Assembly (NCBI GenBank): GCA_038244715.1
Contig: JBBRTE010000014.1
Span: forward strand, 61,775-125,774
DNA length: 64,000 nucleotides
Source of the DNA: Thermoanaerobaculia bacterium
GTDB taxonomy: Bacteria > Acidobacteriota > Thermoanaerobaculia > Gp7-AA8
Direction: 5' to 3'
In this document: in pieces, positions 1 to 64,000 of the stretch
Layout of the letters: each line of letters starts with the position of its first letter
Numbering within the stretch: the stretch's first letter is position 1
Position numbers and translations under genes: made by a program
Notes under the pieces: model-generated
The model's database searches: none
What the model was told of the DNA's origin: nothing
The model's input: the letters and a program-made list of their open reading frames with translations, nothing else

Positions 1-1
1 G

Positions 2-436
2 AACTCGAATACGCTGCTGTGGCTGGTCGGCGCATGGCTCTACGTCGCCGTTCCCGCCCTCGGTCCTGCATATCGGTTTCCGGAGGTCTGGCTCCCGCTG
101 GCAGCCCTTCTGGGCCGGACCCAGACTTTTCAGCGGCTTCTGATGGAGAACTACAAAAACGTCCAGGAGTCTCTGTTCGGAGCACCGCGCACGGTCAACA
201 TCCTCTTCGGCGTGGCTGCGTTCCCCAGCCTTCACGTCGGCTTCCAGACTCTGGCGTTCCTCTGGATGCGCAAGATGACGCGATGGGGTGGTGCGGTATT
301 CATCGTGTTCGTGGTCTTCATTTTTCTCGGATCGATGGTCACGGGTTGGCATTACCTGGTCGACGGCCTGGCGGGTGCGCTGCTGGCGTGGGTGTGTTTC
401 GAGCTGGCGCAGCGCGTTCCGGCAATACGCGCCTGA
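2..436 (+). CDS. PAP2-superfamily membrane phosphatase/phosphotransferase (IPC-synthase-like), 5'-partial
   Basis: Frame open from base 2; AFPSLHV and GWHYLVDGLAG motifs plus hydrophobic segments. Confidence 0.75.
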   Translation, partial: NSNTLLWLVGAWLYVAVPALGPAYRFPEVWLPLAALLGRTQTFQRLLMENYKNVQESLFGAPRTVNILFGVAAFPSLHVGFQTLAFLWMRKMTRWGGAVFIVFVVFIFLGSMVTGWHYLVDGLAGALLAWVCFELAQRVPAIRA

Positions 437-456
437 TTCCCGGCGTTTTGCCCCAC

Positions 457-1599
457 ATGTCTGCGGCGAATGAAACCCGGTCAGCCCTCGGTGAGATCCT
501 GGCAGCGCGAACTGTCGAGGGGGCGCGCGAGCTCTACGACCGGCTCGAGAACAACGCAGTCCGGTGCTATGCCTGCGGGCATCGCTGCAAGATTCTCGAT
601 GGGCTGAAGGGCATCTGCAAGGTCCGCTTCAACGAGGAGGGAGTGCTTCGGGTCCCGCGGGGCTATGCCGCGGCGCTGCAGGTCGATCCCATCGAGAAGA
701 AGCCGTTCTTTCACGCCTATCCCGGCGCGCTTGCGCTTTCCTTCGGCATGCTCGGCTGTGACTATCACTGTGGCTACTGTCAGAACTGGGTGACGTCACA
801 AGCGCTCCGCGATCCGGTTGCCGGTGCCGCTCCGATCGACATCGAGCCTTCCGAGCTGGTAGCCCTCGCCCGGCGCCACGGTGCGACGGTGATCACGTCG
901 ACCTACAACGAGCCGCTCATCACCTCGGAATGGGCCGTCGAGGTTTTTCGGGAGGCGAAACGCGAAGGCCTCGTCTGCTCCTACGTTTCGAATGGGAACG
1001 GGACCGAAAAGGTTCTCGACTACATCGCACCCTACGTCGATCTCTACAAGGTCGACCTGAAGGGCTTCACCGATGCCCACTACCGCGATCTGGGCGGGAC
1101 TCTGCAGCCCGTGCTCGATACGATTCGGGGCCTCAAGCAGCGCGGCATCTGGGTCGAGGTCGTCACACTCCTCGTGCCGGATTTCAACGATTCCGATGAG
1201 GAGCTCACGAAGATGGCCGAGTTCCTGGCTGGTGTGGATGCGGACATCCCGTGGCATGTCACCGCTTTCCATCAGGACTACAAGATGACGGACCACGCGA
1301 ATACCACCGCGCGGCATCTCCTCCGCGCCTATGAAATCGGCCGCCGCGCCGGCCTTCGGTTCGTCTACCCGGGCAACATTCCCGGAGCCGTGGGCGACCT
1401 GGAGAGCACGCACTGTCCGTCGTGTGATGCGGTCGTGATCGGTCGCGTCGGATTCCGGGTTACCTCATATCGATTGAATGCTGGCCATTGTCCCGACTGC
1501 GGCACGACGATCCCCGGTGTCTGGGATGGAACGGCGGCTGTCGGGCGGAGCGGCATACCGCACGCGGTCTCGCTCCCGCGAAAGGAATCCACTGAATGA
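457..1599 (+). CDS. AmmeMemoRadiSam-system radical SAM enzyme (PflA-like)
   Basis: CYACGHRC...CKVR N-terminus, GCDYHCGYCQNW (CxxxCxxC), C-terminal CPSC/CPDC; ATG at 457. Confidence 0.88.
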   Translation: MSAANETRSALGEILAARTVEGARELYDRLENNAVRCYACGHRCKILDGLKGICKVRFNEEGVLRVPRGYAAALQVDPIEKKPFFHAYPGALALSFGMLGCDYHCGYCQNWVTSQALRDPVAGAAPIDIEPSELVALARRHGATVITSTYNEPLITSEWAVEVFREAKREGLVCSYVSNGNGTEKVLDYIAPYVDLYKVDLKGFTDAHYRDLGGTLQPVLDTIRGLKQRGIWVEVVTLLVPDFNDSDEELTKMAEFLAGVDADIPWHVTAFHQDYKMTDHANTTARHLLRAYEIGRRAGLRFVYPGNIPGAVGDLESTHCPSCDAVVIGRVGFRVTSYRLNAGHCPDCGTTIPGVWDGTAAVGRSGIPHAVSLPRKESTE

Positions 1600-2090
1600 A
1601 ACGAATTGCAGTTGCTCTCATCGTGGCGACAACGGCCCTTGCCATCCGGGCGGCAGTCCCCGCAATCTCCTCCCAATCGAACAACGGCTGGGTCGTCATC
1701 ACATCGAAACAGCACGACAAGCTTCTTCTCCTGAAGGTCCGCAAGGAGATTCCGGCGGACGTGCATCCCGCGAGCTATCCGACCGCCATCGAGATGCACT
1801 GGAAGTACGCACCCGATGCCAACGGAATGCCGGCGGAGAAAGTCGTGGGGCAGATCGCGAAGTTCGAGGCGGCCATCGGGCCGATCGAAGGTGATCGCGT
1901 TGGCTACCTCACGATGATCGTCACGGGTACGGGGGAGCGGACCTGGCTCTGGTACACCGCTGATCCGAAGGCGTTCGCCCGTGAGCTGAACCGTCTGCTG
2001 CCGGGTCACCCCTATCCGATCGCACTCAACGTCGGCGCGAAGGAAGCGGACTGGCAAACCTATCGCGCGATGCGCACGAAGGTTCACTGA
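1596..2090 (+). CDS. Exported DUF695-like protein
   Basis: Signal peptide; MIVTGTGERTWLWY motif; ATGA overlap with the previous gene. Confidence 0.6.
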   Translation: MKRIAVALIVATTALAIRAAVPAISSQSNNGWVVITSKQHDKLLLLKVRKEIPADVHPASYPTAIEMHWKYAPDANGMPAEKVVGQIAKFEAAIGPIEGDRVGYLTMIVTGTGERTWLWYTADPKAFARELNRLLPGHPYPIALNVGAKEADWQTYRAMRTKVH

Positions 2091-2114
2091 CACGTTTGCT
2101 AGAGTGCGCCTCCG

Positions 2115-2453
2115 ATGAATGAAACGTTTCATGACGTTCTGTCCCTGGCTGACCTTCCCGTCGGACGAATCCGAGCCGTACGTGTCGACGATCGCGTCAT
2201 TGCGGTCTCGCGCACAACCACGGGGTTTTACGCCACCGACAACACCTGTCCTCACCGTGGCGGGCCGCTGGCCGAAGGCGATCTGATCGGCGACGAGATC
2301 ATCTGCCCGTGGCATCTCTGGGGGTTTGATGTGCGAAGCGGGCTGTGTCCCGGCAACGGAGAATTCACGATTGCCACGCATGAAGTGAGACTCGAGGGGG
2401 ACCGCATCCTCCTCCGACTCTCGCCGGTCCGTGAGCAGACGAGCGTCCCGTGA
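2115..2453 (+). CDS. Rieske [2Fe-2S] ferredoxin
   Basis: CPHRGGPL and CPWH motifs. Confidence 0.9.
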   Translation: MNETFHDVLSLADLPVGRIRAVRVDDRVIAVSRTTTGFYATDNTCPHRGGPLAEGDLIGDEIICPWHLWGFDVRSGLCPGNGEFTIATHEVRLEGDRILLRLSPVREQTSVP

Positions 2454-3088
2454 ATCCGAAACCTCTCCGTCATGTCGACCTATTCTCGAGCGCAGGAAAG
2501 CTCGAGGCCCTCTACCGCGATCTGCAGGATCCGGCCGCGGTAGCCGTGGTCTGCCACCCCCATCCGGTCGGCGGCGGCACCCTGCACAACAAAGTCGTCT
2601 TCCGGGTCGCACGAGGACTCGAGGCGGCGAACGTGGCCACCCTGCGATTCAACTTCCGAGGGACCGGGAACAGTGCCGGTCATCACGAAGGGGGAGATGG
2701 CGAACAGGGCGACGTCATCGCTGCGATCGACTGGCTGATCAAAAAACATCCCGGATTGAAGGTGTTCGCCGGCGGCTTCTCGTTCGGAGCCTGGGTCGCA
2801 TCACGAGCCGCGTGCGAGCTTTCCTCCGTCGACGCGCTCTTCCTGATCGGTACGCCGGTCAATAAGTACGACTTCGGCTATCTCCGATCGTGCGAGAAAC
2901 CGATGCTCATCCTGCACGGGACGCAGGATGAATTCGGCGATGTCGACAAGATCGAGAAGCTCGGCCAGCAGATCCGCAACGCGGAGACGATGATCATTGC
3001 AGGTGCGGATCATTTCTTCACCAAGCAGCTCGACAACGTCGAAGAGACAATCCGCCTCTGGGCGACCGGCGTCATCGAAGGGGACTGA
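2450..3088 (+). CDS. Alpha/beta hydrolase
   Basis: CHPHPVGGGTLHNKVV, GFSFG nucleophile elbow, DEF, ADHFF. Confidence 0.88.
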   Translation: MNPKPLRHVDLFSSAGKLEALYRDLQDPAAVAVVCHPHPVGGGTLHNKVVFRVARGLEAANVATLRFNFRGTGNSAGHHEGGDGEQGDVIAAIDWLIKKHPGLKVFAGGFSFGAWVASRAACELSSVDALFLIGTPVNKYDFGYLRSCEKPMLILHGTQDEFGDVDKIEKLGQQIRNAETMIIAGADHFFTKQLDNVEETIRLWATGVIEGD

Positions 3089-3144
3089 AGAACCGCTTTA
3101 CGGCCGCGCCTCAGATCGGTAGGATTGGGATCCCCGGAAAGGGA

Positions 3145-3200
3145 AGAGTGGAAGCCGTCGCGGCGCAAGCCCGGCGGCTTTCGTGTTTTCGGACCACTCT
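3145..3200 (+). promoter_or_regulatory. Structured leader / terminator-like hairpin upstream of a hydrolase gene
   Basis: AAGCCGTCG/CGGCGGCTT stem with a GCAA-type loop, followed by TTTCGTGTTTT and enclosed by AGAGTGG/CCACTCT. Confidence 0.45.
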
Positions 3201-3212
3201 GGAAAGGCGCAG

Positions 3213-4019
3213 ATGAGCGACGACGTGACGCGGCATCCAATGACGGCCCTGGCGGTGGTCCATCGAGTACCGGGAATGGCTGCGGTGACAGTCCGGAGGA
3301 ACATTGAGTACGCGAGGAGCCGGAGCGGAGCTTTGACCCTCGATCTCTATGAGCCAGCCGGTATTGCGAGCAAGCACCGCCCGACTGTGGTCTTCGTCAC
3401 CGGCTTTTCCGATTCCGGTTTCGCGATGCGGCTCGGATGCAGACAGAAGGAGATGGCGTCGTATGACTCCTGGGCGCGCCTCGTCGCCGCGTCGGGCATC
3501 GTCGCGATGACCTACGAGAATCAGGAACCCGCAGTCGACGTCCGCCAGTTGTTTTCGTTCATTCGACAAAAGGCCGATGCGCTCAACATCGACACGGCAG
3601 CGCTGGGTGTCTGGTCGTGTTCCGGCAACACTCCGAACGCGCTGTCGGTGGTGATCGACGAACCTCTCGCCTGCGCGGTTCTTTGCTACGGATTCCTGCT
3701 CGACCTCGATGGCAGCAGTGCCATCGCGGACGCGCAGAAGCAGTGGGGCTTTGCAAATCCGGCTTCGGGAAAATCAGTACGAGACATTCCCGGCGATCTT
3801 CCCATCCTCGTCATCCGCGCGGGGAAGGACGAGACTCTCCATCTGAACGAGATGATCGATCGCTTTGCGGCGCATGCCCTCGCCGCCAACCTGGCGATTT
3901 CCATCTCGAATCACCCCTCGCTGCCCCATGCGTTCGACCTGCGCGACGGTAGTGAGGCGTCACACGACGCGATTCGAGGAATCCTCGCGTTCCTGCGCCT
4001 TCATCTGCTGCGGGATTGA
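3213..4019 (+). CDS. Alpha/beta hydrolase (dienelactone-hydrolase/esterase-like)
   Basis: LDLYEP, GVWSCSG elbow, HAFD; ATG at 3213 after GAAAGG. Confidence 0.75.
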   Translation: MSDDVTRHPMTALAVVHRVPGMAAVTVRRNIEYARSRSGALTLDLYEPAGIASKHRPTVVFVTGFSDSGFAMRLGCRQKEMASYDSWARLVAASGIVAMTYENQEPAVDVRQLFSFIRQKADALNIDTAALGVWSCSGNTPNALSVVIDEPLACAVLCYGFLLDLDGSSAIADAQKQWGFANPASGKSVRDIPGDLPILVIRAGKDETLHLNEMIDRFAAHALAANLAISISNHPSLPHAFDLRDGSEASHDAIRGILAFLRLHLLRD

Positions 4020-4777
4020 CGATCCGGCGCGCCACTCAGGGCCGTGCGCAGAAACCGCAGACCGGCGATCGTCCGCGTGCCGTGCCATGTGAAGAGATGG
4101 CCGGGGAATGGACCGATGACACGCGGTCCCTCGATCGAGGAGGCATCGGCAGGCGTGAAGACGTAGGGTTCGTCGGGGAGGAAGACGATGTCCGGGCGCA
4201 GGCTCAGGACGTCATCGAGCGCCATCGCTGGGTAGCGGTTGCGCTCACGAAGGAGGTTGCGTCCTCCGATCTCCTCCACGAGATTCGAAACGTAGGTATC
4301 TCCACCACACCACATCCATGGTTGCTTCCAGATCGGAACCGCAAACGTGAACGAAGCGACGACGCCGCGTTCCCGATTCAACTCCGAGACGAGGTCGTGG
4401 GCGCGCCCTTCGCGGCCGTGAATCAACCCGAGGGTCCTGATGAGATCGGCGACGTCATCGATCGTCTTCGGCTCGGTGACGAAGACGGGTGCGAACGATT
4501 CGATCTGCCTGGCGTGTTTCTCGAGATTCTCTTCGAGATTGACGTAGACGAGATCCGGCGACAGAGCGCGAATCTCGTCAATGCGTGGGTTCTTCGTGCC
4601 GCCGACGCGCGGCTGCTCGGTCCCTTCGGGAAAGATGCAGAAGTCGGTGATTCCGACGACCGCGTCGCCGGCGTCGAGGTCGAAGAGGGCTTCCGTCAAC
4701 GACGGCACGAGCGAGACCACGCGTTTCGGAGGTGCCGGAAACGCGAACGAGCGCCCGAGAAGATCCTGTACGTTCAC
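4001..4777 (-). CDS. Helical-backbone metal/cobalamin-binding protein (BtuF-like), no signal peptide
   Basis: RVVSLVPSLTEAL, VGGTKNP, FLPDEPY; GTG at 4777. Confidence 0.82.
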   Translation of the reverse strand: MNVQDLLGRSFAFPAPPKRVVSLVPSLTEALFDLDAGDAVVGITDFCIFPEGTEQPRVGGTKNPRIDEIRALSPDLVYVNLEENLEKHARQIESFAPVFVTEPKTIDDVADLIRTLGLIHGREGRAHDLVSELNRERGVVASFTFAVPIWKQPWMWCGGDTYVSNLVEEIGGRNLLRERNRYPAMALDDVLSLRPDIVFLPDEPYVFTPADASSIEGPRVIGPFPGHLFTWHGTRTIAGLRFLRTALSGAPDRQSRSR

Positions 4778-5004
4778 GGTCTCTGCAGGGTGATCGTTGG
4801 GCGAGAACGATGGCCGAAGGTGTTGCCGAAAAACCTCAGCCAATCGCGCGTGAGCTTCGCGCCGTCGGCCGAGGCGCCGGCCAGAAAGCGGACATGTGAC
4901 GCGATCGCGGCCGGGGGGATCGGGTGCGCACCGATGTCGGCCGCCCTCCCATCCGGAGTACCTATCATCGCGAGCAGGAGCAGTGGCAGAACTCGTCTCA
5001 GCAT
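4774..5004 (-). CDS. Small exported protein; resembles the N-terminus of an M28 peptidase (possible remnant)
   Basis: Signal peptide MLRRVLPLLLLAM, IASHVRFLA; TAATAT 8 nt upstream; GTGA overlap with the next gene. Confidence 0.45.
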   Translation of the reverse strand: MLRRVLPLLLLAMIGTPDGRAADIGAHPIPPAAIASHVRFLAGASADGAKLTRDWLRFFGNTFGHRSRPTITLQRP

Positions 5005-5052
5005 GCTCGCGAATATTAGCGGTATCCTTCGCCCGTTTTGGCCGGTCCTTCC

Positions 5053-6627
5053 ATGTTGCTCCGCTGGTGGCTCCTCATCGTCGTCATCGCCCTCTCCGTC
5101 CACCTCGGCGGATTTCCGCTGCTCGATCCGGATGAGGGTCGCAATGCCGAGGTGGGGCGCGAGATGGCGGCGACGAACGATTACGTGATGCCGCGCCTCG
5201 ACGGTATGCCGTATCTTGACAAGCCGATCGTCTACTTCGCGGCCGAGGCAGCCGTGATGGAAGTGCTCGGACCCACGGAGGTTGCGGCGCGTATTCCGGC
5301 GTTTCTCTTCACCATGGCCGGTGCAGCGTTTCTCTGGTGGTTCGCGAAGCGGGTCTGGGGAAGCGACGAGGCCGACGTTGCCGCGATCGTGTTTCTGTCG
5401 ACGCCGCTGGCGCTGGCGTTTTCGCGCACCGTGATCTTCGACAGCGCGCTGGCGCTGTTCATTACGATGGCGACCGCATTTCTCTATCTGGCGTGCGAAG
5501 AAGAGCATCGCAGATGGGCTGCTCTGGCCTGGCTCGCCATCGGACTGGGAGTCATCACCAAAGGGCCGGTGGCGATCGCGCTTCCGCTGCTCGTCGCGAT
5601 TCCGTACGCGATCTGGCGCAAGCGTTTTCGCGCGCTCTGGTCGTGGGCCGGTCTCGCTCTCTTCATCCTGGCCATCGCGCCCTGGGTCTGGGCGATCTCA
5701 CGGGCCATCCCCGATTTTCTGCATTATGTCCTCGTCACGGAGACCGCGCAGCGTCTGGCGACGAAGGCGCTGAAGCGCACGGGGCCACCCTGGTACTTCA
5801 TCCCGTACCTGATCGCTGGTGCGCTGCCGTGGTCGATCGTCCTGATCAGCAGCCCGCGCGCGATCGATCGGCGCGACCGGTCGGCGCTGTACATGCTGTT
5901 GTGGATTGCGATTCCGTTCGTGTTCTTCTCGATCTCGCAGTCGAAGAGGCCGCAGTACATCCTCCCGCTGATGGCGCCCGTCGCATTGCTGGTCGCTCGT
6001 ATCTGGCGCGATCCGCGACTGCGATGGCGCGTGGCGGCCGGCGTGCTGGTGGTTTTCGGCGTTGCGCTGATGATCGCGCCGGCCTTCGTTCCTCTTCGCG
6101 CCGAGTATGGCGATGCCGCACGGATCTCCGCGATCGCGATGGGCGCTGCGTTCGCGATCGGCGGTGCGCTCGCGTTTGTCACCCGCCGCGAGTTCGCGCT
6201 CGTCGCGCTGTCGATCCCGGTCATCGCCATTCCACTCACCGCCAATCCGCTGATGCGCGCAATCGGCGGGCGGCGATCGGAAGCGGCTCTCATCGAGCAG
6301 CTTCGTCCACGGGTCACACCCCAGACCGAGGTGGTGGGGGTAGAGGCATTCACCGGCTCGATGACGTTCTATCTGCGACGGCCGATGGTGGTGGTCACTC
6401 CCGATGCGGAGGAGTTCACGAGCAACTATCTGATCCGTCACTATGCGGCGTTCGCTGGCGGCGTCACGATCAAGCCGGTTGCCTGGCTGGATGGCGCGCT
6501 CGCCGATCCGGCGCGCAACCGTATTTACATCGTGCGCGCGAATGATGCTGCGCATCGTGCGCGGCTCGCAGGGCGGGGGTTGCGCGCAATCGCATCCGAC
6601 GCGCGTTACGTCGCCTACGCGCGGTAG
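5053..6627 (+). CDS. ArnT/PMT-family (GT83/GT39-like) membrane glycosyltransferase
   Basis: DPDEGRNAEVGREM, YLDKP, TKGPVA, SKRPQYILP; many TM helices. Confidence 0.88.
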   Translation: MLLRWWLLIVVIALSVHLGGFPLLDPDEGRNAEVGREMAATNDYVMPRLDGMPYLDKPIVYFAAEAAVMEVLGPTEVAARIPAFLFTMAGAAFLWWFAKRVWGSDEADVAAIVFLSTPLALAFSRTVIFDSALALFITMATAFLYLACEEEHRRWAALAWLAIGLGVITKGPVAIALPLLVAIPYAIWRKRFRALWSWAGLALFILAIAPWVWAISRAIPDFLHYVLVTETAQRLATKALKRTGPPWYFIPYLIAGALPWSIVLISSPRAIDRRDRSALYMLLWIAIPFVFFSISQSKRPQYILPLMAPVALLVARIWRDPRLRWRVAAGVLVVFGVALMIAPAFVPLRAEYGDAARISAIAMGAAFAIGGALAFVTRREFALVALSIPVIAIPLTANPLMRAIGGRRSEAALIEQLRPRVTPQTEVVGVEAFTGSMTFYLRRPMVVVTPDAEEFTSNYLIRHYAAFAGGVTIKPVAWLDGALADPARNRIYIVRANDAAHRARLAGRGLRAIASDARYVAYAR

Positions 6628-6676
6628 GCGGCTGGTTCGGCGGCGTTGCCGCCCCACCTTGTTATAGTCGCCTCCA

Positions 6677-8518
6677 ATGTGCGGGATCTACGGAATGGTT
6701 GCGCATGGCGCGACCCTGCGTCATCCCCACGTGCTGGGGCTGATGGGCGAGGCGCTTCGCCATCGTGGGCCGGACGGCCACGCCGAATTGACGCGACCCG
6801 ATGCCGTGATCGGGACGGAGCGACTTCGCATCATCGACCTTCATGAGCGCGCCGACCAGCCATTTGCCGCGCCTGACTCGCAGGTATGGCTCGAATGCAA
6901 TGGCGAGATCTACAACGCTGCCGCAATCCGCGCCCGGTTTCCCGACTATCCGTATCGCTCGAAGTCCGACGTGGAGACGATTCTCCCGCTCTACCTCGAG
7001 CAAGGTGTCGCGGCGATTCCCGAGCTCGACGGCATGTTCGGCCTGGCCATCTGGGATGCACGGACGCAGACACTGATTCTCGCGCGCGACCGCGCAGGCG
7101 AGAAGCCGCTGTTCTACGCGAAGACCAGCGGGGAAGTGATCTTCGCCTCCGAGCTGCAATGTCTCCTTCAGAATCCTGACGTCAGCCGGGAGCTCGATCC
7201 GATCGCCATCGGTGAGTATCTGCGTCTCGGGTACGTTCCCGAGCCGCGCACACCTTTCCGCGATGTGCGCCGCGTCGAGGCCGGTACCTTCATCCGTTTC
7301 ACGAATCAGGGCGAAGAGAGCGTTCGCTACTGGGACGCGGAGTCGTTTGCGATCGAACCGATCTCGGCGCGCGACGCCGTTGACGAAACGCAGCGGCTCG
7401 TCGAACGGGCGGTGGAGAAGCAGGTCATGGCCGACGTGCCGGTCGGCGTCTTCACCAGCGGAGGACTCGATTCGTCGATCCTGGCGACGCTGGCGGCGAA
7501 GTTCATCGGCGTCGATCGCGTGCACACCTATTCGGCGGCGTTCGCGGAGCAGTCGTATGACGAGAGTCCTGTCGCCGAAGAGCTGGCGAAGAGGATCCGG
7601 ACGCGCTATGTGCCGGTGCGGACAGACGCGACGACGCTTTCCGAAGCACTGCAGGCGGTGGTTCGAGGAGTCGCAGAGCCGCTTGCCGATCCGGCCATCC
7701 TTCCGACGTTTCTGCTGGCGCGCGCGGCACACCAGCATGTGAAGGTCGTACTCAGTGGCGAAGGAGCGGACGAATTGTTCGGCGGCTATCCGACGTACAT
7801 CGGGCACAAGGTTGCGCCGATGTACGACGCGCTGCCGTCGTTCGTCCGCGCGACCTTGCGCCGCGCGGTGCAGGGGGTGCCGTCATCGACGAAGAAGGTG
7901 ACGCTCGAGTTCCTGCTCAAACGCTTCGTGTCGGACGCGGAGAAGCCGTGGATCGAGCGGCATCTGGCCTGGTTTGGGACGGGGCTGTCTCCCGACGTGT
8001 ACTTGCGCGGCGGCGATGTTCCGGATCTCCCTTCGCTCATGAACAAGGACGCGCTGCCGGGAGCGATGCTGCTCGACTATCGCAGCTATTTGCGCGACAA
8101 CCTCCTCGTGAAAGTCGATCGGGCCACCATGCTCTCTTCGGTTGAAGCCCGCGCACCGTTTCTCGACCGCGACGTGACGCGGTTCGCGCTGTCCCTTCCC
8201 GTCGGACTCCGCATCCGCCGCTTCGAGACGAAATGGGTCCTCAAGAAAGCGGCGGAGCGCTGGTTGCCGAAGGATGTGATCTACCGCCGCAAGCGGGGGC
8301 TGAGCGTGCCCATCGCGAACTGGATCAATGAAGGGTTGCGGAGCGAAGTCGATCGCCTGCTGGCGCCGGAGCGGTTGCGGTCCCAGGGCCTGCTCGATCC
8401 ACGGCACGTCGCCGAACTGCTGGCGGCGCACCGCACCGGCCGCGCCAACAACGCCAAGCCGCTTTGGGCGCTCATCATCCTGCAGTACTGGATTGAGAAC
8501 TGGGCTCCGGGAGCGTAA
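6677..8518 (+). CDS. asnB: Asparagine synthase (glutamine-hydrolysing)-family amidotransferase
   Basis: MCGI N-terminal Cys, HRGPD, NGEIYN, SGGLDSS, LSGEGADELFGGY. Confidence 0.92.
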   Translation: MCGIYGMVAHGATLRHPHVLGLMGEALRHRGPDGHAELTRPDAVIGTERLRIIDLHERADQPFAAPDSQVWLECNGEIYNAAAIRARFPDYPYRSKSDVETILPLYLEQGVAAIPELDGMFGLAIWDARTQTLILARDRAGEKPLFYAKTSGEVIFASELQCLLQNPDVSRELDPIAIGEYLRLGYVPEPRTPFRDVRRVEAGTFIRFTNQGEESVRYWDAESFAIEPISARDAVDETQRLVERAVEKQVMADVPVGVFTSGGLDSSILATLAAKFIGVDRVHTYSAAFAEQSYDESPVAEELAKRIRTRYVPVRTDATTLSEALQAVVRGVAEPLADPAILPTFLLARAAHQHVKVVLSGEGADELFGGYPTYIGHKVAPMYDALPSFVRATLRRAVQGVPSSTKKVTLEFLLKRFVSDAEKPWIERHLAWFGTGLSPDVYLRGGDVPDLPSLMNKDALPGAMLLDYRSYLRDNLLVKVDRATMLSSVEARAPFLDRDVTRFALSLPVGLRIRRFETKWVLKKAAERWLPKDVIYRRKRGLSVPIANWINEGLRSEVDRLLAPERLRSQGLLDPRHVAELLAAHRTGRANNAKPLWALIILQYWIENWAPGA

Positions 8519-8526
8519 CAGCGGGA

Positions 8527-8999
8527 CTACGAGTTCCGATCCCGGCTTTCGTTTTCGACGAAGGCTCGGATGGCCCCGTCCTTCGAGAAAGAGAGCTTCT
8601 GGGCCACTTCTTCCGTGAAGCCCGTGACGCAGGCGCACACGAGATCGCCCAGCTCTGCCACCTCGAACGGTTTGCGCAATACGCCGGCGACCAGCTCCGC
8701 GTCGACCTCTTTGAACCGCTGATCCGAATAGGCGGTGATGACGATGATGATCGGTTTGATCAGTGGGGATGTTCCTTGAGCCACTCGATGACGCCGAAGC
8801 CGTCCATGCGCGGCATCATCAGGTCGAGGAGCAGGACGGCGTAGGCGTGTTGCTTCAGGTTCTCGATCGCTTCGAGACCGTCTGCCGCGGAATCAACGGT
8901 GAAACTCTCGCGCCTTACGATGGTGGAGACGAGCTGTCGAATCGACCGGTCATCATCCGCGACGAGCACTCTCGCACGGTTAGGGGAGTCAGAAATCAT
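8527..8999 (-). pseudogene. Single-domain response regulator split by a -1 frameshift near 8763-8770
   Basis: N-half VLVADDD...LLDLMMPRMDG ends HPH*; C-half IIIVITAY...VLRKPF lies in the adjacent frame. Confidence 0.8.
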
Positions 9000-9048
9000 G
9001 GCAGAACCCGAAAATTTTCTTCCCTCCGAAGAAGAAAAATGCGTGCCA

Positions 9049-9471
9049 TCAGTTGGCCAGAGACTCGTCGATCCGGATCTCGGAAACGAGGGTCTTGTTG
9101 ACCGGGCAACGACCTGCAACGGCGAGCATCCGCTCACGCTGTTCCGCAGTCAGAGGTCCGATGAGCTTGATGGTGACCGTGAAATGGTGGATGTAGCCGG
9201 ACGCGGAAAGGCAGTCCGCACAGTCCTTTGCGTACATCCGGTCGTTCTCTACCGTGACCTCGGTTCCCTCCAGCGGGATGTTCTCCCGCACGGCGACCAG
9301 GCGCATCGTCATGGAGGTACAGGCGCCGAGGGCGGCGGAAAGGAGGTCGTAAGGCGTGGGACCGCCATCGGTTCCTCCCGCACTTACCGGCTCGTCAACG
9401 ACGAAACGATGGGCTCCTGCCTCAGCCTCATTGCGCAACGAACCATTGGCTCGGACGATGACTGGCGGCAT
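9049..9471 (-). CDS. OsmC/YhfA-family protein
   Basis: DEPVSAGGTDGGPTPYDLL, GACTSMT, RCPV. Confidence 0.88.
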   Translation of the reverse strand: MPPVIVRANGSLRNEAEAGAHRFVVDEPVSAGGTDGGPTPYDLLSAALGACTSMTMRLVAVRENIPLEGTEVTVENDRMYAKDCADCLSASGYIHHFTVTIKLIGPLTAEQRERMLAVAGRCPVNKTLVSEIRIDESLAN

Positions 9472-9571
9472 GGAACCTCCCTCGATTCCCCTGCATTATC
9501 GACCGTCCCACACCCCGACGCTCGCGACAATCGAGGAGACGGACGAACGGATGCGTTTCCGCGTTCCCGAA

Positions 9572-10117
9572 TTACTGCCGGTACGGCAACAGCGTGATCC
9601 TTCCGGCCGCCCAGGTGTCGCCATGTGGAGAGAGCGGCAACCAGTACCAGCTCGGTGACTCATCGGCGAGGGCCACTCGCGCGAAAATGCCGGCGGCGTT
9701 TCGCGTGAATGGATTCATGATCGGCGGAGAGAGCTCGAGGGTCAGCGTGTCGATGTACTTCGAGCGGCTGCCGGCTGCGACACCGCGCCAGGCGCAGCCC
9801 GGTGGAATGGCGATCGGGATCTCCGACGCATCGGCGGTCGCCGCAGCGGCCGCGCGTGCCGGATCCATCGGCCCGTGGTAGAAAAAAGAGTCCGAGAGGG
9901 CCTGCATCGCGGTCGGCGTGATCAGGAGCGGCTGCGCGGTCTTGACGACGTTCACAGTCGTCGAGCTCGAGATGCCTTCATCCCGAAAGCTGGAGCAGAA
10001 GGCGTCGAGAACCGAGGCCGGCATCGACGACCATTGCGGCATACGAGGGGGGGGAGGCGCTTTTGCCGCGGTCGCGCAACCGGTCAGCAACAGGAGTACG
10101 ACAACGATCCGGCGCAT
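9572..10117 (-). CDS. Hypothetical lipoprotein
   Basis: LLLTGC lipobox; start overlaps the helicase stop. Confidence 0.7.
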   Translation of the reverse strand: MRRIVVVLLLLTGCATAAKAPPPPRMPQWSSMPASVLDAFCSSFRDEGISSSTTVNVVKTAQPLLITPTAMQALSDSFFYHGPMDPARAAAAATADASEIPIAIPPGCAWRGVAAGSRSKYIDTLTLELSPPIMNPFTRNAAGIFARVALADESPSWYWLPLSPHGDTWAAGRITLLPYRQ

Positions 10118-12555
10118 CACACGAGCCTCAGTTGTGGCGTCATTTTGGCCTCGAAAAACGCGCGGATCTCGCTGGCTGGTTTCTTCGAGATCAGTTCGCG
10201 CGGTGACAGTTCATACCAGTCGGTTGGAAAGAACTGCGTATATGGCTGCTGCGTGAATCGCCGGCAGAGAAGGGCGATGATGCCGATGTCGGTCTCGCTG
10301 CGGATGACGCGTCCCGCCGACTGCACGACCCGCGTCATCCCGGGGATCAGGTACGCGAACTCGAATCCCGATCCGTACTGCTCGTCGTAGTACTCGCGCA
10401 GCAACTCCTGCTCGAAGCTCACCTGAGGCAGCGCGGGACCGATGACCATTACGCCCGAAAGCATGTCTCCACGATAGTCGATCCCCTCTGCGTACATGCC
10501 GCCGGAGACGGCCATGATCAAGTTGCCGCGTCGCGATGGTTCACGCAGGATGTCGAGCATGGCGTTGCGCTCGTAATCGGTCATGTCCGTGCGCTGCACC
10601 ATCACGTGTTTGTGAATGGGCGGCATGCGGTCGGAGATCTCGCGCAGAAACGCATAGCTTGGAAAGAGCGCCAGGAAGTTCCCGTCGCCCGCTTCAGAGA
10701 TCGACGCGACGTTGTCCGCGATCCGGTCATACGACTCCGCCCGTTTCTTGTACGACGTGTCGACCTCGGAGATGACGACGATCTTGCGGTTGCCGCGCGG
10801 GAACGGCGAAGGGAGCGACAGCTCGGTGGTGCGGTCGGAGGGAAAGCCGAGGAGCTTGCGATAGAAATCGAACGGTTCGAGAGTGGCGGAGAGCGCCACG
10901 GTGGCGTGGGCCGAGTCGAAGATCCTGCCGAGGAAGCGCGAAGGGTCTTTGCAGAAAATCTTGAACTTCAAGCCTTCCGGTGTTCGCTCGATCAGGTGCG
11001 CGAACTCGTCGCCCTTTTCCGTCATCAGGTTGGCGACCTTCACGAGCCGGAAGTAGAAATCGATCAACGGGTCATCCGTCTCGACGATGCGGTTCTCGAT
11101 CTTCCAGCCGATGTAGTGCATGACCAGCCGTTCCCACTCGGTCCGCTGTTCGATGAACAACTGGCGGTCAGGCTCACAGATCGCCTGCTTGACGCCTGGA
11201 TCTTCGCCGAACGCCTCGGCCAGGTAGTTGTAGTGATCGCGAAGCTGTTCCAGCAACTCCTCCGCGCCGTCGAGCCAGCAGTTGCGCGAGGCCAGGTGAT
11301 TGCGAATCCGGTCGAACAATTCCTCGTGCAGTTCCGGCGAGTAGTACCCGCGGCCGCGCTCGACGAGGTTGTGCGCTTCATCGACGACCAGGACGCAGTC
11401 GCCGTAGTCGTTCTCCTGCTGGTAGGCCTTGAGACCGACATACGGGTCGAAGATGTAGTTGTAGTCACAAACCACGACGTCGGCCTGTTCGATGAGCTCG
11501 AGCGAGACCTCGAAGGGGCAGACCTCGTTGGACTTCGCCATCTCGAACGTGAGCGCAGGATCGAAGTAGCTCATCGACGTCACGAGATGATTGAGGAGAT
11601 CGGTGCGTTGCATCTTCTCGGAGTAGCGCGCCGCGTAGGGACAGAAATCTTCGTGGCAGATGATCTCGGTATGGGCGCACATCTTCTGCTTGGCGCGGAT
11701 GCGCAGCACGCGAAACGAGCCGTCGTTGAGGAGGCCGAGGGCCTCGACGGCGGCGTCCTGCTGCATCGTTTTGGAGGTCAGATAAAAGAGTTTCTTTCCG
11801 AGCTTGAGCGCCTGCTTCACCGCCGGGTATAGGACGGCCATCGTCTTTCCGATTCCGGTCGGTGCGGAGACGAGCAATGCCTCGCGTTGATAGATGGTGC
11901 GAGCGACGGAAGAGACGATCTCCTCCTGCCCGGGCCGCATCCCTCCGAACGGAAAGGACAGCGTGTCGGCAAACGCGCGCTTGGCAACGCGCAAGGCTGC
12001 GGCGGTCTCGAGATCGGTGATGAGCCGTTCCAGCCGGTCATTGAGCGTCTCGATGATGCGATCGCGGTCGAATTCCGCATCGATGGTCTTCGTGTCGCCG
12101 GAGATCAGGTCGATGAGGACGAGTTGCGGCAGGAAGACGAAGCCGTCGAAGTCCGGCTGCCCGGAGAGGAAGTACGAGTAGAGAAGGAGTTGCAGCAGGT
12201 GGCGTTGCAGTTTGTCTGAGCGGTAGAGCGCTTCCAGCTCGAGGTCGAAGTGGATCGACTTCACCTCTTCGACGACGACGCGTTTCTCCGCTTTGTCGAC
12301 GGAGAGGCCGTCGATGCGTCCCGTGATCGTGACGGTCCAGGGTCCGAGCTGGGTCCGGTGAACGACGTGGACTTCGGCGCGATAATTCGCATCCTCGCCC
12401 GTCCGGAACTCGGCCCGTTTCGTGTGGATGTCCTGACCGATCCACATCCGCCGGAATCCGTCGCCGCGCTCCACTCCGATCCGGCGGTACGTCGACTCAT
12501 GAACGAGATCGCCGACCGAACAGACGATCTCCCTCTTTTCGTGATCGACGCGCAT
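10117..12555 (-). CDS. DinG/Rad3(XPD)-family Fe-S ATP-dependent DNA helicase with an N-terminal PD-(D/E)xK nuclease-like domain
   Basis: APTGIGKT, DEAHN, SATL, QSAGRVIRS; four Cys (MC...IC...FCPY...VCPFE); GRIDG...EEVKS. Confidence 0.88.
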   Translation of the reverse strand: MRVDHEKREIVCSVGDLVHESTYRRIGVERGDGFRRMWIGQDIHTKRAEFRTGEDANYRAEVHVVHRTQLGPWTVTITGRIDGLSVDKAEKRVVVEEVKSIHFDLELEALYRSDKLQRHLLQLLLYSYFLSGQPDFDGFVFLPQLVLIDLISGDTKTIDAEFDRDRIIETLNDRLERLITDLETAAALRVAKRAFADTLSFPFGGMRPGQEEIVSSVARTIYQREALLVSAPTGIGKTMAVLYPAVKQALKLGKKLFYLTSKTMQQDAAVEALGLLNDGSFRVLRIRAKQKMCAHTEIICHEDFCPYAARYSEKMQRTDLLNHLVTSMSYFDPALTFEMAKSNEVCPFEVSLELIEQADVVVCDYNYIFDPYVGLKAYQQENDYGDCVLVVDEAHNLVERGRGYYSPELHEELFDRIRNHLASRNCWLDGAEELLEQLRDHYNYLAEAFGEDPGVKQAICEPDRQLFIEQRTEWERLVMHYIGWKIENRIVETDDPLIDFYFRLVKVANLMTEKGDEFAHLIERTPEGLKFKIFCKDPSRFLGRIFDSAHATVALSATLEPFDFYRKLLGFPSDRTTELSLPSPFPRGNRKIVVISEVDTSYKKRAESYDRIADNVASISEAGDGNFLALFPSYAFLREISDRMPPIHKHVMVQRTDMTDYERNAMLDILREPSRRGNLIMAVSGGMYAEGIDYRGDMLSGVMVIGPALPQVSFEQELLREYYDEQYGSGFEFAYLIPGMTRVVQSAGRVIRSETDIGIIALLCRRFTQQPYTQFFPTDWYELSPRELISKKPASEIRAFFEAKMTPQLRLV

Positions 12556-12577
12556 TCGGTTATTGATGGTAACAGGA

Positions 12578-12706
12578 GTGTGGTTGTGTCGTTATGCGGT
12601 CGTGGGGTTGCTCGATTTCGTGGCCCGCGGCTCGCTGGCGCACGTTTTCAACCTTGTAAGCGCGACAACTCCAGACCCAGCAAACCGGAAACCGCGAAAC
12701 CCCGAA
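12578..12706. repeat. Degenerate octamer tandem repeats in inverted arrangement
   Basis: GTGTGGTT GTGTCGTT ATGCGGTC GTGGGGTT GCTCGATT ... AACCGGA AACCGCGA AACCCCGA. Confidence 0.55.
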
Positions 12707-15040
12707 CTACAGCTTCTCCACCACCGCGCCCAGCACGAACGTCGCGTAGTGCTCGCGGAAATCGGCGAAAGCAATCGGAGTCGCGGGGGCCCGCTCGGAA
12801 AGGCGGTTGTAGAGGTCGCGCACGGTGTCGCGCCGCTCAGTGAGCATGTCAGCCGTGAGCTCGCCCTTGAGCGCGAACAGGCGGATGAAGTCGCTTCTCG
12901 GAAAGTGAAGGGGACGCCGCAGATCGTCCGTCCGTGGATTCCACTCTCCGATGACCACGTCGTTCTCGCTCCCGTCGGGCTCGTAGTGGAGACACACCAC
13001 CAGCTCCGGTTCGATGACCTGTTCGCTGGTCGTGGTGTCATTCACTTCCGTCGTCGCCGCCAGCAGGGCGGTGGGCGTGCGGTCCTGATGAAACTCCTGC
13101 CGGATCGCGCGCACGAGGGGATCCGCGCCGTCAAGGGGACTCGCTTCGACTTCGCCCGGCGCGAAGGGAACGATCTCGCAGACGTCGATCTCGTCCAGTC
13201 CCTTCAAGGACACATTGCCGATGAGCCGCACTCCGACGTACTCCAACCCCGTCAGCGACGGTGCGAAGCCGATGTAGGTGGCCCAGGGAGCACGCAGGCG
13301 ATGCAACAACTGTCCTTCCGCCATGAGCTCGTTGGACAGCTCCTGCAGCAACGCCATCGACGAGACGATGCCCTCGTTGACGAGATGGCCGTTGTGGTTC
13401 ACGTACGAGTAAAACTCGCGTGCGTGCTGTGCGTGGTCGATGACGTCGACCCCACGCTCGAGCGGTGCGAAGAACGCCTGCACTTTCCCCGGTTCGTATC
13501 CGTGCGTCAGGAGGAACGAAGCGAACTCCTCGATCTCGCGGTTTGCCTTCCCGGTCGTCAGCCGTGACAGCTCGACAATTCCGGGCCCGTAGAACTCGGT
13601 GATCCGTTCGTTGGCGGTGCCCTTCATCGGCAGCAAACGGTAGTAGCCGAAGTTGAGCGCGATGCGCAGTCCTTTGTTGAACGCGAAGCCTTTGCGGCGG
13701 ACTTCCGAATAGCAGCGCTGGATCTCGACGGCGGCGCGGACGAGGCGCAGCGCGCGCCGCGTCGTGTAGAACGCGCCGTCGCCGAGGAACTTTTCGAATT
13801 GCAGGAGGTGGCGGGTGACGATGGATTCGAGCCGTCGCTGGAACAACAGCATCTGTCGGTACGAACTGATCTCCTCCCGCCGTCCGCCACGCCGGATGTT
13901 GCCCAGGGTCTCGGTGAAGCTCGAGATGTCGTAGATGAGTCCGAAGCGATGGACCATCGGGTCGAGCACGCCGGGGCGGCCGAAGTCCATCGGACGGGTC
14001 GATCGCGAGTAAACGGTAGCCCGCTTGTCGATCGAGACGATCTGGTCGTCGCTGGTCACGGTCATCATGGTGATGCCCCGCCGCAGCTGGTTGAGGATGG
14101 CAAACTCCCGCAGCCGCCGTGCGATGAGCTGGAACTGTTCGCGATCCTCGCGCGTGATCGCCGACTGGATGGCATTCTGCTCAAACAGAAAATTCTGAAA
14201 CCGCGTGTCGAGCAACAACGCGATGGGGACGTTTTGCTCGATCGCCACACCGAAGAGCGGGAGAGCGGCGCGAAACGTCCGGTCGCGCTGCAGAAGATCG
14301 AGCGTGACCTCCCGCATCCGTTCCATCGAATCGCGGAACGCCTGAAAGTCGCGGCGCAGATAGCCCGTGACGAAGGACCGCAACTCCCGCAGATCGGGTC
14401 CGATAAACTCCTCGGTCAGGATGAGGACGTCGTCGGCGAGCAGCCGGAAGAACTGCAGGCCTCGCTGCTCCTCGCCGTCGAGGATCGAGGAGACCTTCGC
14501 CGATAGCTGCGCCATCGCTTCGCGCGTGTCGGCGGCCCACTTGGCGAAGATCCGATACTTGAACGCGTCTCCCTGCGTCCGGCCCAGTTGCGTGTCGAAC
14601 GCGCTCACGCGGCGTGGAATCGAGGAGAGCTGCCGGGACAGGTCGAACGAATGCGCGAGCCAGAAGATCGCGTGATAGTCGCTGAGCAGGTTCGACATCA
14701 GCGCGTTCTCGACCAGCCGCATCAGCGCGGCCATGTAGGCCGAGTTCGAGATCTGCGCGCGTTCCTTCGCCGGCTGCTGGCGTCCCGCCTGCCACGCCAC
14801 TTCCTCCGAAAGCCAGCGGTCCAGTTTGGCGTCCAGCTCCCGCAGCACGGGAGCATCGGCGACCGGAAAGCCGATCCCCGGCGCCTGCGTTTCGTCCGCC
14901 GGAAAGATCTTGTACGGCTTCGGCAGCAGAGCTTCGGCGCGGGGAAAGATCTCCTCCACCGTCCTGCCCAACTCGCCGCTGAGGAGGAACAGGGCGGTAT
15001 CCGGCCGCGACTCGAGGTACGTCACGATGGAAGGCGTCAT
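12707..15040 (-). CDS. Large soluble protein with a divergent class III nucleotidyl cyclase domain
   Basis: YDISSFT, EKFLGDG, GLRIALNFG, YGPGIVELSRL, SLKGLDEI; ATG at 15040 chosen as start. Confidence 0.7.
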   Translation of the reverse strand: MTPSIVTYLESRPDTALFLLSGELGRTVEEIFPRAEALLPKPYKIFPADETQAPGIGFPVADAPVLRELDAKLDRWLSEEVAWQAGRQQPAKERAQISNSAYMAALMRLVENALMSNLLSDYHAIFWLAHSFDLSRQLSSIPRRVSAFDTQLGRTQGDAFKYRIFAKWAADTREAMAQLSAKVSSILDGEEQRGLQFFRLLADDVLILTEEFIGPDLRELRSFVTGYLRRDFQAFRDSMERMREVTLDLLQRDRTFRAALPLFGVAIEQNVPIALLLDTRFQNFLFEQNAIQSAITREDREQFQLIARRLREFAILNQLRRGITMMTVTSDDQIVSIDKRATVYSRSTRPMDFGRPGVLDPMVHRFGLIYDISSFTETLGNIRRGGRREEISSYRQMLLFQRRLESIVTRHLLQFEKFLGDGAFYTTRRALRLVRAAVEIQRCYSEVRRKGFAFNKGLRIALNFGYYRLLPMKGTANERITEFYGPGIVELSRLTTGKANREIEEFASFLLTHGYEPGKVQAFFAPLERGVDVIDHAQHAREFYSYVNHNGHLVNEGIVSSMALLQELSNELMAEGQLLHRLRAPWATYIGFAPSLTGLEYVGVRLIGNVSLKGLDEIDVCEIVPFAPGEVEASPLDGADPLVRAIRQEFHQDRTPTALLAATTEVNDTTTSEQVIEPELVVCLHYEPDGSENDVVIGEWNPRTDDLRRPLHFPRSDFIRLFALKGELTADMLTERRDTVRDLYNRLSERAPATPIAFADFREHYATFVLGAVVEKL

Positions 15041-15155
15041 CAGGAAATGCGGATTATGGACGAATTGACGGCGCGCGAGAAGCGAGCGCGAGCAGAGACC
15101 CGCTCCGTCGACGGACCATTCGCCGTTCAGGAGCCCGTCGACTAAACTTACAACG

Positions 15156-15893
15156 ATGTCCGCCCTTCTTCCCGCCACGTGCTCCCGCTGCAACGGTTCC
15201 GGCTGGGTTCCACTGCCCGGCGACTCCCTGCGAGTCGAGCCGTGCGGATGTCAGGGCGATCTCCGCCGGCGGCAGCGCATCGCGGCGTCGAACATCCCGC
15301 GACGGTATTACCCGCACTGCTCGCTGGAGACGTTCTACGACAAGAACAACGCGGTCCTGAAGTCGGCGCGCAACCGCGTGCGCGAATTCGTGGATGCCTG
15401 GCCGATGACGATCGACGGCCGCGGTCTCCTGCTCATGGGCGGCTGTGGAGCAGGCAAGACACACCTGGCCGTGGCCGCGCTCGTCGAGATCATCCACAGC
15501 GGCAAGCCCGGGCGGGTGCTCTTCTGCAATTTTCAGGACCTCATTCAGGAGATCCAGGCCAGCTTCGACGCCGATGCGGCGGTCAGCAAGTCAGAGATCC
15601 TGCGCCCGTTGCTCGAGGTGGACCTGCTCGTGCTCGACGAGCTCGGATCTCAGAAGCCGACGCAATTCGTGCAGGACGTTCTCTACTACGTGATCAACAG
15701 CCGCTACAACACGGAGAGGACCACGATCTTCACGACCAACTACTACGACGATTCGAGCGTGGACGGGCAACGGCTGCAGGACCGCGTGGGCGACCGCCTG
15801 CGCAGCCGCCTGCATGAGATGACCGAACTGATCTCGATGAAGGGCATCCCCGACCACCGCATCGCCAACAAGCAGAGCCGCAACATCCTTTGA
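15156..15893 (+). CDS. DnaC/IstB-like AAA+ ATPase with an N-terminal Zn-binding motif
   Basis: CSRCNGSG...PCGC, GGCGAGKTHLA, LLVLDELG, TIFTTN, RLRSRL. Confidence 0.85.
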   Translation: MSALLPATCSRCNGSGWVPLPGDSLRVEPCGCQGDLRRRQRIAASNIPRRYYPHCSLETFYDKNNAVLKSARNRVREFVDAWPMTIDGRGLLLMGGCGAGKTHLAVAALVEIIHSGKPGRVLFCNFQDLIQEIQASFDADAAVSKSEILRPLLEVDLLVLDELGSQKPTQFVQDVLYYVINSRYNTERTTIFTTNYYDDSSVDGQRLQDRVGDRLRSRLHEMTELISMKGIPDHRIANKQSRNIL

Positions 15894-16810
15894 AGCGCAA
15901 CATCAGTGAGGTCCTCCGCCGCGGGTTCGAGGCAACGGTCGCGAACTGGCCTGTCGTCGCACTGCGTGTCGCCGAAACCCTGGTGCTTGCGGGGATCATC
16001 ATCGTCTCGCTGGTCGCTGCCGTCGTTCCCGCGATCGTTGCGGCGGGACTCTCGAAGGACGACATCCTCAACTCGGCGGATCCCGGTGGCGCGGTGATCA
16101 GCTGGATGGTCGGCCATCTCCTCTTGTTCGTCTGGATGCTCGCCCTGGCGTTCGTCGTCCTGGGCGTGTTGATGGCCCTGCACGCGTTCGTCGAGGGTGC
16201 CACGGCGCAGATCTTCGTCGACGCGGAGCGGGCCATGAAGGCCCGCAACGATCTGCGTGCATTCTCCATTGACCGCTGGATCGCCGGGGGCGTCGCATCG
16301 TGGTGGCGGATCTTCTGGATCTACAACCTGGCGTGGTCGGTAGGGTTGGCCATCGTCCTCGTACCCTTGGTGCTCACGATCGCCGGAATGCTGGTCATGT
16401 CCGACACGATGGGGAGAGTCGTGGTCGGATGCGCAGGCCTGGCCATGGCGGTGCTCGTGCTCATCCCGATCGCCATCGTCACCTCGATCTGGTGCACGAA
16501 GGCCGTCACGATCTGCGTGGCTCGCGCGATTCTGGCTCGCGAGGCACTGCGGCTGGCCTGGCGCGAAATCCGTCTGGACCTCGGGCGGCATCTCGCCATC
16601 GCCGTCATCACCTTCATCCTGTCCATGGCCCTGAACTCCGTGGTCTCAGGCTTCAGCATTCCCTTGACGTTCAACTCGCAGCACGTTCCGTCCGTGGCGT
16701 TGTTCTTCGCGCCCGTTCGGTTGATCGGCGGCGTCATTCAGGCGCTGGTCAGCGCGGCCATCGGCTCGTACCTCATCGCCTGTTTCGTGTCGATGACCGA
16801 GGAGCGCTGA
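15890..16810 (+). CDS. Hypothetical integral membrane protein
   Basis: About 6 hydrophobic segments; TTG start overlapping the previous stop. Confidence 0.7.
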   Translation: MKRNISEVLRRGFEATVANWPVVALRVAETLVLAGIIIVSLVAAVVPAIVAAGLSKDDILNSADPGGAVISWMVGHLLLFVWMLALAFVVLGVLMALHAFVEGATAQIFVDAERAMKARNDLRAFSIDRWIAGGVASWWRIFWIYNLAWSVGLAIVLVPLVLTIAGMLVMSDTMGRVVVGCAGLAMAVLVLIPIAIVTSIWCTKAVTICVARAILAREALRLAWREIRLDLGRHLAIAVITFILSMALNSVVSGFSIPLTFNSQHVPSVALFFAPVRLIGGVIQALVSAAIGSYLIACFVSMTEER

Positions 16811-18012
16811 TGGAGAAGTTCTTCTCGAAGGATGCGGGGAACTTCCGTCCCTCGGCGATCCGCGCCTTCGCCAGACTGATCAACGATCCGGCCATCATCT
16901 CCTTCGCCGGAGGAGTGCCGTCGCCGGAGACGTTTCCGGCGGAGCGGATTGCGGAGATCGCCGCGCGTGCGATCCTCGAGAAACGCTCTGTGGCACTGCA
17001 GTACGGCCCGACGCGCGGATTGCCCCGGCTGTGCGACTTCGTGGCAGGTGTATGCCGTTCGCGGGGCATCGACTGCAACGGCAGCGACGTCCTCCTGACC
17101 ACCGGTTCCCAGCAGGCCCTCGACCTGATCGCGCACACCCTGCTCGACCCGGGCGATGTCGTACTCGTCGAATTGCCGACGTACATCGGCGGGACGTCGT
17201 CGTTCTACGCCCGCAGTGCGGAGCTCTTTGGTGTGGCGCAGGACGACGACGGCATCATCCCGGCATCGCTCGAGGAAATGGCGGCGCGGACGAAGCCGAA
17301 GCTGCTCTACACAATCCCGAATTTTCAGAATCCCTCGGGCCGGCTGATGACGCAACAACGCCGCGCAGAGGTGCTGCGCATCGCGGCCGAGTACGATTTC
17401 CTGGTCATCGAGGACGATCCGTACGGCGAGCTGGTCTACGTGCGGGAGGCCGACACGCTGGCCATGAAGTCCCGCGACCACGAGGATCGCGTGATCTACC
17501 TCGGCTCCTTCAGCAAGATTCTCGCGCCGGGGTTGCGATGCGGGTGGATCGTCGCCTCGTCCGCGTTGCTGGCGAAGCTGGAGATTGCCAAACAGGCTGC
17601 GGATCTCTGTTCGGGGATGCTTGATCAAACGATCGTCGACGAGTTCACGGCTGCGGGCGAGCTTCCAGCACAGATCGACCGCGTGCGGTCGTTCTATCGC
17701 AAGAAGCGCGGAACGATGCTCGAGATGCTCGAGGAACACTTCAGCGCGCATGCGGCGTGGACTCCCGCCGATGGTGGTCTGTTCACCTTTGTCACCCTCC
17801 GCGATGAGATCGACGCCGCGGCGCTGGCCCCGGATGCGGTCGCTGCCGGAGTGGCCTACGTGCCGGGAGGCCCGTTCTTCGTCGACGGCAGCGGGCGCAA
17901 CACGATGCGGCTGACCTTCGCGAAGGAGAGTGATGATCGGATCCGGAACGGGATCAAGATCCTGGCGGGTGTGCTGTTCGGGTCGCCCGTCCAGGGTCAG
18001 GCTGAACGTTGA
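16810..18012 (+). CDS. PLP-dependent aminotransferase class I/II (LysN/MocR-type)
   Basis: ISFAGGVP, FQNPSG, IEDDPY, GSFSKILAPGLRCG. Confidence 0.92.
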   Translation: MEKFFSKDAGNFRPSAIRAFARLINDPAIISFAGGVPSPETFPAERIAEIAARAILEKRSVALQYGPTRGLPRLCDFVAGVCRSRGIDCNGSDVLLTTGSQQALDLIAHTLLDPGDVVLVELPTYIGGTSSFYARSAELFGVAQDDDGIIPASLEEMAARTKPKLLYTIPNFQNPSGRLMTQQRRAEVLRIAAEYDFLVIEDDPYGELVYVREADTLAMKSRDHEDRVIYLGSFSKILAPGLRCGWIVASSALLAKLEIAKQAADLCSGMLDQTIVDEFTAAGELPAQIDRVRSFYRKKRGTMLEMLEEHFSAHAAWTPADGGLFTFVTLRDEIDAAALAPDAVAAGVAYVPGGPFFVDGSGRNTMRLTFAKESDDRIRNGIKILAGVLFGSPVQGQAER

Positions 18013-18055
18013 AAGGGAACCCTTGCGGGTCTTTTCTTGCAGGAAGGCTCAAACG

Positions 18056-20266
18056 ATGAAACGGATCACGGTTTTCCTCTCGTTCCTGATGCTCGCGGCC
18101 TGCGCCTCGGCGCCTCCGGTCCCCGCCAGCCATCCCCCCGCGCCGAAAATTGTCGTGCCGCCTCCCGCACACTCGCCGAATGCATTGACGTCGATTCCCG
18201 TGGTTGCGAAGTCGATCGCGGAGCCGCGCATCCGCGTCGGGCTGGCGAATGACCAGACCATGGTCTCCTTTCCGCGCGGCGCCGGCGGGTACTACGTCGT
18301 CAGCGACGCGGGTGCCTCGATGATCCATCGCGGCTTCACGTTGACCGCGCCGGTCACGGATGCTGCCGCACACTACGCCGTCCAGGTCAGTACGATCTCC
18401 GATCTGACGAGCGCAAACGCCCTCGCCGAAAAGGTGCGCGCGGATTCGCAGCAGCGCGCGGACGTACTGATCGACACTGGTGGCACCGCCTATCGGGTGG
18501 TCGCCGGCGATTTTCTGACGTCGAATGACGCACAGGGCTTGCGGGACCAGCTCACCCAGCACGGCTTCGGAACGAACCTTCTCATCGTCAAACGCCCGTC
18601 TGATCAGCCGTTTCCGAAACGGCATCAGCTGGCCGACGATGAAGGCGAGACGGCCCTGCTCGACGGCGAGTCGCTGCTGGTCATGCCGATCAGCGCGGAC
18701 ACACTGACGATCGCCGATAAGCCCTATCGCACCGCGGCGCGCGTGTTCATCAATCAGCGGGGCACATACAACGTCATCAACGAGTTGAACCTGGAGGACT
18801 ACCTGCGCGGCGTGGTTCCCGCGGAGATGGGCTCGAAGATCTACGACGAGGTCGAGGCGCTGAAAGCCCAGGCCATCGCCGCCCGCACCTACGCTGTCCG
18901 CAACCTCGGGCAATTCAAACGGGAGGGTTACGATATCTGCGCCGGCCCGGCGTGCCAGGCGTACAACGGGTTTTCCGGCGAGGAGGCGCTCACCGATCGG
19001 GCCGTGCGCGAGACCGCTGGCCTGATCGCGACCTACAACGGTCTGCCGATCGACGCGCTCTACACCGCGACCTGCGGAGGAGAGACCTCCGACGCCGGCA
19101 CGATGTTCCCCGGCCGCAACGAGCCCTATCTGAAGCGCGTTCGCTGCGTAGAGGACCAGGTGCTGACGATCGCCGGACGTTCCGACAGCGGCCTTCTTTC
19201 CGAACAGCAGGCAAACGCGCGGATGTTCGCCGCGGTCAGCGGACTGGCCGACTCCGGATCGTCATGGAGCGCCCGCGACGTGGAGCAGGCAGTCTCCGCG
19301 GCGATGCAGAAACTGCACTTCACCCCTCTGAGCAGCATCTCGCCCCTCTCCTCGCGGCGCGGCGATGTGCTCACGTATCTCGCCGCCGCTCTCGGCTTCG
19401 ATCGCTACTCGTCCGTCGTGACGATGCCGGAAGACCGCGCGTACTACTTTCCGCAGTCGCCCGCCAGGGAAACGACGCCGTATCGTGCCGCCGGCTTTCT
19501 CATCAAGTTCGGCTTCCTGCCGGCCGAGGCGATCGATCGGGCCGACTTGAATACGGCGATGCCGTGGGAAGAGTTGTATGGATTACTCGGATCGTGGATG
19601 CGGAAGCACGCCGCGATGACCGATGTCACCGGGAAAATCCTCGGCGTTGCGGGGCGCGACGTCACGTTGAAGATCGACGGAAAGGCGACGAAGTTCACGC
19701 TGCCGGCCGGCACCCCGATCTTCCGCAAGGTGAATGACCGCTACCAGGAGTATCGCGGCGCGCCCGTGACGCTCGGCGACCGGATCACGATCACTTCCGA
19801 CGCCGCGAAGAGGCCGGTGGCGATGCTCATCAACACCTACCTCGACGGCGCGTCGTTCGATCGAAGCTCGAGCTTTGCCAGCTGGACGCGCAGCTTCCGC
19901 GCCGACGAACTGGTGACCTCGATCAACAAGCGCAATCCGATCCGTCAGCTCCAGGGGATCCGCCCGCTGGTCACCGATGCCTCGCAGCGCATCGCGGAAC
20001 TGGAGGTCACCGCGGAGAACGGACGGACATTCATCCTCAAGGGCCTGCCGGTACGCTGGTCGCTGAACGTGCCCGACAACCTCTTCGTCTACGAGAAAAC
20101 CGAAGATGCCGACGGCATGGACCGGTACACGTTTTACGGCAAGGGGTGGGGACATGGCGTCGGGTTCTGCCAGGTGGGCGCGTACGGAATGGCCACGAGC
20201 GGCTGGACGGCGCAGCAGATCCTCAAGCACTACTACACGGGGATCGAGATCCGGCCGATGAAGTAG
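18056..20266 (+). CDS. SpoIID/LytB-domain lipoprotein with a SPOR domain
   Basis: LAAC lipobox, YAVQV SPOR-like segment, LEDYLRGVVPAEM, KAQAIAARTY, GWGHGVGFCQVGA. Confidence 0.88.
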   Translation: MKRITVFLSFLMLAACASAPPVPASHPPAPKIVVPPPAHSPNALTSIPVVAKSIAEPRIRVGLANDQTMVSFPRGAGGYYVVSDAGASMIHRGFTLTAPVTDAAAHYAVQVSTISDLTSANALAEKVRADSQQRADVLIDTGGTAYRVVAGDFLTSNDAQGLRDQLTQHGFGTNLLIVKRPSDQPFPKRHQLADDEGETALLDGESLLVMPISADTLTIADKPYRTAARVFINQRGTYNVINELNLEDYLRGVVPAEMGSKIYDEVEALKAQAIAARTYAVRNLGQFKREGYDICAGPACQAYNGFSGEEALTDRAVRETAGLIATYNGLPIDALYTATCGGETSDAGTMFPGRNEPYLKRVRCVEDQVLTIAGRSDSGLLSEQQANARMFAAVSGLADSGSSWSARDVEQAVSAAMQKLHFTPLSSISPLSSRRGDVLTYLAAALGFDRYSSVVTMPEDRAYYFPQSPARETTPYRAAGFLIKFGFLPAEAIDRADLNTAMPWEELYGLLGSWMRKHAAMTDVTGKILGVAGRDVTLKIDGKATKFTLPAGTPIFRKVNDRYQEYRGAPVTLGDRITITSDAAKRPVAMLINTYLDGASFDRSSSFASWTRSFRADELVTSINKRNPIRQLQGIRPLVTDASQRIAELEVTAENGRTFILKGLPVRWSLNVPDNLFVYEKTEDADGMDRYTFYGKGWGHGVGFCQVGAYGMATSGWTAQQILKHYYTGIEIRPMK

Positions 20267-20289
20267 GGACAGAGCCGCGGTCGCTCCTC

Positions 20290-20964
20290 TTACGGCTCGC
20301 TGCCCAGAACCAGCGTCGCCAGCGCGACGGCGACGCGCCGGTCGAGTTTCGTCGCGGGATTGAGTGTGAGCAGATCTGCGTGGCCATCGGTGCCGGGCCG
20401 GCGGATGATCCATCCCGCTTCCTCACCCTTCCAGACGATGCGGATGTTCGACTGGTACGCGGGTGAGACGTTGCCGAGGGTCTTGGCGAGCCAGGCTTTG
20501 GGGAGCGACTCCTCCACCGCTTCGCCTTGCGCGATCTTGCCGTTTTCTTCCAGAAGCCGCCACCGGTTGCGGCCGAGCCGGGAGAAGTACGACCGGGCGA
20601 TCCGCCCGACCGGTTTGCCATCTGGAGTGGCCACGACATAGGTGACGCTCGGAAGGTGCAGCCCGGGCTGTTGTGTGATCAGAATCGCCGGGGAGGCACC
20701 CTCGAAGATCGTCGCCTGGGTCGCGGGGATGAGCATGATGATGACCGCGGCGAACGCCGCACTGAGCATGAGCGCCGCCAGTGCCGGGAGAGGACGTCGC
20801 TCCAGCAGCAGGAAGGCCGCTCCGGCAACGCCGGCGAAGATCACGATTGCAGACATGAGCCCTGCCACCAGTCCGATGACGGTCGCAAAACTTCGGTAGG
20901 AGAGGATGGCGGTGCCGTCTTCGCCCCGGATGTACGCGGTCTCGCCCGCGGGGATTCCGCTCAT
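20290..20964 (-). CDS. Membrane protein with a LURP-one/scramblase-like C-terminus; probably the 3' part of the FHA gene
   Basis: Two TM helices, C-terminal LDRRVAVALA; frame stays open upstream to the A10 run. Confidence 0.65.
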   Translation of the reverse strand: MSGIPAGETAYIRGEDGTAILSYRSFATVIGLVAGLMSAIVIFAGVAGAAFLLLERRPLPALAALMLSAAFAAVIIMLIPATQATIFEGASPAILITQQPGLHLPSVTYVVATPDGKPVGRIARSYFSRLGRNRWRLLEENGKIAQGEAVEESLPKAWLAKTLGNVSPAYQSNIRIVWKGEEAGWIIRRPGTDGHADLLTLNPATKLDRRVAVALATLVLGSEP

Positions 20965-21104
20965 GAACTGGAAGCGTCCACGGTCGAGGGCGGGCGGCGT
21001 GGTGGGGATCGACGCTGCGGGGACGGTGGCGAGGGGCGCGGGAGAGGGAAGATCGCTGATCGGTTCGGTGGCCGGGTCGAGGACCGCGCCCTCGCCGTCA
21101 GACG

Positions 21105-21578
21105 CTAATCCGCTTTTTTTTTTAGATCGGATGCGCTCAGCTGTTCGTGCGGCTGCGTCGAGAGGTTGTAACGCTCGTGCTGCGCGGTTGCCGCGATCGG
21201 GGGCTGGTCGGCGGGGATTCCTGCCGCCGGCATGGGGATGGGTTGCTCGAACGGCTCCGCGGCCGGTACTCCGTCACTCTCGGTCGGCAGCTCCTCCGAG
21301 AAGTGTCCGTACGTGTTTCCCATGCGCACCTTCGACGTATGCGTCAGCGGAGCGACCTTCACACGCTTTCCATTGATGTACGTGCCGTTCGCGCTCGAGA
21401 GGTCGTGCACCACGAAGAAACCGCGCTCGAAAACGATCTCCGCGTGATGACGCGAGACCTTCGGATCGCGCAGGATGATGTCGTTGCCTGGGTCGCGGCC
21501 GACGGTGAATGGCCGGTGCGTCTGCAAGCGGTAACTCTTCTCTGTGCCGTCGAGTCCGACGAAAAAGAGTTTGGCCAT
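21105..21578 (-). CDS. FHA-domain protein, terminating just after an A10 run
   Basis: VGRDPGND, VSRHHAEI, DLSSANGTYING. Confidence 0.85.
   Translation of the reverse strand: MAKLFFVGLDGTEKSYRLQTHRPFTVGRDPGNDIILRDPKVSRHHAEIVFERGFFVVHDLSSANGTYINGKRVKVAPLTHTSKVRMGNTYGHFSEELPTESDGVPAAEPFEQPIPMPAAGIPADQPPIAATAQHERYNLSTQPHEQLSASDLKKKAD
21114..21123 (-). repeat. A10 homopolymer (T10 on +) at the FHA frameshift junction
   Basis: Ten consecutive T at 21114-21123 in a very GC-rich context. Confidence 0.95.
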
Positions 21579-21624
21579 GGATGTCGGATTGTAGCCGAAC
21601 TGCCGCACATCCGGCGGTCACGGG

Positions 21625-21981
21625 TCACGGGATCGGCCGTTGGATCTCCATCACCAGCTCTTCGATCGAGACCGGTTTCGTCAGCCAGCAGCGGATGCGC
21701 GGATCGAGCTTCTCCGGCGGTTGTTGTCCACTGATGACGATTACCGGCACTCCGGCAGTGCCGTTCTCGCTCAGCTTGTTGAGGACCTCGTTGCCGTCCA
21801 TGAGCGGCATCAGCCAGTCGAGCAGAACCACGTCGGGTTGCTCCATCGTGATCCGCTCGACCGCTTCGGCACCATTCGCGGCAAGTTTCACCTCGAAGCC
21901 GCGCTGGTTGAGCCAGATGGCGTAGAGCCTGCGGATGTCGGAGTTGTCCTCGACGATCATTACCTTTGTCCTTGCCGGCAC
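21625..21981 (-). CDS. Single-domain response regulator (CheY-like)
   Basis: VMIVEDN, LLDWLMPLMDG, VISG, LTKP. Confidence 0.92.
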   Translation of the reverse strand: MPARTKVMIVEDNSDIRRLYAIWLNQRGFEVKLAANGAEAVERITMEQPDVVLLDWLMPLMDGNEVLNKLSENGTAGVPVIVISGQQPPEKLDPRIRCWLTKPVSIEELVMEIQRPIP

Positions 21982-22026
21982 GATGCTCCATTTGTGCAGG
22001 TTTCATGCGCATGTAGAATCTCGCCC

Positions 22027-22485
22027 ATGCGAGCTGGCTGGAACGAGTACTTCATGGGCATCGCCAGTCAGGCGGCAACGCGGTCGACCTGTTCTCGCAA
22101 GCACGTCGGTGCGGTCATCGTGCGTGATCGCACGGTGCTTTCCACGGGATACAACGGATCGCTGCGCGGACTGCCGCATTGCGAGGATTCGGGCTGCGTG
22201 ATGGAAGACGGGCACTGCATTACGACCGTTCATGCCGAGGCCAACGCGATCCTCCAGGCCGCAAAAAACGGAATCGCCATCGACGGCGGCGAGCTCTACA
22301 CGACGGCCTCGCCGTGCTGGAACTGTTTCAAGCTGATTGCGAACGCCGGAATTCGGCGGATCTACTACGGCGAGCTCTATCGCGACGACCGTTCGAGCGA
22401 CGTCGCCAAACAGATCGGGATGGAACTGATCGACATCGGGATGACGCCGGGCGGGAGCCGGGGCTCAGGCGCCGCGCCGGAATGA
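22027..22485 (+). CDS. dCMP deaminase family (ComEB-like)
   Basis: STGYNG, HAEANA, SPCWNC. Confidence 0.9.
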   Translation: MRAGWNEYFMGIASQAATRSTCSRKHVGAVIVRDRTVLSTGYNGSLRGLPHCEDSGCVMEDGHCITTVHAEANAILQAAKNGIAIDGGELYTTASPCWNCFKLIANAGIRRIYYGELYRDDRSSDVAKQIGMELIDIGMTPGGSRGSGAAPE

Positions 22486-22491
22486 TTCCGC

Positions 22492-23088
22492 ATGCTCATC
22501 CTTGCGGCCGACAGCTCCCTGGCACTCCTTTCTGTTGCCCTCCTCTCCGATGACCTCCTCCTCGGCGCCATCGCGCTCGAGGGACGGTCTTCGCGCAACG
22601 AGAAGCTTCTGCCGGCCATCGACTGGCTGCTGACCGAGGCGGCGATCGCGCGCGATGCGATCGACCTGTTTGCGGTCACGCGGGGACCTGGCTCCTTCAC
22701 GGGCGTGCGCATCGGTCTGGCGACGATGCAGGGTCTCGCACTGGCTCTCGGAAAACCGGTCTGCGCGATGTCGACGCATCAGGCCATTGCCCCCGAGACG
22801 GGGCGCGTGGCCGTTGTCGATGATGCGGGGCGTGGCGAGTTCTATGTCTCGCGTTTCGAAGATGGCCGCGAAGTCGCCGGTCCGCATCTCGCCGGCGCGG
22901 ATGAGGTTCGCGACCTCGATGAGGTCATCCGGGTCGGAGAGATCGCGCAGCGGGAGAACGTCGCGCTCTCCTGTGCGCGCCGCGCGCGGTACATCGAGCT
23001 GCGTGGCGAGGGAGAGCGGTATCGGGACATTACGCCCATCTACGTTCGCCTCGCGGAAGCGGAGGTGAAGTTGCAGCAGAGCCGATGA
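22492..23088 (+). CDS. tsaB: tRNA t6A biosynthesis protein TsaB
   Basis: GPGSFTGVRIG; P-x-Y-x-R-like C-terminus; tsaB-rimI order. Confidence 0.9.
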   Translation: MLILAADSSLALLSVALLSDDLLLGAIALEGRSSRNEKLLPAIDWLLTEAAIARDAIDLFAVTRGPGSFTGVRIGLATMQGLALALGKPVCAMSTHQAIAPETGRVAVVDDAGRGEFYVSRFEDGREVAGPHLAGADEVRDLDEVIRVGEIAQRENVALSCARRARYIELRGEGERYRDITPIYVRLAEAEVKLQQSR

Positions 23089-23531
23089 GCAAACCGAACG
23101 TTGCGATCGACCGGGCCGTGGAGGCCGACGTCCCCGCCGTTCACGCGTTGGAGCAGCGCTGCTTTCCGTCGCCCTGGCGGCGCGAGTTCTTCGAGAGTGA
23201 GGTTCGGAACGAAGGGCGCTTCAACATCGTCGCGCGTCGTGACGCGCTCCTCGTCGGTTATCTCTTCGCGATGTATTTCGCGGATGAGATGCACATCAAC
23301 AAGATCGCCGTCGATGAATCGGTGCGCCGTCAGGGAATCGCGCTGGCTCTCATGCAGCGCTGCACGGCCTTCGCCGCGGAGCAGGGCGTGACCTCGATCT
23401 CTCTCGAGGTGCGTCGTTCCAACGAGGAAGCGCAGCGGTTCTACCGCTTCCTCGATTTCGAGCCAGAATACATTCGCAGTGCGTATTACCCGGATGGTGA
23501 AGCGGCTGTCGTGATGATGAAAGAGCTCTGA
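23085..23531 (+). CDS. rimI: Ribosomal-protein-alanine N-acetyltransferase
   Basis: HINKIAV, RRQGIA, LEVRRSN, YYPDGE. Confidence 0.88.
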   Translation: MSKPNVAIDRAVEADVPAVHALEQRCFPSPWRREFFESEVRNEGRFNIVARRDALLVGYLFAMYFADEMHINKIAVDESVRRQGIALALMQRCTAFAAEQGVTSISLEVRRSNEEAQRFYRFLDFEPEYIRSAYYPDGEAAVVMMKEL

Positions 23532-23533
23532 GC

Positions 23534-24571
23534 TCAGCCGCCGCTCTTCGTCATCCAGCGTACGCGATACCGCGGCGCGGGCCGTAGCTGCTGCACGATG
23601 GCCTGGCCGACTTCGATCGCGCCGACGACGGACGTGGTGTGACGCGGCATTGCGGCGATCAGGGCTGCTTCCTTGTCGGAATCGCCGCCACCGCCGGGCC
23701 TTAGCGAAAACGCAAGGGGGTCGGGTGAGACCCAGCGTCCTTCCAGCGAGGCCACCGCCTGGAGCAGCGATCGCGGCTCCGCCACCAGTTCTCCCGCCCG
23801 ACCGGGCTCGAAACCCTCGACGAGGAGAGGCTCACCAGGGACACGCACCACGATGCGTGCCGGCAGCGGGTTGTAGACCAGATCGGCCTCCGCCTCGAGC
23901 GCTTCTGTGTCCTCGTCCTGCGTGAGCGCATTCACCGCCCTGCGCATCGCAGTCACCAGATCGTGCTCTTCGGCCGTGATGAGCGAAGGTTGCGCGTCGT
24001 CCTCATCGCGAAAGAGCGCTGCGAAGAGCTCCTGCGCACGCGGCGGATGTTCATTGAGGTACTCGTACATGGTCCGCACGGCGGAGAAGTAACGGACCGC
24101 CCGTTCCGAGTAGGCGCGAAGCCGCTTTTCCGCGTCGTCCCGTTGCGGCCGCGTCGCCCGCGTCGACGTCCCGGGGTAGATGGCCAGCTCCGCCCATCCG
24201 TCGCCGCGCGTCACGACAGCGGAGACGGCGACGTCGAAGAAAATTTTCTGCAGGTCCGTGTTCTCGATCCGGGCAATCCTTTCCGCTCGGATCAACTCAC
24301 CGTGCGCGCGGTCGAGCATCACTCGGTACGATTCGGGATTGGCGTTCGCGAAGCGGAGACCCCACTCGTCGCGGCCGGCGAGAATGTCCTCGCGCAACTG
24401 ATCGTCGCGCCCGCGGTCGTGGGAGTCCTTCGTCGTCGGGATCGAGGTCGCTGCCGCAACCTCGACGCGCTCTCCATGATCGTCGAATGTCAGGGTCAGG
24501 TCGTGATGGACGATCCTTCCGCAGGATGCTGCGAACGCGAATAGAACTGCAGCGAGGAGCGCCCGTTTCAT
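23534..24571 (-). CDS. Hypothetical lipoprotein
   Basis: FAASC lipobox; ATGA overlap with the lolC/E-like gene. Confidence 0.7.
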   Translation of the reverse strand: MKRALLAAVLFAFAASCGRIVHHDLTLTFDDHGERVEVAAATSIPTTKDSHDRGRDDQLREDILAGRDEWGLRFANANPESYRVMLDRAHGELIRAERIARIENTDLQKIFFDVAVSAVVTRGDGWAELAIYPGTSTRATRPQRDDAEKRLRAYSERAVRYFSAVRTMYEYLNEHPPRAQELFAALFRDEDDAQPSLITAEEHDLVTAMRRAVNALTQDEDTEALEAEADLVYNPLPARIVVRVPGEPLLVEGFEPGRAGELVAEPRSLLQAVASLEGRWVSPDPLAFSLRPGGGGDSDKEAALIAAMPRHTTSVVGAIEVGQAIVQQLRPAPRYRVRWMTKSGG

Positions 24572-25743
24572 GCTTCCTCCCGAATTGCGGCGATGGGGTC
24601 GAGCCGCGAGGCCAGCCGGGCCGGATACCAGGTTGCGATGATCGAGAGAAGGATCGCCACCAGGTTCACCCCCACGACATCGGCCGGATCGATGGTCAGC
24701 GGCAGATAGGCGATGGGATAGATACCCACCGGCAGGGGAATCAGGTGATAGCGATTGACGGCCCAGGAGACGCTGAGTCCGACGACGTTGCCCAGAAGGG
24801 TGCCGGAGAGGCCGATGAGCAATCCGACTTCCAGAAAGATCGTGAGGATCGTCCGCTCCGTCGCGCCGAGCGTCCGCAGCACGCCCACGGAGGGGCGCTT
24901 CTCGAGGATGAGCATGGAGAGGGACGAGATGAGATTCAATGCGGCGACGAAGATGATCAGCGAGATCGTCACGAACATGACGATTTTCTCCAGACGCAGA
25001 GCGAGGAACAGGGGCCGGTTGATCTCTTTCCAGGTCTTGACCTGCACACCCGGAAACTGTCCGGCCAGCTGCGACTGAATCTCCTCCGCGCGATCCTCCT
25101 GTCCGTACATCTCCATCGTCGTCGGTTTGCCGCCGGTGCCGAAGAGGCTTTCGGTCTCGCGGAGATTGAGGACGCCGTCGGCATTCGACGCGTCATCCGC
25201 GGTGTGCTCACCAGAGCCGGGGGGGAGGAGACGGGCGATGCGGTACTTTCGCCAGACCGGCATGGGGCCGAACGGAGTCAGGCGCGTGCGCGGCGCGACG
25301 ACGGTGAGGGTCTCACCGACGTTGAGTGAGAGGGCGGCGGCGAAGTCGCGGGTCACCTCGATGTCGCTGTCCGACTCCGGCTGGTGAAGAGCACCGGAGC
25401 GGAGCCGCATCGGCCGGCCGTGCCGCCGCCGGTCATTGGCTCCCCAGCCGATGCCGCTGACGAGGGGCCGCACCTCGCGCATGCCCAGCCGCAGACCGGC
25501 GCCGGAGATCGCGTCTGCCTGATCGATTGTCGGCGATCCTGCGGGCTCGATGAGGAGTTGGGGACTCGATGCGATGAGACGCCGCGTGATCTGCCCCTGC
25601 AGGCCGGCCATGAGCGCCAGCGAGATGATCAGCGTGAAGACGCCGACGGCCAGTCCGAGCATCGAGATCGAGGAGAGAAACGCCGTGTGCGCGCGCTTGC
25701 GTGCGGACCAGAGATAGCGGCGTGCGATGCGGTTTTCCAGCAT
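24568..25743 (-). CDS. Lipoprotein-releasing ABC permease (LolC/LolE family)
   Basis: ARRYL, LALRLEK, LNLISSLSMLILEK, YPARLASRLDP. Confidence 0.88.
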   Translation of the reverse strand: MLENRIARRYLWSARKRAHTAFLSSISMLGLAVGVFTLIISLALMAGLQGQITRRLIASSPQLLIEPAGSPTIDQADAISGAGLRLGMREVRPLVSGIGWGANDRRRHGRPMRLRSGALHQPESDSDIEVTRDFAAALSLNVGETLTVVAPRTRLTPFGPMPVWRKYRIARLLPPGSGEHTADDASNADGVLNLRETESLFGTGGKPTTMEMYGQEDRAEEIQSQLAGQFPGVQVKTWKEINRPLFLALRLEKIVMFVTISLIIFVAALNLISSLSMLILEKRPSVGVLRTLGATERTILTIFLEVGLLIGLSGTLLGNVVGLSVSWAVNRYHLIPLPVGIYPIAYLPLTIDPADVVGVNLVAILLSIIATWYPARLASRLDPIAAIREEA

Positions 25744-25762
25744 GCGGGCGGGTGCGAACCGG

Positions 25763-27331
25763 CTACTGCGCCTTCTCGGGCTCGCGGCCACCACCCGAAT
25801 CGCGTGGCCGCATCAACGGAAAGAGGATGACGTCGCGGATCGATGGCGAATCGGTCAGGATCATCGCCAGCCGGTCGATGCCGATTCCTTCTCCTGCCGT
25901 CGGCGGCATGCCGTACTCGAGCGCGTTGACGTAGTCCTCGTCCATCTGCATCGCTTCGTCATCGCCCCGTTCCCGTTCGCCGAGCTGCTGCCGGAAACGG
26001 CGGTCCTGTTCATCCGCGTCGTTGAGCTCGGAGAAGGCGTTGGCCACCTCCATCCCGCCGATGTAGAGCTCGAAGCGCTCGACGTAGTTCGGGTCGTCCT
26101 TCCGCTGTTTCGAGAGCGGCGAGACCTCGGTGGGGAAGTCGGTGATGAACGTGGGATGGATGAGATGCCGTTCGGCGACGTGCTCGAACAACTCGGCCAG
26201 CAGCTTCCCTTCGTTGACCGATGCCAGATCGGCTGCGTCGCGGCCTGCCCGTTCGACGAGCAGTTGCTGCAACGAGGCGCGATCCGACAACTGCGAGCTG
26301 TCGATCCCGCCGAAATGCGCGATCGCCTCTTTCATCGTGTAGCGTGCGAAGGGACGCCCAAAGCTGATGTCGTTGCCGCGGAACTGTACGTGGTCCGCCG
26401 CGCAGACGGCTCCTGCGAGACCGCTGAGCAGCTCTTCGCTTCGTGCGATAAGGTCGTTGTAGTCCGCGTAGGCCTCGTAGAACTCCAGCATCGTGAACTC
26501 GGGATTGTGCTGCGTCGAGATCCCCTCGTTCCGGAAGTTGCGGTTGATCTCGTACACGCGCGAGAGGCCGCCGACGATCAGCCGCTTCAGATAGAGCTCG
26601 GGCGCGATGCGCATGAAGAGGTCGATGTCGAGCGCGTTGTGGTGCGTACGGAACGGCCTGGCCGCGGCGCCGCTGGCGATCGGCTGCATCATCGGCGTCT
26701 CGACCTCGATGAAGCCGTGACCGTCGAAATAGTTGCGGATGTAGCGGACGATCTTCGCGCGCGTCTCGAACGTCGCCTTGACGCTGTCGTTCACGATGAG
26801 GTCGACGTAGCGCTGCCGGTAACGCTGCTCCACATCCGTCAAGCCGTGCCACTTGCTGGGCAGCGGCCGCATGGCCTTGACCAGGAACTTGAGATGCGCC
26901 GCCTTCACGGAAAGCTCATTGGTCTTCGTGCGGAAGAGCGTTCCCCCCACTTCCACCCAATCGCCAGTATCCAGGTTCTGGTAGAGCGACCATTCCGTTT
27001 CGGAGAGCGTGTCCTTGCGGCAATAGACCTGGATGCGCGCGGTCTTTTCGGAGAGGACGAGGAACGCGGTCTTGCCGAACTCACGGATGGCCATGATGCG
27101 GCCGGCGATTTTCACGGAAACAGGAGCTGCTTCGAGATCCTGGGCCGACGCGCCGCCCTGGGTGCCGACCAGGCCGTCGATTGTCGTATCGACGTCCGCC
27201 TTCGTCGGGTAGGCATCGAAGCCGAGGGCGACGATACGGTCGAGCTTCTCACGGCGGACGCGGATCAGCTCGGATTCGGGGACTTCGGGTTGGACCGCGC
27301 CAGCCGCGGTGTGCGTTTCTTGATCGGTCAT
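25763..27331 (-). CDS. lysS: Lysine--tRNA ligase (class II)
   Basis: [50 protein letters not shown]. Confidence 0.97.
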
Positions 27332-27379
27332 GCGGCGCACATGATATTCACATTGCGCCGCACGGCCGTGGCGCTCTGC

Positions 27380-28144
27380 TTATTGCGGCGGTCTCGCCGG
27401 TTGCGGCACAGGCTGTAACGGCATTCCCGGAGCAGGAGGAGGCGGCTGCTGCGAGATGTTCGTCACGGGCGTCGATGGCAGCACGATGTCTTTTGCGGCC
27501 GGCTGGAGCGACGGCGCCTCGAAACCCGGCTGCACGTAGCCCGGCGGCGTCGGTTGGAAGGCCATGCTGGTGCGTGCCTTGGTGGTCGGATATGCCTTGA
27601 TCAGCGCGAGGTCGATGAGTTTGCTGTCGACGATGCGGGGGTTGACGCGAACGTCCAGCAGCGAATGGTTGATCGACAGCGCTTTCGCGTAGTAGTCGAC
27701 CGCGGCCCGCTGGTGATGACGCTGCTCCTCCATCAGGCCGAGTTGGAAGAGTGCCGCCGAGTGTCCCGGCTTGTAGTGAACCGTCCGAGAGAAAGCATGG
27801 TGCGACCCGGCCCAGTCCCCGCGGGACATGCGGATGAGGCCGAGGTTGTACCAGGCGGGGTAGAAGTGAGCATCGGCGTTGACGGCGCGCTCGAATTCCG
27901 TCTCCGCGTCCTTCGGAAATCCCTTCTGGAGCAGCATCTGTCCCAGCGTGTTGTGCAGGCTGGCGGATCCCGGGTTGTCCTGCAGCGCGTTCATGGTCGC
28001 GGTGATCTGCGCATCGAGAGGCGAGCCGGTGTTGAGGTAGCGCTGGTAGAACGGGTGCGAGTATGCGTTCGCATCGCGATGACCGCTGGAGGCACAGGCG
28101 GCCAGCGTGAACAGTGCTGCAAAGAGGAGGAGGCGTTTCATCAT
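27380..28144 (-). CDS. TPR lipoprotein with a Pro-rich tail
   Basis: LAAC lipobox; 3-4 TPR-like repeats. Confidence 0.8.
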   Translation of the reverse strand: MMKRLLLFAALFTLAACASSGHRDANAYSHPFYQRYLNTGSPLDAQITATMNALQDNPGSASLHNTLGQMLLQKGFPKDAETEFERAVNADAHFYPAWYNLGLIRMSRGDWAGSHHAFSRTVHYKPGHSAALFQLGLMEEQRHHQRAAVDYYAKALSINHSLLDVRVNPRIVDSKLIDLALIKAYPTTKARTSMAFQPTPPGYVQPGFEAPSLQPAAKDIVLPSTPVTNISQQPPPPAPGMPLQPVPQPARPPQ

Positions 28145-28752
28145 GGTTCCTGGATTGGTTTCGCTTTCAATTTCACTTTGCCGTCGACGACGTCCACACG
28201 GAAGGCCACGACGTCGACTTGATATTTCTCACGCACGAAATCGCCCTGCTTCTGCACCATCGACTTCAGTTGCTCGACATTGATGTTGACCATCTGGCCC
28301 AGTTTCAGGTGTTCCTTCTCGATCTCGCCATAGAGTTTCTGGACCGCCTCGCCGTTCGTGCCGGCGGACACTCTTACATACGGATCGGCCTTCGATGACG
28401 TTACGCGCTCGGCGGGTGGGCGTGGGGCGGCGGGCGGCGGGGGAGGTGGAGTGGCCGTGGCCAGAGCGGCGGCGCGGCGGCGGAAGTCGATCGGACCTTC
28501 CTCCCGTTCCCGCATCTTGCGTCCCCACATCTCGCGGTGCTGGTTGTAGCGGGTCAGGAGCTGCGAGTAGCGGAAGCGGCGTGTGTTGTCGCGCATCTTC
28601 AGCTTGCCGAGCTCGTGAATGTAGACCTCGAGCAGCCGGCGCTCGTGCATCGGTGGGAACTTCTGGATGCCGGAGAAGAACTGGTCGTATTTGTTCTTCA
28701 GCTTCCGGATGTCTTCTTCCAGCTTGTCGAGCTCGTCGTCCTGTTTGATCAC
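28141..28752 (-). CDS. Conserved protein resembling the MXAN_5187 C-terminal domain
   Basis: LKNKYDQFFSG...P, NTRRFRY, W.RKMREREEG, VDGKVKLKAKP; family name recalled from memory. Confidence 0.55.
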   Translation of the reverse strand: MIKQDDELDKLEEDIRKLKNKYDQFFSGIQKFPPMHERRLLEVYIHELGKLKMRDNTRRFRYSQLLTRYNQHREMWGRKMREREEGPIDFRRRAAALATATPPPPPPAAPRPPAERVTSSKADPYVRVSAGTNGEAVQKLYGEIEKEHLKLGQMVNINVEQLKSMVQKQGDFVREKYQVDVVAFRVDVVDGKVKLKAKPIQEP

Positions 28753-28778
28753 GTTCCGCCGCTTACAATACCGCTCCC

Positions 28779-30176
28779 ATGGCTAAATCGCGGTCCGGGT
28801 CGGGAGATTCCGCGCGGCGCAGTATCCCGTCCGTCGAGCGGATTCTCTCCAGCGACACCTTTGCTCCCGTGATCGCGGAGTTCGGACGCGAACCGCTGAA
28901 ACGGGCGTTGACGGCCCACCTCGGCGATCTTCGCCGCGAAGGCATTCCCTTCGACGAGCTCGCAGGGGCGGACGATGTACGCAGCCGGCTGACCACGTCG
29001 ATGGCATCCACACTCCGGCCCGTGATCAACGGTTCCGGCGTCATCATCCACACCAACCTGGGTCGGTCGCCGATCGATCCCGCACTCTGGTCCCGCGCCG
29101 CCGCGATCACGACCGGCTACGCAAACCTGGAGTTCGACCTCGAGGAAGGAAGTCGGGGACGCCGCGACGCGCACCTGACGGAACTGGCGCGCACCCTGTT
29201 CGGCGGTGAAGCGGCCATCCTCACCAACAACAATGCCGCGGGAACGCTCCTGCTGCTGGCGGCGGTGGCCGGGGGGCGGGAAGTGATCGTCTCCCGTGGC
29301 GAACTGGTCGAGATCGGCGGCTCGTTTCGCGTGCCCGACGTGATCCAGCAGGGAGGCGCGCGGTTGCGCGAAGTGGGGACGACGAACCGCACGCGCGCCG
29401 CGGACTACGACGCCGCGGTCTCCGGTGCGACGGGGGCAATTCTCCGCGTCCACCGCTCGAACTTCGAGATCGTCGGATTCACGGAGTCGCCGTCCATCGC
29501 GCAACTGGTGGCTGTGGCGGGCAAGCACGCGCTTCCGTTCCTCTACGACGAGGGAAGCGGCCGTGTCGTCGACCTTGTGCCGTATGGATTTGCCTCCGCG
29601 CCGACGATCCGGGAACTGATCGATGCGGGCGTCGACGCGATTTCGTTTTCGACCGACAAGTTGATCGGCGCGACGCAGGGCGGGCTGATCGTCGGCCGCG
29701 AAGACATCATCCGGCGCTGTCGCGCGCATCCGCTCATGCGCGCGCTGCGGGCCGGCAAGGAGTCGTATGCGGTGATCGCGGAGACGCTGCGTGCCTTTGC
29801 CACCGGCCGGCATGAGACCGAAGTCCCGATCTACAGAATGCTCGCCACGCCGGTCGGTGTCCTGCGCTCGCGGGCGGAGGAGATCGTGCGAGGGACGAAT
29901 TGCCGTGTGATCGACAGCGATTGTGCCCTCGGTGGCGGTACCACGCCCTCCGAGACGATTCCTTCGATCGCCGTCGAGGTGCCGGGAGAGGCGAGCGCGC
30001 TTGCCTCTCGCTTCCTGCGGATGGAACGTCCGATCGTCGGCCGCATCGCCGGCGATCGCTTTACCATCGAGGTTCGAACGCTCGACGAGCATGACCGGCT
30101 GGGCGTGGCGCGTGCGCTCGTCAGCCTTGAGCAACCGGCAGAAGCGCCTCGATCTGTGCGCGCGACTGTTCGCTGA
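28779..30176 (+). CDS. selA: L-seryl-tRNA(Sec) selenium transferase
   Basis: VINGSGVIIHTNLGRSP, SRGELVEIGGSFRVPD, EVGTTNRT, FSTDKL. Confidence 0.93.
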   Translation: MAKSRSGSGDSARRSIPSVERILSSDTFAPVIAEFGREPLKRALTAHLGDLRREGIPFDELAGADDVRSRLTTSMASTLRPVINGSGVIIHTNLGRSPIDPALWSRAAAITTGYANLEFDLEEGSRGRRDAHLTELARTLFGGEAAILTNNNAAGTLLLLAAVAGGREVIVSRGELVEIGGSFRVPDVIQQGGARLREVGTTNRTRAADYDAAVSGATGAILRVHRSNFEIVGFTESPSIAQLVAVAGKHALPFLYDEGSGRVVDLVPYGFASAPTIRELIDAGVDAISFSTDKLIGATQGGLIVGREDIIRRCRAHPLMRALRAGKESYAVIAETLRAFATGRHETEVPIYRMLATPVGVLRSRAEEIVRGTNCRVIDSDCALGGGTTPSETIPSIAVEVPGEASALASRFLRMERPIVGRIAGDRFTIEVRTLDEHDRLGVARALVSLEQPAEAPRSVRATVR

Positions 30177-30831
30177 GCGAGTCTTTCGCGCGCACGCTCA
30201 GGCCCGCCGTCTCGATCACCGTACCGACGCGGATCGTGACCACTCCCGGCGTGATCCGGCGCGCGCCGACCCGGTGCACGTCCCAGGTCCCCTCGATGGC
30301 GAGCGGCAGAATCGGAAGCCCAGAACGGATCGCCAGAAGAAACGCACCACGCTGGAAGGGACGCATGGCCAGTTCCCGCGACCGCCCTTCCTCCGGAAAG
30401 ATCACGATCGTGTTTCCTTTCCGGATGCGTTCTACGGCCAGGTCGAAGGACTTCACGGCCGTCCGCCGGTTCTTGCGGTCGATCGGGATGAATCCGGCTC
30501 GTCCGATCGCCCACCCGAAGATCGGGATCACGAAGAGGCTCTTCTTGGCCATGAAGCGCGTCGGTTGGGGAATCGCGGCGAAAATGCAGGGGATGTCGAA
30601 GTACGAGTGGTGATTGGCGATGAGGATGTAGCGTTTGTGGCCGTCGATCCGCTCGATCCCTTCCGTCCGCAGCTCGATCCCGGCACCCCAGAGGATCAGC
30701 CGGCCCCAGAGGCGGATGATGGGATCGATCAGGGGCGATGACGACGACAGCAGGGCGATCACCATCACGGCCGTCGCCAGCGGAATCGTCACCACGAAGG
30801 CGAAGAGCAGCGCCCAGATCGTTCGAATCAT
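30121..30831 (-). CDS. plsC: 1-acyl-sn-glycerol-3-phosphate acyltransferase
   Basis: NHHSYFD, FIPIDR, FPEEGRS. Confidence 0.88.
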   Translation of the reverse strand: MIRTIWALLFAFVVTIPLATAVMVIALLSSSSPLIDPIIRLWGRLILWGAGIELRTEGIERIDGHKRYILIANHHSYFDIPCIFAAIPQPTRFMAKKSLFVIPIFGWAIGRAGFIPIDRKNRRTAVKSFDLAVERIRKGNTIVIFPEEGRSRELAMRPFQRGAFLLAIRSGLPILPLAIEGTWDVHRVGARRITPGVVTIRVGTVIETAGLSVRAKDSLSEQSRAQIEALLPVAQG

Positions 30832-30925
30832 GGAACGAATCTTAATCTGACCCCGGTGCTACAATCCCGCTCCTCTCGAATGATCCCCGCCCGGTCTTTC
30901 AAACCACTGATCAAAGGAGAAAGAC

Positions 30926-32830
30926 GTGTCCGATAGCATGACCGCGACCGCGGTGCTCGATGAGCCTGTGAGCGGCGTTCCCTCGATCGTCAACGACTGC
31001 ACGATCCACGTGGCCACGGTGAATGGCTCGGGATCGCAGTCGTCCAACAACGTGCTGATGCGCTCGATCTTTCAGATGGGCGTGCCGGTCAGCGGGAAGA
31101 ACATGTTCCCGTCGAATATCGCCGGTCTGCCGACGTGGTTCACCATCCGGGCGAACAAGGACGGCTGGATCGCGCGCAAGAAAGAAGTCGACATCATGAT
31201 CTGCATGAACGCGGCGACCGCCCGCGAGGATGTCGAAGCGCTGCAGCCCGGCGCGGTCTGTATCTACGACTCGCCGCTGAACTGCAAGGGCATTCGCAAT
31301 GACGTCACGTTCTTCGAGGTGCCGTTCGCCAAGCTGGCCGGTGAGCTCTCGCAGGACTCCCGGCTGCGTAAGCTCCTCACGAACATGATCTACGTCGGCG
31401 TCGTGGCCGACCGTCTCGGGATCGAGCGTGAGGAAATCATTCACGCGATCGCCAAGCAGTTCAAAGGCAAGCAGAAAGCGATCGAGCCGAACGTGGCAGC
31501 GATCGACAAAGGTCTCGAATACGCGCGCGAAAACCTTCCCGAACAGCGTCGCTGGCGCATCGAGCGGATGAACGCCACCGCCGGAAAGATCATCATCGAC
31601 GGCAACGCCGCGGCTGCAATCGGCGCGATGTTCGGCGGCGTCACCGTGGTGACCTGGTATCCCATCACCCCATCCTCATCGCTCTGCGAGTCTCTGATCG
31701 ACTACATGAAGGAGCACCGGATCGGGCCAGACGGCAAGGCGACGTTCGCCATCGTTCAGGCCGAGGATGAGCTCGCGGCCGTCGGCATGGTTCTCGGCGC
31801 AGGATGGGCCGGAGCCCGCTCGCTGACGTCGACATCCGGTCCTGGCATCTCCCTCATGGCCGAGTTCGCGGGCCTGGGCTACTTTGCGGAAATCCCCGGC
31901 GTGATCTGGGACATCCAGCGCGTCGGACCGTCGACGGGCCTTCCCACGCGCACCGCGCAGGGCGACATCTTCGAGGTCTACTACCTCTCGCATGGCGACA
32001 CGCAACACATCGCCCTCATCCCGTCGTCCGTCTCCGAATGCTTCGATTTCGCCGGGGAGGCACTCGACCTCGCTGAGATGTTCCAGACGCCGATCTTCGT
32101 CCTCTCGGACCTCGACCTTGGGATGAACAACTGGATGTCCGACCCCTTCGTCTATCCCACGAAACCGTATCGCCGCGGCAAGGTTCTCGACGCGAAGCAG
32201 CTCGAGGAGCTCGGCGGGAAATGGGGACGGTATCTCGACGTGGATGGCGATGGCATCGCCTTCCGCACACTGCCGGGCACCGATCATCCGATGGCGTCGT
32301 ACTTCACGCGTGGGTCCGGCCACGACACTCACGCGCGCTACTCGGAGAAGCCGTCCGACTACAAGGCGACGGTCGACCGGCTGGCGAAGAAGCACCAGAC
32401 CGCGAAGCAGTTCGTACCCGGACCGATCATCGAACAGAAGGCCGGCACAGAGATCGGGTTCATCGCGTTCGGGACGACCGACATGGCGCTTCAGGAAGCC
32501 CGTCATCAGCTGCGTACGGAGCACGGCGTCGAAACGGACTACCTCCGATTGCGCGCGTTGCCGTTCACGGACGAGGTGAAGGCGTTCGTCGAGGCGCACG
32601 AACGGGTGTACGTGGTCGAGCAGAATCGCGACGGCCAGATGGGCGATCTGCTCCGTCTGGAAGTGGGCGACATCCAGAACCGGCTGCGCAAGATTCTTCA
32701 CTACACCGGACTGCCCTGCGACGCACGCTCGATCACCAACACGCTCCTGCAGATGGAAAGCGACGGCTCCCGCGTCGTCCGCATCGGCCTCGATGGCTCT
32801 GCGACGACATCGACAGCCTCGGAGGACTAA
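30926..32830 (+). CDS. 2-oxoacid:acceptor oxidoreductase alpha subunit
   Basis: YPITPSS, QAEDELAA, TSTSGPG, QRVGPSTGLPT; AAGGAG RBS. Confidence 0.93.
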   Translation: MSDSMTATAVLDEPVSGVPSIVNDCTIHVATVNGSGSQSSNNVLMRSIFQMGVPVSGKNMFPSNIAGLPTWFTIRANKDGWIARKKEVDIMICMNAATAREDVEALQPGAVCIYDSPLNCKGIRNDVTFFEVPFAKLAGELSQDSRLRKLLTNMIYVGVVADRLGIEREEIIHAIAKQFKGKQKAIEPNVAAIDKGLEYARENLPEQRRWRIERMNATAGKIIIDGNAAAAIGAMFGGVTVVTWYPITPSSSLCESLIDYMKEHRIGPDGKATFAIVQAEDELAAVGMVLGAGWAGARSLTSTSGPGISLMAEFAGLGYFAEIPGVIWDIQRVGPSTGLPTRTAQGDIFEVYYLSHGDTQHIALIPSSVSECFDFAGEALDLAEMFQTPIFVLSDLDLGMNNWMSDPFVYPTKPYRRGKVLDAKQLEELGGKWGRYLDVDGDGIAFRTLPGTDHPMASYFTRGSGHDTHARYSEKPSDYKATVDRLAKKHQTAKQFVPGPIIEQKAGTEIGFIAFGTTDMALQEARHQLRTEHGVETDYLRLRALPFTDEVKAFVEAHERVYVVEQNRDGQMGDLLRLEVGDIQNRLRKILHYTGLPCDARSITNTLLQMESDGSRVVRIGLDGSATTSTASED

Positions 32831-32833
32831 GTC

Positions 32834-33892
32834 ATGGCCGAAAGCGTTCTCAAACTCCCCAACGAAGCACCCGCTGCGAAAGAGAACCGCCTCGGGATGA
32901 AGGCACTGGACTACGCCGGCGGCAAGTCGACGCTCTGCGCCGGCTGTGGCCACGACGCCGTGAGCAACCAGATCGTCCGCGCGTTCTACGAGATGAACGT
33001 GAAGCCGGAGATGGTCGCCAAGTTCTCCGGGATCGGCTGTTCCTCCAAAACGCCGGCGTACTTTCTCGGACGGGCGCACGGCTTCAACAGCGTTCACGGA
33101 CGCATGCCCGCGGTGGCCACCGGCGCGTTACTCGCCAACCATCATCTCGTCGGCATCGGCGTCTCCGGTGACGGCGATACCGCGTCCATCGGCCTCGGCC
33201 AGTTCATGCATCTCGTGCGGCGCAACATTCCCTTGATCTACATCATCGAGAACAACGGGGTCTATGGCCTGACGAAGGGCCAGTTCTCTGCGACGGCCGA
33301 CGAGGGATCGAAGCTGAAGACCGGGGTCATCAACGATCTTCCGCCGATGGATCTCTGCGCGCTGGCCGTGCAGCTCGGATGCGGGTTCGTCGCGCGTGGT
33401 TACGCGGGCGATCCCAAGCAGATGATCAACATCCTGAAAGCCGCGATTGCACATGACGGTCTCGCCGTCATCGACGTGATCTCACCGTGCGTCACCTTCA
33501 ACAACCACACCGGCTCGACGAAGGGATACGAGTACTCGAAGGAGCACGACGAACTGCTGCACCAGATCGGGTTCGTGCAGTCGTACGAGCAGATCGAGAT
33601 TGACTACGAGCCGGGGACCGTCCGCGAGGTTACGCTTCACGACGGCTCGCGCCTCATCCTGAAAAAGCTCGAAGAAGATTACGACCCGTCCAATGCCGTC
33701 CAGGCGCTGCAGCGGTCGCACAAGGCCATCGAAGACGGAGCCATGCTCACGGGACTCGTCTATCTGCGGCCCGAGAAGAAGAGCTTCATCAGCCTGCTCA
33801 ACATGAGCGAGAAACCGCTCTGGTCGCTGACCGAGGCGGAGACGCGTCCGCCGAAGGAAGCGCTCGATCAGATCATGCAGGAGTTGATGTAG
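32834..33892 (+). CDS. 2-oxoacid:ferredoxin oxidoreductase beta subunit
   Basis: LCAGCG, SGIGCS, HGR, GDGD, NNGVYGLTKGQ. Confidence 0.93.
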   Translation: MAESVLKLPNEAPAAKENRLGMKALDYAGGKSTLCAGCGHDAVSNQIVRAFYEMNVKPEMVAKFSGIGCSSKTPAYFLGRAHGFNSVHGRMPAVATGALLANHHLVGIGVSGDGDTASIGLGQFMHLVRRNIPLIYIIENNGVYGLTKGQFSATADEGSKLKTGVINDLPPMDLCALAVQLGCGFVARGYAGDPKQMINILKAAIAHDGLAVIDVISPCVTFNNHTGSTKGYEYSKEHDELLHQIGFVQSYEQIEIDYEPGTVREVTLHDGSRLILKKLEEDYDPSNAVQALQRSHKAIEDGAMLTGLVYLRPEKKSFISLLNMSEKPLWSLTEAETRPPKEALDQIMQELM

Positions 33893-33928
33893 CCCTGCCG
33901 CGGCCCGCTCCTTGCTTGGTCACCCGGC

Positions 33929-34144
33929 ATGAGTGACGACGAAAAAGGCGCGACCGAAGAGGATATGCAGAAGATCGAGGTCATCCGCGGTGCGGAAGTC
34001 CTCGGTTACGAAGGTGCAGGACGCGAGGAGCACAGTGGGGAGAACTCGCCGGTGACCCCGGACGACCTCCGCGACGAGCTGGCCGACAACAAGCCCAAAG
34101 ATCGCGGATCGAGTTCGTCCCAACCGAAGCCGCCGTCGGACTGA
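33929..34144 (+). CDS. Small acidic, probably disordered hypothetical protein
   Basis: Fills the gap between korB-like gene and a convergent gene; D/E-rich composition. Confidence 0.55.
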   Translation: MSDDEKGATEEDMQKIEVIRGAEVLGYEGAGREEHSGENSPVTPDDLRDELADNKPKDRGSSSSQPKPPSD

Positions 34145-34175
34145 GAGTCCGACCTGCGTTTGCGATGCGCGCTGG

Positions 34176-35615
34176 CTAGCGTTTTTTCAGCGCCGCCAGC
34201 CGGCTCTTCGCTTCCGAATCTTCGGGCGAGATCTTCAGTACGTCCTCGTAGCAGGCCTGCGCCCGCGAGATCATGCCTTCCGACCGGTAAAGATCGCCGA
34301 GCGAGACGAGAACGCCGATGGAGTTGGGGTCGAGGGAGAGGGCGCGCTGAAAACTCTCCGCGGCGTCGCGGCGCCACTTCGGATTCCGTTCCTGACAGGC
34401 TCCGAGGAGATGCCAGGCTTCGGCGAGATCCGGCGCGAAATTGACAGACTGCCGCAGCAGGACGATCGCCCCGTAGAAGTCGCCGGCGGCGCTCATTTCC
34501 CGGGCTCGATAAAGATTCTGGTGGGCGAGCGTCTGCTGTGTTTCTCGCCGTTTCAGGTCACCCCCGCCGCGCGCCACACGCTGTTCGAGCAGCTTGTCGT
34601 ACGTCTGCCGGCGGGTCGGATTCGCCAGCGCGGCCGACGCTTCCTCCACGCGCTTCAGGATCGCCATCAGCGACTCTTTCACCGCGGGCGGATAGTTGTT
34701 GATGGCGTAGAAGCGCCGCTTCTCCTCGACGGCCGAAACGATCTGACCGCGAACCGCAGCGCGCGGGACTTCGAGGAACTGATAGTGGTCCATCGACGCC
34801 ATTCGCCGTGACAGACCTACGGCCCGCAACGAGCGCGGGTCGTTCGCGCCGATCGCCACGAGCAGCTCCAGGTCGCGACGCGTGTCGCTTTCATCGACTG
34901 CGGCATGGCGAGGCGACGACTGATCGACGACCGAGAAGACACCGAGCGCCATCATGGCGATGACGACGCGCGCGGCGGTCACGGAATCCTGTGTGAAGTC
35001 CTTCAGAAATGCTTCGATCGTTCGCGGTGCCGTCAGGGCGTTGGCAATGTTTCGCTCCCCTTCGGTCAGGGGGATGCCGTCGAGGACGCTGTCCGCATCG
35101 CGTTGCGGGCCGATCTCGCGCTTCAGCTCGCCGAGGGAGCGCCGGAGCACGAGACCATTGGAAATCCCGCGGATTCCTTCGAGGATGACGGCCGGCGTGG
35201 ACTGGAGAAAGATCCGCTTCTCCGGGTCGATCGCAACATCGTCGTTGAATGCTGCCGTCCCTTCGTCCAGCGAGAAGAGCGGCATCCACTGCGCGAGCAT
35301 CCATTCCCGCAGCAGGGCCTGACGGGACGAACGGTCGAGCAGTCCGGATTCCTGGAATCTCGCGGCCGCGTCGGTGGGGTCCCCGGTCGTCAGAGAGAGT
35401 GCCTGACCGGATTGGATGACGCCCCGTCGCATCAGCAGTTCGGCCAGGGAGTCTTCCGGCGCCACCGAGGTGATCAGGGCCAGCTCGCCCTGAGACCAGT
35501 AGAGGGTCTTCCGCACAGGAGACTGGACGATCGTCAACGACCCGGTCCTTCGCTGTTGCAGGACTTCCCCTGCAATCACAGCGAACGGTGTGATCTCAAT
35601 CCTCTCCAGACTCAC
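34176..35615 (-). CDS. DUF4388-like + degenerate J-domain + TPR protein
   Basis: TGSLTI...KTLYW.QGEL N-terminus; HYQFLEV...LANPTRRQTYD J-like segment; C-terminal TPRs. Confidence 0.7.
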   Translation of the reverse strand: MSLERIEITPFAVIAGEVLQQRRTGSLTIVQSPVRKTLYWSQGELALITSVAPEDSLAELLMRRGVIQSGQALSLTTGDPTDAAARFQESGLLDRSSRQALLREWMLAQWMPLFSLDEGTAAFNDDVAIDPEKRIFLQSTPAVILEGIRGISNGLVLRRSLGELKREIGPQRDADSVLDGIPLTEGERNIANALTAPRTIEAFLKDFTQDSVTAARVVIAMMALGVFSVVDQSSPRHAAVDESDTRRDLELLVAIGANDPRSLRAVGLSRRMASMDHYQFLEVPRAAVRGQIVSAVEEKRRFYAINNYPPAVKESLMAILKRVEEASAALANPTRRQTYDKLLEQRVARGGGDLKRRETQQTLAHQNLYRAREMSAAGDFYGAIVLLRQSVNFAPDLAEAWHLLGACQERNPKWRRDAAESFQRALSLDPNSIGVLVSLGDLYRSEGMISRAQACYEDVLKISPEDSEAKSRLAALKKR

Positions 35616-35768
35616 GCCGCGTCCTCAATTTCCTTTGGCGTTTCTTTTAACACAATGTGGCATGAAACGGTCTCGTCTCGAGATCGTCTAAGCCCATGTG
35701 GGATCGAATGCAGGACCCTCCAGAATGCAATGTCCCGCTGCCGTGTTCCTTTCTCGCGAGTGATGACC

Positions 35769-37685
35769 ATGAGACTGATGAATCGGTTCGCGTTCCTGCT
35801 GCTGGCGCTTCTGGCGTTCAGTGTTTCGGCCAGTGCCCAGCAGTCCACGGATGACCCTTACGAGTTCATCCTTGCCAAGCTTGCAGCGGACGACGGCCGT
35901 TTCGACGAGGCCCTGGCCCGGATCGACAAGATCGTGGCGAGGGACCCGCAGAACGCGGTCGTTCTGTACGAACGCGCGCTGATCCTGATCGACGCCACCA
36001 AGGTCGATGCGGCGGAAGCCGAACTGCGCAAGGTCGTCGCCCTGCAACCGAACTTTTACGATGCGGAACGTGTCCTCGGCCGTGTCCTGCTCGATCGCGC
36101 CGGCACCGACCGGTCCAAGGTCGACGAAGCGCTCGTCCATCTCCAGAACGCGTTCCGCATCTATCCCGACGATCTGGCTACGGGCATGGCCATCTCGCAG
36201 ATCTATCTCGTCAGCGGACGTCCGGCGGAAGCGGAACGGTCCCTGGCCTTGATGCTCGAACGTGCTCCGGACCAGCGCGGGCTGAACTTCAGCTATGCGC
36301 AGGTTCTGACCAAGCTGGGACGCGGCGCGGAATCATTGAAGTACCTCGAGCGCGCCGTCGAAGTCGATCCGACGTTCGGCCCTGCCATCCAGCAGCTGAC
36401 CGAGCTGTACCAGAGCACAGGCCAGTGGCAGAAAGCAGCGGACGTGCTGCAGCCACTGATCAATGACGATCCGACCAACCTCGATTTTCAGCGACAGCAG
36501 GCCTATTTCTATCTTCGCGCAGGCCAGGCCGAAAAGGCGCGCGCCCGATTCTCCTCCCTGCTCATCACCGATCCGAAAGACACCCGTACTCAGTTCTATC
36601 TCGCCGAATCGCTCAGCGATCTGGAGCGGTACGACGAAGCCGATCGCCTCTATCGTCAGATTCTGGAGAAGACTCCGGACGATCCCGACGTGCTGGCCAG
36701 CTTCGGACTCACGCAGGTGGGGCGCAAGAAGTACGAGGAGGCTACCAAGACCTTCCGCGCACTGCTCGCGCTGCCCGACGCGTCGGAGGGTCTCCAGGTT
36801 CTGGCGAAGACGCAACTCGCCTTCATCGATCTGCAGAAGGGCAACCTCCAGGCGGCGGTGGATGCGTCGAGACCGCTGTTCGTCTTTCACGACAAGCCGA
36901 ACCCGCAGCCGATCAACATCGCGCTCGATGCGCTGCGGAAGCAGAAGCGCTACAGCGACGCCGTCCTTCTGCTCCAGCCTCTGGTCGACAAGTACGCCTC
37001 CGATGCCTTCGTCAATGCGCGTTACATCGAGATGCTGGCCCGCGCCGGCGACAAGGAGCGTGCGCGCGTCGCCGCGACGACGCAATCGAAATTCGGTGTG
37101 CGCAACACGATCTCCGCCGCGGAGGCGTACGTCCAGGCCGACCAGTTCGATCAGGCGATCAGCGTGCTGAAGGATGCTCTGCGCACCAAGCCCGACGACG
37201 TGGAGCTGCAGTTCGAGCTCGCCGCGGCACTCGACCGCGCCGGCGACAAGGCCGCGGCCGAAAAGACGTTCCTGGCGATCCTCGACAAGCATCCCGACAA
37301 TGCCGGCACCATGAACTACCTCGGATACATGTGGGCCGAGCAGGGTGTTCATCTCGATCAGGCCGCCGAGCTGCTGAACAAAGCCGTCAGCATGGAACCC
37401 GCCAACGGTGCCTATCTCGATTCGCTCGGGTGGACGTATTTCCGGCAGGGCAAGCTCGAGCTCGCGGAGAAGTATCTGAACGACGCCGCCCGGATCCTTC
37501 CGCGTGACGCCACGGTGCACGAGCACCTCGCTGACGTCCTCGCGAAACGGGGTGACGCCACGCGCGCGCTGTCTCTGTATCGCGTCGCGCTGACGCTCGA
37601 TCCGGAGTCGAAGGATGAAGCCAAACTCCGCTCGAAGATCGCGGAGCTGGAGAAACAGCAGCACTCCCAGCCCACCCCCAGGTGA
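35769..37685 (+). CDS. Exported multi-TPR protein (typical upstream neighbour of lolB/ispE)
   Basis: Signal peptide; many TPRs; NYLGYMWAE, YLDSLGW. Confidence 0.88.
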   Translation: MRLMNRFAFLLLALLAFSVSASAQQSTDDPYEFILAKLAADDGRFDEALARIDKIVARDPQNAVVLYERALILIDATKVDAAEAELRKVVALQPNFYDAERVLGRVLLDRAGTDRSKVDEALVHLQNAFRIYPDDLATGMAISQIYLVSGRPAEAERSLALMLERAPDQRGLNFSYAQVLTKLGRGAESLKYLERAVEVDPTFGPAIQQLTELYQSTGQWQKAADVLQPLINDDPTNLDFQRQQAYFYLRAGQAEKARARFSSLLITDPKDTRTQFYLAESLSDLERYDEADRLYRQILEKTPDDPDVLASFGLTQVGRKKYEEATKTFRALLALPDASEGLQVLAKTQLAFIDLQKGNLQAAVDASRPLFVFHDKPNPQPINIALDALRKQKRYSDAVLLLQPLVDKYASDAFVNARYIEMLARAGDKERARVAATTQSKFGVRNTISAAEAYVQADQFDQAISVLKDALRTKPDDVELQFELAAALDRAGDKAAAEKTFLAILDKHPDNAGTMNYLGYMWAEQGVHLDQAAELLNKAVSMEPANGAYLDSLGWTYFRQGKLELAEKYLNDAARILPRDATVHEHLADVLAKRGDATRALSLYRVALTLDPESKDEAKLRSKIAELEKQQHSQPTPR

Positions 37686-38356
37686 TGCGGCGTTTCCTGA
37701 TCGCGGTGACCACGGTCGTCCTGCTGGGCTCCTGCCGGACGATGCGGCCGGCGGGGGAGGAGACACCGGTCTCGCCGTTGCTGGCGAGGGATCCGGCGTC
37801 GGCAGCACGCGAGTTGACCGCGCGCCGCGAACGACTCACCTCGGAGCGGAGCCTGCTGCGCATCCGAGCCACGAATGGGGAGCGGTCGCAGTCGTTCCGC
37901 GCCCAATTGCAGGTCGACGGTCACGGACACATGCTTCTCACCGCGTACACACCGCTCGGGACGAACGCCATCCGCCTCTACGCTGCCGCGGATGACGTCA
38001 CGTTCATCAACGATCTCGAGGGAACCTGGTGGCACGGCAGTGCGACGGAATTCGCGACGACGTTCGGGTTCTTCGGCACTGCACCGCCGTCTGCGATGGC
38101 TCTTCTCATCACGGGATTGCCTGGCGCGGAGAATTCGATTCTCTATCAGTACGGCGCGTCGGGAATCGCCAATGCGACCGCCGGCGGCGTCTTCGTGACC
38201 TTCGAACCGCCGTCGTATCCGCCGAAGCACGTTTCGATCGTTCGCGGAGTACAGAAGCTCGAGATCGAAACCCTTGAGTCTGCGATGACGACCGCTCCGA
38301 TCGCGGCCCCCGAAGTTCCGAAGGACTACCGCTGCTGCGTCGCTCCGCGGTTGTGA
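37682..38356 (+). CDS. LolB-like / DUF4292 lipoprotein
   Basis: LLGSC lipobox; position between the TPR gene and ispE. Confidence 0.6.
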   Translation: MMRRFLIAVTTVVLLGSCRTMRPAGEETPVSPLLARDPASAARELTARRERLTSERSLLRIRATNGERSQSFRAQLQVDGHGHMLLTAYTPLGTNAIRLYAAADDVTFINDLEGTWWHGSATEFATTFGFFGTAPPSAMALLITGLPGAENSILYQYGASGIANATAGGVFVTFEPPSYPPKHVSIVRGVQKLEIETLESAMTTAPIAAPEVPKDYRCCVAPRL

Positions 38357-38371
38357 CATCATCGGCGGGCG

Positions 38372-39172
38372 ATGCTCATCCGTGCGTACGCGAAGATCAA
38401 CTGGTCTCTGCGCATCACCGGCAAGCGCGCTGACGGGTTTCACGATCTGGAGACGCTCTTCCAGACGATCTCGCTGCACGACACGCTGACGATTCGCGAG
38501 TCCGACCGGTTTTCTCTCACCTGTGACGACCCGACGGTTCCGGCCGATGACCGAAATCTCGTTCTCCGAGCCGCGCGCGCGCTCGGTGTCCCTCCCGTTT
38601 CCATCGAACTCGCGAAAAAGATCCCAGCCGGGGGAGGGTTGGGCGGTGGTTCGTCCGACGCCGCGGCGACGCTGGTGGCGTTGTCGCAGCGGTTCGCAAT
38701 CACGACGCCGCTCGCGGAGATCGCCCTCTCGCTGGGCTCCGACGTCCCGTTTTTCCTCCTCGGCGGCACTGCCGTCGCCACGGGACGCGGCGAGATTCTG
38801 ACGCCATTGCCCTCCACGGCGGGCATCCCGCTGCTCTTGCTCATTCCGGCCGAGCGGGTCAGTACCGCCCGCGCGTTCGGCAGGGTGCAGCGTTTCTCGC
38901 AGCCCATCGGTGTGGAACGCTATCGCACGTTACTGGAGGACGGCCTGTTGTCGCATCCGGCAGATCTCGTCAACGATTTCGAGGAGCCGATCTTCACCAT
39001 GCTTCCCTCGTTGCGCGTGTTGAAAGAGCGTTTGTACCGGGCGGGAGCGGCCTGGGCCGCGATGTCAGGCTCGGGATCGACCATCGTCGGCGCCTTTCCC
39101 AGCCGCGAGGGTCGCGATGCCACCCTCCCGAGCTTCGGAGACGTTCTGGCGGTGGCCGCGGAGACGATTTGA
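38372..39172 (+). CDS. ispE: 4-diphosphocytidyl-2-C-methyl-D-erythritol kinase
   Basis: YAKIN, KKIPAGGGLGGGSSDAA, LGSDVPFF, MSGSGS. Confidence 0.95.
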   Translation: MLIRAYAKINWSLRITGKRADGFHDLETLFQTISLHDTLTIRESDRFSLTCDDPTVPADDRNLVLRAARALGVPPVSIELAKKIPAGGGLGGGSSDAAATLVALSQRFAITTPLAEIALSLGSDVPFFLLGGTAVATGRGEILTPLPSTAGIPLLLLIPAERVSTARAFGRVQRFSQPIGVERYRTLLEDGLLSHPADLVNDFEEPIFTMLPSLRVLKERLYRAGAAWAAMSGSGSTIVGAFPSREGRDATLPSFGDVLAVAAETI

Positions 39173-39191
39173 TGGTTTCCATTCTTAATAC

Positions 39192-39220
39192 TTGACGAAT
39201 CAACTAATGACAGTTAAATT
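39192..39220 (+). promoter_or_regulatory. Sigma70-type promoter of the marR-yceI operon
   Basis: TTGACG (39192-97), 17-nt spacer, TAAATT (39215-20); TTGA-N4-TCAA palindrome over the -35. Confidence 0.7.
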
Positions 39221-39226
39221 AATGTT

Positions 39227-39727
39227 GTGACACGAGACATCGTCGAAGAGCTGAAGCAGAACAAGCCCTTCCCCTCCAAAGGACAGGAGGCAGCCGTTGC
39301 CCTGCTGCGAACAGCCGACGTGTTGCGCCGGCTCATCGGCGCGGTCGTCGAGCCCGAGGGGATCACGACGCAGCAATACAACGTCCTGCGCATTCTCCGA
39401 GGGGCGGGGGAGGCCGGGTTGCCGACATTGGAGATCGCGGATCGCATGATCGAGGCCACGCCGGGGATCACGCGGCTCATCGATCGACTGGAGACCAAGA
39501 AGCTGGTTTCCCGCGAACGTTGCCTCACCGACCGGCGTCAGGTGTTCTGCCGCATCACTCCCGGCGGAATCAAGCTGGCGTCGAAACTCGACCGTCCTAT
39601 CCTCGACGCCACCGACACCGCATTGGGCATTCTGAAAAAAAACGAGCTCACGAGCCTCATCGATCTTCTCGACAGGACCCGTGAACACAGCAACCAGCAG
39701 TTCATCGAAAGGAGACGTACATCATGA
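39227..39727 (+). CDS. MarR-family transcriptional regulator
   Basis: GITTQQYNVLRIL, ITRLIDRLE, DRRQV. Confidence 0.92.
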   Translation: MTRDIVEELKQNKPFPSKGQEAAVALLRTADVLRRLIGAVVEPEGITTQQYNVLRILRGAGEAGLPTLEIADRMIEATPGITRLIDRLETKKLVSRERCLTDRRQVFCRITPGGIKLASKLDRPILDATDTALGILKKNELTSLIDLLDRTREHSNQQFIERRRTS

Positions 39728-40311
39728 AGTTCCCCTCACTGGCAGTTGCAGCACTCGTCCTCAGCGCGTCCTCTCTGTTCGCCGCCGAAACGTTCGTCGT
39801 CGACAAGGTGCATTCGGAGGCGACGTTTCAGGTCCGCCACATGATGAGCAAGGTCAGCGGCAAGTTCACCGACTTCGACGGCAAGGTTGACCTCGACCGC
39901 GCCAAGCCGGCCGTTTCCTCCGTCCAGTTCAACATCAAGACCGCCTCGGTCTACACGGGTGAGCCGGACCGCGACAAGCATCTGAAGACCGCAGATTTCT
40001 TTGACGCCGAAAAGTACCCGGAGATCACATTCAAGAGCACGAAGATCGCCGCGACGAAGAAGAAGAACATCTACGACGTCACCGGCGACCTGACGATGCG
40101 CGGCGTGACGAAGCACATCACGCTGCCCGTCGAGTTCAACGGGTTTGGGAAGGACCCCTGGGGCAACGAGCGCGCTGGGTTCTCCCTCACGACCACGCTC
40201 AACCGAAAGGACTACGGCATCAACTGGAACAAGGCGCTCGACAACGGCGGCTTCCTCCTGAGCGACGACGTCACGATCAACGTGAACCTCGAAGCGCAGA
40301 AGGCGAAGTAA
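39724..40311 (+). CDS. YceI-family lipid/isoprenoid-binding periplasmic protein
   Basis: Signal peptide; HSEATFQVRH, RDKHLK...FFD, GDLTMRGVTK, DPWG. Confidence 0.93.
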   Translation: MKFPSLAVAALVLSASSLFAAETFVVDKVHSEATFQVRHMMSKVSGKFTDFDGKVDLDRAKPAVSSVQFNIKTASVYTGEPDRDKHLKTADFFDAEKYPEITFKSTKIAATKKKNIYDVTGDLTMRGVTKHITLPVEFNGFGKDPWGNERAGFSLTTTLNRKDYGINWNKALDNGGFLLSDDVTINVNLEAQKAK

Positions 40312-40338
40312 AGAAGCGTCCGCCTTGCCGTGAGAATC

Positions 40339-40371
40339 GGGGTCGGTCCTGCCGGATCGGCCCCTTGTTTT
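40339..40371 (+). terminator. Intrinsic terminator after yceI
   Basis: GGGGTCGGTCC-TGCC-GGATCGGCCCC followed by TTGTTTT. Confidence 0.8.
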
Positions 40372-40388
40372 CGTCCATTCTTGTTTTA

Positions 40389-40402
40389 CAAGTAAATACT
40401 TG
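40389..40402. promoter_or_regulatory. Candidate operator in the folE promoter region
   Basis: Perfect CAAGTA-AA-TACTTG directly before CATAAT (40403-08). Confidence 0.5.
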
Positions 40403-40447
40403 CATAATTGTTCGCAACCTGTCAGGCTTCATGTAAGGAGGCTCTTG

Positions 40448-41032
40448 ATGCAGCAATCGAGCAGTCGTGAGGTACTTCCGTTTCCCATCGAACAAGCCGC
40501 GGCTGATGCGGTCACCACGATCCTCAGGTTCATCGGAGAAGACCCGTCGCGGGACGGATTGATCGACACTCCAGGACGCGTCCTGCGGGCCTGGCGCGAG
40601 ATGACATCGGGTTACGACGACGATCCCGCGGAGATCCTCGCGCGCACCTTCGACGAGACCAGCGACGAGATGGTCGTCCTGCGCGGCATCGGGTTCCACT
40701 CCACCTGCGAGCACCACATGCTGCCGTTCTACGGTGAAGTAAGCGTCGGGTACCTGCCGGGAAAGGTGGTGGGGATCAGCAAGCTGGCGCGTCTCGTTGA
40801 CTGTTTCGCGCGCCGGCTGCAGATTCAGGAACGGCTGACGCGGCAGGTTGCCGACGCGATCGAGGTCCATCTCGAAGCGCGCGGCGTCGGAGTGATCGTT
40901 CGTGCTCACCATCTCTGCATGGGCTGTCGCGGGGTTCGTCAACAGTCGACCGAGATGGTCACGTCGTCGATGCTCGGGACGCTTCGCAGCGATGCCATGG
41001 CGCGTGCCGAGTTCCTGCGCCTCGTCGAATAG
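40448..41032 (+). CDS. folE: GTP cyclohydrolase I
   Basis: TPGRV, STCEHHMLPF, GISKLAR, LQIQERLT, HLCMGCRG; AAGGAGG RBS. Confidence 0.95.
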   Translation: MQQSSSREVLPFPIEQAAADAVTTILRFIGEDPSRDGLIDTPGRVLRAWREMTSGYDDDPAEILARTFDETSDEMVVLRGIGFHSTCEHHMLPFYGEVSVGYLPGKVVGISKLARLVDCFARRLQIQERLTRQVADAIEVHLEARGVGVIVRAHHLCMGCRGVRQQSTEMVTSSMLGTLRSDAMARAEFLRLVE

Positions 41033-41151
41033 GGGAGTCACTCATCGATTTGAAATCAGGCGTCGCCAGGATCGATCTCCCCGACGGCGGAATGCAGGGT
41101 CGGTGAGTTGGATGGCGAGTCGTTGCGCGCATTCTCGCGAACGTCTGAGCG

Positions 41152-43314
41152 TTACCGTCGCCTCGTGCGATGCGTGGCCGGCGCGGTCCAGGGATCTTCC
41201 GGCCACGGATGCCGGGGATAGCGCCCCCGCAACTCCCGCCGAACTTCCTGGTATGCGCCGTTCCAGAAACCGCGCAGGTCCTGAGTGATCTGCACGGGCC
41301 GCCCGCCCGGCGAGAGCAGCGCGAAGGTGACCGGCGTCCGCCCTGGGCCGATGCGTGGGGACTCGCCGAGGCCGAAAAGCTCCTGCAGTTTGGCAGAGGC
41401 GACGACGGAGCCATCCTCGCGATACTCGAGTCGTGCGCTGCGTCCGCTCGGAAGCGGCAGCGTCAAGGGAGCGAGCGCGTCGAGCTGTTTCCGCAACGGG
41501 AAGGGAAGCTCGATGTGCACCTTGTCGAGGGTTCGCCTGCCGGTCACCGCTGCTGTGATCAGTACGCTCCAGTCGACCTCGAGGTGGGCGAAGGCGACGC
41601 GCGCTTCGAGGAGTGCGTCGGGCCTCGCGATTTCTGCGAGAATCCGCTCCGCCTCTGCGGCTTCGGGAGCGATGTTCTGCTCGTGCAGCAGGATCGCGCC
41701 GTACCATCGCCGCTCGAGCGCGATGACGCGGTTTCCGTCCAGCATATGAACCACCTCGCGCCGCGTCGGGATGAGCCACTCGCGCTCGACGACCCGCGCG
41801 TCGCGCACCAGGTCGCGGGTGATGTCGAGAACGACGAGAAACTCTCCGCTTCCGTCGTCGATCTCGCGCGCCAGAACCGCACCGGTGCCGGACGAAAGCA
41901 GCACCGCCGGTGATCTCGCTTCGCGGCGCTGGGCCACTCGGTCGGGATAGCCGCCCAACAGAGCGCGGCGCAATGAGGCGTCGTCGACGTGCCTTCGATA
42001 CGCAGCTCCGAGCACGCGGCGCGCAATTGCGGCCAGCTCCTTCGCTTCCGCAGGTGCTCCGCCGTTGAGTTGCACGGCGAGCGCGATCGCATCGTCGGCA
42101 CCGTGTGCATCGAGAACGATCCTGGCCAGACGTGGGTGGAGGGGGAACGCGCGAAGTTTCTCCGGCTCCTCGCCAGCACCCAGTTGCGCGAGGAGATCCA
42201 GTCCAGCCTCGATCCGATTTGCCGGCGGCGTTTCGAACCAGCGGAACGTTCGCGGATCGCCGCCCCAGGCGATGATATCCAGTAGCGGCGGTGCCAGGTC
42301 AGCGCGACGCACATCCGGCTCGCGATGGGGCCGGAGCATGTCGTGCGCATCCCAGAGCCGCACCGCTCGACCGGGCTGCGTGCGCCCTGCGCGGCCTGCG
42401 CGTTGTTCCGCGGAATCCGCAGAGATCCGCTCGACGACGAGATGATCGACCGCCGTGCCGGGATCGAATCGCAGCACCTTGTGGATGCCGGAGTCGATGA
42501 CGTCCGTGACGCCTTCGACCGTGAGCGAGGTCTCGGCGATGTTCGTCGCCACGATGACCTTGCGCCGGCCTGCAGGCGCCAGCGCGCGCTCCTGCGCATC
42601 GACATCTAGCGAGCCGTGCAGCGGCAGGACAAGTGCGTCCACGCCCGACAACTCGCGGCACACACGGTCGATCTCGCGCATTCCGGGAAGGAAGCAGAGG
42701 ATATCGCCGCCAGCGCTGCGCAGACGCTCATGCACCGCGTCCGCGACAGACAGGCCGGGTCGGTACTGAACATCCACGGGAAAGCGACGATCACCCACGT
42801 TGAAGATGCGGGCGTCGCCAAGAAATCGGGAGACGTCGGTGGCGTCGATCGTGGCGGACATGACGACCACCGCGAGGTCATCCCGCGACTGGATGGCCTC
42901 CTTCGCCAGCGCGAGCGCGATGTCTCCGTGAATGCTGCGCTCGTGAAACTCATCGAGGACGACGATGTTGAAGTCGCTCAGGAGCGGATCGCTCTGCAGC
43001 CGTGCCGTGAGGATCCCCTCTGTGGCCACGAGCAAGCGCGTGCTGTCGGAGAAGTTGCGCTCGAAGCGGATCTGCCAGCCGACTTCGCCGCCGATGGTCC
43101 AGCCGCGTTCGGCGGCGATGCGCCGCGCCAGGGCGCGAGCCGCCACCCTCCGTGGCTGGAGGAGGATCGTCCGTCCGAGGGCTGCGAGAGCCGGAGGGAT
43201 GCGGGTGGTCTTGCCGGAGCCAGGCGGCGCGACGACCACTGCGCTGCGGTGCGCGCGTACATGCGCGACGATCTCGGCGACGTGCTCATCGATCGGGAGC
43301 GCTGTTTGCACCAC
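41152..43314 (-). CDS. hrpB: ATP-dependent helicase HrpB
   Basis: APPGSGKTT, DEFHER, MSAT, TNIAETSLT, QRAGRAGR, LLSPGGRP, YPRHPWP. Confidence 0.93.
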   Translation of the reverse strand: MVQTALPIDEHVAEIVAHVRAHRSAVVVAPPGSGKTTRIPPALAALGRTILLQPRRVAARALARRIAAERGWTIGGEVGWQIRFERNFSDSTRLLVATEGILTARLQSDPLLSDFNIVVLDEFHERSIHGDIALALAKEAIQSRDDLAVVVMSATIDATDVSRFLGDARIFNVGDRRFPVDVQYRPGLSVADAVHERLRSAGGDILCFLPGMREIDRVCRELSGVDALVLPLHGSLDVDAQERALAPAGRRKVIVATNIAETSLTVEGVTDVIDSGIHKVLRFDPGTAVDHLVVERISADSAEQRAGRAGRTQPGRAVRLWDAHDMLRPHREPDVRRADLAPPLLDIIAWGGDPRTFRWFETPPANRIEAGLDLLAQLGAGEEPEKLRAFPLHPRLARIVLDAHGADDAIALAVQLNGGAPAEAKELAAIARRVLGAAYRRHVDDASLRRALLGGYPDRVAQRREARSPAVLLSSGTGAVLAREIDDGSGEFLVVLDITRDLVRDARVVEREWLIPTRREVVHMLDGNRVIALERRWYGAILLHEQNIAPEAAEAERILAEIARPDALLEARVAFAHLEVDWSVLITAAVTGRRTLDKVHIELPFPLRKQLDALAPLTLPLPSGRSARLEYREDGSVVASAKLQELFGLGESPRIGPGRTPVTFALLSPGGRPVQITQDLRGFWNGAYQEVRRELRGRYPRHPWPEDPWTAPATHRTRRR

Positions 43315-43323
43315 AAACGCATT

Positions 43324-43587
43324 ATGGCGACCAAACGAAACGACGACGACATCGACTACACCGCGGAAGGTGCCACTCCGCCCCACGAGAAAACGGACCC
43401 GACCGACGCCGGCTACGACGAGGCAGCGCACAGCGGAGGCGCGTACGGAGTCAGGGAAGGGGAAGGCGGCGTCTTTGGGACGAGCGGTGGCGGCAGCTAC
43501 AGCGGCGGCATGCACGTGGAGCAACGCGACGCCGTCGACACCGCCTCGGACGACGATGCACCGACCTCTGACGCCAAGCGAAAATAG
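43324..43587 (+). CDS. Small acidic Gly-rich hypothetical protein
   Basis: ATG at 43324; low-complexity D/E/G; followed by a hairpin. Confidence 0.6.
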   Translation: MATKRNDDDIDYTAEGATPPHEKTDPTDAGYDEAAHSGGAYGVREGEGGVFGTSGGGSYSGGMHVEQRDAVDTASDDDAPTSDAKRK

Positions 43588-43619
43588 AGTTTACGCACCC
43601 AATCAGCATCGCTGAAAGC

Positions 43620-43640
43620 AGGAGGAGAATCTCTCCTCTT
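43620..43640. terminator. Hairpin between convergent genes
   Basis: GAGGAGA-ATC-TCTCCTC. Confidence 0.45.
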
Positions 43641-43648
43641 CCCGCCCG

Positions 43649-45082
43649 CTACTCTTTCGCGGTCGGTTCGTCGAGCCTCTTCAGAATCGCAACCATTCTC
43701 GGCGCTTTTGCTTTTCCTGAATCCCGGTACTCGCGAAGGGCGGCCTTCCCCGGCTCGCCACCAGACTGAATGAGCACCGAAGCGGCCTCGTAGAGGATCA
43801 GCTCCGCGTTCTCCTGCAGCCACGGCTTGAGAATCGGAACCACGTGTTCCTTCCACCGAGCGCCTGCGATGTAGGCAGCCGCGCCGCGTACGCGGAGATC
43901 GGGCGATCGGAGGAGTTGTCGCAATTCCTCATCAAAGCCGGCGTGGGCTTTCTCCCCCAGCAGCGTCGCGGCGCCGTAGCGAATGGTGTCGTCGTCATGC
44001 TCCAGCAGCCTCACGACACCCTGTTGCACGGTAGGTGACCAGGCTCTGGCAGCTTCCTCCAACGCCATTCCGGCCACATACGGATCAGCGTCTCCGAGCA
44101 GTTGTACGGCACTCGCACCGCCCTTGCGTTTCGATGCGTATTGCGCTTGACCGAGCTCGGTTCCCACCGATCGAATTCGGCCCTCGGCATACTCGGAGTC
44201 GTAGAAATCAGGATCGATGAAGTACGCATCGAGGTAGTACCGAAGCGCCTTCTCCGGATCCTTCGTCACCTTCAGGAAGTAGCGGCCGGTCCATCCCTGA
44301 ATGTGTGCGGAATGCGGGTCGAGCTTCGCAGCCGTTTCGAATTCGGAAGCCGCCTCGGGGAGCTTGCCGGCGTCCTGCAGGAGAGTGGCGAGCGTGTAGT
44401 GGAGGTCCGCACTCTCGGGATACTTCGCGAGTGCCTCGGTCGCCGCCGAACGGGCGGCGCCGGGATTGCTCTTGACCAGCGATTGGATCTTTTCCAGGGA
44501 CGCGGGCAGCGATTTCGGATGGGCGTTCAGCCAGCTCTTCTCGAGAGCCGCGGCCTCTTCCTTGCGATGATCGCGCCGGAGTACTTCGGCGAGCACGCTG
44601 ATGAACTCGTAGGAATCCGGCTGGAGCGCGATCGATCGGCGAAGGTGCGTCTCGGCGCTCTTCCATTCTCCGCGCGAGAGATAGACATCGGCGAGGCGTC
44701 GATGCGTCTCCGCGTCCTCCGGAGTCTTCGTCAGCTCGGCGACGAGTGCTCGCTCCGCTTCCGGCCCGTTTTCAAAATCGTCGTGGTGATAGACGACCTG
44801 CACCGCGTGCGCGAAGGCCGCCTCGTCAAAGTGCGACCGTCGCGCTTCTTCCGAGACAAAGAAGCCCGTGAGCCGTTGGCCATGTCCGGCCAGATACCAG
44901 GCCAGCCGTAGATGTGCCTCGGCACTGAAATAGTGCTCGGCGAACTCCCGGCGCGCGGCGAGCAGTCCGGGATCCTCGGCGCCGCGCGAAGAGCCTGTGA
45001 GAGCGAACACGACAAACAGTGAGCACAGAAGCATGCGAGGCATGGATCGCGGCATGGCCACTCCGAGTTTGGTCTCGGCCAT
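43649..45082 (-). CDS. Exported TPR + HEAT-repeat protein
   Basis: Signal peptide; TPR-like central repeats; HEAT-like VRLLEHDDDTIRYGAA, LRSPDLRVRGAAA. Confidence 0.75.
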   Translation of the reverse strand: MAETKLGVAMPRSMPRMLLCSLFVVFALTGSSRGAEDPGLLAARREFAEHYFSAEAHLRLAWYLAGHGQRLTGFFVSEEARRSHFDEAAFAHAVQVVYHHDDFENGPEAERALVAELTKTPEDAETHRRLADVYLSRGEWKSAETHLRRSIALQPDSYEFISVLAEVLRRDHRKEEAAALEKSWLNAHPKSLPASLEKIQSLVKSNPGAARSAATEALAKYPESADLHYTLATLLQDAGKLPEAASEFETAAKLDPHSAHIQGWTGRYFLKVTKDPEKALRYYLDAYFIDPDFYDSEYAEGRIRSVGTELGQAQYASKRKGGASAVQLLGDADPYVAGMALEEAARAWSPTVQQGVVRLLEHDDDTIRYGAATLLGEKAHAGFDEELRQLLRSPDLRVRGAAAYIAGARWKEHVVPILKPWLQENAELILYEAASVLIQSGGEPGKAALREYRDSGKAKAPRMVAILKRLDEPTAKE

Positions 45083-45111
45083 GCTACCTCGTCTTCATCA
45101 GGGGAGCGTTG

Positions 45112-45146
45112 CGTGAAACGAGGCGCAGGCGGTCGCCTGCGCCTCG
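45112..45146 (-). terminator. Intrinsic terminator of the 45157-45807 gene
   Basis: Perfect 13-bp arms CGAGGCGCAGGCG/CGCCTGCGCCTCG (45119-45146), followed by TTTC on the minus strand. Confidence 0.75.
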
Positions 45147-45156
45147 GAGAAGACCA

Positions 45157-45807
45157 TTAGCCCAACAGCTCGGCCAGGCGGTCGAAGTGCTCGCTCCATG
45201 CCCTCTTCATCGCATCGGCGGCCGCCTTGTCGGGCAACTTCTGATGCTGAATCGCGACGACGCTCTTCGTCGGACCCTTCGACAGAAAACCGAGTTGGAC
45301 GGGCGTGCCGTCGTCCCATGCAATCCGCATTCGTTTCCCGATCGCGGAAGACTTCACGGAGACCTTAACCGGCAGCCACGTCCTGCGTGTCCGTGAATTC
45401 GCGAATGCGTTGAAGAGCGTTTCCAGCGGCACGTTGAACGTCCGGCTCTTGCTTGCTTCATAGCCGCCGTCGCGCCGCTGGCCCCTCGTGCGCAGGCCGC
45501 GGATGCGCTCGTAGCCGACGGTGACCATCTGGGACCACCAGCTGGGAACGCCGAGGGAGGATAGGTAGGCGGCGATCTCGCCGTGGGGCCTTTCCGCGGC
45601 GCGTGCGTTGTCGAGTACCGCAACCCATTCTGCCCAGTTGCGGCCGGAGCCTTTTTGAACCGAGTCGTCGCGCATGCCTGCGACGGAGGCGTAGTCGGGT
45701 TCCGGTGCGCTGGGCTTCACCAAATGCAGGCGGGCAGCGGTGTACGCCTCGCCGGTCTTCTGCATACGGGCACGGACCAGGCGCTTGAGGTCTTTCTGTT
45801 TCGGCAT
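45157..45807 (-). CDS. Hypothetical protein: basic N-terminal helix + DUF4287-like helical part + SRPBCC/AHSA1-like C-terminus
   Basis: PKQKDLKRLVRARMQKTGEAYTAAR; GRNWAEWVAVLD...WWSQMVTVGYE; AAGGAG RBS at 45814-19. Confidence 0.7.
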   Translation of the reverse strand: MPKQKDLKRLVRARMQKTGEAYTAARLHLVKPSAPEPDYASVAGMRDDSVQKGSGRNWAEWVAVLDNARAAERPHGEIAAYLSSLGVPSWWSQMVTVGYERIRGLRTRGQRRDGGYEASKSRTFNVPLETLFNAFANSRTRRTWLPVKVSVKSSAIGKRMRIAWDDGTPVQLGFLSKGPTKSVVAIQHQKLPDKAAADAMKRAWSEHFDRLAELLG

Positions 45808-45841
45808 CACGATCTCCTTCAGTCAAGTCACGAGCGATGCT

Positions 45842-45940
45842 CCCCAGCAGCGTCGTCCGCGACGACGAAGGTTCGTTTTACCGATTCGGGAGTGTGCCCC
45901 CCTTTGCCTCGGACGCGGTCTTCGCTGGGGGAAGACGATC
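45842..45940 (-). ncRNA. Candidate structured cis-regulatory RNA (unnamed)
   Basis: Three hairpins plus a loop CCCCAGC complementary to a downstream GCUGGGG; a G-U pair works only on the mRNA strand. Confidence 0.55.
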
Positions 45941-46006
45941 GAGGTTCGGCGTGAATCAGAGCCGTTTTGGGAATGTAGTCCTGTCGTGTCTGCGATGCAA
46001 GTTCCG

Positions 46007-46588
46007 CTACGGGGCACCTATCCGTTGCTCCACCGCCGCGAGCTGGGCAGTCAATGCATCGAGTCGTTTGAGCAGCTCCGTGTGGCGTAACTCGTCCATC
46101 GGAGGATTTTTTCGCTTGATGACGAACGCCCCGCCTGGCTCGAGCACGCAGTTCTCGACTTCGTGGATGCCGTCGAAGCCCTGACGGCGGACGACACTCT
46201 GCAGCTCCGCGATTGTGATCAGCTCGCGTGCCATCTCCCTCTTCTGGATCTCGCCCTCTTTGATGAGTGTCGAGGGCTTTCCTTCCAGCACCTCGTCGAG
46301 GCGGTGGTGCTTGAAAAGGAACCGCACCACCACGTAGTTGATCACCAGCAGCGAGGTCGCACCGACGATCCCGCCGGTGAGGGAGTTGTCATCTCCAATG
46401 ATCGCGTTCTGAACTGTGTTCGACAGCGAGAGCAATACGACGAGATCAAACGGATTGAGCTGCGCCAGCTCCCGTTTCCCGAAGACCCGCAGCAGGACCA
46501 CGAGAAAGATGTAGACGATGATCGGCCGGATGATCTTCTCGAGCAGTGGGATCGGCAGCGTGAAGAGGTGTGTAGCGATTGCGTGCAT
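46007..46588 (-). CDS. DUF421/YetF-family membrane protein
   Basis: GKRELAQLNPFDLVVLL, EGKPSTLI, VLEPGG. Confidence 0.9.
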   Translation of the reverse strand: MHAIATHLFTLPIPLLEKIIRPIIVYIFLVVLLRVFGKRELAQLNPFDLVVLLSLSNTVQNAIIGDDNSLTGGIVGATSLLVINYVVVRFLFKHHRLDEVLEGKPSTLIKEGEIQKREMARELITIAELQSVVRRQGFDGIHEVENCVLEPGGAFVIKRKNPPMDELRHTELLKRLDALTAQLAAVEQRIGAP

Positions 46589-46608
46589 GGAACTATGATG
46601 CACCTTCG

Positions 46609-47007
46609 ATGAGTCTCGATGATCCCTTCGATCAGGTTGCGGAGTTTCACCGCCGTTTCGGACACCCGGTGGCCGACTGCCCGCAGCTCCTGAAGTCGCC
46701 TCGTGCCGACGGCCGCGTCGCCTGGATGCGCGAGGAAATCGACGAATTCGTCGAAGCGACGAACGTCATCGACCAGGCCGACGCCATGATCGACCTCATC
46801 TACTTCGCCCTCGGCACCCTGGTGGAGATGGGCGTCCGCCCCGGACCGCTCTTCGACATCGTGCACGGCGCGAACATGGCCAAGCTCTGGCCCGATGGCG
46901 CGCCGCGCGTTCGCGAGGACGGCAAGACCATCAAGCCGCCGACGTGGCGTGATCCGGCCGAGGCGCTGCGGGCCGAGATCGAGCGGCAGTCACGCGAACG
47001 CGGCTAA
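46609..47007 (+). CDS. MazG-like (all-alpha) NTP pyrophosphohydrolase
   Basis: VAEFH, EEIDEF, DAMIDLIYF, VHGANMAK, DGKTIKP. Confidence 0.82.
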   Translation: MSLDDPFDQVAEFHRRFGHPVADCPQLLKSPRADGRVAWMREEIDEFVEATNVIDQADAMIDLIYFALGTLVEMGVRPGPLFDIVHGANMAKLWPDGAPRVREDGKTIKPPTWRDPAEALRAEIERQSRERG

Positions 47008-47733
47008 CGCGAGATCGTGAAGCCGTCCGTTCGTGGAGAGAGCGCTGCCGCCGTCGGCGCGCGGCTCGCCGCGCAGATTCGTGAACCGGCCCCCGGCTTC
47101 CTCGACGATCACCTGCACGGCCGCCATGTCCCAGTGCGCGACCTGTGGCTCGATCGCGATCTCGGCCGCTCCCTCGGCGACCAGCATGTGCGCCCAGAAG
47201 TCGCCGAAGCCGCGCGTGCGGCCGCAGCGCCGGACGAGCGCGAGGAACGATTCGCCGAGGCCGAATTGCTCGAAGCCCGGGACGTCGTCGTAGCAGAGCT
47301 GCGCGGTTCCGATCGCATCGACGGCCGATACGTGAATCGCCTGGCCGTTGCAGAACGCTCCGTCGCCCCGGGACGCCCACCAGCGCCGACCGAGGGCTGG
47401 GGCGGAGACGACGCCGATCTGGCCGTCGAGCGCGATGAGGGTGGCGAAGACGGGGATCGCGCGGATGTAATTCTTCGTTGCATCGATCGGGTCGATGATC
47501 CATCGCCGGCTCGCGTCGCCGCGCGCGCCGAACTCTTCGCCGAGGATCCCGTCGTCGGGGCGCTCTTTCTCGAGCCGTTCGCGGATGATGCGCTCGACGG
47601 CTTCGTCGGCCTCCGAGACCGGCGTGCGATCGCTCTTCGTCCGTACCGCCAGCGTTGCGGAGTTAAAGAACTGCATCGTGATCGCGTCCGCGGCGTCGGC
47701 AAGAGACAGAGCGAGGCGGAGGTCGTCGTTCAT
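46990..47733 (-). CDS. hisN: Histidinol-phosphatase, inositol monophosphatase family
   Basis: KSDRTPVSEAD, GEEFG, WIIDPIDATKN, RGFGDFW, WDMAA. Confidence 0.82.
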   Translation of the reverse strand: MNDDLRLALSLADAADAITMQFFNSATLAVRTKSDRTPVSEADEAVERIIRERLEKERPDDGILGEEFGARGDASRRWIIDPIDATKNYIRAIPVFATLIALDGQIGVVSAPALGRRWWASRGDGAFCNGQAIHVSAVDAIGTAQLCYDDVPGFEQFGLGESFLALVRRCGRTRGFGDFWAHMLVAEGAAEIAIEPQVAHWDMAAVQVIVEEAGGRFTNLRGEPRADGGSALSTNGRLHDLALAAFA

Positions 47734-47956
47734 GCGCGCCGAGCGTAGCATTCTCGCGGAAACCGCCGGGCTTGGCCGACTCTTGCTCGGAAGGCAGCAT
47801 TTGGAAATGCACGCTGGCGGTTTTTCGCTGGCCAGCGTGCGGTCTATTGCGGCGCGGCTATGCGATCCCCGCCCGCGGCTGGCTGGACGATCACCCCAGT
47901 CGCGCGCGACGGAGACCTTACGCTGACGAAGAAGTAGCTCTATCATCGCGGCACAC

Positions 47957-49435
47957 ATGCGGCGCATCGTTCTCCTCCTGCTGCTCGTCGCGGCGACGGC
48001 GAGTGCGCAGCAGCCTGTCTTTCGCTGGGGCGGCGATGCCGAGGGTGGGGCGCCGTTCGTGGAGGCGGACCCGGGCGATCCGTCGAAGGTTCGCGGATTC
48101 GACGTCGAGGTCGCTGGAGAAATCGCCAAAGGCCTCGGCAAGCACCCGGAGTTCGTGCAGGTCGGGTTCAACGACATCGACCAATCGGTCCAGCGCGGCG
48201 ATTTCGAGATCGGGATGAGCGGCGTCGAAGATACGCCGGCCCGCCGGCGGATGCTCGCCGCGACGATTCCCTACTTCGAGTTTCATGAAGTGCTGACGAT
48301 GCGGGCGGAAGATCGCGGAAAGTTCTCCACGCTCGCTGCGTTGCGCGGCCGGCGCGTCGGGACGCTCGGCGGAACGATCGCGTACGAACGGCTCCTGGCC
48401 GCGGAGAAGAGTGAAGGCGTGCTCGTCGTCTCCTACGATGACGACGTCCATCCGTACGCGGACCTTCGGGCCGGCCGGCTCGACGCGGTTCTGCTCGACA
48501 ACATCATCGCGGCGCGTTCGATGCGCAGGATCCCGGGCCTCTATACGGAAGTGAATCCTGTGGCGACCGGTCACTACATCGGCGTCCTGGCCACCGGCAA
48601 CACCGCGCTGCGCGATCGTATCAACGAGATTTTGCGTGCCCGGATGCGCGACGGCACGCTCGAGCGGATCTATCGCAAGTGGAACATCTGGGATTCGTAC
48701 CAGCCTGCGTTTTTTGCCGGTGTCCTCGGTGCGCAGGCTCCGGCGAAGAAGGCGCCCGAGGGGGCAGTCGCAGTCGCGGGCCAGGACCGGCTCGAGGTCG
48801 TCATGCGGTACGTTCCTGCGCTGTTGCGCGCTTCGCTGATCACGATCGTGTTGTCGTGCGTGGCGATGGCATTGGCGGTTCTGGCCGGCGTGCTGATCGC
48901 CAGCGGGCGCGTTTACGGAAATGCCCTGGTGCGCGGGCTTCTGACCATTTACGTCGAAGTCGTTCGTGGGACTCCCGTGCTGCTGCAACTCTTCGTTCTT
49001 TATTACGGCTTGTCATCGATCATCCGTCTTCCCGCCTTTGTCGCCGCGCTTCTCGGGCTGGGCCTTAACTACGCGGCGTATGAGAGCGAGATCTATCGTG
49101 GCGCGCTCGAAGCGGTGTCGCGCGGGCAACTCGAAGCGGCGCGCACCCTCGGCCTCACGGAATCGCAGGTGCTGCGGCTCGTGCGCGGGCCGCAGGCGTT
49201 CCGGATTGCACTCGCACCGATGACGAACGATTTCGTGGCGCTGCTCAAGGATTCGTCGCTCGTCTCGGTCATCACCGTGATCGAGCTGACGAAGCAGACG
49301 TCGATCTTCGCGGCGAATATCGGAAGCTGGGTCATCCCGGGCATCCTCTGTGCCGGCCTTTATCTCTTGCTGTCGCTGCCGCTGTCGCGCCTGGCCGGGC
49401 GACTGGAAAATCGTTGGAGGGCGGCCACGGAATGA
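47957..49435 (+). CDS. Amino-acid ABC transporter: fused substrate-binding protein + permease
   Basis: Signal peptide; GFDVEVA (SBP family 3); RGTPVLLQL, GQLEAARTLG, LKDSSL. Confidence 0.9.
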   Translation: MRRIVLLLLLVAATASAQQPVFRWGGDAEGGAPFVEADPGDPSKVRGFDVEVAGEIAKGLGKHPEFVQVGFNDIDQSVQRGDFEIGMSGVEDTPARRRMLAATIPYFEFHEVLTMRAEDRGKFSTLAALRGRRVGTLGGTIAYERLLAAEKSEGVLVVSYDDDVHPYADLRAGRLDAVLLDNIIAARSMRRIPGLYTEVNPVATGHYIGVLATGNTALRDRINEILRARMRDGTLERIYRKWNIWDSYQPAFFAGVLGAQAPAKKAPEGAVAVAGQDRLEVVMRYVPALLRASLITIVLSCVAMALAVLAGVLIASGRVYGNALVRGLLTIYVEVVRGTPVLLQLFVLYYGLSSIIRLPAFVAALLGLGLNYAAYESEIYRGALEAVSRGQLEAARTLGLTESQVLRLVRGPQAFRIALAPMTNDFVALLKDSSLVSVITVIELTKQTSIFAANIGSWVIPGILCAGLYLLLSLPLSRLAGRLENRWRAATE

Positions 49436-50178
49436 GCGGCATTCTGACGATATCGGATCTGCGGCTTCGTCGCGGCGAGCGGGAGATTCTGCGCGGCGTC
49501 GACGTAAGCGTCGCGTCGGGAGAGCTCGTCGCGCTGATGGGACTCTCAGGGGGCGGCAAGACGACGGTCCTTCGCTGTGTGGCGGGTCTGGAGACATTCG
49601 AGGGGGGCACCGTCGATGTCAGCGGAGTAGTGCTCCGGCCGGGGCCCCAGCCGCCGCGCGCCACGATGCGGGAGCTGCGTACGCGCGTCGGCATGGTGTT
49701 CCAGCTACATTGCCTATTCGAGCATCTCTCCGTCCTCGAGAATGTCACCCTCGCACCGGTTCAGGTCGCGCACGTGTCTCGCGCGGATGCGGAGAAGCGT
49801 GCCCTTGACCTCCTCGATACCCTGGGCGTTGCTCATCGAAAGCACGCCCTCCCGCGCGAGCTCTCCGGTGGGGAAGCGCAGCGAGTGGCGATTGCGCGGG
49901 CCATGGCCATGGAGCCGCCGCTTCTGCTGATGGACGAGCCGACCGCGTCGCTCGACCCGGCCCGGCGAGGGGAACTGGGCGACACGCTGGTGCAACTCAC
50001 GAAGACGGGGCGGACCCTCGTTGTGACCACCCATGACGACGATTTCGCCCGAGACTTCGCTACGCGCGTCGTGATCCTCGCGGATGGAGAAGTCGTCGAA
50101 CAAGGCGTCCCGCGTGAAGTGCTGACGAATCCGCAGCATGAGGCGACGAAGCGGTTGCTCCAGCGGGCGCACGGATAA
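49432..50178 (+). CDS. Amino-acid ABC transporter ATP-binding protein
   Basis: GLSGGGKTT, LSGGEAQRVAIARA, DEPTASLD. Confidence 0.93.
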   Translation: MSGILTISDLRLRRGEREILRGVDVSVASGELVALMGLSGGGKTTVLRCVAGLETFEGGTVDVSGVVLRPGPQPPRATMRELRTRVGMVFQLHCLFEHLSVLENVTLAPVQVAHVSRADAEKRALDLLDTLGVAHRKHALPRELSGGEAQRVAIARAMAMEPPLLLMDEPTASLDPARRGELGDTLVQLTKTGRTLVVTTHDDDFARDFATRVVILADGEVVEQGVPREVLTNPQHEATKRLLQRAHG

Positions 50179-50230
50179 CTGGGTTGTCGATTGTGATGCG
50201 AATCACACTCCGGCCGGAACTGCCTCGCCG

Positions 50231-51004
50231 TCAGGCCTTGAAGAACATCGCCACGCCCATCACCAGTCCGATGACGACGACGGCGCGGCGTACGAACGTG
50301 CGTCCGAGCCTCTGGGCCACGCGTGCGCCGAGGTAGCCGCCGACGATCGCGGTCACAGCCATGATCAGGCCGTCGCGCCAGAGGACAGCGCCGCCGAACG
50401 CGAAGTAGAGCGCGGCCACGCCGTTGATGCAAATTGCCAATAAGTTCTTCAGTCCGTTCATCTCGTGCATGTCGGTCAGGCCGATGAGACCGAGCGCCGC
50501 CAGCATCAGGATGCCGATCCCTCCACCGAAATAGCCGCCGTAAACACCGACGAGAAACTGGAAGATGAAGACGAACACCACCCATCCCGCCGATGGATTC
50601 TCGTTGACCTCAGTGACCGTACGCATCAGGCGGCTGATGACTTCCTGCAGCGCCAGGAGCAGCGTGGCGCCCAGGATCAGGAACGGCACGAGGCGCGTAA
50701 ACGTCTTGGTGGACGTGTGCATCAGCAGCACCGCTCCCGCGCCCCCTCCAGCGAATGCGGGAATCATCAGCAGGAGCAGCCAGCGCCGGATCTTCGCCAG
50801 CTCGCGGCGGAATCCGATCATGGCTGCGAAGGACCCCGGCCAGAGTGCGAAGCTGTTCGTGGCGTTGGCCATCACCGGGTTCACGCCGATCCAGACCAGG
50901 GCCGGAAACGAGATCAGCGTTCCGCCGCCGGCGATGGAGTTGATGGCGCCGGCCGCAAACGCGGCCAGAGCGATGACGACGTCATGAATGATCGGTTCGG
51001 TCAC
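50231..51004 (-). CDS. TauE/SafE-family sulfite exporter-like membrane protein
   Basis: AGAINSIAGGGTL, YGGYFGGGIG. Confidence 0.9.
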   Translation of the reverse strand: MTEPIIHDVVIALAAFAAGAINSIAGGGTLISFPALVWIGVNPVMANATNSFALWPGSFAAMIGFRRELAKIRRWLLLLMIPAFAGGGAGAVLLMHTSTKTFTRLVPFLILGATLLLALQEVISRLMRTVTEVNENPSAGWVVFVFIFQFLVGVYGGYFGGGIGILMLAALGLIGLTDMHEMNGLKNLLAICINGVAALYFAFGGAVLWRDGLIMAVTAIVGGYLGARVAQRLGRTFVRRAVVVIGLVMGVAMFFKA

Positions 51005-52380
51005 GATGCGACGGAGGAGATCTCGTTCGCGAGCACATCGCGGAGTGATTCGGCAATTCTTGTAATCAGCGCTTTGTCCGGACCTTCGACCATCACGCGG
51101 ACTTTGGTCTCCGTTCCCGAGTAGCGCACCAGGATGCGGCCCTTTCCGTCCAGTTGCGCCTGCGCTGCAGCCAACGCCGCCTGATACCTCGGCAGCGACT
51201 CCAGCGCCGGCTTCGAGCCCACCTTCTCATTGAGGAGAAGCTGCGGCATCGGCGTAAACGTCGGCAGCTGCGAAAACGGCGTTCCAGCCTGAGCCAGAAG
51301 CTCTCCGAAGACGAGCGCCGTGTGGGTCCCATCGCCCGTCGTGTGGACTGTCAAATCGATGATGTGGCCGGATTGTTCGCCGCCGAGGCTGGCGCCGCGC
51401 TCGAGCATCATCTCCAGGACGTATTTGTCGCCGACGTTCGCACGGCAGAGCTCGATGCCGTCTTCGCGAAGCTGGCGCTCGAAGCCGAAGTTGGACATCA
51501 CGGTCGTGACGACGCAGCCACCCTTCAACGCGCCGTCGCGCTGCAGCCGTTGCGCCCAGAGGTAGATGATCTCGTCGCCGTTACGGATTTTCCCGGCATC
51601 GTCGACGAAGATGGCCCGGTCGGCGTCCCCGTCGAACGCGACCCCGAAGTCGGCGTGTTCCTCGACGACGATCCTTGCCAGCCCTTCCGGATGCATCGCG
51701 CCGCATCCATCGTTGATGTTCCGGCCGTTCGGAGCGTCGTTGATGAGACGCACGGTTGCGCCGGCGCGGCGAAAGACTTCCGGCGCGATGCGGAACGCGG
51801 CACCGTTGCCGGTGTCGAGGACGACCTTGCGGCCGCGCAGGGCGTCGGGCGCGACGCCGTCGTCGAGGAAGCGTTCGTAGCGTTCGATCAGCTCCATGTT
51901 GTCTCGAAGCTCGATCTCCGGGACCTCGACGGCGTCGACCCGGATCGCACGGAGCTCGTCCTCGATCTGCTCTTCATCGGAGTCGGGGATCTTCATGCCG
52001 TCATGCCCGAAGATCTTCACGCCGTTGTCTTCGAACGAATTGTGCGAGGCGGAGATGGAGATGCCGGCGGCGGCGTCGGAGATACGACAGAGATACGCAA
52101 CAGCCGGTGTGGGGACGATGCCGATGAAGATCGCCTTCGCTCCGCCGCTTTCGATGCCGGCCGCGAGCGATCGCGCGATTCCGGGTCCCGACTCCCGTGT
52201 GTCCATCCCGAGGAGAATGGACACCTGGCCGGCTCCCACGCTGCGCCCTTCCTCCCTCGTCCCTCGTCCCTGCCTCAACCGGTGCGCAAGCGAAGCGCCG
52301 AGGGCGAACATCGTCGGCGGATCGAACGGGTATTGGTTTGCCTTGCCGCGGATGCCGTCGGTGCCGAAAAGGGTCCTCAT
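51001..52380 (-). CDS. glmM: Phosphoglucosamine mutase
   Basis: FGTDGIRG, ISASHN, DGDADR, GGEQSGH, RYSGTE; follows cdaA-cdaR. Confidence 0.93.
   Translation of the reverse strand: MRTLFGTDGIRGKANQYPFDPPTMFALGASLAHRLRQGRGTREEGRSVGAGQVSILLGMDTRESGPGIARSLAAGIESGGAKAIFIGIVPTPAVAYLCRISDAAAGISISASHNSFEDNGVKIFGHDGMKIPDSDEEQIEDELRAIRVDAVEVPEIELRDNMELIERYERFLDDGVAPDALRGRKVVLDTGNGAAFRIAPEVFRRAGATVRLINDAPNGRNINDGCGAMHPEGLARIVVEEHADFGVAFDGDADRAIFVDDAGKIRNGDEIIYLWAQRLQRDGALKGGCVVTTVMSNFGFERQLREDGIELCRANVGDKYVLEMMLERGASLGGEQSGHIIDLTVHTTGDGTHTALVFGELLAQAGTPFSQLPTFTPMPQLLLNEKVGSKPALESLPRYQAALAAAQAQLDGKGRILVRYSGTETKVRVMVEGPDKALITRIAESLRDVLANEISSVAS
52246..52274. repeat. Heptamer tandem repeat inside glmM
   Basis: CCCTTCCT CCCTCGT CCCTCGT CCCTGCC. 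Confidence 0.7.
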
Positions 52381-53105
52381 CGATTGCCTTTGGTTCTCTC
52401 TTTCTTGTCTGGAGACGGTTCGCTGGGAGGTTCGCTGGTCGAGCTGAGCGGCGCGACCGGGCCGATCCCCGGGTTGACCGGCACCGTGGCCTGTGTCGTC
52501 AAGGGCTCGATGATGCGGATGAGCGACGAGTCGGAGACGACCGCGACCGTCTGCACGAATGTGTCGGTGCGGCCGGTCATGATAATCCGTTCGGTCGCCA
52601 CTTCCGTAATGTTCCGGACCTGAGACGACGGGCCGGAGATGAGGACGTGATCGGGGACGAGCGTCGGGTCGCCCGCGGAGTAGCCGGGTGGTGGCTGTCC
52701 GATCAGAAACGGGCGGATAGGGACGACCTTCTGCCGCAGCGCCTCCACGTGAAACCGCAGCTTGGTCGGCTCCATGGCCACGACGTCGATCTGCGGCGGA
52801 ACGCTCATCGCCTGGGGGCTGAGAGTGATCACCGCGTCGCCGGGCGTGAGCCAGTTGACGTCGAGCGTGACTTCGAGGTTCTGCGAGGAGAGCGCGCGGA
52901 GGTCGGAGACGCGGCCGCTCAGCCGGACGCTGACGGTGTCGGGCATCGCCGTGGTGATGGTGAGATCGCGCGGCATGCGCACGAGCGATACCGGCGCCGC
53001 AAACGCACGCTCCGAGACCGGCTCGCGCCGCGGCGCCGAAACGACAAACCAGACGGTGAACGCCAGGAACACCGAGAGGATCTTGAGTGGCAGGTTGTGA
53101 ATCAT
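52377..53105 (-). CDS. cdaR: CdaR/YbbR-family regulator of diadenylate cyclase
   Basis: NLPLKILSVFLAFTVWFVV; YbbR-type repeats; P...ISGP.S.V. Confidence 0.85.
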   Translation of the reverse strand: MIHNLPLKILSVFLAFTVWFVVSAPRREPVSERAFAAPVSLVRMPRDLTITTAMPDTVSVRLSGRVSDLRALSSQNLEVTLDVNWLTPGDAVITLSPQAMSVPPQIDVVAMEPTKLRFHVEALRQKVVPIRPFLIGQPPPGYSAGDPTLVPDHVLISGPSSQVRNITEVATERIIMTGRTDTFVQTVAVVSDSSLIRIIEPLTTQATVPVNPGIGPVAPLSSTSEPPSEPSPDKKERTKGNR

Positions 53106-53163
53106 GGTCGTGTCTGGTCGCCGCAGCCGGTTCCGCCGGGCGGCGTCGGCATCGTCATCGAAA

Positions 53164-53937
53164 TCACTTCCGGATCGCCCGCAGACGTTCGTGCATCAGT
53201 TTCATCAACTGGCTCCGGTCGAGGTTCTCGTAAAGCACCCCTTCGCTCGCTGCGGCAATCGAGCCATTCTCTTCCGACACGACGAGAACGAGCGCATCGC
53301 TGTCTTCGGAGAGTCCCAGGGCGGCGCGGTGACGCGTGCCGTGGGCGAGCTTCGGGCTGGCCGATGTGGTCAACGGCAGAAACGCCCCGGCGGCCACGAT
53401 GCGATTCCCACGGATGATGGCCGCGCCGTCGTGAAGCGGACCGCCGGGGACGAAAAGGGTGATCAGCAACTCCTCCGACACCACCGCATCGACCGGCTTG
53501 GCCGCCTCAGCAACCATCCGCAGACTCTGCGCACGCTCGATCGCGATCAACGCGCCGATCCGCTGCGCCGAGAGGAAGTCCGCCGCGCCGACGATGGCTT
53601 CGAAGGGAACGGGAGACGCGCCCGTCGTAACGAACGACAGCAGGGGATTCGAGGCCATCCGGGCCAGGGCACGCCGGATCTCGGCCTGAAAGAGGACGAT
53701 CACCGCGAACGGCAGGTAGAAGAGGATCTGCCGCGAGATCGCTTCCAGTGCAGGAAGGTTGAACGCCCGCGCCACGAAGAACGAACTGCCGAGGACGACG
53801 AGACCGATCGAGACCTGCATGGCGCGCGTCCCGCGGATCAGCGCGAGGATGCTGTAGATCACGATGGCCACGATCGTGATGTCGATGCCGTCACGCCAGG
53901 TGAACTGAAGCGAGAGGAGGCGGTCGTACCAGTTCAA
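53164..53937 (-). CDS. cdaA: Diadenylate cyclase CdaA
   Basis: Three N-terminal TMs, GALI.IER, PLHDGA, HGTRHRAALG, VVSEE. Confidence 0.95.
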   Translation of the reverse strand: MNWYDRLLSLQFTWRDGIDITIVAIVIYSILALIRGTRAMQVSIGLVVLGSSFFVARAFNLPALEAISRQILFYLPFAVIVLFQAEIRRALARMASNPLLSFVTTGASPVPFEAIVGAADFLSAQRIGALIAIERAQSLRMVAEAAKPVDAVVSEELLITLFVPGGPLHDGAAIIRGNRIVAAGAFLPLTTSASPKLAHGTRHRAALGLSEDSDALVLVVSEENGSIAAASEGVLYENLDRSQLMKLMHERLRAIRK

Positions 53938-54803
53938 TGGTCTCTCCGCTCTTCGATCGCCATCCAGACCTTCAGGAAATCGACGGTGGCGCGGACGTCG
54001 TGGACGCGCACGATCGCCGCGCCTGCGCGCTGCGCCGCTGCGACCGCAGCGAGCGAGCCGAGGGCTCGGTCGGGACCGGAATCACGTCCGGTCAGGTGCC
54101 CGATGAACGCTTTGCGCGACGCACCGATGACGAGCGGAGCCAGAGCGGTCAACTCCCCGGCACGCGCCAGCAGTTCGAGGTTCTGATCGAACGTCTTCGC
54201 GAACCCGATGCCCGGATCGACCAGGATGCTCTTTCGGTCCACTCCGGCGGCCACCGCGGCGTCGATCATCGACGACAGCTCGCGGGCAACGTCCGTTACG
54301 ACGTCGTCATAGTCGGTGAATTGTTGCATGGTGGCCGGCTCGCCCCGCATGTGCATGAGGATGACCGGGACGCCGCTCTTCGCCACGACCTCCGGCATCC
54401 CGGCCGAGTAACGGAGCGCGCTCACGTCATTGAGCATGTTCGCTCCGGCGGCGATGGCCGCCTCGGCAACTGCGGCGTTCCGCGTGTCGATGGAGATCGT
54501 GACGGCGCTGCGGCGGCGGATCTGCTCGATGACCGGAAGCACACGGTCGATCTCGACCTGTGCTGCAAGTGGCTCCGCGCCGGGACGCGTCGACTCGCCG
54601 CCGATGTCGATGATCGTGGCGCCGTCCTGCTCCATCTGCAGTGCTGCGTGGACGGCCTTCGACTGGTCGAAATGGACGCCACCGTCCGAGAAGGAGTCAG
54701 GGGTGATGTTGAGGATGCCCATCACCTGGGGTCTTTCAGCCAATGTTGAATGTTGAATGTTGGATGTTGAATGTTGAATGAGCACGACGCACTCTTCCTT
54801 CAT
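53934..54803 (-). CDS. folP: Dihydropteroate synthase (start uncertain: ATG 54803 or TTG 54743)
   Basis: VMGILNITPDSFSDGG, IGGESTRPG, DPGIGF, SRKAF, RVHDV. Confidence 0.95.
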   Translation of the reverse strand: MKEECVVLIQHSTSNIQHSTLAERPQVMGILNITPDSFSDGGVHFDQSKAVHAALQMEQDGATIIDIGGESTRPGAEPLAAQVEIDRVLPVIEQIRRRSAVTISIDTRNAAVAEAAIAAGANMLNDVSALRYSAGMPEVVAKSGVPVILMHMRGEPATMQQFTDYDDVVTDVARELSSMIDAAVAAGVDRKSILVDPGIGFAKTFDQNLELLARAGELTALAPLVIGASRKAFIGHLTGRDSGPDRALGSLAAVAAAQRAGAAIVRVHDVRATVDFLKVWMAIEERRDH

Positions 54804-54835
54804 TCAATCCAGCACCGAAACCGCATTCAACATTT
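54742..54835. repeat. Inverted heptamer (TGTTGAA) tandem-repeat element
   Basis: About 5.5 x AATGTTG (54742-80) followed by CATTCAA copies (54801-07, 54824-30). Confidence 0.85.
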
Positions 54836-54882
54836 GTGAATCCTCCGATCGCAGCCGATGCCGCACGTCGAGCTTCGAAATT

Positions 54883-56172
54883 CTACGAGTCCCTCTCCCG
54901 GCGAATCCTTGCACCCAGCGGATTTAAACGCTCCTCGATCCGTTCGTATCCGCGGTCGATCTGATGCACGTTGTGGATCACGCTCTCGCCTTTGGCGCAC
55001 AGCGCGGCCAGCAGCAGTGCCATGCCGGCGCGAATGTCGGGGCTGGAGATCTCGGCGCCGGTGAGGCGGTTGCCACCGACGATGATGGCGCGATGCGGAT
55101 CGCAGAGGATGATCCGCGCTCCCATCTGAATCAGCTTGTCGGTGAAGAAGAGCCGGGACTCGAACATCTTCTCGAAGATCATCACCGTCCCCTCGGCCTG
55201 CGTGGCCATGACGATCATGATCGAGAGCAGGTCGGCCGGAAAAAGCGGCCAGGGACCGTCGTCGATCTTCGGTACCGCGGCGCCGATGTCGTAGCGCACG
55301 CGCAGGGCCTGATCCTTCGGAACGCGGATGTCCTTTCCTTCGACCTTGATCTCGATGCCGAGCTTCTCGAGCATGTAACGGACGGCGTACATGTGCTGGG
55401 GCACGGCATCTTCGATGACCAGCTCGCTGCGCGTAACCACGGCCAGGCCGATGTACGAGCCGACCTCGATGTGGTCGCTCGGGATGTAGAAGTCACCTCC
55501 GTGCAGCGAGTCGACTCCATGAATGCGCAGGGAGTTCGTGGCGATCCCTTCGACCTGCGCGCCGAGGAGGTTGAGGAAGCTGCAGAGGTCCTGGACGTGC
55601 GGTTCCGCCGCGGCGTTGTAGATGAGCGTCTCGCCCTCAGCGAGGACGGCGGCCATGATGGCGTTCTCGGTCGCCGTGACCGAAGCCTCGTCGAGAAACA
55701 TGTTCGCGCCGCGCAGGTGGTGTACCGACATGCGGTACTCCTGCGCGGAGACCTCGATCTGCGCGCCGAGGGCTTCGAGTGCGAGGAGGTGGGTGTCGAC
55801 GCGGCGGCGGCCGATGGCGTCGCCGCCGGGCTTGGCGATGGTCGCCGCGCCGCAGCGAGCCAGCAGCGGACCGGCCAGCAGGATCGATGCGCGGATCTTC
55901 CGTGACAGCTCCGGATCGGGCTCAGAGGAGCATTCGTCCTTCGTGTGGATGCGGACGACGTTGGGCTCCAGTCTTTCCACGGAAGAGCCGAGGCCCTCCA
56001 TGATCTGGAGCATGACCCGCACGTCCTGAATGTCGGGGAGATTGCGAAGGACGACCGGCTCGTCCGTGAGGAGGCAGGCCGCCAGGATCGGCAGCGCCGC
56101 GTTCTTGTTGCCACCGGGGCGGATGCGGCCTTCCAGCCTGCGTCCGCCTTCTACGATGAACCGTTCCATCAT
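54883..56172 (-). CDS. murA: UDP-N-acetylglucosamine 1-carboxyvinyltransferase
   Basis: GNKNAAL, RASI, PGGDAIGRR, DEASVTATEN, MFESR, IDRGYE. Confidence 0.95.
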   Translation of the reverse strand: MMERFIVEGGRRLEGRIRPGGNKNAALPILAACLLTDEPVVLRNLPDIQDVRVMLQIMEGLGSSVERLEPNVVRIHTKDECSSEPDPELSRKIRASILLAGPLLARCGAATIAKPGGDAIGRRRVDTHLLALEALGAQIEVSAQEYRMSVHHLRGANMFLDEASVTATENAIMAAVLAEGETLIYNAAAEPHVQDLCSFLNLLGAQVEGIATNSLRIHGVDSLHGGDFYIPSDHIEVGSYIGLAVVTRSELVIEDAVPQHMYAVRYMLEKLGIEIKVEGKDIRVPKDQALRVRYDIGAAVPKIDDGPWPLFPADLLSIMIVMATQAEGTVMIFEKMFESRLFFTDKLIQMGARIILCDPHRAIIVGGNRLTGAEISSPDIRAGMALLLAALCAKGESVIHNVHQIDRGYERIEERLNPLGARIRRERDS

Positions 56173-56259
56173 GCGGCGCGGATTGTATCTCGCGGGTTCG
56201 GCCGGCCTCGGAAAACGTACCGGAGCTGGTGGCGGCCTTTGGACGTGCTGAGAACCCGT

Positions 56260-56333
56260 GATGTTGAATGTTGAATGCAGTCGTCGCGTTGCTCTCGAGC
56301 CATTCAACATTGAACACTCGACATTCAACATTT
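56260..56333. repeat. Second inverted heptamer (TGTTGAA) tandem-repeat element
   Basis: GATGTTG AATGTTG AATGCAG ... CATTCAA CATTGAA CACTCGA CATTCAA CATT. Confidence 0.85.
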
Positions 56334-56428
56334 TCTGTCACGCCCGTCCCGGGACGGAACGCGATTGTCTTCAGAACGAAGCCCCCGTTCACTTCGCCGG
56401 CCTCCCCACGACGCTGGTACCATGACCC

Positions 56429-57268
56429 TTGATGATCGTCGCCCCCCTTTCCTCCGGCAGCGCGGGGAATTCCTACTACTTCGAGAGCGACGGCACCTCC
56501 ATCCTGGTCGACGCCGGACTCGGTCCGCGCGAGACCAAGAAACGCCTGGAGCAGGTAGGGAAGACCATCGAGAGTCTGCAGGCGCTCGTCATCACGCACG
56601 AACACTACGATCACATCCGCGGTGCCGCGTCGCTGGCTCGCAAGTACCACATTCCCATCTACCTGACGCAAGGGACTCTCGATGCCAGTAAGATCGATCG
56701 CGACACAGCGCAGACGATCGTGTTTCCGAACGATTCGACGTTCACGATCGGGGAGCTGAATATTCATGCGCGGCGCACACTGCATGACGCTGCGGATCCG
56801 GCCTGCTTCGTGATCGAAGCGCGCGACGGGACCCGCGTCGGCGTCGCCAGCGACCTCGGGCATGCAGATGCGCCGGTGATCCGTCATCTCTCGGACTGCG
56901 ACGGGCTGTTCTTCGAAGCCAATCACGACCTCGACATGCTGCGTCTGGGGAGCTACCCGTGGTCTCTCAAGCGCAGGATCATGTCCCGCTTCGGTCACCT
57001 GTCGAACGACGACTCGATGCTCGCGCTGCAGCGGATGATCGGCGGCGATCTCAAGAACCTCTGTCTGATCCACCTGTCGCAGCGGAACAATCACGAATCG
57101 ATCGTCCGCGACATGGCCACGCGCCTGCTCACGAAGCTCGGAGTGACGACGCAACTCGAACTGTCGATTGCCCGGCAGTTCGAAGCCACCGGTGTCTATG
57201 AGATTTCGCGCCGCCGGCCGGCACGACCGAAGCTGCAGGCGCTGCACACGCAGCTGGCGCTCTTCTGA
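56429..57268 (+). CDS. MBL-fold metallo-hydrolase (YycJ/WalJ-like)
   Basis: SSGSAGNS, THEHYDHI, LHDAADP, EANHD, GHLSN, HLS. Confidence 0.88.
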   Translation: MMIVAPLSSGSAGNSYYFESDGTSILVDAGLGPRETKKRLEQVGKTIESLQALVITHEHYDHIRGAASLARKYHIPIYLTQGTLDASKIDRDTAQTIVFPNDSTFTIGELNIHARRTLHDAADPACFVIEARDGTRVGVASDLGHADAPVIRHLSDCDGLFFEANHDLDMLRLGSYPWSLKRRIMSRFGHLSNDDSMLALQRMIGGDLKNLCLIHLSQRNNHESIVRDMATRLLTKLGVTTQLELSIARQFEATGVYEISRRRPARPKLQALHTQLALF

Positions 57269-57304
57269 CGCGGCGCGCCTCCCGTTGCGGCATACTCCCG
57301 TGCC

Positions 57305-59119
57305 GTGTCCGACCCTCGCGCCACCTACGACGAACGCCTGACCAGGCATCGCGCCGAGGTCGCCCGTCTGAGGTCTCGCGAGCGGACGATGTCGATTGCT
57401 CGCATCGTGCTCTTCGTCGCGGCAGTGGTCATCGCCGCCGTTCACTTCAGCGCCTGGGTCCTCCTTCCAATCCTCGGCTTCGTAATCCTGGTGGTGACCC
57501 ACGACCAGGCGATCAAGCGGCGGCGCCGTGCCGAAGCAGCGGCGCGATTCTGCGAGCATGGGATCGAGCGTCTGAGCGGTGCGTGGCGCGGGAACGGGGT
57601 CGATGGGCAGGGTCTCGCCGACGCGCACCATCCGTTTGCAGGAGATCTCGACGTCCTCGGCAAGGGCTCGTTGTTCGAGCGCCTCTGCCTCGCGGTCACA
57701 GTAGCCGGCCGGTTGATGCTGGCCCGCTGGCTTCTCAACCCCGCGCATGCAGCGGCGGTCGAGGTGCGCGAGCGACAGGCTGCGGTGGTTGAACTGCGCG
57801 AACGGGTAGAGCTGCGCGAAGAGATCTTCGTCGCCGCGGACGAGGTAGCGAGCGGCGTCGAAGAAGCGCGACTGGGTGAATGGTCGAAGGACGTTCCCTC
57901 GCTCTCGCAGCGGGAACGGATTGCGGCGCTGGTGATCACCGCGCTGACGTTGATCGCTACCGCGATGGCCATCCCGACGCTCGTCTCACGATTCGTGAAC
58001 GCGACGAATCCAGGAACCATGGTGCCTCGTTCGCCGCTGGCGTCGATCCCGTTGCTGGTGATGATTCCCATCGTGGCGATTTTCGCGCGGCGGATGGCCG
58101 GGCGGGTCAGCCGGGTCGTCAGCGCGGTGGAGCGCCGCGAGCCGGCGTTCGCGCTGCTGGCCGGGCTGCTGACCGTGCTCGAGCGTCAGACCTTCAAGTC
58201 ACCACGACTGCGCACGCTGGAGCAGAGTCTCCGCCGCGACGGCGTTCCGGCCTCGCAGCAGATCGAGCGCCTGCGCAAACTCGTTGCCCTGCTCGACGCA
58301 CGCCGCAATCAGTTCTTCGCGCCGTTCGCGATGCTCTTCCTCTGGACGACCAACATCGCCTTCGCCATCGAGCACTGGCGCGCCGAGTCGGGACGCGAGA
58401 TTGTCGCGTGGATCGAGACCATTGCCGAGCTGGAGGCGTTGCTATCGCTCAGCTCCTTCGCATTCGAGAATCCCGCGTTCGCGATGCCGGAGATCGCGGA
58501 GAGCGGCGCGGTCTTCGAAGGGATCGCCATCGGTCATCCGCTGATCCCTGGAGATCGGCGGGTGACGAACGATATCCGCTTGGGCGAGGATCTGCGGCTG
58601 TTGATTGTCAGCGGCTCCAACATGTCGGGCAAGAGCACGTTGCTCCGCTCGATCGGGGTGAACACGTTGCTGGCCCTCGCGGGCGGACCGGTCTGCGCGT
58701 CGCGGCTGCGCGTGAGCCCCATGGCCGTCGGTGCATCCATCAGTCTCAATGACTCGCTGCAGGAGGGCGCCTCCCGCTTTTACGCCGAGATCCTGCGCAT
58801 CCGCGACATCCTACGCATGGCGCCGCCGCTCCTCTTCCTGCTCGACGAAGTTCTGGGCGGGACGAATTCTCACGACCGGCGCATCGGTGCCGAGGCGATC
58901 ATCCGCAGCCTCGTGGAGAAGGGAGCGATCGGACTGGCGACCACGCACGATCTCGCGCTCGCCCAGATCGCCGACGAGTTGGCCCCGCGAGCTGCGAACG
59001 TCCACTTCGAGGATCAGATCGAAGAGGGCCGCGTCACGTTCGACTACCGCATGCGATCCGGCATCGTGCAGAAGAGCAATGCGCTGGAGCTGATGCGCGC
59101 CGTGGGCATCGAAGTGTGA
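57305..59119 (+). CDS. Membrane-anchored MutS-related ATPase (domain V only)
   Basis: TM segments; SGSNMSGKSTLLR, SRFYAE, LDEVLGGTN, TTHDL. Confidence 0.85.
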   Translation: MSDPRATYDERLTRHRAEVARLRSRERTMSIARIVLFVAAVVIAAVHFSAWVLLPILGFVILVVTHDQAIKRRRRAEAAARFCEHGIERLSGAWRGNGVDGQGLADAHHPFAGDLDVLGKGSLFERLCLAVTVAGRLMLARWLLNPAHAAAVEVRERQAAVVELRERVELREEIFVAADEVASGVEEARLGEWSKDVPSLSQRERIAALVITALTLIATAMAIPTLVSRFVNATNPGTMVPRSPLASIPLLVMIPIVAIFARRMAGRVSRVVSAVERREPAFALLAGLLTVLERQTFKSPRLRTLEQSLRRDGVPASQQIERLRKLVALLDARRNQFFAPFAMLFLWTTNIAFAIEHWRAESGREIVAWIETIAELEALLSLSSFAFENPAFAMPEIAESGAVFEGIAIGHPLIPGDRRVTNDIRLGEDLRLLIVSGSNMSGKSTLLRSIGVNTLLALAGGPVCASRLRVSPMAVGASISLNDSLQEGASRFYAEILRIRDILRMAPPLLFLLDEVLGGTNSHDRRIGAEAIIRSLVEKGAIGLATTHDLALAQIADELAPRAANVHFEDQIEEGRVTFDYRMRSGIVQKSNALELMRAVGIEV

Positions 59120-59127
59120 AGGTACGG

Positions 59128-60105
59128 TTACCCGTTCACTGCCGCCATGCTCGGGTAGCGGTCGCCTGCCGCCACACCCTTTGGCGCGAACTCGTCGATC
59201 CGGGCGAGATCGTCCGTTGTCAGCTCGATCTCCGCGGCGGCGATGTTCTCCTCGATGTGGTGAATGCTCTTGCTGCCGGGGATCGGAACGATGTCGTCGC
59301 CGCGCGACAACAGCCACGCGAGTGCAAGCTGGGCCGGCGTAACGTCTTTTGACTTCGCCATCTCTTCGATCCGTTTTACCAGGTCGAGATTGCGCCCGAA
59401 GTTCTCTCCCTGGAATCGTGGTGACATGCGCCGGTAATCGCCGGGCTCGAAGTCGTCGATCGTCTTGAAACGTCCGGAGAGAAAGCCGCGGCCGATCGGG
59501 GAGTAGGCGACGAAGCCGATTCCCAGCTCGCGCACCGTTGGCAGAATCTCGTCCTCCGGATCGCGGCTCCAGAGCGAGTACTCGGTCTGCAGCGCAGTGA
59601 TCGGATGCACCTTGTGTGCTCGCCTGATCGTCTCCGGCGCCGCCTCGGACAATCCGAGGTACCGCACCTTGCCGGCGCGGACGAGCTCGGACATCGCGCC
59701 GACCGTCTCCTCGATCGGCGTCGAACGATCGACGCGATGCTGGTAGTAGAGGTCGATGTGATCGATGCCGAGCCGTTTGAGCGAAGCGTCACAGCATTGG
59801 CGGACGTACTCGGGTTTCCCGTTGACGCCGAGGAAGCCGCCATCGTCGCCGCGCATGTTGCCAAACTTCGTGGCGAGGACGACTTCATCCCGCCGATCGC
59901 GAATGGCGCGGCCGACGAGCTGCTCGTTCGTGTACGGTCCATACATGTCGGCCGTATCGAGAAAGTTGCAGCCGAGGTCGAGCGCGCGATGGATCGTGGC
60001 GATGGATTGCGCGTCGTCGTGGGAGCCGTAGAACTCGGACATGCCCATGCAGCCCAGTCCGATCGCGGAGACTGTGAGTGATTTGCCCAGGACTCGTTTC
60101 TTCAC
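59128..60105 (-). CDS. Aldo/keto reductase
   Basis: [40 protein letters not shown]; GTG at 60105. Confidence 0.95.
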
Positions 60106-60184
60106 AGTCGATTCTCCTGATTGCGTGGCGGCTCGTTGACCGTGCGCTCCCCCGCTCGCCATGCAGCAAGGGGAGTGCCCGCGA

Positions 60185-61045
60185 TCACCGGAATTCGATC
60201 CAGTCGCTCGATCCGGCGATCCGGGTCGAGCCTTCTGTCACCTGCTCATGAACGAAGACGCGGATGCGGATCGGATGCTTGACCTCCGGGAGCGAGAAGG
60301 CCCGGTCGAGGTCCTGCGTGAGCGTGATGCTGCCGCTGGGTGCCGTCACGAAATCGGGAGTAGGCGGCAACGGCGAGCGATCCCCCGTGACGATGATGTG
60401 CGGGCCGATGCCGAACGTTCGTCCCGCTGTTGGCGATTCGAAGACGATCGTCAGAAAATACGTCGACGGCTTGAAATTCTGAATGTTGTAGTCGACCGTC
60501 GCCCGGATCGTGGTCGACGGGGTGAGCACGCTTCCAGCGGCCGGAGTGATTGTCCGAACGCTGACCGTTGCGGTCCCGACGGCACCCGGCTTCGCGCTGA
60601 TGTCGCTGGTCTGCAGCTCCCACGGCCCCACGCCGGTCATCTGCATCTCCGTCGCCTCGGGGAACGAGAGGTAGTGCATGACCCGCGGCGGATTCACATA
60701 GAAACTGCCGGGACCATAGCGGGTCACGGGGCCGGTCCCGGCGACCGAACCGAAGCCGAGGTTCACGGAACCCGAGAGGATCGTGACACGTTCCTGGCGG
60801 GGGTGCCAATGGGGCGGAATCGCGGAGCCCGCCGGGATGCGGACGCGCATCGTGAACAGTCCATCAACCGTCGGGTTGCCTTCCAGGATGGCCATCTTCG
60901 AGCCGGGTGGGAGGGTGGCGGGGGCGTCCTTCCAGACGATCGAGTCGGCAGTGAATCCGATCGGGGAATCGGGCTTCCGCGGTGCTGGCTGAGCCCAGGC
61001 CGTCCAGGCGACAGCGAGTAGGAGGGCTGCGATCGAAGTGCGCAT
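60185..61045 (-). CDS. Exported cupin (DUF4437-like) protein with an extra C-terminal beta domain
   Basis: Signal peptide; [17 protein letters not shown]. Confidence 0.75.
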
Positions 61046-61102
61046 GGAGCGAATGATACGTCCGGGCGTCGGGGAGGTCGGAATACCTGTGCAAGGAACC
61101 TG

Positions 61103-61131
61103 TTGACATCGCGCGTAGAGTGAATAAAAAT
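61103..61131 (+). promoter_or_regulatory. Sigma70-type promoter of the arg operon
   Basis: TTGACA (61103-08) and TAAAAAT (61125-31). Confidence 0.7.
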
Positions 61132-61156
61132 TCATCCCGATGAATAATCATGCACA
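61119..61156. promoter_or_regulatory. Tandem ARG boxes (ArgR operator)
   Basis: AGTGAATAAAAATTCATC and GATGAATAATCATGCACA, 2 bp apart; both fit TGAAT-N4-ATNCA. Confidence 0.85.
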
Positions 61157-61646
61157 TGGCGATGTCCTGCGGAGACGCGACGAAATCGTCCGCCTCATCA
61201 GCGATCATCCCGTCCATTCCCAGGACGAGCTGCTGGCGCTGCTGAAGCGGCGCGGTTTCCGCGTCACGCAGCCGACGCTCTCCCGCGACCTGCGCGAGCT
61301 CGGCGTCGCCAAGTCGCCGAACGGCTACGTCACGCAGGACGCCTTCGCCGGCGGTGCCGTGGTGGCCTTCGCTCCTCGCGACGTCCGCGAGACGCGCGTC
61401 GATCAGGCCGTTGCCGAATACGTCACCGGCGCCGACACCGCCGGCAACCTCGTCGTCATCCGTACTCCTGCCGCGAGCGCGCAGCCGGTGGCCAGCGCCA
61501 TCGACGGCGCCTCGATCGACGGCGTCCTCGGCACGATCGGCGGCGACGACACGATCTTCGTCGCCTTCCGTACGCCCGCTTCCGCCTCCGCCTTCGTCGA
61601 GCGCCTCCGACGAATCATCGGGATCGGCCGCCGCTCCGCCCGCTGA
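61140..61646 (+). CDS. argR: Arginine repressor
   Basis: SQDELL, VTQPTLSRDLREL, GTIGGDDT. Confidence 0.95.
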   Translation: MNNHAHGDVLRRRDEIVRLISDHPVHSQDELLALLKRRGFRVTQPTLSRDLRELGVAKSPNGYVTQDAFAGGAVVAFAPRDVRETRVDQAVAEYVTGADTAGNLVVIRTPAASAQPVASAIDGASIDGVLGTIGGDDTIFVAFRTPASASAFVERLRRIIGIGRRSAR

Positions 61647-61665
61647 GTTTTTCCAGACAACTGCC

Positions 61666-62691
61666 ATGAACGAACCAAACGTGATTTCACGGAAGCGCGT
61701 CGCCATCGTCGGTGCGACCGGGTACTCCGGTGCCGAACTGACGGCGATCCTCGCGCGCCACCGCCAGGTGGAACTGGTCGCGCTCTTCTCGTCGAGCAGC
61801 ACGGCCCGTGGTCCGGTCACGCCGACCCTCCCGCAGTTCATCGCCGAGCCCTTCACGATGGAGGCGCTCGTCGCCGCGGAGCCTGAGATCGTCTTCCTCT
61901 GCACGCCGAACGAGGTCTCCGCCGATCTCGCGCCGCAACTCCTCGACCGGGGCATGCGCGTCATCGACCTCTCGGGTGCATTCCGCCTCGACGAGCCGTC
62001 GCTGTACCCGACCTGGTACGGCTTCGACCATGAACGGCCGAACCTCCTGAACGAGGCGGTCTATGGCCTCACCGAGTATTGCAACGGCGAGTTGAAGAAT
62101 GCGCGCCTGGTCGCGAATCCCGGCTGCTATCCGACCTCGATCCTCCTGGCGCTCCGGCCGCTGAACTTCGCGATCGACCGCGAGCAACCCGTAATTTGCG
62201 ATTCCAAGAGCGGTGTCTCCGGCGCTGGCAAGAAAGCGGACGTGAACTTCTCGTTCGCCGAGCTGTTCGGCAACTTCAAGGCCTACGGCGTCGGTCAGCA
62301 CCGTCACGAGCCCGAGATCCGCCAGGAGCTTCACCTCGGCGATCGCGCGCCACTGGTGTTTGTCGCTCATCTGCTGCCGATCCATCGCGGCATTCTCTCG
62401 ACGATGCACATCGCTTTCACGCACCCGATGACGGATCAGCAGATCACCGACGCTTACGCGCGCGCCTACGCCAACGCACCGCTCGTGCGCGTGCTCCCGG
62501 CGGGACAACTGCCCGAACTGAAGAATGTCGTGAGCACACCACGAGCCGAGATCGGATTCACGCTGCTCCACGGTGGGCGACGGGCGGTGATCGTCTCGGT
62601 CATCGACAACCTGCTCAAGGGCGCTGCATCGCAGGCGGTGCAGAACTTCAACCGGATGTGCGATTTCCCGGAAACGGAGGCATTGGTCTGA
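61666..62691 (+). CDS. argC: N-acetyl-gamma-glutamyl-phosphate reductase
   Basis: GATGYSG, DLSGAFRL, ANPGCYPT, SGVSGAG, DNLLKGAASQAVQN. Confidence 0.96.
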   Translation: MNEPNVISRKRVAIVGATGYSGAELTAILARHRQVELVALFSSSSTARGPVTPTLPQFIAEPFTMEALVAAEPEIVFLCTPNEVSADLAPQLLDRGMRVIDLSGAFRLDEPSLYPTWYGFDHERPNLLNEAVYGLTEYCNGELKNARLVANPGCYPTSILLALRPLNFAIDREQPVICDSKSGVSGAGKKADVNFSFAELFGNFKAYGVGQHRHEPEIRQELHLGDRAPLVFVAHLLPIHRGILSTMHIAFTHPMTDQQITDAYARAYANAPLVRVLPAGQLPELKNVVSTPRAEIGFTLLHGGRRAVIVSVIDNLLKGAASQAVQNFNRMCDFPETEALV

Positions 62692-63431
62692 TGAACGTCA
62701 TCAAATTGGGCGGAAGCCTTCTCGACGATCCGGCGCGGCGTGCCCTGGCCCTGCGCGCCATCGGTGATCGCTGGAAGCGGGGCGATCAGCTCGTGCTCGT
62801 GCACGGCGGCGGCAAGCACGTCGACGCCAATCTCGCGCGCCTCGGCATTTCGAAACGCACCCATGCCGGATTGCGCATCACCGACGACCAGACGCTCGAC
62901 GTCGTGGTGGCGACGCTCGCCGGTTCGGTCAACAAGATGCTGGTTTCGGAGCTGGCGGCCATTGGCATCCGCGCGGCGGGCATCAGCGGATGCGATGGGT
63001 CGACGCTCACCGCGGAACGGCATCCCGCCATCGACGGAATCGATCTCGGACATGCCGGCCGTGTCGTCGCGGGCGATCCGGGCCTGCTCCAGGCGATCGT
63101 GAACGCCGGAATCCTGCCGGTCGTCTCGTCGGTAGCCCTGGGTCCTGACGGCACCTTGCTGAATGTGAATGCCGACTCGGCCGCGGCGGCGATCGCGATC
63201 GCGGTTGGCGCCGAAGAACTGATCTTCATTACGGATGTGGCCGGGCTGCTGGATGCCAGCGGAAAGGTCGTGCACGAGCTGCACGCCAACGAAGCAGAAG
63301 CGCTGCTCGGGAGCGAAGTCGTGAGCGGCGGCATGCGCCCGAAGCTGCTGGCCGCACTGCACGCGCTCGAATCCGGCGTGGGAAAAATCACGATCGGAGA
63401 AGAGGGAGGAACGCAGCTCATCGCTGCGTGA
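62691..63431 (+). CDS. argB: Acetylglutamate kinase
   Basis: VIKLGG, VHGGGK, GLRITD, NVNAD, GGMRPK. Confidence 0.93.
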   Translation: MNVIKLGGSLLDDPARRALALRAIGDRWKRGDQLVLVHGGGKHVDANLARLGISKRTHAGLRITDDQTLDVVVATLAGSVNKMLVSELAAIGIRAAGISGCDGSTLTAERHPAIDGIDLGHAGRVVAGDPGLLQAIVNAGILPVVSSVALGPDGTLLNVNADSAAAAIAIAVGAEELIFITDVAGLLDASGKVVHELHANEAEALLGSEVVSGGMRPKLLAALHALESGVGKITIGEEGGTQLIAA

Positions 63432-63444
63432 ACTGGAGACAACG

Positions 63445-64000
63445 ATGCTGATCCACGACGAATCCCCCGCCGCCGTTGAAGAGCGCGAGAAAGCGTTCCT
63501 CCTCGGCACGTATGCACGCACCGCGTTTCATCCGCGCAGCGGAAAGGGTGCGCGCATCACGGACGCCGACGGCCACGAGTACTGGGACTTTCTTGGCGGC
63601 ATCGCCGTCAACATCCTCGGCCATCGTCACCCGCGACTGATCAAGGCGTTGCGCGAGGAGTCGAACGCGCTCCTTCACATTTCGAACCTTTACTACCATC
63701 CTGCCCAGGGCCTGCTGGCGGAGCGGCTCGTGCGCGCGTCGGGTCTCTGCCGCGCATTTTTCTGCAACAGCGGAACCGAGGCGAATGAGGCGGCGCTGAA
63801 GTTCGCGCGGCTGGCGAATCCCGGGCGGTTCGGCATCGTCGCGCTCAACGAGAGCTTCCATGGCCGCACGATGGGATCGTTGGCGATGACAGGGCATGAA
63901 GCGTATCGCGCGCCGTTCGAGCCGCTGATTCCGGGCGTGACGTTCGTCGAGCCAAACGATGTTCCTGCACTCGAGGCCGCGGTTGACGATACGACCTCCG
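63445..64000 (+). CDS. argD: Acetylornithine aminotransferase, 3'-partial (not in the ORF track)
   Basis: My translation from ATG 63445: DFLGGIAVNILGH, FCNSGTEANEAA, SFHGRT; GGAG RBS. Confidence 0.92.
   Translation, partial: MLIHDESPAAVEEREKAFLLGTYARTAFHPRSGKGARITDADGHEYWDFLGGIAVNILGHRHPRLIKALREESNALLHISNLYYHPAQGLLAERLVRASGLCRAFFCNSGTEANEAALKFARLANPGRFGIVALNESFHGRTMGSLAMTGHEAYRAPFEPLIPGVTFVEPNDVPALEAAVDDTTS

What the first reader, a model, noticed from the sequence alone, without database searches (positions are those of the whole stretch)
45808..45945. Candidate new structured RNA with pseudoknot/switch potential in a 5' leader
Seen, 5'->3' on the mRNA (minus) strand: P1 GUCUUC/GAAGAC (45936-31/45923-18) with loop CCCCAGC; P2 CCGA/UCGG, a purine-rich GGCAAA/GAA internal loop, and GGGGG/CUCCC (contains a G-U pair valid only on this strand); P3 CGUCGU/ACGACG (45867-62/45856-51); then GCUGGGG (45848-42), exactly complementary to the P1 loop; then about 22 nt to the AAGGAG RBS. 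This gives a long-range pseudoknot or two mutually exclusive folds just upstream of the RBS, as in riboswitches and autoregulatory leaders. It matches no riboswitch consensus I know. I have an unverified recollection of similar CCTTTGCCTCG...CGCTGGGG leaders before actinobacterial genes with the same N-terminal peptide. The gene has its own strong terminator, so RNA plus gene look like a portable module. This is my best candidate for an undescribed system.
Basis: partly seen in the sequence, partly recalled or inferred. Interest (0 to 1): 0.75.

Follow-up and report, generated by a model that had tools for sequence, protein, structure and literature searches.

The report
New leader RNA tied to N-terminal peptide
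The finding is real and larger than described: a 161-base folded RNA at the start of an mRNA, absent from Rfam, hides the ribosome-binding site and in many bacterial phyla always precedes genes that begin with the same 30-residue basic peptide, whatever protein follows.

Summary
Window 45965-45805 (minus strand) is a 161-nt 5' UTR with its own promoter.

- **Fold:** five helices (P0-P4) and two long-range pairings. PK1 is a 7-bp kissing loop, CCCCAGC with GCUGGGG. PK2 joins the P0 loop to GAAUC just after P3.
- **Ribosome-binding site:** the base of the long P4 hairpin pairs an anti-SD (CCUUC) with the AAGGAG site.
- **Covariation:** all helices covary in two alignments (78 and 101 leaders, about 93% of cells paired against 54-61% when slid by one column, 0/500 shuffles). 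PK1 occurs as at least eight different complementary loop pairs.
CCGA/UCGG and the CGUCGU/ACGACG hairpin are not the conserved fold.
- **Databases:** no Rfam 15 family matches.
- **Gene link:** the RNA always precedes ORFs starting MP..KD[LF]KR.VR.RM.KTGE.YT.AR, a predicted basic helical hairpin. That peptide is fused to unrelated domains: DUF4287-like+SRPBCC, Clp_N, BtrH_N+DUF4872, WD40, C-N hydrolase.
- **Range:** Acidobacteriota, Gemmatimonadota, Planctomycetota, Chloroflexota, Actinomycetota (Lentzea, Nonomuraea) and Rhizobium plasmids.

Best reading: a translational control leader, most likely bound by its own product's N-terminal peptide. A small-molecule riboswitch is the main rival. 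The effector is inferred, not shown.

The parts
45972..46000 (-). Sigma-70-like promoter: -35 TTGCAT (46000-45995), 17-nt spacer, -10 TACATT (45977-45972). Predicted transcript start is near 45965.
   Evidence: Read. The same TTGnnn-17-TAnnnT lies at a fixed distance before P0 in most of 79 related loci. The simple scan did not call it.
45805..45965 (-). Whole leader RNA, 161 nt including the AUG.
   Evidence: Covariance model R1 gives 146 bits, E 5e-38, and this is the only copy in the 64-kb window. No Rfam family matches.
45948..45963 (-). P0, the 5' hairpin (GGC...GCC in the window, GGCGN/NCGCC in the consensus). Its loop GAUUC (45957-45953) is the 5' strand of pseudoknot PK2.
   Evidence: 84-86% of cells paired, with double changes such as C-G to U-A.
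45883..45887 (-). PK2 3' strand GAAUC, which pairs with the P0 loop GAUUC (45957-45953).
   Evidence: 94.6-97.7% paired; 3-4 of 5 pairs show changes on both sides. RNAalifold predicted this pairing on its own. Variants: GAGCC/GGCUC, GGUCC/GGACC, GCCGG/CCGGC in Lentzea.
45907..45944 (-). P1, CCUCG (45944-45940) with CGAGG (45911-45907), enclosing P2.
   Evidence: Covaries, for example CCCC/GGGG in Latescibacterota and CCUCC/GGGGG in L202. Recovered by RNAalifold.
45918..45936 (-). P2 hairpin GUCUUC/GAAGAC with 7-nt loop CCCCAGC (45930-45924).
   Evidence: 6 of 7 (A1) and 7 of 7 (A2) pairs show changes on both sides; about 95% paired.
45888..45906 (-). Nearly invariant core: junction CAAAG plus P3 GGGGG-CACA-CUCCC.
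   Evidence: GGCAAAGGGGGG and ACUCCCG are invariant or nearly so in 78 leaders. P3 covaries in the type-B variants, GGGGAC/GUCCUC.
45816..45871 (-). P4, a long imperfect hairpin. Its base P4a, CCUUC (45871-45867) with GAAGG (45820-45816), sequesters the SD. Its terminal loop is GCUGGGG (45848-45842).
   Evidence: Every homologue folds as one extended hairpin. P4a is about 89% paired, with C-G to U-A switches in 21-35 sequences and 6/6 pairs double-changed in A2. The three pairs that close the loop are 93% paired.
45842..45848 (-). PK1 3' strand GCUGGGG (P4 loop), which kisses the P2 loop CCCCAGC (45930-45924).
   Evidence: 98-99% paired. At least eight complementary versions across lineages: CCCCGGC/GCCGGGG, CUCCAGC/GCUGGAG, CCUCAGC/GCUGAGG, CCCACGC/GCGUGGG, CCCUGCGC/GCGCAGGG, UCUCACGCA/UGCGUGAGA, CCCAUCG/CGAUGGG.
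45805..45819 (-). Shine-Dalgarno AAGGAG (45819-45814), 6-nt spacer, start codon AUG (45807-45805).
   Evidence: The start position is conserved in 158 homologues.
45718..45807 (-). Codons 1-30, the conserved N-terminal peptide MPKQKDLKRLVRARMQKTGEAYTAARLHLV.
   Evidence: Residues M1 K5 D6 K8 R12 R14 T18 G19 E20 Y22 A25 R26 are invariant in the 18 diverse peptides of alignment A3; D6 is replaced in the type-B variants. Synonymous sites vary freely, so selection acts on the peptide, not on RNA. AlphaFold2 predicts two helices, 4-18 and 22-30, followed by a disordered linker. No Pfam, NCBIfam or PDB sequence match.
45157..45807 (-). 216-aa gene: N-peptide, linker, DUF4287-like helical domain, Aha1/SRPBCC domain.
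   Evidence: Pfam AHSA1 3.4e-05. DUF4287 is weak. The AF2 model has pLDDT 90.8, and Foldseek's top hits are Aha1/SRPBCC structures.
45116..45146 (-). Terminator-like hairpin (12-bp GC-rich stem) followed by UUU, 10 nt after the stop codon.
   Evidence: z -2.47. The U tract is short, and the consensus scan did not call it.

Best explanation
Window 45965-45805 (minus strand) is the 5' untranslated leader of a monocistronic mRNA. It folds into a compact RNA.
- A 5' hairpin P0.
- A P1/P2 stem-hairpin.
- A nearly invariant core, GGCAAAGGGGGG-CAYA-CUCCC (P3).
- A long hairpin P4.

Two tertiary pairings tie these together. The P0 loop pairs with the strand just 3' of P3 (PK2). The P2 loop forms a 7-bp kissing complex with the P4 loop (PK1). 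The base of P4 pairs an anti-SD sequence with the Shine-Dalgarno site, so the folded RNA blocks 30S binding and gates translation initiation. This much is shown by covariation; I put the structural and cis-regulatory part at about 0.9.

Inferred: the effector that sets the gate is the N-terminal 30-residue basic helical hairpin of the protein encoded downstream. It would bind the conserved core and lock the SD-sequestering fold, giving autogenous feedback, possibly in cis as the peptide leaves the ribosome. Leader and peptide would then be a two-part cassette that has been joined to unrelated C-terminal domains and moved between phyla. The confidence given here is for the whole statement, including this effector.
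For: **Structure.**
- 93.0% and 93.6% of cells are paired in two alignments, against 54-61% when the partner is slid by one column. 21 and 30 pairs show double changes. 0/500 shuffles reach the observed values.
- RNAalifold recovers PK2, P1, P2, P3 and the P4 tip de novo.
- PK1 occurs in at least 8 complementary versions.

**SD sequestration.** P4a covaries (CCUUCG/CGAAGG to CCUUUG/CAAAGG). In most divergent lineages examined (for example L267, L207, L211, L258) the base of P4 still pairs with the SD or with the bases just before the start codon. For Lentzea the folds did not settle this.

**5' UTR status.** A promoter lies at a fixed distance. RNA-run contigs start within 10-30 nt of the predicted 5' end in Lentzea-like organisms, and none cover the region upstream.

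**Coupling to the peptide.**
- 115 of 120 loci chosen by an RNA pattern alone are followed by the peptide. The other five are three contig ends and two degenerate relics.
- 79 of 80 loci chosen by the peptide alone have the RNA.
- The RNA precedes peptide fusions to Clp_N, BtrH_N+DUF4872 and WD40, CN_hydrolase on Rhizobium plasmids, and other domains.

**The peptide itself.**
- It is under protein-level selection.
- It is always N-terminal.
- It carries 8 basic and 2 acidic residues in its first 26 positions.
- It is predicted to be a two-helix hairpin on a flexible linker.
- RNA subtype (P3 type A or B) tracks peptide subtype (D6 or non-D6; 12 of 12), not the C-terminal domain.

**Context.** There are no conserved neighbouring genes that would point to a metabolic pathway.
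Against: - No binding data exist, and RNA binding by the peptide is inferred from charge and context only.
- Leader and first codons are physically contiguous. Their co-inheritance and the subtype correlation could reflect linkage rather than interaction.
- The high conservation of unpaired core nucleotides and the doubly pseudoknotted fold are equally typical of small-molecule riboswitch aptamers.
- P4 is stable on its own (-20 to -38 kcal/mol). This raises the question of how the gene is ever expressed, and no conserved alternative 'ON' fold was found.
Confidence: 0.45

Rival explanations
1. A small-molecule or ion riboswitch. The P0-P3 doubly pseudoknotted domain is an aptamer. Ligand binding stabilises, or breaks, the kissing contact with P4 and so sets SD access. 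The peptide-bearing proteins share a function related to that ligand, as the glutamine-II (Downstream-peptide) riboswitch controls IF17.
For: - About 40 nearly invariant nucleotides lie in junctions and loops.
- There are two covarying pseudoknots and an SD-containing expression platform.
- Conservation spans many phyla.
- The SRPBCC domain is a small-ligand-binding fold.
Against: - The downstream proteins share only a 30-residue peptide. Their other domains are unrelated (Clp_N, WD40, C-N hydrolase, BtrH_N).
- No transporter or biosynthetic genes are ever associated, and there is no conserved neighbourhood.
- No conserved alternative pairing for a switch was found. The anti-SD to core pairing would be mismatched in most sequences (reasoned from alignment A1).
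Confidence: 0.28
2. A physical or constitutive element with no specific ligand: an RNA thermometer, an mRNA-stability or 5'-end protection structure, or a fold opened by a general factor (helicase, S1, another protein or sRNA). It travels with the peptide only because of linkage.
For: - The SD sits in the basal helix P4a, which internal loops separate from the rest of P4.
- The 5'-terminal hairpin P0 starts at the predicted transcript start.
- Partner domains hint at proteostasis or stress (Aha1-like, Clp_N).
Against: Thermometers and stabilisers do not normally need about 40 invariant nucleotides and two covarying tertiary pairings kept across many phyla. The near-absolute two-way coupling to the peptide is more than linkage alone predicts over such distances.
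Confidence: 0.12
3. The leader is not mainly a regulator but a stable RNA partner. After synthesis the peptide holds the folded 5' RNA, or a processed copy, as a ribonucleoprotein needed for the protein's function, as with omega RNA/IscB or IS110 bridge RNA encoded in 5' UTRs.
For: The same coupling evidence as the best explanation. The fold is compact and highly conserved. A recent preprint raises RNP formation as one option for unannotated motif-protein pairs in general (10.64898/2026.10.21.760802).
Against: The SD and start codon are built into the structure, which argues for translational control. No variable single-stranded 'guide-like' segment is present. No evidence of processing was found; contig-level RNA data cannot show it.
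Confidence: 0.1

Closest known systems
Autogenous translational operators of RNA-binding proteins (ribosomal-protein leaders such as the L20 pseudoknot operator of infC-rpmI-rplT, S15, ThrRS operator). Named from my own knowledge of the field.
   Same: A structured, often pseudoknotted 5' leader that includes or occludes the SD and is proposed to bind the product of the gene it precedes.
   Different: Here the presumed RNA-binding unit is only a 30-residue N-terminal peptide shared by unrelated proteins. No cellular RNA target that the leader might mimic is known. Binding is untested.
Translational riboswitches with pseudoknots or loop-loop contacts that control the SD (SAM-II, preQ1-II, ZTP, guanidine-II). 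Named from my own knowledge of the field.
   Same: A conserved aptamer-like core, long-range pairings, and an SD sequestered in a helix coupled to the fold. Guanidine-II also uses a loop-loop contact between two hairpins.
   Different: No sequence or structure match to any Rfam family. The kissing helix is 7 Watson-Crick pairs and should form without a ligand. The gene association is to a peptide, not to a pathway.
Downstream-peptide motif (glutamine-II riboswitch, Rfam RF01704). Named from my own knowledge of the field.
   Same: An RNA motif recognised through its constant association with ORFs that share a short conserved peptide.
   Different: Different sequence and fold. That peptide is a small stand-alone protein family in cyanobacteria, whereas here the peptide is an N-terminal module on many multidomain proteins.
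Arginine-rich-motif peptide/RNA pairs (lambda and P22 N peptide with boxB). Named from my own knowledge of the field.
   Same: A short basic helical N-terminal peptide that could recognise a folded RNA element.
   Different: Those act in transcription antitermination on small hairpins. Here the RNA has 161 nt and two pseudoknots, lies on the peptide's own mRNA, and contains the SD.
Unnamed 'cluster #566,452' ncRNA motif in the bioRxiv preprint 10.64898/2026.10.21.760802 (Oct 2026)
   Same: A covarying candidate ncRNA directly upstream of Pfam-unannotated proteins with a YndB-like (SRPBCC) domain.
   Different: Identity cannot be checked: no sequences, taxa or supplements are held. The preprint places the YndB-like domain at the N terminus, whereas here it is C-terminal. 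The passages retrieved do not mention the peptide, the pseudoknots or a mechanism.

Membership tests
Any Rfam 15 family (4227 models) | A covariance-model match at the gathering score, or at least a suggestive E-value. | tested here: not met
   Whole window at gathering score: 0 hits. Region 45700-46100 at E<=10: only two chance hits on the opposite strand. Eight divergent homologous loci at E<=1: only chance hits elsewhere in those loci.
Structured cis-regulatory 5' leader RNA | A conserved secondary structure supported by compensatory changes, on the mRNA strand. | tested here: met
   G-U pairs and strand-specific scores also fit: 146 bits on the minus strand against 19 on the plus strand.
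Structured cis-regulatory 5' leader RNA | Located between a promoter and the start codon of a consistently associated gene. | tested here: met
   Promoter at a fixed distance. 115/120 and 79/80 association. RNA contigs begin near the predicted 5' end (contig-level, weak).
Translational control by SD sequestration | The SD is base-paired in a conserved, covarying helix. | tested here: met
   P4a is 89-90% paired, and 6/6 pairs are double-changed in A2. The pairing holds in most divergent lineages. An effect on translation was not measured.
Riboswitch | Direct, specific binding of a small molecule or ion by the RNA. | not testable with these tools
   Needs in-line probing, ITC or SHAPE with candidate ligands.
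Riboswitch | Associated genes point to one metabolite or pathway. | tested here: not met
   Only the N-terminal peptide is shared. The C-terminal domains are unrelated and the neighbours are not conserved.
Autogenous protein-binding operator | The encoded protein binds its own leader and represses translation. | not testable with these tools
   Only indirect support: strict coupling, a basic helical-hairpin peptide, and subtype co-variation.
Autogenous protein-binding operator | One protein element is common to all regulated genes. | tested here: met
   The N-peptide is the only common element across at least 7 domain architectures.

The most novel reading that the evidence does not exclude
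A portable two-part autoregulatory cassette. A roughly 30-residue arginine/lysine-rich helical hairpin at the N terminus of a protein recognises the doubly pseudoknotted leader of its own mRNA, possibly co-translationally and in cis, and closes the ribosome-binding site. Evolution has grafted the cassette (promoter, leader, peptide) onto unrelated enzymes, scaffolds and co-chaperone-like domains and moved it across at least nine phyla and onto conjugative plasmids. The leader may mimic a cellular RNA, for example a ribosomal RNA site, to which the peptide tethers these proteins.
Probability: 0.35. Interest if true: 0.9.

Novelty: new variant of a known kind. Interest (0 to 1): 0.8.

Why it matters
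- **A large, widespread RNA class missing from Rfam.** It has five helices, a kissing loop and a second pseudoknot. It occurs mostly in poorly studied soil phyla, but also in culturable Lentzea, Nonomuraea and Rhizobium leguminosarum-group strains where it can be tested.
- **An unusual association.** It is not tied to a gene family or pathway but to a 30-residue N-terminal peptide on otherwise unrelated proteins.
- **If the peptide is the effector**, this is a compact, transferable peptide-RNA feedback module. It would be useful for synthetic biology and a new example of how regulation travels with domain shuffling.
- **If the effector is a metabolite**, this is a new orphan riboswitch class that would assign a shared physiological role to several domains of unknown function (DUF4287-like, DUF4872, SRPBCC proteins).

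Tried and rejected
- **Single-sequence folding.** The z-score is only -1.48 and the MFE mixes the domains, so it is uninformative.
It looks 87% 'paired' only because both strands are conserved. It conflicts with the covarying P1 and PK2. Rejected.
It is 70-81% pairable, but all homologues fold these bases into the long P4 hairpin. I kept it only as a possible alternative fold.
- **The RNA structure extending into the coding region.** This would explain peptide conservation. Rejected because invariant residues have free third codon positions.
- **A conserved ON-state pairing of the anti-SD with the core CAAAGG.** It is perfect in Gemmatimonadota but mismatched in most Acidobacteriota, and the core never co-varies. 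Not supported.
- **Second copies.** Weak second model hits in L178 and L210 (18 bits) are only the next gene's RBS region.
- **Searches that gave nothing useful.**
  - The search for related loci with the Clp_N fusion protein found only itself.
  - PDB sequence searches with the protein and with the peptide profile found nothing relevant.
  - The phage collection has no peptide match.
  - Earlier findings of this scan held nothing relevant.
  - Literature searches found no description, apart from one possibly related unnamed cluster in a 2026 preprint.

Full report
**What is at the coordinates.**
- GUCUUC (45936-45931) and GAAGAC (45923-45918) around the loop CCCCAGC (45930-45924);
- GGGGG/CUCCC (45901-45897 / 45892-45888);
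- GCUGGGG (45848-45842);
- AAGGAG (45819-45814), six bases before an ATG at 45807-45805.

The ORF lister starts the gene at GTG 45810. In 158 homologues the conserved start is the ATG, giving MPKQKDLKRLVRARMQKTGEAYTAARLHLV.... Alone, the sequence is unremarkable: MFE z = -1.48. No Rfam 15 family matches the window at gathering score, nor the region at E<=10.

**Relatives.**
- Searching one genome per species with the 216-aa protein gave 80 loci. They come from Acidobacteriota (mostly Thermoanaerobaculia, the closest relatives at up to 71% identity), Gemmatimonadota, Planctomycetota, Latescibacterota, Krumholzibacteriia and Limnocylindria. The window is therefore not actinobacterial.
- The 170 nt upstream of the start are strikingly conserved in all loci that are not cut by a contig end.
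- A promoter-like TTGnnn-17-TAnnnT ends about 7 nt before the first helix in most of them. In the window this is TTGCAT 46000-45995 and TACATT 45977-45972, so the transcript should start near 45965.
- After the stop codon lies a 12-bp GC-rich hairpin followed by UUU (45146-45116).
- Neighbouring genes are not conserved.
- The unit is thus promoter, leader, gene, terminator.

**The fold.** From the alignment I derived five helices and two long-range pairings.
- P0: a 5' hairpin (45963-45948).
- P1: CCUCG/CGAGG (45944-45940 / 45911-45907), enclosing P2.
- Junction CAAAG and P3.
- P4: a long hairpin (45871-45816) whose terminal loop is GCUGGGG and whose base pairs CCUUC with GAAGG of the SD region.
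- PK1: the P2 loop with the P4 loop, a 7-bp kissing complex.
- PK2: the P0 loop GAUUC (45957-45953) with GAAUC (45887-45883) just 3' of P3.

**Counts on 78 leaders (A1).**

| Helix | Cells paired | Pairs with changes on both sides |
|---|---|---|
| PK1 | 98.3% | 4 of 7 |
| PK2 | 97.7% | 4 of 5 |
| P2 | 95.6% | 6 of 7 |
| P4a | 88.8% | 4 of 6 (C-G to U-A in 21 sequences) |

Over the whole structure, 93.0% of cells are paired against 54% when the partner is slid by one column. 21 pairs show changes on both sides, and 0 of 500 shuffles reach the observed values.

**A second set.** These loci were chosen only by the DNA pattern GGCAAAGGGGGGNNNACTCCCGG and aligned by a covariance model built without the pseudoknots. 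The result was the same: 93.6% paired, 30 pairs with double changes, PK1 99.3%, PK2 94.6%, and P4a 89.7% with 6 of 6 pairs double-changed. RNAalifold, run blind on A1, recovered PK2, P1, P2, P3 and the tip of P4. Each homologue's 3' domain folds as one extended hairpin, although the stems differ in sequence between clades.

**PK1 across divergent lineages.** The kissing loops are rewritten together:
- CCCCGGC/GCCGGGG;
- CUCCAGC/GCUGGAG;
- CCUCAGC/GCUGAGG;
- CCCACGC/GCGUGGG (Lentzea, Nonomuraea and other Actinomycetes);
- CCCUGCGC/GCGCAGGG (Limnocylindrales);
- UCUCACGCA/UGCGUGAGA (a Gemmatimonadota MAG);
- CCCAUCG/CGAUGGG (Acidimicrobiales).

CCGA/UCGG uses bases that belong to P1 and PK2, and only one of its pairs shows a double change. 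The CGUCGU/ACGACG hairpin is 70-81% pairable but competes with P4. I treat the first as wrong and the second as, at most, an alternative local fold.

**What the RNA goes with.**
- Of the 120 loci found by the RNA pattern alone, 115 are followed 70-90 nt later by an ORF starting MP..KD[LF]KR.VR.RM.KTGE.YT.AR. The other five are three contig ends and two degenerate relics.
- Conversely, I took 80 loci chosen only by the peptide, with an Acidimicrobiales peptide as the lead query. In 79 of them the covariance model finds the RNA immediately upstream. The exception, a Pseudonocardia MAG, shows a diverged core and the PK1 complement by eye.
- The peptide is the only element these genes share. It is fused to:
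  - a DUF4287-like domain plus an Aha1/SRPBCC domain, the majority and the window's own gene, sometimes with DUF1801 added;
  - three Clp_N repeats;
  - BtrH_N+DUF4872 (Lentzea, Nonomuraea and others) and a WD40 propeller;
  - a carbon-nitrogen hydrolase on conjugative megaplasmids of Rhizobium ruizarguesonis, R. leguminosarum and R. anhuiense;
  - several unannotated domains.
- All of these carry the RNA, at 52-79 bits for the Clp_N, Rhizobium and N. gerenzanensis copies and about 20-36 bits for the most diverged actinobacterial ones. None of the variants hits Rfam.
- A profile of the 34-residue peptide finds 3374 clusters at 50% identity among 1.84 billion representatives.

**The peptide is a peptide, not RNA.** At invariant residues (K5, K8, R12, R14, T18, G19, E20, A25) codon positions 1-2 have zero entropy, while position 3 has about 1 bit. 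AlphaFold2 (pLDDT 90.8) predicts helices 4-18 and 22-30, then a disordered linker (31-38), a small helical domain and the SRPBCC fold. Foldseek's top hits are Aha1/SRPBCC proteins. The peptide has 8 basic and 2 acidic residues in its first 26 positions. It has no Pfam, NCBIfam or PDB match.

**Two subtypes.**
- Type A has P3 GGGGGG-CAYA-CUCCC and peptide K-D-[LF]-K-R.
- Type B has P3 GGGGA...UCCUC and a non-Asp residue at position 6.
- All 12 non-D6 peptides have type-B RNA.
- BtrH_N+DUF4872 proteins occur with both types (L267 type A, Lentzea type B).
- The RNA type therefore follows the peptide and not the C-terminal domain. Because the leader and the first codons are adjacent, linkage alone could also produce this pattern.

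**Expression.** In three RNA-type public runs, contigs matching a Lentzea locus begin at 739-760, where the model hit begins at 729. None cover the 80 nt upstream. This is contig-level evidence and weak, but it fits a 5' UTR that starts at P0.

**Mechanism.**
- Shown: the conserved fold includes the SD in a covarying helix, so the folded leader should block initiation. No U-rich terminator follows P4, so control is translational rather than by attenuation.
- Inferred: the effector.
- I favour the N-terminal peptide of the product (autogenous control, about 0.45), for four reasons.
  - It is the only shared feature.
  - It is always N-terminal.
  - It is basic, helical and flexibly tethered.
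  - No pathway signal exists.
- A small-molecule riboswitch (about 0.28) remains fully possible given the invariant core.
- A ligand-free physical element (about 0.12) and a stable RNP role (about 0.10) are less likely.
- One open problem for all models: P4 is stable on its own, and I found no conserved ON-state alternative.

**Novelty.** The motif is not in Rfam 15. It was not found in the discovery papers checked or in text searches. One October 2026 preprint shows an unnamed covarying motif upstream of unannotated proteins with a YndB-like domain. It may be the same RNA, but no sequences are held. The passages retrieved do not mention the peptide coupling, the pseudoknots or a mechanism.

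Noticed in passing
L025:1393-1503 (same contig as L257): A natural deletion variant of the leader in an Acidobacteria gp7 MAG. P0, the P1 5' strand, P2 and the distal P4 with GCUGGGG remain. The P1 3' strand, the core, P3, the PK2 3' strand and the anti-SD are missing, so the SD should be constitutively free.
   Followed up: partly
L117:2967-3089 and L118:6011-6144: Degenerate or truncated copies of the 5' domain with no peptide gene downstream. L118 comes from a genome that also has an intact copy (L125). They look like relics of decayed modules.
   Followed up: partly
L004:716-902, L013:1324-1503, L016:1332-1503, L077:1325-1503: Lineage-specific insertions are tolerated at two sites. One is GA-rich repeats (ATGACGG-like) or an extra hairpin in the linker between PK2 and P4. 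The other is an extra hairpin between P2 and the P1 3' strand. These mark solvent-exposed, non-essential positions.
   Followed up: no
L243, L256, L264, L265 (Lentzea), about 65-120 nt into the leader: A perfect 10-bp alternative pairing, CUGACCGGCG/CGCCGGUCAG, between the P2 3' strand and the region after P3. It is mutually exclusive with P2, PK1 and PK2. It was seen only in four closely related species, so its significance is unknown.
   Followed up: no
window 45808-45810: The ORF lister begins the gene at GTG 45810. Homologues show that the real start is ATG 45807, and the GTG lies in the SD-AUG spacer.
   Followed up: yes
window 46007-46603 (-) and 43649-45082 (-): The flanking genes on the same strand are a YetF/DUF421 membrane protein upstream and a 477-aa TPR+HEAT repeat protein with a signal-like N terminus downstream. 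Neither is conserved next to the module in other genomes.
   Followed up: partly
L158:992-1150 and downstream: In a Chloroflexi UBA4730 contig the peptide gene is frameshifted after about 35 codons; the DUF4287-like part continues in another frame. Many metagenomic cluster representatives (for example P0126, P0138) show similar frame changes. These are either sequencing errors or frequent decay.
   Followed up: no
P1 helix, window 45944-45940 / 45911-45907, and core 45906-45897: P1 (ACCUC/GAGG) and the purine run GGCAAAGGGGGG resemble an anti-SD/SD duplex and an SD-like sequence. This raises the untested idea that the leader mimics the 16S 3' end or competes for the anti-SD strand.
   Followed up: no
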